A DNA stretch of 16,367 nucleotides from Candidatus Acetothermia bacterium (GTDB lineage: Bacteria > Bipolaricaulota > Bipolaricaulia > M55B111), in contig JBKGZT010000030.1 of NCBI GenBank assembly GCA_046543235.1, forward strand, positions 1-16,367. Reading direction: 5' to 3'. The notes beneath the pieces are model-generated. The model worked only from the letters and a program-made list of their open reading frames with translations, did no database searches and was not told the origin of the DNA. This document shows positions 1 to 16,367 of this stretch, in pieces; the stretch's first letter is position 1, and the number at the start of each line of letters is the position of its first letter. The position numbers and the translations under genes are program-made.

Positions 1-1
1 T

Positions 2-2341
2 ATGAACTCTTCTAATGAGAAGAAGGTGAAAGAGGAAAGATCGGGGCCGGTTGGCAGGGGCGAGGCCCGGGTCGACGCAGTGGATAAAGTTACGGGCAAG
101 TCGGTGTATGCCGACGACTTTAGACCGCAAGGCTTGCTGCATGCCGCTGTAGTTCGCAGCCCCGTCTCGAGCGGTAGGATCAAGTCCATCGATACCGACA
201 ACGCGAAGGGACTCGAGGGAGTAAGGGCGGTCGTTACAGCGGAGGACGTTCCGGGAAGCAATGCCGTCCCGATAATAGAGGATGACATGCCGGCTCTGGC
301 TTCCGATAAAGTCAGATACGTCGGGGAGCCGGTCGCTATTGTGGCCGGCGAGAGCGAAGAAGCAGCTGAGAAAGGAGCCGAGGCCGTTGAGGTCCGTTAC
401 GAGGAGACTGAAGCAGTGTTTGACCCGCTGGAAGCGCTCGAGGACGACAGTCCCCAGGTGGCGCAGGAAGGGGTTAACGAGGAAGGCAACTTGTTTACTC
501 AAATGGTCCTGGAGAAAGGCGACGTAGATCGGGCTCTGGAGGATGCTCCAGTAGTATTGGAAAACGAGTATCGAACGGGACACCAGGAGCACGGATACAT
601 CGAACCTCAGGGGATGACGGCGATACCGGTCGCACGGGGCAAGATGGAGATTCATGGCACTTTACAGTGCCCCTTCTACGTCCAGGAGGCGGTCTCCACG
701 GCGCTGGGTTACCCGATAAATAAGATAAAGGTAGTTCAACTGGAGACCGGCGGCGCCTTCGGCGGGAAGGAGGACGTTCCATCCCAGGTTGCGGTTCTTG
801 CCGCGTTGCTGGCCCATGAAGTAGAGAAGCCCGTCAAACTGGTCTACGATAGGCGTGAGGACATAGTAGCCACGAGCAAACGTCATCCTTCTGTGGTCCG
901 TTACAGGACGGCGGCCGACGAGGACGGGAAACTACAGGGGATTGAGGCAGAGGTATACATCGACGCAGGGGCCTATCAGACTTTGTCGGAGGCAGTGCTC
1001 TTCCGGTCGCTTGTCCACACCCCCGGACCATATTCAATACCGAACGTAAGAGTAGTGGCACGGAGCGTGGCCACGAACAAGGTTCCAAACGGAGCCTTCC
1101 GCGGGTTCGGAAGTCCGCAGGTAATATTCCCCCACGAGTCGCAGATGGATCTGCTTGCTGAGGATGTCGGAAAGGATCCCGCCGAGATCCGAGAACTCAA
1201 CGTACTGCGTTCCGGGGATCGTACCGCTACAAACCAGAAAGTGGAGAAAAGCGTCGGGCTTGGCAGAGCCCTGAGCCGGGCGAAGGAGCTGTCCAGCTGG
1301 GAGGAGACGAGGTCCGAATACGAAGAGTGGAACGCCAGCCACGACAGGATCAAGAAGGGTCTGGGTCTGTCGACCGTAATGTACGGAGTAGGAATGGGTG
1401 CGGGTGCGCCTTTTCTCGAGAAGGCAGGTGCTTACGTGAAGCTGGAACCCGATGGCTCGCTTACCGTTGCTGTTGGCAACACGGAAATGGGACAGGGTGC
1501 AGAGACGGTCCTGTCGCAGATCGCGGCCGATCCGCTCGGCCTGGAGGTCGAAGACGTATCCATCACCGAAGTTGATACCTCCCGAGTCCCCGATAGCGGT
1601 CCGACGGTCGCTTCAAGGACGACGACAATGGCCGGGAACGCGATAATGGACGCTGTGGACACCCTTAAGAAACGAATAGTAGCCCTTGCACGGGATGGTT
1701 TAGGCTGTTCCGAAGTATATTTTCAGGACGGGGACGTAATCGATAGCTCGGACCCCTCCAACAGGATCCCGCTGCCGGAAGTGGCCGGTGAAATGTGGGG
1801 AGAAAACGTGGACATGGCTGCGGAAGGCTGGGCGAAGAAGGGGATGAAGAACTGGCGGCCCGAAAAGAGCCAGGGAGACGCCTACTTTGTCTATTCCTAC
1901 GCGGCCCATGTCAGCGAGGTCAGGATAGATAGCCTGACGGGTCAGGTGAGGGTAACGAAGCACGTCGCGGTCCATGACTCCGGCAGGATTATCAATCCGA
2001 CGACCGCGGCAGGCCAAGTGGAAGGTGGGGTGGCCCAGGGGATCGGCTACGCTTTGATGGAGGACCTGGCAGTGGAGGATGGCCGCTTTCCCGATCCCGA
2101 TCTCACCAACTATCTCATGCCGACATCGCAGGACGTGCCGGAGAATCTCGTCGTGGATTTCGTGGAAGCCGATTACCCGGAAGGCCCTTACGGAGCCAAA
2201 GGGCTTGGAGAAGTACCTCTGATGGCCTCTCACGCCTCCGTGATAAACTCGGTTAGCCACGCGATCGGCGACAGGGTCCATCGTTACCCTGCTACCCCGG
2301 AGAGGGTCCTCGAAACCTTTCTGGACGGGAGGCGGGGTTGA
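2..2341 (+). CDS. xdhA: Xanthine dehydrogenase-family molybdopterin-binding large subunit
   Basis: 779-aa ORF with family motifs VG..EARVDAVDKVTG, GHQEHGYIEP, GGAFGGKED, AFRGFGSPQ, EMGQG, ASRTT, GQVEGGVAQGIG and GAKGLGEVP (catalytic Glu). The N-terminus looks complete, but the upstream region is outside the window. Ends TGA TAA. Confidence 0.93.
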   Translation: MNSSNEKKVKEERSGPVGRGEARVDAVDKVTGKSVYADDFRPQGLLHAAVVRSPVSSGRIKSIDTDNAKGLEGVRAVVTAEDVPGSNAVPIIEDDMPALASDKVRYVGEPVAIVAGESEEAAEKGAEAVEVRYEETEAVFDPLEALEDDSPQVAQEGVNEEGNLFTQMVLEKGDVDRALEDAPVVLENEYRTGHQEHGYIEPQGMTAIPVARGKMEIHGTLQCPFYVQEAVSTALGYPINKIKVVQLETGGAFGGKEDVPSQVAVLAALLAHEVEKPVKLVYDRREDIVATSKRHPSVVRYRTAADEDGKLQGIEAEVYIDAGAYQTLSEAVLFRSLVHTPGPYSIPNVRVVARSVATNKVPNGAFRGFGSPQVIFPHESQMDLLAEDVGKDPAEIRELNVLRSGDRTATNQKVEKSVGLGRALSRAKELSSWEETRSEYEEWNASHDRIKKGLGLSTVMYGVGMGAGAPFLEKAGAYVKLEPDGSLTVAVGNTEMGQGAETVLSQIAADPLGLEVEDVSITEVDTSRVPDSGPTVASRTTTMAGNAIMDAVDTLKKRIVALARDGLGCSEVYFQDGDVIDSSDPSNRIPLPEVAGEMWGENVDMAAEGWAKKGMKNWRPEKSQGDAYFVYSYAAHVSEVRIDSLTGQVRVTKHVAVHDSGRIINPTTAAGQVEGGVAQGIGYALMEDLAVEDGRFPDPDLTNYLMPTSQDVPENLVVDFVEADYPEGPYGAKGLGEVPLMASHASVINSVSHAIGDRVHRYPATPERVLETFLDGRRG

Positions 2342-2371
2342 TAAAGGTTGGGGGCACTAAAAGTGTTCGCT

Positions 2372-2408
2372 GGAGGCTGAACCCTGCAGTACTCCTACAC
2401 TTTCTTTT
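2372..2408 (+). terminator. Possible weak intrinsic terminator after xdhA
   Basis: Imperfect hairpin GGAG-GCTG/aaccctg/CAGT-a-CTCC (2372-2395), followed by TACACTTTCTTTT. The U-tract is offset from the stem. Confidence 0.3.
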
Positions 2409-2422
2409 GAAGTAAACTTAAT

Positions 2423-2451
2423 TTGATATCGAGTTTTCTCTCTGTTAGGAT
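2423..2451 (+). promoter_or_regulatory. sigma70-type promoter of the PLP enzyme-gntR-arcC-carbamoyltransferase operon
   Basis: TTGATA (2423-2428), 17-nt spacer, TAGGAT (2446-2451) with an extended -10 TG at 2443-2444, in an AT-rich intergenic region. Confidence 0.65.
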
Positions 2452-2453
2452 AG

Positions 2454-2485
2454 ATCTGTCAAACAGTTTTACCTGTATTACCGTT
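2454..2485 (+). promoter_or_regulatory. Tandem candidate GntR/FadR operators overlapping the predicted transcription start
   Basis: ATCTGTCAAACAGTT (2454-2468; CTGT-N3-ACAG inverted repeat) and ACCTGTATTACCGTT (2471-2485). The GT-N3-AC core is like FadR-subfamily operators, and a FadR-type gene lies in the operon. Confidence 0.5.
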
Positions 2486-2572
2486 CGACTGGTTTTTTCT
2501 TCGCTCGAACCGCGGGGGTTTCCGTAATTTAAGCAATTCGACAAAAAAAGAAAACAAAAACCGAGATAAGAG

Positions 2573-4078
2573 GTGTTTACGATTATAGATTTATCGATGG
2601 ACGAAGAACAATTGAAAAGCACGGTAGAGCGGGCAAGGGAAAGAGACATCATTATTCCAACACTGGAACAGCAGAAAAACCCCGAGTTAGTCCCGGACGT
2701 GATCAAGGACGAGTTAAAGGATGTCGGGCTATGGGATATCGACTCCAGGAACCTCTTCAGGATTACCTGGAAGAACGAACCCCAAAAACAGGGAGGTCTC
2801 TACGATGGAGTTAATTACATGGAACTGCCGACCGAACTAACCGGGGTGAACGCTAGGATAATCGCCCTCGTCGGCAAATGGTTTCCTACCGGCTCCCATA
2901 AGGTCGGGGCCACCTTTGGCTGCCTGGTGCCACGGCTTACGACGGGTCAGTTCGACCCGACATACCAGAAGGCCGTCTGGCCGTCCACGGGCAATTACTG
3001 CCGAGGTGGAGCCTACGACGCGGAATTGCTTGCCTGCGACTCCGTCGCAATTCTTCCGGAGGAAATGAGCCAGGAGAGGTTCGACTGGCTCTCCAAGGTC
3101 GCCGGTGAGGTGATCGCGACCCCCGGCTGCGAGAGCAACGTAAAGGAGATATTCGACAAGTGCTGGGAGCTCAAGGAAAGTCGGGATGATATAGTCATTT
3201 TCAACCAGTTTGATGAATTCGGCAACCACCTCTGGCATTACGAGGTAACCGGGGCGGCGATGGAGGAGGTGCTGGAGGAAGAACTCACCCCCGGCTCGAA
3301 TTACTCCGGTGTCGTTCTTACTTCTGGTTCGTCCGGCACAATGGGTTGCGGAGATTACCTGAAGAAACATTTTCCCACTTCGAAACTGGCAGTTGGTGAG
3401 GCGCTTCAATGTCCAACGCTGCTTAGGAATGGTTACGGGGGCCACAGGATAGAAGGGATAGGCGATAAACACGTGCCCTGGATCCACAACGTCAGGAATA
3501 CCGACATGGTAATTGATATCGACGATTCCAACTCGATGAACCTGATCAGGCTGTTCAACGAGCCGGCCGGTCAGGAGTACCTGGAGGAGAAAAACGTGCC
3601 GGTCGAGACGATCGAAAAACTACCTTTGATGGGGATTTCTTCGGTGGCAAACATGGCCTCGGCGATAAAATACGCGAAGTACTACGAGCTGGACGAGGAC
3701 GACGTCGTCCTGACCGTTTTTACCGATTCCATGGAGCTTTACGATTCCAGACTGGAGGAAATGAGGGCAGAAGAGGGTGAATATTCGAGGGAAGACGCGA
3801 TCAGGGACTACCACCAGTATATCCAGGGCTTGACCACGGACAACATGAAGGAGTTGACTTACTACGAGAAGAAGAGAATTCACAACCTGAAATATTACAC
3901 CTGGATAGAACAGCAGGGCAAGGAAACGGAAGAACTGGATGCGCAGTGGTACGACTGGCCCAATTACTGGGACGAAGTACACGGCCAGGTTGGCGAAATA
4001 AATCGACGAATTGAGGAATTCAACGAGAAGACAGGTCTGCTTGAGGAGCTAAAGTCGAAAAAGGAGTCCGGAAATTAA
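2573..4078 (+). CDS. Fold-type II PLP-dependent enzyme, cysteine synthase/CBS-like with N- and C-terminal extensions; substrate unknown
   Basis: PLP-lysine motif FPTGSHKVG, plus PSTGNY, phosphate loop TSGSSGT, HRIEGIG and GISSVAN (CysK-like). About 500 aa. The start is uncertain: GTG 2573, ATT 2582 (best Shine-Dalgarno geometry) or ATG 2597. Confidence 0.85.
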   Translation: MFTIIDLSMDEEQLKSTVERARERDIIIPTLEQQKNPELVPDVIKDELKDVGLWDIDSRNLFRITWKNEPQKQGGLYDGVNYMELPTELTGVNARIIALVGKWFPTGSHKVGATFGCLVPRLTTGQFDPTYQKAVWPSTGNYCRGGAYDAELLACDSVAILPEEMSQERFDWLSKVAGEVIATPGCESNVKEIFDKCWELKESRDDIVIFNQFDEFGNHLWHYEVTGAAMEEVLEEELTPGSNYSGVVLTSGSSGTMGCGDYLKKHFPTSKLAVGEALQCPTLLRNGYGGHRIEGIGDKHVPWIHNVRNTDMVIDIDDSNSMNLIRLFNEPAGQEYLEEKNVPVETIEKLPLMGISSVANMASAIKYAKYYELDEDDVVLTVFTDSMELYDSRLEEMRAEEGEYSREDAIRDYHQYIQGLTTDNMKELTYYEKKRIHNLKYYTWIEQQGKETEELDAQWYDWPNYWDEVHGQVGEINRRIEEFNEKTGLLEELKSKKESGN

Positions 4079-4122
4079 GGCTAAGGCGACCGCATTGCTG
4101 AGATCACCACGAGGTCGACTGC

Positions 4123-4860
4123 ATGGCAAAAACCACGGATATGTTTGACGAAATAGAACCCTCCAAGAAGAAGAGCGTCAAAGTGGCGGAGCAGATAATC
4201 GAGCTGATAGAACGGGGAGAGCTCAGCCCCGGAGATAAACTGCCATCCGAACACGAGCTCGCGGAAAAGATGGACGTCAGCCGGCCGTCGGTAAGAGAAG
4301 CATTAAGCGGACTTCAGGCCCTGGAGATCGTCGATACGAAGATCGGATCGGGGACCTACGTCAGCGAGTCGATCCTGGAGAGCACCCTGGTCTCGGCGGA
4401 TCTGTCGCTGATGGAAAAGGGGACGAGCCATCTGCAGATAATCGAAGCGCGTAAGAACCTGGAAAACGCCATGCTGGGAATTGCTATAAACAACCTGGAG
4501 AACGAAGATCTTGGAAGAGTCGAGGAAGTGCTGGCCCGGATGAAGGAACATTCCACGGAAAAGGAATACCAGCAATACATGGACGCCGATCATGATTTTC
4601 ACGAGGCGCTTGTAAAGCTGACGGGCAATCCTCTTGTATTGGAAGCCGCTCAACCCCTGCTCGCCACGATAAACGACTCTCTTTACAGAGAGTTGACCCA
4701 CAAGTACTACCTCGTGGACGATTCCCGGATCAGGCGATGTTTTAATATTCATAAGGACCTTTACAGGTCAGTAAAAGAAAAAGATCTGAAAAAGGCAAAG
4801 GATTCCATAGCGAGACACTGGGAACTGATGGAGAACGCCCTGGAAAAGGAGAATAATTAA
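4123..4860 (+). CDS. GntR family (FadR subfamily) transcriptional regulator
   Basis: Winged HTH LSPGDKLPSEHELAEKMDVSRPSVREAL..L...G.GTYV and a helical FCD domain (EARKNLE, DHDFH, later His residues). SD GAGGT at 4111-4115. Confidence 0.93.
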   Translation: MAKTTDMFDEIEPSKKKSVKVAEQIIELIERGELSPGDKLPSEHELAEKMDVSRPSVREALSGLQALEIVDTKIGSGTYVSESILESTLVSADLSLMEKGTSHLQIIEARKNLENAMLGIAINNLENEDLGRVEEVLARMKEHSTEKEYQQYMDADHDFHEALVKLTGNPLVLEAAQPLLATINDSLYRELTHKYYLVDDSRIRRCFNIHKDLYRSVKEKDLKKAKDSIARHWELMENALEKENN

Positions 4861-4882
4861 TTACTCCAACAAGGAGGAAAAC

Positions 4883-5842
4883 ATGGAAAGCAGTGAGAAG
4901 ACCCTGACGGTAGTTGCGTTGGGGGGAAACGCGATTTTGAAGCCGGGACAGGAGGGGACGGCTAGGCAACAGATCGAGAACGTAAACGAGACGACTCAGC
5001 AGCTGGCAAAGATGGTATTGTCAGGAGAGTACAAGATAGTCGTCTCTCACGGTAACGGACCGCAGGTGGGAAACCTGATGCTCCAGAACGAGCTGGCCAA
5101 AGAGGAGGTTCCTTCTCACCCGCTCGACGTCTGTGGAGCGGAAAGCCAGGGCTTTATCGGTTACATGCTCTCGCAGAGTTTAGACAACGTATTTAACGAA
5201 AACGGCCGAGGTGACATTCCCGTCTCGACCGTCCTGACACAGACCTTGATTGACAAGGACGACCCCGCTTTCGAGGATCCGTCCAAGCCGGTCGGCCCGT
5301 TTTACACGCAGGAAGCCGCAGAGGAGCTGCAGGAGGAGAAGGGTTACGAGATGATAGAGGACGCCGGTCGAGGTTACAGGCGGGTGGTTCCATCACCCAA
5401 ACCGAAAGCGATAGTTGAGAAGGAACCGGTGAGGCAGTTGCTTGCAGCCCATACGGTGGTTATTGCCGCCGGTGGCGGTGGGGTACCGGTAGTCAGGGAA
5501 GGCGACAGGTTGGTCGGCCGCGAGGCGGTAATTGACAAGGACCTGGCCTCCGAACAGCTAGCCGAGGACGTGGGTGCGGAAGTTTTGCTCATCCTAACCG
5601 ACGTTGAGAACGTCTATTTGAATTACAACGAAGTCGACCAGGAAGCACTGGGTCGGGTTACCGTCGATGAAGTTGAAGATTACCTCGAAGAAGGTCACTT
5701 CGCTCGGGGCTCGATGAAACCGAAGGTGGAAGCCGGAATTGAATTCGTCAAACAGGGTGGAAAGAAGGCAGTCATAACCTCGCTGAACAAGGTGCTGGAA
5801 GCCCTTGACGGAAACACGGGCACGACAATCACATCAGAATAA
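4883..5842 (+). CDS. arcC: Carbamate kinase
   Basis: VVALGGNAI, SHGNGPQVG, PSKPVGPFY, EDAGRGYRRVVPSP, AGGGGVPV, AVIDKDLAS, LTDV and GSMKPKV. SD AAGGAGG upstream. Confidence 0.96.
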   Translation: MESSEKTLTVVALGGNAILKPGQEGTARQQIENVNETTQQLAKMVLSGEYKIVVSHGNGPQVGNLMLQNELAKEEVPSHPLDVCGAESQGFIGYMLSQSLDNVFNENGRGDIPVSTVLTQTLIDKDDPAFEDPSKPVGPFYTQEAAEELQEEKGYEMIEDAGRGYRRVVPSPKPKAIVEKEPVRQLLAAHTVVIAAGGGGVPVVREGDRLVGREAVIDKDLASEQLAEDVGAEVLLILTDVENVYLNYNEVDQEALGRVTVDEVEDYLEEGHFARGSMKPKVEAGIEFVKQGGKKAVITSLNKVLEALDGNTGTTITSE

Positions 5843-5855
5843 AAAAGGAGGAAAA

Positions 5856-6893
5856 ATGTCAAACACACAACTACAGGGTAGGGATTTTATAAGCTGGTTG
5901 GATTTTGAAAGAGACGAGATCGACGCGATTCTGGAGGCAGCACACGACCTGAAACGCCGGCAGATCAGAGGAGAGAGACAGACAAACGTACTACCCGCCA
6001 AGACGCTGTTCATGCTCTTTTACAATACTTCGCTAAGAACGAGAAATTCCTTCGAAGCTGGAATGACTCAGCTCGGAGGTCATGCACACTTTCTCCAACC
6101 AGGGGCGGTCTATACCCCGGCTCTTAAAGGAGAAGAAGAAGCCTACTCCACGGAGCGGGTAAGCGACGTGGCGCGGGTACTCTCCGAAATGGGCGATGCA
6201 ATTTCGATCCGGATCTACGGTGACAAGACGGATTGGCAGTACGGCAAGGGTTACAAGATCCTGCAGCAGTTCGCCGAGTGGGGGTCCGTTCCGGTAATCA
6301 ACATGGAGGACGACGGTTATCATCCGAATCAGGCACTCGCGGACGTAATGACGATGCAGGAGAAGATGGGGAAAGACCTTACCGGAAAGAAGTTTACCAT
6401 GAGCTGGGCATATTCCGGCTCGGTGGAAAAGCCTCTGTCAGTCCCACAATCCGCGATCATCAGCGCTGCGACGATGGGCATGGACGTGACTCTGGCGCAT
6501 CCGGAAGGACTTGACCTCGCCCCTGACGTACTGGACGCGACCGAGAAGAGGGCGAAAAAACACGGAGGCGACTTCGAAATAGTCCACGACATGGAAGAAG
6601 GATTTGCCGACGCGGACGTCGTCTATCCGAAGTCCTGGACGCTTCAACCCACCGACGGTACGACTGCCGACCTGGATAAGGCCAGGGAAGTATTCGAAGA
6701 CAACAAGGACTGGATTACCACGCAGGAAAAGATGGAGCTGACTAACGACGCCTATTACATGCACTGCCTGCCCGCCGACCGAGGCATGGAGGTCACTGAC
6801 GAGGTCATTGACGGTCCGAATTCAATAGTCTTTCAGGAAGCCGGAAACAGGCTGCACGCGCAGAAGGGCCTGTTGAGCCTGCTGTTGTCTTAG
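5856..6893 (+). CDS. YgeW-like (knotted-type) carbamoyltransferase, paralog A
   Basis: ATG 5856 follows SD AAGGAGG; the ORF-track start at 5805 overlaps arcC. Motifs FYNTSLRTRNSF, HPNQALAD, MSWAYSGSVEKPLSVPQS (YgeW-like), YPKSW, MHCLPADRG and EAGNRLH. It lacks the OTC DxxxSMG loop. Confidence 0.88.
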   Translation: MSNTQLQGRDFISWLDFERDEIDAILEAAHDLKRRQIRGERQTNVLPAKTLFMLFYNTSLRTRNSFEAGMTQLGGHAHFLQPGAVYTPALKGEEEAYSTERVSDVARVLSEMGDAISIRIYGDKTDWQYGKGYKILQQFAEWGSVPVINMEDDGYHPNQALADVMTMQEKMGKDLTGKKFTMSWAYSGSVEKPLSVPQSAIISAATMGMDVTLAHPEGLDLAPDVLDATEKRAKKHGGDFEIVHDMEEGFADADVVYPKSWTLQPTDGTTADLDKAREVFEDNKDWITTQEKMELTNDAYYMHCLPADRGMEVTDEVIDGPNSIVFQEAGNRLHAQKGLLSLLLS

Positions 6894-6903
6894 GGGGTAA
6901 CAA

Positions 6904-7929
6904 ATGAGCTGGCACGACTTAGAAAACAAAGACATGATCAGCGTCAAGGATTGGTCGAAAGAGGAACTAGATATTCTTCTTAGGGTAGCAAATGACCTGA
7001 AGAGCAGGTACTACAGCGGGGAGGAGCCCGACATACTGGAGAACGACACCTTCATGATGCTCTTCTTCAACTCCTCCACGAGGACGAGACAGTCCTTCGA
7101 AGCGGGAATGAGTCAACTTGGTGGCCACTCGCAGTTCCTCGCCCCGGAGACCATGCGGATATCCCTGGACAGGGAGCCGGGTGGAGGGGAATCGATAAAA
7201 GACACCACCAAGGTCATGGGACGCTACGCCGAAGGTATAGGCGTAAGACTCCTCGAGGACAAAGTGGACTATTACGGGCAGGGGACCGAGATCATGTACG
7301 AGATGGGCAGGCATTCGACCGTTCCCGTCATAAACATGGCCTCCGACATTTATCATCCCTGTCAATCCATGACTGACGTCATGACGATGCAGGAAAAGGT
7401 CGGTAACCTGCGAGACAAAAAGATCGCGGTCACCTGGGCCTACTCGCCTTGGGTCCGATCCTGGGGCTCGATTCAGTCCAACATCCTTACCTCCGCCCTC
7501 TTCGGCATGGACGTCAACCTCGCTCACCCGGAAGGTTACGAACTCGACCCGGACGTGCTGGACCTGACGGAGGAGAACGCGAAGAAGTCGGGAGGTTCCT
7601 TCACGGTAACCAACGATATGGACGAAGCACTACAGGGCGCCGATATAGTATATCCCAGGAACTGGATGAGTCCGGACAGGTACGAGATCGGCAAGGAAAA
7701 GGAAATCGAGATGGCAGGTGAGCACCAGGACTGGAAGTACACCAAGGAGAGACAGGAAGAACTGGGAGACCCCGGATACTTGCTCCACTGTATGCCCGTT
7801 GATCGGGGCAACGAAGTGGACGACGAGATCATGGACGATCCCGAGCTATCTTTTGTCTACGATCAGGCGGAAAACAGGCTACACTTCCAGAAGGCACTGA
7901 TGGCCCTGACGATGGGTGGAAACCTCTAG
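6904..7929 (+). CDS. YgeW/AOTCase-like carbamoyltransferase, paralog B
   Basis: FFNSSTRTRQSF, HPCQSMTD, VTWAYSPWVRSWGSIQS, YPRNW, LHCMPVDRG and QAENRLH. No SMG loop. SD GGGGGT overlaps the upstream stop. Confidence 0.88.
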   Translation: MSWHDLENKDMISVKDWSKEELDILLRVANDLKSRYYSGEEPDILENDTFMMLFFNSSTRTRQSFEAGMSQLGGHSQFLAPETMRISLDREPGGGESIKDTTKVMGRYAEGIGVRLLEDKVDYYGQGTEIMYEMGRHSTVPVINMASDIYHPCQSMTDVMTMQEKVGNLRDKKIAVTWAYSPWVRSWGSIQSNILTSALFGMDVNLAHPEGYELDPDVLDLTEENAKKSGGSFTVTNDMDEALQGADIVYPRNWMSPDRYEIGKEKEIEMAGEHQDWKYTKERQEELGDPGYLLHCMPVDRGNEVDDEIMDDPELSFVYDQAENRLHFQKALMALTMGGNL

Positions 7930-7966
7930 AATCAGGTTTCCGGACGGATAAGAAATATCGGAAGTC

Positions 7967-7997
7967 AAACCCCCCTGCTCGGGGGGTTTTTTATTTT
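7967..7997 (+). terminator. Rho-independent terminator
   Basis: AAACCCCCC-tgctc-GGGGGGTTT perfect 9-bp stem followed by TTTATTTT, about 40 nt after the paralog B stop. Confidence 0.9.
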
Positions 7998-8010
7998 CCG
8001 TAATGTTAAC

Positions 8011-8039
8011 TGGATAATTTCCCTTCTATTAGCTATCCT
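8011..8039 (+). promoter_or_regulatory. Possible sigma70-type promoter for adenine deaminase
   Basis: TGGATA (8011-8016), 17 nt, TATCCT (8034-8039). It lies just after the terminator, where a new promoter is needed. Confidence 0.35.
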
Positions 8040-8086
8040 ACGTCTAAAGTTATCTAACCGGCTGTCCAACGAGCGAGGTGGGAATT

Positions 8087-9817
8087 TTGCCGGAAAAAGA
8101 CGCTGAAGCGGACTATTCGACTCGGCTCGGGGTTCTACCTATGATTCGAGGCGAGGAAGCGGCGGATACGTTAATAACGAACGGCTCTCTGGTAAACGTT
8201 CTGACCGGGGAGATCCTGGAGCGTGACGTGGCGATTAAGGGCGGGCGAGTCGGAGCAATTGATAAGGACCTGGACTCTTTGGCTGGAAGCTCTACCCGGG
8301 TTATCGATGCCGGCGGCCTATACTTGACACCTGGGTTCATCGACGCCCACCTCCATATCGAGAGTTCCATGCTTACTCCGGTCAGGTTTTCCGAGCTGAT
8401 GGCAGAAAAGGGCGTAACGACGGTTTTTTACGATCCGCATGAGATAGCGAACGTATCGGGCCTGGATGGCGTTAGGTGGACCTACGAGGAGATGGTAAGG
8501 AGTCCGGCAAAGGGTTTTCTAACCGTACCTTCCTGCGTGCCGGCCAGCTCACCTGAACTGGAAACTACCGGAGCCGAATTTGGACTGGAGGAGATCGATC
8601 GGGCCCTTGGCTGGGAAAAGACTGCTGCACTCGGAGAAATGATGAACTATCCTGGAGTCCTGTCGGGGCGGAGGGAGACGGTGGAAAAGCTCAAGTTGGC
8701 AGAAACACACGGGTTGCCGATCGAGGGGCACGCCAGTGGCCTTTCCGGCCGTGAACTGGACGGATACGGTTCGATGGGAATAGATTCCGACCACGAAGGG
8801 GTAAGCAAGGTAGAAGGAATCGAGAGGGCCCGGAAGGGTTTCTGGACGATGATAAGGGAGGGTTCCGGCTGGGCTGACCTGACGGAAGTCATCCGGGCGC
8901 TCACCGAAACCGACCTTTCTCCTACCAGATTCTGCCTAGTTACGGACGACCGGGATCCGATAGATCTGGTCGAAGAAGGCGGAGTCGACCACGTGATTAG
9001 AAGGGGGATAGAGGAAGGGCTGGAGCCGGTGCAAGCAATCCGTCTGGCAACTCTGAATCCCGCGACCAGGTTTGGGATGGACTCCGAGCTTGGTTCCATA
9101 TCTCCCGGAAGAAGAGCGGATATCAACCTGATAAGTGACCTTCAGACGGTGGAGGTGGAGACTACTCTGATCGGAGGAGAATCGGTTGATGAAATCGAAT
9201 GGCCGGAATCTAGTGCCTCTTCACTAAAGGGCACCGTAAACATACCCGGCGAGATATCTCTTGATACGTTCCGCCTGGATGAACGGGAGAAGAAATTTGG
9301 TATTCACGTTCACCAAGAGGATATAATTACGGAAAAAATGAGCCTCTCGGATTACGAAGGAGACCCGGCAGGGCTGAACAAATGCGCGGTACTTGAACGG
9401 CATAGATATACCGGCAACGTCGGAAGAAGTCTGGTGCGGGGTTTTGGTATCGATAACGGGGCGATCGGTTCGACAGTTGCCCACGACAGCCATAACTTGA
9501 TCGTCCTGGGCAGTGATGAGGAAAATATGGCCGAAGTCGCGAGGCATCTCAGACAACTGGGAGGTGGCCAGGCCGTAGCAAGAAACGGCGAAGTCGTGGC
9601 TTCCGTAAAGCTCCCGATTGCCGGTCTGATGAGCAACGAACAACCGGAAGAAGTTGCTGATTCTCTTAGGTCGGTGCAGGAAGCCGTAGGGGAACTCGGT
9701 GCCGACCTAGCTCAGCCGATGATGATACTGACTTCGCTCGCCCTTGCAGTTATCCCGGAAGTGAGGCTAACGGATAAAGGTTTGGTTGACGTCGACGAGC
9801 AGAAAATAATCGGTTAA
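8087..9817 (+). CDS. ade: Adenine deaminase (AdeC family, amidohydrolase superfamily)
   Basis: PGFIDAHLHIESSM, DPHEIANV, LGEMMNYPGV, EGHA, SDHE, IREGS, VTDD, STVAHDSHN and LAVIPEVRLTDKGL. Start placed at TTG 8087, 6 nt after SD GAGGTG (8075-8080); the alternative GTG 8078 lies inside the SD. Confidence 0.93.
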   Translation: MPEKDAEADYSTRLGVLPMIRGEEAADTLITNGSLVNVLTGEILERDVAIKGGRVGAIDKDLDSLAGSSTRVIDAGGLYLTPGFIDAHLHIESSMLTPVRFSELMAEKGVTTVFYDPHEIANVSGLDGVRWTYEEMVRSPAKGFLTVPSCVPASSPELETTGAEFGLEEIDRALGWEKTAALGEMMNYPGVLSGRRETVEKLKLAETHGLPIEGHASGLSGRELDGYGSMGIDSDHEGVSKVEGIERARKGFWTMIREGSGWADLTEVIRALTETDLSPTRFCLVTDDRDPIDLVEEGGVDHVIRRGIEEGLEPVQAIRLATLNPATRFGMDSELGSISPGRRADINLISDLQTVEVETTLIGGESVDEIEWPESSASSLKGTVNIPGEISLDTFRLDEREKKFGIHVHQEDIITEKMSLSDYEGDPAGLNKCAVLERHRYTGNVGRSLVRGFGIDNGAIGSTVAHDSHNLIVLGSDEENMAEVARHLRQLGGGQAVARNGEVVASVKLPIAGLMSNEQPEEVADSLRSVQEAVGELGADLAQPMMILTSLALAVIPEVRLTDKGLVDVDEQKIIG

Positions 9818-9908
9818 CTCTCAAGAACACTCCGACCGCTCGGCCGTTTACCTGCTATGAGTTTGCAGTAAGATATCTGGAAGCGGCTTTGTCCCTTTTC
9901 GCGGCTTT

Positions 9909-10727
9909 TTAGAATTCATAGTTCTCCCCGAGCAGGTCGACGCGGTAGGTGTAAAATGAGTTTTCTTCGTCCAGCCTCAGATATGCGATGAAGGTCCCGC
10001 CGTCCGCCAGGATCACTTTCTTCACCCCTGTTTCCGGGTCGGTTAAAACGAAGCGGTCTACGACTTTTGAAGAGCCGTCGATTTCCATCTCCTCCGTTTC
10101 TCTGTCCCGAAGCTGATAGTAAGCTTTAAGCCTCTCGTCGTCACCGCCTCTGGGGCCCGTACCACCGGTTCGAATCTCCACTATTTCTTTGGGCTCCCTT
10201 TTCGAGAGGATTAGGGCGGTAAAGGCCAGAGAGCCACCAGTTCCCTGAAAGTAAGAGTCGACTGGTTCCACCTTCCCTTCCTTTCTCTCTTCGCCCAGGT
10301 CGGCGTTGATACGTCCGTCCTCGACCGTAGACTTCAACCGGTCGCTTCCAATACCGAGAGGTCCGTCGTAGTTCAGCTCAAGCGACAGCGGGGAGAAGTC
10401 AGCTCCAACTCTTATTTCCTGGTCAAATTTGATCTTTGGCTTTACGAAAGGGATCGGAATTGGTGGCGTGACTACTCCTTCGGAAACGAGAACTATCTCA
10501 CCGGAGTCGTCCTTGATTAGTTCGTATTTTTCCGACCCCAGATCTTTCCCGTTGCTGACGTAAACAAGTTCTCCGCGGGAAAAGACGCCCCTTTCCGTTG
10601 AATTCAAACTATCCAGAGCTTCAGCCGCGGTACCTGTCTGGCCGCCGGGGAGACCAGAAATCAGGATAGTAAAAAGCAAAACCAGGAAGATAGATAGCGG
10701 GCTTCTGTTTAAAGTTATCTTGGACAT
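9909..10727 (-). CDS. Hypothetical secreted/exported protein
   Basis: Long ORF convergent with ade. Probable ATG at 10727 (the ORF track extends to 10751). N-terminal signal-peptide pattern MSKITLNRS-PLSIFLVLLFTILISG-...TAAEA. The mature part looks beta-strand-rich, with no motif I recognise. Confidence 0.7.
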   Translation of the reverse strand: MSKITLNRSPLSIFLVLLFTILISGLPGGQTGTAAEALDSLNSTERGVFSRGELVYVSNGKDLGSEKYELIKDDSGEIVLVSEGVVTPPIPIPFVKPKIKFDQEIRVGADFSPLSLELNYDGPLGIGSDRLKSTVEDGRINADLGEERKEGKVEPVDSYFQGTGGSLAFTALILSKREPKEIVEIRTGGTGPRGGDDERLKAYYQLRDRETEEMEIDGSSKVVDRFVLTDPETGVKKVILADGGTFIAYLRLDEENSFYTYRVDLLGENYEF

Positions 10728-10752
10728 AAAGATCCGACCCCGTTTTAGCACT

Positions 10753-10826
10753 TAATTTGAAACACTATTTAGGTGGGAACTATTTCATCCTAAGTTTTCT
10801 GGGGAGATAATTCAAACACTTTTTAA
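10753..10826. repeat. Imperfect direct repeat pair flanking the promoter
   Basis: TAATTTGAAACACTATTTA (10753-10771) and TAATTCAAACACTTTTTAA (10808-10826), 55 bp apart. Confidence 0.45.
10787..10815 (-). promoter_or_regulatory. sigma70-type promoter of the secreted protein gene
   Basis: On the - strand: TTGAAT (10815-10810), 17 nt, TAGGAT (10792-10787). This is the same -10 hexamer as the promoter at 2446. Confidence 0.55.
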
Positions 10827-10921
10827 CTGACTAACCGTATTCAACGGATCTCTAGATGCCTCGACTCTTTGGCTAGCAAAAGGGCGGGGAACTACTCAAA
10901 ATGCCAGACGAAAAACTTCAC

Positions 10922-11536
10922 TCAGTTTGCAAAGATAATTTCGCCCCTCTCCGGATCCATCGATTCTATGTCCACCAGGGAGAATATCGGTTTGTTTTCC
11001 TTACTCAGGCGCTGATAACCCCCGGACCCTTGCTTGCGGATGACAAAGCCGTATCCCACCACCGTGACGGAGAGGGCGTCCATTATATCCGAAAGGGTGC
11101 CCGCGGTTCTGCCGGTAAAGAGGAAGTCGTCGACGATCAATACCCGATCATCCGGGTCGAAGTAATCCCCGGAGACGGCCAGGGTGGTTTTGTTCTTTTT
11201 CGTTGGTGACTGGATCGTTCGGATCTCTTCTCCGCTCATCGTCGTCGGCACGCCTTTTTTCGCGTAAACGACCTCCACGTCCGGCTCTTGATCTATCAGG
11301 TTTGCCGCAGTTGTATAAGCGATAATGTTACCGGCTGCTTCAGCCGTCAGGACTTTGGTGACGCCGAGGTCTTGGAATTTCCTGGATATCGCTTTGCCGA
11401 CTTCGTTTAATAGCGAAGGTGCAACCTTGTGGTTTAAAAAGCTATCTACTTTGAGAAACTCCTCTCCTAAAACCTCTCCTTCGGCTTTGATCTTTTCGAT
11501 AAGTCTCTCTTTTGCGTTCTCTATTACGTTATCCAT
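10922..11536 (-). CDS. xpt: Xanthine phosphoribosyltransferase
   Basis: Xpt signature LKVDSFLNH, KVLTAEAAG, YAKK, SPTK and PRPP motif VLIVDDFLFTG. Overlaps the upstream gene's stop by 8 nt. Confidence 0.9.
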   Translation of the reverse strand: MDNVIENAKERLIEKIKAEGEVLGEEFLKVDSFLNHKVAPSLLNEVGKAISRKFQDLGVTKVLTAEAAGNIIAYTTAANLIDQEPDVEVVYAKKGVPTTMSGEEIRTIQSPTKKNKTTLAVSGDYFDPDDRVLIVDDFLFTGRTAGTLSDIMDALSVTVVGYGFVIRKQGSGGYQRLSKENKPIFSLVDIESMDPERGEIIFAN

Positions 11537-12926
11537 TCTCTCCCCCCAGAGTGTTGGGTTTTTCGCGGTTAATCCACTTCCCTTGAGCTTTTCGACCCCT
11601 GAATTCCTCTTCCTCGAGTATCGGTCTGCCGCGAAGGAAGACGAATCGCGGCCAGCCGTAAGCAGTTTTTCCCGTAAATGGGTTAAAGTCGGTATTCATG
11701 TGTAGTTTTTCGGGCTTTACCGACTTTGACTTGTCCGGGTCGAAGACCAAAATGTCGGCGTCCGTCCCCGGCCTAAGGCTTCCTTTTCGCGGGTAAAGAC
11801 CGAATCTTCTGGCCGGTTTTTCCGAGATCAATTCCACAAACCGTTCGATCGAAAGACGGTCCTTTCTAACCCCTTCCGTGTAGACGAGTGATCCGAGCGT
11901 TTCGACCCCCGGCAATCCTTGGGGGATATTGAGGAAGTCGTTCCGGAATTCGTCCTTTTGCTCGTTCCAGAACGGACAGTGATCTGTCGCCAAGGAGTCC
12001 AGGGTTCCTGTTTCGAGGGCGCGCCAGAGGGCTTCCTGGTCTTCTTTCAGCCTGAGAGGTGGTGTTGCGGCGTAACGGTGTCCGTTTTTCTCTTCGTAGC
12101 TCGACTCGTCCAGGATCAGGTACTGAGGGCACGTTTCCCCCGATACGTCGAGCCCCAGGTCCTTCCCCTGTTTGAGCAGTTCCACGCTCTTCCGTGTAGA
12201 GAGGTGGGCCAGGTGCAGACGGCCATCCATGGCTTCCGTCAGGTGTACCACCTTGCCCACTGCTTCGGATTCGGAATAGTCCGGTCTGCTTGCCGGGTGG
12301 TATTCTATCGACTTTTTATCCCGGGATGCCAGTTCGTCTCGGTTCTTCCGAATGATTTCGTCGTTTTCGCAGTGAACCATAGCCAATCCGCCGACTTCCC
12401 CTACCTCTTTCAGGGCCCGCGATAGTTCCCCGTCAGGCGTCCGCCTGTCCGACTCCCCATAGGCGGTAAAGAACTTGAAGGACGTTACTCCCTGTTCAAT
12501 TGCTTCCTCCAGGTCGCCGGGTTCTACGTCGTCATACCCGTAGAGCGTTCCGTGGAAGGAATAATCCACGGGGCACTTGCTTGCCTGCTCTTTTCTCTCC
12601 TTTATCCCCGAAACCAGGCCCTGATCAGGTCCCGGAGTGGTGAAATCGATGATCGTGGTCACGCCGCCGTGCGCTGCCGCCCTTCCCCCGGTAAAGAAAT
12701 CGTCGGAGGAGACGGTCCCGGCTACCGGAAGCTGCATGTGGGTATGGGAATCGATGAGTCCGGGAACGACGTATGCCCCGCCCGCATCGTATATTTGATC
12801 CGGGGTTTCCCCGTCCACCGAACTGCCGACGATCGCGATCTTTTCACCGGATACTCCGATATCTCCCTTAAAGACGTTTCCGTTTTGTACTATCAACCCG
12901 TTTTTTATGAGATAATCGAGTTTCAT
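11529..12926 (-). CDS. hydA: Dihydropyrimidinase / D-hydantoinase (cyclic amidohydrolase, HyuA-like)
   Basis: PGLIDSHTH, GGVTTIIDF, GVTSFKFF (carbamylated Lys), VHCEN, HLAHLS, ETCPQYL, PPLR, ATDHCPF and GLPGVE. ATG 12926 follows GGGAG; the alternative start is GTG 12941. Confidence 0.9.
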   Translation of the reverse strand: MKLDYLIKNGLIVQNGNVFKGDIGVSGEKIAIVGSSVDGETPDQIYDAGGAYVVPGLIDSHTHMQLPVAGTVSSDDFFTGGRAAAHGGVTTIIDFTTPGPDQGLVSGIKERKEQASKCPVDYSFHGTLYGYDDVEPGDLEEAIEQGVTSFKFFTAYGESDRRTPDGELSRALKEVGEVGGLAMVHCENDEIIRKNRDELASRDKKSIEYHPASRPDYSESEAVGKVVHLTEAMDGRLHLAHLSTRKSVELLKQGKDLGLDVSGETCPQYLILDESSYEEKNGHRYAATPPLRLKEDQEALWRALETGTLDSLATDHCPFWNEQKDEFRNDFLNIPQGLPGVETLGSLVYTEGVRKDRLSIERFVELISEKPARRFGLYPRKGSLRPGTDADILVFDPDKSKSVKPEKLHMNTDFNPFTGKTAYGWPRFVFLRGRPILEEEEFRGRKAQGKWINREKPNTLGGENG

Positions 12927-12938
12927 CTGTTCAACTCC

Positions 12939-12953
12939 CACGGTTATACAGAA
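12939..12953 (-). promoter_or_regulatory. Candidate operator (third copy of the CTGT-N3-ACMG motif)
   Basis: On the - strand TTCTGTATAACCGTG lies directly upstream of the hydA SD. CTGTATAACCGT matches CTGTATTACCGT (2473-2484) at 11 of 12 positions. Confidence 0.45.
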
Positions 12954-12986
12954 GGTTCAAGCCCAAAAGGGCGGCCGGGTTTAGGC

Positions 12987-13820
12987 TCAGTTTCTTAGAA
13001 GTTCTTCCAGTCCCCGCAGCGCAACCTTTCTACGGTACTCGGCCGACCCCCTTATGTCGCTGATGGGTGAGATTTCCGCTTCGAGCAGGTTTTTTGCCTC
13101 CGAAACCACGTCCTCGGTCAGCTTCTTTCCCTTCAGGTATTTCTCCACCGGGGTCGGGCGAACGATCGTCGGGGCGACCGCACCGTAAGCGATTCTGATG
13201 CCCTCGGTGAGATCTCCGTCGGTTTTCAGGACGAAGCCCATCGAACACACCGAGATGTCCAGGGCGTTACGCCGGCCGACCTTGTTGAAGAAGTGACGAT
13301 AATTGCCGGAAAGCCTGGGAATTTTTATGGATTCCAGGAATTCACCCCTTCGTAAGACCGTTTCACCCGGACCCGTAATGAAGTCCTCTATCGGAGTTCT
13401 CCGAGTTCCGTCCCTGCTTTTGAGCTTTAGCTGGGCATCGAGAGCGTAGAGGGCGATCAAGGTGTCCGCGGAGGGTGAAGCGTTGCAGATATTACCGCCG
13501 ACGGTCGCCTTGTTCCGAAGCTGGACTCCACCTACAGATTCGGCGGACTCCGCGAGTATCGGAAATTCTTCCTGAATGAGATTTGATCTTGCGAGCTCTC
13601 CGTGGGTTGTGGTTGCTGAGACCCTGATCTCCTCGTCCCTTTTCTCGATCTTTGGAACGTCGATCACGTTTGTCACGTCTAACAGGCGTTTCGGACTGAT
13701 CAGGTCCTTCTCGATTTTTACGAAGAGGTCGGTCCCGCCCGCTACGAGACGATAGTCGTTCTCGTTCATTCGATCGAATAGCTCTTCCTCGTCCTCCGGA
13801 ACCAGGAATTCAAACTCCAA
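12987..13820 (-). CDS. xdhB: Xanthine dehydrogenase-family FAD-binding medium subunit
   Basis: VAGGTDL, QLRNKATVGGNICNASPSAD, KVGRR and PISDIRGSAEYR. TTG start after a GGAGG SD. No HcrB-type Cys insertion. Confidence 0.92.
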   Translation of the reverse strand: MEFEFLVPEDEEELFDRMNENDYRLVAGGTDLFVKIEKDLISPKRLLDVTNVIDVPKIEKRDEEIRVSATTTHGELARSNLIQEEFPILAESAESVGGVQLRNKATVGGNICNASPSADTLIALYALDAQLKLKSRDGTRRTPIEDFITGPGETVLRRGEFLESIKIPRLSGNYRHFFNKVGRRNALDISVCSMGFVLKTDGDLTEGIRIAYGAVAPTIVRPTPVEKYLKGKKLTEDVVSEAKNLLEAEISPISDIRGSAEYRRKVALRGLEELLRN

Positions 13821-14442
13821 TTTCCTCCCCCTCCTCTTTCAGGTAAGTCTCGATTTCTTCGACGTCGGATTTTTCGTCCACGTCAAGCACGACACCTTTC
13901 CAGTCAGTCTCCACCAGTTTTAGTTCGTCCCGGTTCTCGCTAATTAGCCTCCTTGCTCCTCTATCTCCGGAAATTTCCGTGGAGAGTGCCCGCTTCCATC
14001 TCCGATCCAGCAGTACCGGGAAACCTCGCTGTTCTTTATAAGCAGGTGCCACGATCGACGAGCCGGGCTCCCTTGCCTCGATCACCCGGGTTATTAAGGA
14101 AGGTGTTATCAGGGGCATATCGGCTAGAAACAACAGTAACCCGGTTGTACCGTCTTCCACGGAGCTTACCCCCAGCTTGACCGAAGAACTCAAGCCTTCT
14201 CCCCAACTATCGTTTTCCAGCACTCTGAAATGCGAAGTGTCGATCGAAGCCTTTATCTCTTCTGCCCGGTATCCGAGCACCAGCAGGGGGTCATAAGTCC
14301 AGTTTAATTCCTCAATAGCCTCCATCGGCCAGCGGATGAGCGGTTTTCCTCCCAGCTCGACGAGTTGCTTTAACCCTCCGAACCTGGTAGCGCCACCGCC
14401 CGCGAGCAGGATGGGAGTTAATTCGTACGGTCTAGAGCTCAA
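13810..14442 (-). CDS. mocA: Molybdenum cofactor cytidylyltransferase (MocA/YgfJ-like nucleotidyltransferase)
   Basis: ILLAGGGATRFGGLKQL, N..WGEGLSSS, LADMP, GFPV, GDRGAR and DVD. Lies between XDH subunit genes with 11-nt overlaps on both sides. Confidence 0.87.
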   Translation of the reverse strand: MSSRPYELTPILLAGGGATRFGGLKQLVELGGKPLIRWPMEAIEELNWTYDPLLVLGYRAEEIKASIDTSHFRVLENDSWGEGLSSSVKLGVSSVEDGTTGLLLFLADMPLITPSLITRVIEAREPGSSIVAPAYKEQRGFPVLLDRRWKRALSTEISGDRGARRLISENRDELKLVETDWKGVVLDVDEKSDVEEIETYLKEEGEEIGV

Positions 14443-14917
14443 TCCTTTTCCCTTTTTCCCTTAATTTTTCCCCCGCAATCTCGATGGCGTCCACGATCTT
14501 TGTGTATCCGGTACAGCGACAGATATTTCCTTCAATTCCCTTCCGGATCTCCTCTCGGGATGGGTTTGGGTTTTTATCCAGTATCTCAAGGCCGACCATG
14601 ATAAAACCGGGGGTGCAAAAACCGCACTGGACTCCTCCGGATTCCACGAAAGCTTCCTGCAAAGGATGAAGCTGGCCTTCTTCTTCCAGGCCTTCGATGG
14701 TCTTAATTCGGGATCCGTCGACCTGAGGTACGTATGTCAGACAGGATAGTTGGGACTCGCCGTCGATTAGGACGGTACAGGAACCACATTCACCTACGCC
14801 GCAGCCCTCCTTCACTCCCGTGAAACCCAGCTCGTCCCGGAGGAAATCTAACAACCGCATGTCCGACCTTACGTCACGTTCGTACCGCTTGCCGTTGACG
14901 GTTACCTCTATATCCAT
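14432..14917 (-). CDS. xdhC: Xanthine dehydrogenase-family [2Fe-2S] small subunit
   Basis: GCGVGECGSCTV...SC and QCGFCTPG...NICRCTGY. ATG 14917 follows GGGGT; the ORF track starts at 14944. Confidence 0.94.
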   Translation of the reverse strand: MDIEVTVNGKRYERDVRSDMRLLDFLRDELGFTGVKEGCGVGECGSCTVLIDGESQLSCLTYVPQVDGSRIKTIEGLEEEGQLHPLQEAFVESGGVQCGFCTPGFIMVGLEILDKNPNPSREEIRKGIEGNICRCTGYTKIVDAIEIAGEKLREKGKRIEL

Positions 14918-14992
14918 TTTTACCCCGCTTTTTATATTTATCACCCCGAAGCCCGAACAACGGGGCCTCGAGCTTTCTACCAGGGATAAAAC

Positions 14993-16237
14993 TTATAGGT
15001 CCTCTTCCAGCGCGCTGTCCACGGCTGACAGTTCAGGTGGGATTGCGATTGGATCTTCTACGCCCTTCTTTGCCGCTTCTACGTCCTTCAGGCCGCTACC
15101 GGTGATAAATATCCCGATCCTATCCTCCTTGTCTAGCATTCCTTCGGAGAGCGCTTTTTTGAAGCCGGCGTAGGCTGCAGCCGCGGCAGGTTCCGCGAAG
15201 ATACCTCTCTTTCGGGCGAGCTCGGTCAAGCCGGCAGTTATTTCACTGTCGCTTACCGTCATGTAGTGTCCACCGTTATCGTGGACGTACTTAATTGCTT
15301 TCACGATGTCTCGGGGTTTCCCCACCGAGATGCTGTCGGCAATGGTGGCTGCATCCTTCTCAGCCAATTCGACATCCCCGCCATCGTAACTGGCGAAAGT
15401 CGAAGCTATGGTATCTGCTCCCTCTGCTTGAACGCCGATTACCTCCGGCACACGATCTATCAAATCGATACGGGCCAGTTCCTTGAAGCCCTTTGTCAGC
15501 CCGCTAATTATCGATCCGTCCCCTACGGAGACGAATACCTTGTCCGGAGGTTCCCAATTTAGTTGATCGGCCATTTCCAGCGCCCCGGTCTTCTTCCCCT
15601 CAACCAGATAGGGATGAATAGCAGCCGAACGGTTGTACCAGCCGTATTTTTCCGCAGCTTTAAGGGCAAGATCATAGGCCCGATCGTAGCTGGCGTCTAC
15701 GGCGAATACGTTGGCTCCATATACCAGAAGCTGGGTTATCTTTGCCTCCGGGGCGGACTTCGGTACGAAGATTATCGTCTTCATGTTCGAAGCCGCAGCC
15801 AGTCCCGCTAACGAACTTGCCGCGTTGCCAGTGGAGGCACACGTCATGGTATCTATTCCTTTTTGCCGAGCTGCGGCAATTGCAAGGACCGTTGCCCGGT
15901 CCTTGTAAGACGCTGTGGGGTTGCCACTATCGTCCTTGATCCAGATCTCATTAACTTTGTCGGTAAGCCCGTGAAAGGAGTAGAGGGGGGTTCCGCCCAC
16001 CCTCATCGGAGGCAGGTCCTCCAGGTCCTGGATCGGAAGAAGGGAAGAGTATTTTTTGATATCCCGCTCGGACGAGCTTTTGACCTGTTGGTGAAAATCC
16101 TTTCCCACCTTTTCGTAGTCGTATACGACTTCCAGTGTTCCTTTCCTCGGGCCGCATTTCGGGCAGGTGTAATCCAGTTCGTCTGGCCCGTATAACTTTT
16201 CACAAGAAACACAACGTAATCCGTTTATGTTTTTCAT
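14993..16237 (-). CDS. Threonine-synthase-like PLP enzyme with N-terminal CxxC..CxxC zinc ribbon; probably not a true ThrC
   Basis: CVSC..CPKC, NPTASYKDR (PLP Lys), ASTGNAASS, EGKKT, SVGDG, TIADSISVG, FAEPAAAA and ITGSGLKD. Confidence 0.85.
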   Translation of the reverse strand: MKNINGLRCVSCEKLYGPDELDYTCPKCGPRKGTLEVVYDYEKVGKDFHQQVKSSSERDIKKYSSLLPIQDLEDLPPMRVGGTPLYSFHGLTDKVNEIWIKDDSGNPTASYKDRATVLAIAAARQKGIDTMTCASTGNAASSLAGLAAASNMKTIIFVPKSAPEAKITQLLVYGANVFAVDASYDRAYDLALKAAEKYGWYNRSAAIHPYLVEGKKTGALEMADQLNWEPPDKVFVSVGDGSIISGLTKGFKELARIDLIDRVPEVIGVQAEGADTIASTFASYDGGDVELAEKDAATIADSISVGKPRDIVKAIKYVHDNGGHYMTVSDSEITAGLTELARKRGIFAEPAAAAAYAGFKKALSEGMLDKEDRIGIFITGSGLKDVEAAKKGVEDPIAIPPELSAVDSALEEDL

Positions 16238-16244
16238 TTGACCA

Positions 16245-16273
16245 ATATTACTTAACGGGTCTTTTTTTGTAAA
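16245..16273 (-). promoter_or_regulatory. sigma70-type promoter of the minus-strand operon (probably leaderless)
   Basis: On the - strand: TTTACA (16273-16268), 17 nt, TAATAT (16250-16245), then only 7 nt before the ATG at 16237. No SD. Confidence 0.6.
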
Positions 16274-16317
16274 GTACTTTTAGTCGGGATAAGGAATCCG
16301 GATAAAAGGACACATTA

Positions 16318-16346
16318 TTGATATGACCTCGCTTGCCCGATATATT
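16318..16346 (+). promoter_or_regulatory. Divergent sigma70-type promoter pointing out of the window
   Basis: TTGATA (16318-16323), 17 nt, TATATT (16341-16346). An ATG follows at 16364-16366. Confidence 0.6.
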
Positions 16347-16367
16347 TACGTTACAGAGCTTGTATGA

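Follow-up and report, generated by a model that had tools for sequence, protein, structure and literature searches.

The locus and its genomic surroundings

The window, 16,367 nucleotides in length and the whole stretch of DNA analysed here, represents one entire contig of a Bipolaricaulota MAG with a genome completeness of 87%. Its central part carries three intact and closely spaced plus-strand reading frames encoding a carbamate kinase of the ArcC/YqeA type (4883–5842; TIGR00746, 427.6 bits versus a cut-off of 358.25; 46% identical to E. coli YqeA) and the two carbamoyltransferases A (5856–6893; 345 aa) and B (6904–7929; 341 aa). The list of open reading frames had started A at a TTG at position 5805, within the kinase gene; the likely start is the ATG at 5856, which by sequence reading lies 4 nt behind a ribosome-binding site GGAGG (5847–5851, plus strand). 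The start of B is found 10 nt past the stop codon of A and is preceded by a run of G. Immediately 5′ of the kinase gene, a regulator of the GntR/FCD family (4123–4860, plus strand; Pfam GntR and FCD) occupies a conserved position, as it precedes the kinase in most loci compared. Further upstream on the same strand are a molybdenum subunit of the xanthine-dehydrogenase type, whose start coincides with the contig end (2–2341; 32% and 25% identical to E. coli XdhA and XdhD, respectively), and a 501-aa PLP enzyme of CysK-like fold type II (2573–4078), which contains a PALP domain and yields weak cysteine-synthase matches, all below cut-offs.

B is followed by an adenine deaminase (8078–9817, plus strand; TIGR01178, 513.5 bits versus 472.5). 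The remaining genes are on the minus strand and comprise a 280-aa reading frame without match in family searches (9909–10751), which is 56–65% identical in the close relatives L022 and L027, a xanthine phosphoribosyltransferase (10922–11536; TIGR01744, 165.1 bits versus 164.45), a HyuA-like hydantoinase (11529–12941; TIGR02033, 448.1 bits versus 393.25; 37% identical to E. coli HyuA), the FAD (12987–13820) and [2Fe-2S] (14432–14944) subunits of a molybdenum hydroxylase, both recognised by domain and family profiles, a MocA-like molybdenum cofactor cytidylyltransferase (13810–14442; profile matches below the equivalog cut-off) and a threonine-synthase-like PLP enzyme (14993–16237). The latter is the best, although weak, diaminopropionate ammonia-lyase match of the genome (52.5 bits versus a cut-off of 532).

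The roles of YgeW, YgeY, YqeA and YgeX are described in Li et al. (PMC12507026), Liu et al. (bioRxiv 10.1101/2025.04.24.650524) and the Percudani commentary, each of which was available in part. To that extent, the enzyme set of the reductive urate pathway consists of an XdhD-type reductase, a dearomatising reductase (YgfK or UacX), SsnA, HyuA, a carbamoyltransferase with a kinase (or UacY), YgeY and YgeX. Of this set, the XdhD-like and UacX-like enzymes, SsnA, HyuA, carbamoyltransferases and the kinase were found in the genome of the window; YgeY (best match 64.3 bits), a YgeX orthologue (best match 52.5 bits) and YgfK were not found in this 87% complete assembly. SsnA is encoded on contig C55 (NF005540, 494.9 bits versus 444) adjoining a PyrD/UacX-like gene, and contig C66 carries an XdhD-like Fe-S/Mo fusion (37% identity) cut off by the contig end. 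Judged by gene content, the window thus appears to encode the greater part of the reductive (2,8-dioxopurine) urate pathway, with SsnA and the UacX-like and XdhD-like enzymes on further contigs, which agrees with the placement of the A–B pair in such a cluster by the initial annotation. Likewise, its statement that the window lacks an M20 hydrolase is corroborated by a profile scan of the 14 window reading frames and by a tblastn search with E. coli YgeY. An M20D amidohydrolase gene is present, unlinked, elsewhere in the genome (TIGR01891; C16:783–1970).

Carbamoyltransferases A and B

Both proteins belong to the aspartate/ornithine carbamoyltransferase superfamily, as each scores above cut-off for the OTCace_N and OTCace domains and contains the SxRT, β4 Arg, HPxQ and HC(L/M)P motifs; they are 45% identical to each other (155/346, E = 3e-98). 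The motifs quoted in the initial annotation were all recovered from the translations, namely NTSLRTR, HPNQ, HCLP, WAYSGSVEKPLSVPQ and YPKSW in A, and SSTRTR, HPCQ, HCMP, WAYSPWVRSWGSIQ and YPRNW in B. The HCMP motif of B has Met in place of Leu and reads HVMP in the B protein of the related genome G006. Together with NRLH, the SxRT, β4 Arg, HPxQ and HC(L/M)P elements are retained and vary little across 17 A and 22 B sequences. On the basis of the residue roles compiled in the available part of a family review (PMC4581275), the carbamoyl-phosphate sites are intact and both enzymes look active.

The second-substrate sites are different. A possesses a Glu at the position of AOTCase Glu144 and YgeW Gln160 and a Lys at that of Lys252/Lys270; its 80's and 120's loops are long, and a further loop reads KPLSVPQ. 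In B, Ala-Ser replaces the Glu/Gln and Arg the Lys, and the latter loop is PWVRSWGSIQ. Structural models of A (pLDDT 72.8) and B (pLDDT 77.1) match AOTCase structures best, with TM values of 0.83 and 0.78–0.80, respectively, A having an AOTCase-like shape. In sequence, the closest solved relative of A is the Xanthomonas AOTCase; for B, an archaeal OTCase comes first (190 bits), closely followed by AOTCase. A proline-rich loop and an extended 120's loop characterise the knotted AOTCase/SOTCase/YTCase group according to the accessible part of the review (PMC4581275); the 120's loop is extended in A and B, and the loop corresponding to KPLSVPQ of A is SPWVRSWGSIQ in B, with a single Pro.

Assignment to known specificities failed in several respects. 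The OTCase model TIGR00658 gives 234.5 bits for A and 237.7 bits for B versus a cut-off of 280.85, and the DxxxSMG motif is present in neither; the reported absence of the OTC SMG loop is evident from the alignment of YTDVWVSMG in E. coli ArgI with YPKSWTLQP in A and YPRNWMSPD in B. A passes the AOTCase model NF003384 with 301.4 bits (cut-off 288) and B falls below it with 255.2 bits. However, the markers Trp77*, Glu92, Asn185 and Lys302, which together with a location in arginine biosynthesis clusters typify AOTCase in the part of the review at hand (PMC4581275), read Thr, Thr, gap and Glu in A upon alignment to 3M5C/3L05. Xanthomonas AOTCase (PDB 3KZC family), the best fold match of both proteins, shares with A the Glu144/Lys252 equivalents and the long 80's and 120's loops, but neither these specificity residues nor the catabolic context. 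Albizziin is the product of L-2,3-diaminopropionate carbamoyltransferase (DPTCase), an enzyme of viomycin and zwittermicin biosynthesis. As far as its description was available, DPTCase interconverts diaminopropionate and a ureido-alanine with carbamoyl phosphate. It is an unknotted, OTCase-like enzyme with HDLP and (T/S)RWQTTG motifs (PMC4581275, available part), which are absent from A (HCLP, YPKSWTLQ) and B (HCMP, YPRNWMSP). In the motif comparison, B was devoid of OTCase, PTCase, ATCase and DPTCase motifs altogether.

The label "YgeW-like" used for both proteins in the initial annotation proved too loose. With the YgeW models TIGR03316 and NF005538 (cut-offs 500 and 453), A attained only 170.6 and 181.7 bits and B 153.1 and 162.7 bits. 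Of the YgeW/YTCase markers Gln98*, Gln160, Lys270 and Lys363 (PMC4581275, as available), Gln160 is Glu in A and Ala in B, Lys270 is retained in A and Arg in B, and Lys363 is Arg in both; moreover, the YgeW insertions and the short QIAHGE 80's loop are lacking in A and B. In a phylogeny calculated in "quick" mode E. coli YgeW, on a long branch, falls into a third clade C (SH-aLRT 99). A tree constrained to unite YgeW with the A clade, the only such constraint applied, was rejected (p-AU 0.0026), the group having been named after the tree was seen and the YgeW branch being long. The sequences thus indicate that A and B are two old clades beside a compact YgeW-like clade C holding E. coli YgeW, and that neither is a YgeW orthologue. 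Clade C proteins (ca. 326 aa) are 42–48% identical to A and 39–45% to B, share the cluster and the kinase with both, and adjoin YgeY in Bacillota, Chloroflexota, Acidobacteriota and some Bipolaricaulota. They retain the Gln98-type 80's loop of YgeW (QIAHGE), NxQ(C/D)D and KPLSVPQ, in contrast to A with its Glu and long loops and to B with Ala-Ser, Arg and a changed loop.

Distribution and natural replacement of the pair

At a threshold of E ≤ 1e-100, 122 of the 184 species genomes of the phylum contain a B orthologue; as these genomes are kin, this and the following counts overstate independence. SsnA accompanies it in 107 of the 122 genomes, versus 23 of the 62 without B. All 27 A-type matches listed lie on the contig of B at a distance of at most ca. 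1.3 kb, and the gene just 5′ of B in 54 B-bearing loci is A in 48 cases (orthologues 66–95% identical), another carbamoyltransferase C′ in three and a contig end in three. Given a B gene in 122/184 genomes and an A gene directly upstream in 48/54 loci, the tandem is not a chance arrangement. C′ stands in place of A with B retained in L031, L061, L068 and G180. Six archaeal loci contain B-like genes standing alone, with neither a kinase nor a purine gene among the queries used, and hence the wider B-like clade may have other roles.

The comparison of 80 loci inside and outside the phylum also concerned the hydrolase YgeY, which removes a ureido group in E. coli and whose regular linkage to the pair would speak against a replacement of YgeY by B. 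A YgeY-type gene was found in none of the 54 A/B-type loci and in none of five loci pairing C with another carbamoyltransferase, but 9 of the 12 single-C loci from other phyla have YgeY directly 5′ of the C gene. Among the 122 B-bearing genomes YgeY occurs anywhere in six and is linked in three of them, so that linkage is not regular. Three genomes (G126, G140, G141) have a YgeY–C module between intact A and B genes, which implies that the pair and the hydrolase can coexist. An M20 enzyme of the ArgE/DapE type (TIGR01910, not YgeY), which could be a ureidohydrolase, is present in 36/122 B-bearing genomes and 11/54 loci, in L030, L033 and G069 between A and B. The notion of a pair without hydrolase therefore holds for YgeY at the 54 loci and is not a phylum-wide rule for M20 enzymes. 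Neither YgeY nor a cluster-type M20 is found in 69 of the 107 genomes positive for both SsnA and B. A small PD-(D/E)XK gene can also separate A and B.

A natural exchange is visible within one genus. G006 (99% complete, one contig) shows the gene order PLP-GntR-CK-A-B, whereas G005 and G013 (96% complete) exhibit PLP-GntR-CK-YgeY-C, CK-A-B being exchanged for CK-YgeY-C at the equivalent site. Just 3′ of C, G005 has preserved a dead, frameshifted A/B chimera, in which residues 83–113 of A are joined to residues ca. 213–341 of B and whose identity to B of G006 amounts to 86% in protein sequence (84 aa) and 82% in nucleotide sequence (398 nt). This replacement supports A and B together performing the job of YgeW and YgeY. 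Independent events are few: besides this g6 swap there are two or three insertions of YgeY–C, and two carbamoyltransferases occur in three to five lineages outside the phylum.

Proposed double phosphorolysis and its alternatives

In the YgeW-YqeA-YgeY module of E. coli and C. sporogenes, as the available parts of the sources describe it, a carbamoyltransferase adjoins carbamate kinase and is accompanied by HyuA, SsnA and a molybdenum hydroxylase; the phosphorolytic removal of a ureido group from 2,3-diureidopropionate is linked to ATP synthesis. The present cluster differs by two carbamoyltransferases, neither a YgeW orthologue, by UacX in the place of YgfK, by YgeY and YgeX orthologues not being found in the 87% complete genome, and by a proposed yield of two ATP instead of one. 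In the C. difficile variant the hydrolase UacY takes the place of YgeW and YqeA (Li et al., PMC12507026, available part), so that hydrolytic and phosphorolytic enzymes can evidently stand in for each other at the two de-ureidation steps. The exchange in C. difficile runs in the opposite direction, as both groups are hydrolysed without ATP formation, whereas the present cluster would phosphorolyse both. A variant with paired carbamoyltransferases is not described in the available parts of Li et al., Liu et al. and the Percudani commentary.

We regard it as rather probable that the window encodes the lower half of a Bipolaricaulota reductive urate pathway, in which A and B each remove one ureido group with a gain of two ATP. 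The genes, their conservation, the intact carbamoyl-phosphate sites and the exchange pattern among genomes are observed; substrates, reaction direction and ATP yield are inferred from gene content. Purines would be oxidised to urate, which would be reduced and ring-opened by the XdhD-like enzyme, the UacX-like reductase and SsnA, all encoded outside the window. The HyuA-like enzyme would then convert ureidomethyl-hydantoin to 2,3-diureidopropionate, a role carried over from the published pathway as partly available. Subsequently, A and B would each take off one ureido group by phosphorolysis, the second step corresponding to the reverse of the DPTCase reaction, and the adjacent carbamate kinase, using carbamoyl phosphate and ADP to form ATP, would convert both carbamoyl phosphates to two ATP per purine. 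Finally, diaminopropionate would be transformed to pyruvate by one or the other of the linked PLP enzymes. A candidate for the last step, from diaminopropionate or a ureido-alanine, is the enzyme at 2573–4078, which accompanies the cluster inside and outside the phylum; in other phyla, the family of the threonine-synthase-like enzyme is linked to C/YgeY clusters. As members of one or both PLP families coexist with YgeY in the clusters L083, L085, L086 and L099, these enzymes are unlikely to make the second de-ureidation needless.

If each enzyme phosphorolyses one ureido group, B would perform phosphorolytically what YgeY accomplishes hydrolytically in E. coli. The idea that paralog B replaces YgeY gains from the exchange of A–B for YgeY and a YgeW-like enzyme in sister genomes, with a dead remnant left behind; the double phosphorolysis itself remains a reading of gene content. 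The weaker part of the proposal is the division of labour, for which we lean mildly towards A as the YgeW counterpart and B as the YgeY-step enzyme. Lys270 and the KPLxVPQ loop are common to A, YgeW and C, B differs at every second-substrate position, and A is exchangeable for C′ with B retained; which ureido group is chosen by A and which by B is not readable from the residues. Phosphorolysis by YgeW is thermodynamically poor according to the available part of Li et al. (PMC12507026), which counts against the proposal, as do the six B-bearing genomes with YgeY, the ArgE/DapE-type M20 enzymes in 36 others or more of the 122 and the M20D amidohydrolase in the 87% complete genome.

An alternative is that only one of the two enzymes serves urate breakdown and the other acts via the same kinase on a different carbamoyl compound, e.g. 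citrulline, carbamoylputrescine, oxalurate or ureidoglycine. Several substrates are known for catabolic carbamoyltransferases combined with one kinase (PMC4581275, available part), B-like genes stand alone in six archaeal loci and the best solved match of B is an OTCase. We nevertheless consider this unlikely, since in the 51 of 54 loci with a visible upstream gene B lies without exception next to A or C′ within the purine cluster, A and B decayed together upon the arrival of YgeY–C in G005, the motifs of OTCase, PTCase, ATCase and DPTCase are absent from B, and SsnA is much more frequent in B-bearing than in B-less genomes. Slightly less credit is given to the possibility, already raised in the initial annotation, of A and B constituting one heteromeric carbamoyltransferase for a single de-ureidation, with the other ureido group released by an M20 deacylase or amidohydrolase encoded elsewhere. 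The constant adjacency and close spacing of the genes and the location of family active sites between subunits, using the 80's loop of the neighbour (PMC4581275, available part), would suit a heteromer, and the ArgE/DapE-type M20 enzymes as well as the unlinked M20D amidohydrolase could provide the hydrolase. However, A can be swapped for C′ while B persists, the two genes can be separated by a YgeY–C module, an M20 gene or a small PD-(D/E)XK gene, and 69 of the 107 SsnA- and B-positive genomes lack both YgeY and a cluster-type M20. In addition, the pair was replaced in G005/G013 by a two-enzyme module of hydrolase and carbamoyltransferase rather than by one enzyme, and a heterotrimeric carbamoyltransferase is not described in the available part of the review (PMC4581275).

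A biosynthetic N-acetylornithine carbamoyltransferase function of A, with the pair devoted to arginine synthesis, is very improbable. It could be invoked because A exceeds the AOTCase model cut-off and, among solved structures, comes closest to Xanthomonas AOTCase in both sequence and fold, and because the genome of the window contains ArgG and no canonical OTCase was found among its contigs. Yet this genome is 87% complete, the four AOTCase specificity residues are replaced in A, and A resides behind carbamate kinase in a purine cluster and not in an arginine cluster. Canonical OTCases distinct from A and B score above cut-off in all four relatives checked (G058, G006, G005 and G013; 382–384 bits versus 280.85). 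Together with the failure of both proteins in the OTCase model and motif, these sequence data indicate that A and B are not for arginine synthesis.

Returning to double phosphorolysis, chances appear evenly balanced that B embodies a new carbamoyltransferase specificity, i.e. a phosphorylase of the mono-ureido intermediate (albizziin or 3-amino-2-ureidopropionate) replacing the hydrolytic step of YgeY, such that uncultured Bipolaricaulota, like other anaerobes that possess an analogous second carbamoyltransferase, would keep both ureido groups as ATP in purine fermentation. Three recombinant proteins, together with substrates already made in the 2025 papers, would allow a direct test of the proposal. 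The oxygen-free urate pathway was elucidated only in 2025, and its sole known energy gain at de-ureidation, in the available accounts, is the one ATP formed by YgeW and carbamate kinase. If the proposal is true, the substrate-level ATP yield at this stage would be doubled, resulting in a gradation from none in C. difficile and one in E. coli to two here, which would explain the retention of the cluster in about two thirds of the species of an energy-poor phylum with small genomes. One or two new substrate specificities would be added to a well-studied enzyme family, and hundreds of "ornithine" or "acetylornithine carbamoyltransferase" annotations would be corrected. The enzymes might also provide parts for uricolytic probiotics with a greater fitness gain.

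Gene content of the cluster and sequence properties of A and B

The carbamate kinase gene of the window (4883–5842, forward strand; 427.6 bits on TIGR00746 versus a cut-off of 358.25) is followed on the same strand by two tandem carbamoyltransferase genes, A (5856–6893) and B (6904–7929), the latter starting 10 nt past the stop of A. The ATG at 5856 behind GGAGG is the most likely start of A, over a TTG at 5805 which overlaps the kinase gene. Genes for a xanthine-dehydrogenase-type Mo subunit (2–2341), a CysK-like PLP enzyme of 501 aa (2573–4078) and a GntR/FCD regulator (4123–4860) precede the kinase, and an adenine deaminase gene (8078–9817) follows B, all on the forward strand. The reverse strand carries an ORF of 280 aa (9909–10751) devoid of Pfam or NCBIfam matches, which recurs at the same position with 56–65% identity in two related loci, as well as genes for a xanthine phosphoribosyltransferase (10922–11536), a HyuA-like hydantoinase (11529–12941; TIGR02033 above cut-off) and a threonine-synthase-like PLP enzyme (14993–16237); genes for a FAD subunit, MocA and an Fe-S subunit lie between the last two. 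The window comprises the entire contig C20 of a metagenome-assembled genome (G000) of 1.32 Mb and 87% completeness, and its DNA was found in hypersaline-lake and microbial-mat metagenomes, all from one study. The sources of its close homologues label them Candidatus Bipolaricaulota/Acetothermia.

The tandem carbamoyltransferases behind the kinase, as described in the initial annotation, were recovered with all quoted motifs in the translations; likewise, both proteins lack the OTCase DxxxSMG loop, and no M20 gene was found among the window ORFs. The designation “YgeW-like” is a loose one for both proteins; A and B fail the YgeW models with 153–182 bits against cut-offs of 453 and 500. The two proteins, which belong to a trimeric enzyme family, share 45% identity. 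A scores just above the AOTCase model (301.4 bits versus a cut-off of 288) and B below it (255.2 bits); among solved structures, the best sequence relative of A is the Xanthomonas AOTCase, and for B an archaeal OTCase at 190 bits is narrowly ahead of AOTCase at 188 bits. AOTCase is also the best fold match of both structural models, which are of moderate quality (pLDDT 72.8 for A, 77.1 for B) with a poorly modelled N-terminal domain in A.

Based on the residue roles listed in the accessible part of a 2015 family review (PMC4581275), all carbamoyl-phosphate residues are kept in A and B, and AOTCase residues Trp77, Glu92, Asn185 and Lys302 are absent from A. The position of YgeW Gln160 is occupied by Glu in A and Ala-Ser in B, and that of Lys270 by Lys in A and Arg in B; the second-substrate loop KPLSVPQ of YgeW is identical in A and reads PWVRSWGSIQ in B. 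The 80's and 120's loops are long in A; B carries an HCMP motif. An arginine-biosynthetic function as OTCase or AOTCase was rejected in view of motifs and gene context, and because each of the four relatives checked (G058, G006, G005 and G013) has a separate OTCase above cut-off. A canonical OTCase was not found among the contigs of the window genome, which does contain ArgG; its absence is probably due to an assembly gap.

Urate pathway genes in the host genome

The accessible texts on the reductive urate pathway (Li et al. 10.1101/2025.05.19.654654, PMC12507026; Liu et al. 10.1101/2025.04.24.650524; commentary PMC12990295) describe the reduction of urate to 2,8-dioxopurine by XdhD or XdhAC, its dearomatisation by YgfK or UacX, and ring opening to 2,3-diureidopropionate by SsnA and HyuA. 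One ureido group is then phosphorolysed by YgeW, the resulting carbamoyl phosphate being used by YqeA to form ATP, the other is hydrolysed by YgeY, and YgeX finally converts diaminopropionate to pyruvate. A variant with two carbamoyltransferases is not described in the literature found, which comprises these 2025 papers and the commentary, a 2013 study on another route and the 2015 family review, supplementary cluster maps (possibly with two PF00185 genes) lying beyond its coverage. A term search of the available texts of both pathway papers turned up neither paralogues nor two carbamoyltransferases.

Parts of the upper pathway are encoded elsewhere in the window genome. An SsnA gene above cut-off adjoins a gene for a UacX-like PyrD-family reductase on contig C55 (together 4822–7354); the SsnA ORF is listed at 519 aa, and the models match only from residue 80 onward. 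Contig C66 (4628–7527) encodes a FAD subunit and an XdhD-like Fe-S/Mo fusion with 37% identity to E. coli XdhD, truncated by the contig end. Neither YgfK nor a YgeX orthologue was detected in this 87%-complete genome. Both fold-type-II PLP enzymes of the window (the 501-aa one having unmatched ends) accompany urate clusters in several phyla where a YgeX orthologue is absent, and probably represent a new form of the step from diaminopropionate to pyruvate. YgeY was not found in the same 87%-complete genome either; its best match, at 64.3 bits, is a LysW-lysine hydrolase, which suggests carrier-protein amino-acid synthesis. Apart from this hydrolase, the M20 family is represented by a PepD-like dipeptidase, an M20D amidohydrolase on C16 and an M42 aminopeptidase. 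A UacY-type D-aminoacylase was considered and rejected: the Amidohydro_3 matches of the genome are Ade, HyuA, a PyrC-like protein, SsnA, a TRZ/ATZ-type hydrolase and a weak HutI-like one, with no such match within the cluster.

Carbamoyltransferase clades and their linkage to YgeY

Typing of 153 carbamoyltransferase ORFs from 90 loci gave 53 of A type (66–95% identity to A), 60 of B type (53–93% identity to B) and 24 of a compact C type of ca. 326 aa, which keeps the QIAHGE 80's loop of YgeW, NxQ(C/D)D and KPLSVPQ. A quick maximum-likelihood tree was calculated from 78 rows. It used 15 A rows (of 53), 17 B rows (of 60) and the rest of the rows if they reached 280 residues, L068_3133 and L032_1 having been dropped ahead of the alignment. 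The starred A clade of this tree includes an A-like gene of Anaerolineae, the starred B clade is nested in a wider starred group that also takes in B-like genes of archaea and others, and the starred C clade contains E. coli YgeW; the branching order of A, B and C is left unsettled. Constraining YgeW with the A clade was rejected (p-AU 0.0026, for a group named after the tree was seen and a YgeW on a long branch). The label “YgeW-like” is therefore suited to clade C. A duplication of recent date within the phylum was rejected: A and B form separate old clades, the Anaerolineae locus L078 holds a distant A-like/B-like pair, and archaea have genes of B-like type. Judged by their phylogeny, A and B are older sister families and no recently duplicated pair.

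Eighty loci were picked by likeness to B alone. The regular linkage of ygeY to the pair that the initial annotation had asked about was not observed, as a YgeY-type gene is present in 0/54 A/B-type loci; an ArgE/DapE-type M20 gene is present in 11/54. Among 17 loci of other phyla with a C-type gene, C is the only carbamoyltransferase in 12, and YgeY lies directly upstream of it in 9 of these. The other five pair C with a further carbamoyltransferase, either ATCase-like (L090, L096, L098) or of another type (L094, L097), and none of the five contains YgeY; an exception, detected by targeted search, is G090, where YgeY accompanies C and an ATCase-like gene. The ATCase-like genes beside C (ca. 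317 aa; L090:8785, L096:100, L098:9019, L114:8596) adjoin carbamate kinase in L096, L098 and L114, and the L114 copy lies above the ATCase model TIGR00670 (254 versus 237 bits). YgeY is present in L114 and absent from L090, L096 and L098. The combination of C with an ATCase-like protein appears to be a second case, independent of A and B, in which two putative carbamoyltransferases are paired.

Across 184 species genomes of the phylum, tabulated by hand as descriptive counts and not as a statistical test (the genomes are kin and many are incomplete), a B orthologue (E ≤ 1e-100) occurs in 122 and SsnA (E ≤ 1e-90) in 130, 107 of which are among the B-bearing ones. True YgeY above cut-off is found in 12/184 genomes, and an ArgE/DapE-type M20 resembling the L022 gene (E ≤ 1e-50) in 43/184. 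The 107 genomes with both SsnA and B contain YgeY in 6, the L022-like M20 in 32 and neither in 69 cases; of the 23 with SsnA and without B, five contain YgeY (G005, G013, G052, G090, G092). The ArgE/DapE-type proteins (e.g. L022:4318–5502, L033:8756–9913, L030:1580–2737) are predicted M20 deacylases, above cut-off on TIGR01910 with 104–145 bits on the YgeY model; their genes are sometimes placed between A and B, and none of the L022 kind was found in the window genome. A decayed cluster in G107 (contig C33; L127:9556–11730) retains intact kinase and A genes, B being deleted and the Mo subunit reduced to its last 38 residues; SsnA gave no match in this 92%-complete genome.

Exchange of the pair and possible division of labour

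A natural swap is seen within one genus. In G006 (99% complete, single contig) the gene order is PLP enzyme-GntR-carbamate kinase-A-B, whereas G005 and G013 (96% complete) carry PLP enzyme-GntR-carbamate kinase-YgeY-C at the same site. Directly downstream of C, G005 contains a dead chimera (L108:7877–8363, corresponding to ca. 1242376–1242862 of G005 contig C1, reverse strand) in which A residues 83–113 are joined to B residues ca. 213–341 with one frameshift; compared with B of G006, its identity is 86% across 84 residues and 82% across 398 nt. No A/B remnant was found in the sister genome G013. The YgeY-C module also occurs inserted between intact A and B (G126, G140, G141) or on a separate contig (G163–G165).

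An obligate heteromer of A and B would provide a rival explanation for their pairing, but a different carbamoyltransferase type, C′, replaces A while B is kept (L031, L061, L068, G180), and foreign genes are tolerated between A and B. C′, which occurs in some Bipolaricaulota (L031:8995–9978, L061:12, L068:3133, L128:3291–4274), scores above the OTCase model (302 versus 280.85 bits), yet lacks DxxxSMG and reads YAKSWGSF. A small gene of the PD-(D/E)XK_3 nuclease family is located between A and B in L060 (2361–3296) and L067 (9555–10004). Alternatively, the PLP enzymes might eliminate urea and make a second ureido-removing step needless; the retention of YgeY in clusters that carry at least one of these two PLP families (L083, L085, L086, L099) makes this unlikely. 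The proposal that A and B each act on one ureido group is itself weakened by the coexistence of YgeY with the pair in six genomes, by other M20 genes in ca. 30% of the B-bearing genomes, some between A and B, by the unlinked M20D amidohydrolase of the window genome, by B-like genes standing alone in six archaeal loci, and by the thermodynamically uphill nature of phosphorolysis, as stated in the accessible text of PMC12507026.

For a two-step function of the pair, we tentatively and by a modest preference assign A as the counterpart of YgeW and B as taking the place of YgeY, the replacement of which by a second paralogue had been proposed at the outset. The Lys and the loop common to YgeW and C are conserved in A, which is also the replaceable partner, and every second-substrate position of B differs. 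The active-site residues give only a weak lean as to which ureido group goes to which enzyme, and the accessible texts of Li et al. (PMC12507026) and Liu et al. (10.1101/2025.04.24.650524) disagree over the group taken by YgeW. The simplest reading of the gene exchange is that YgeY plus C and A plus B would share one two-step job, and that, once a foreign YgeY-C module had arrived, one lineage could dispense with the A/B pair. Phosphorolysis of both ureido groups of 2,3-diureidopropionate by A and B would then yield two ATP, where YgeW and YgeY give one.
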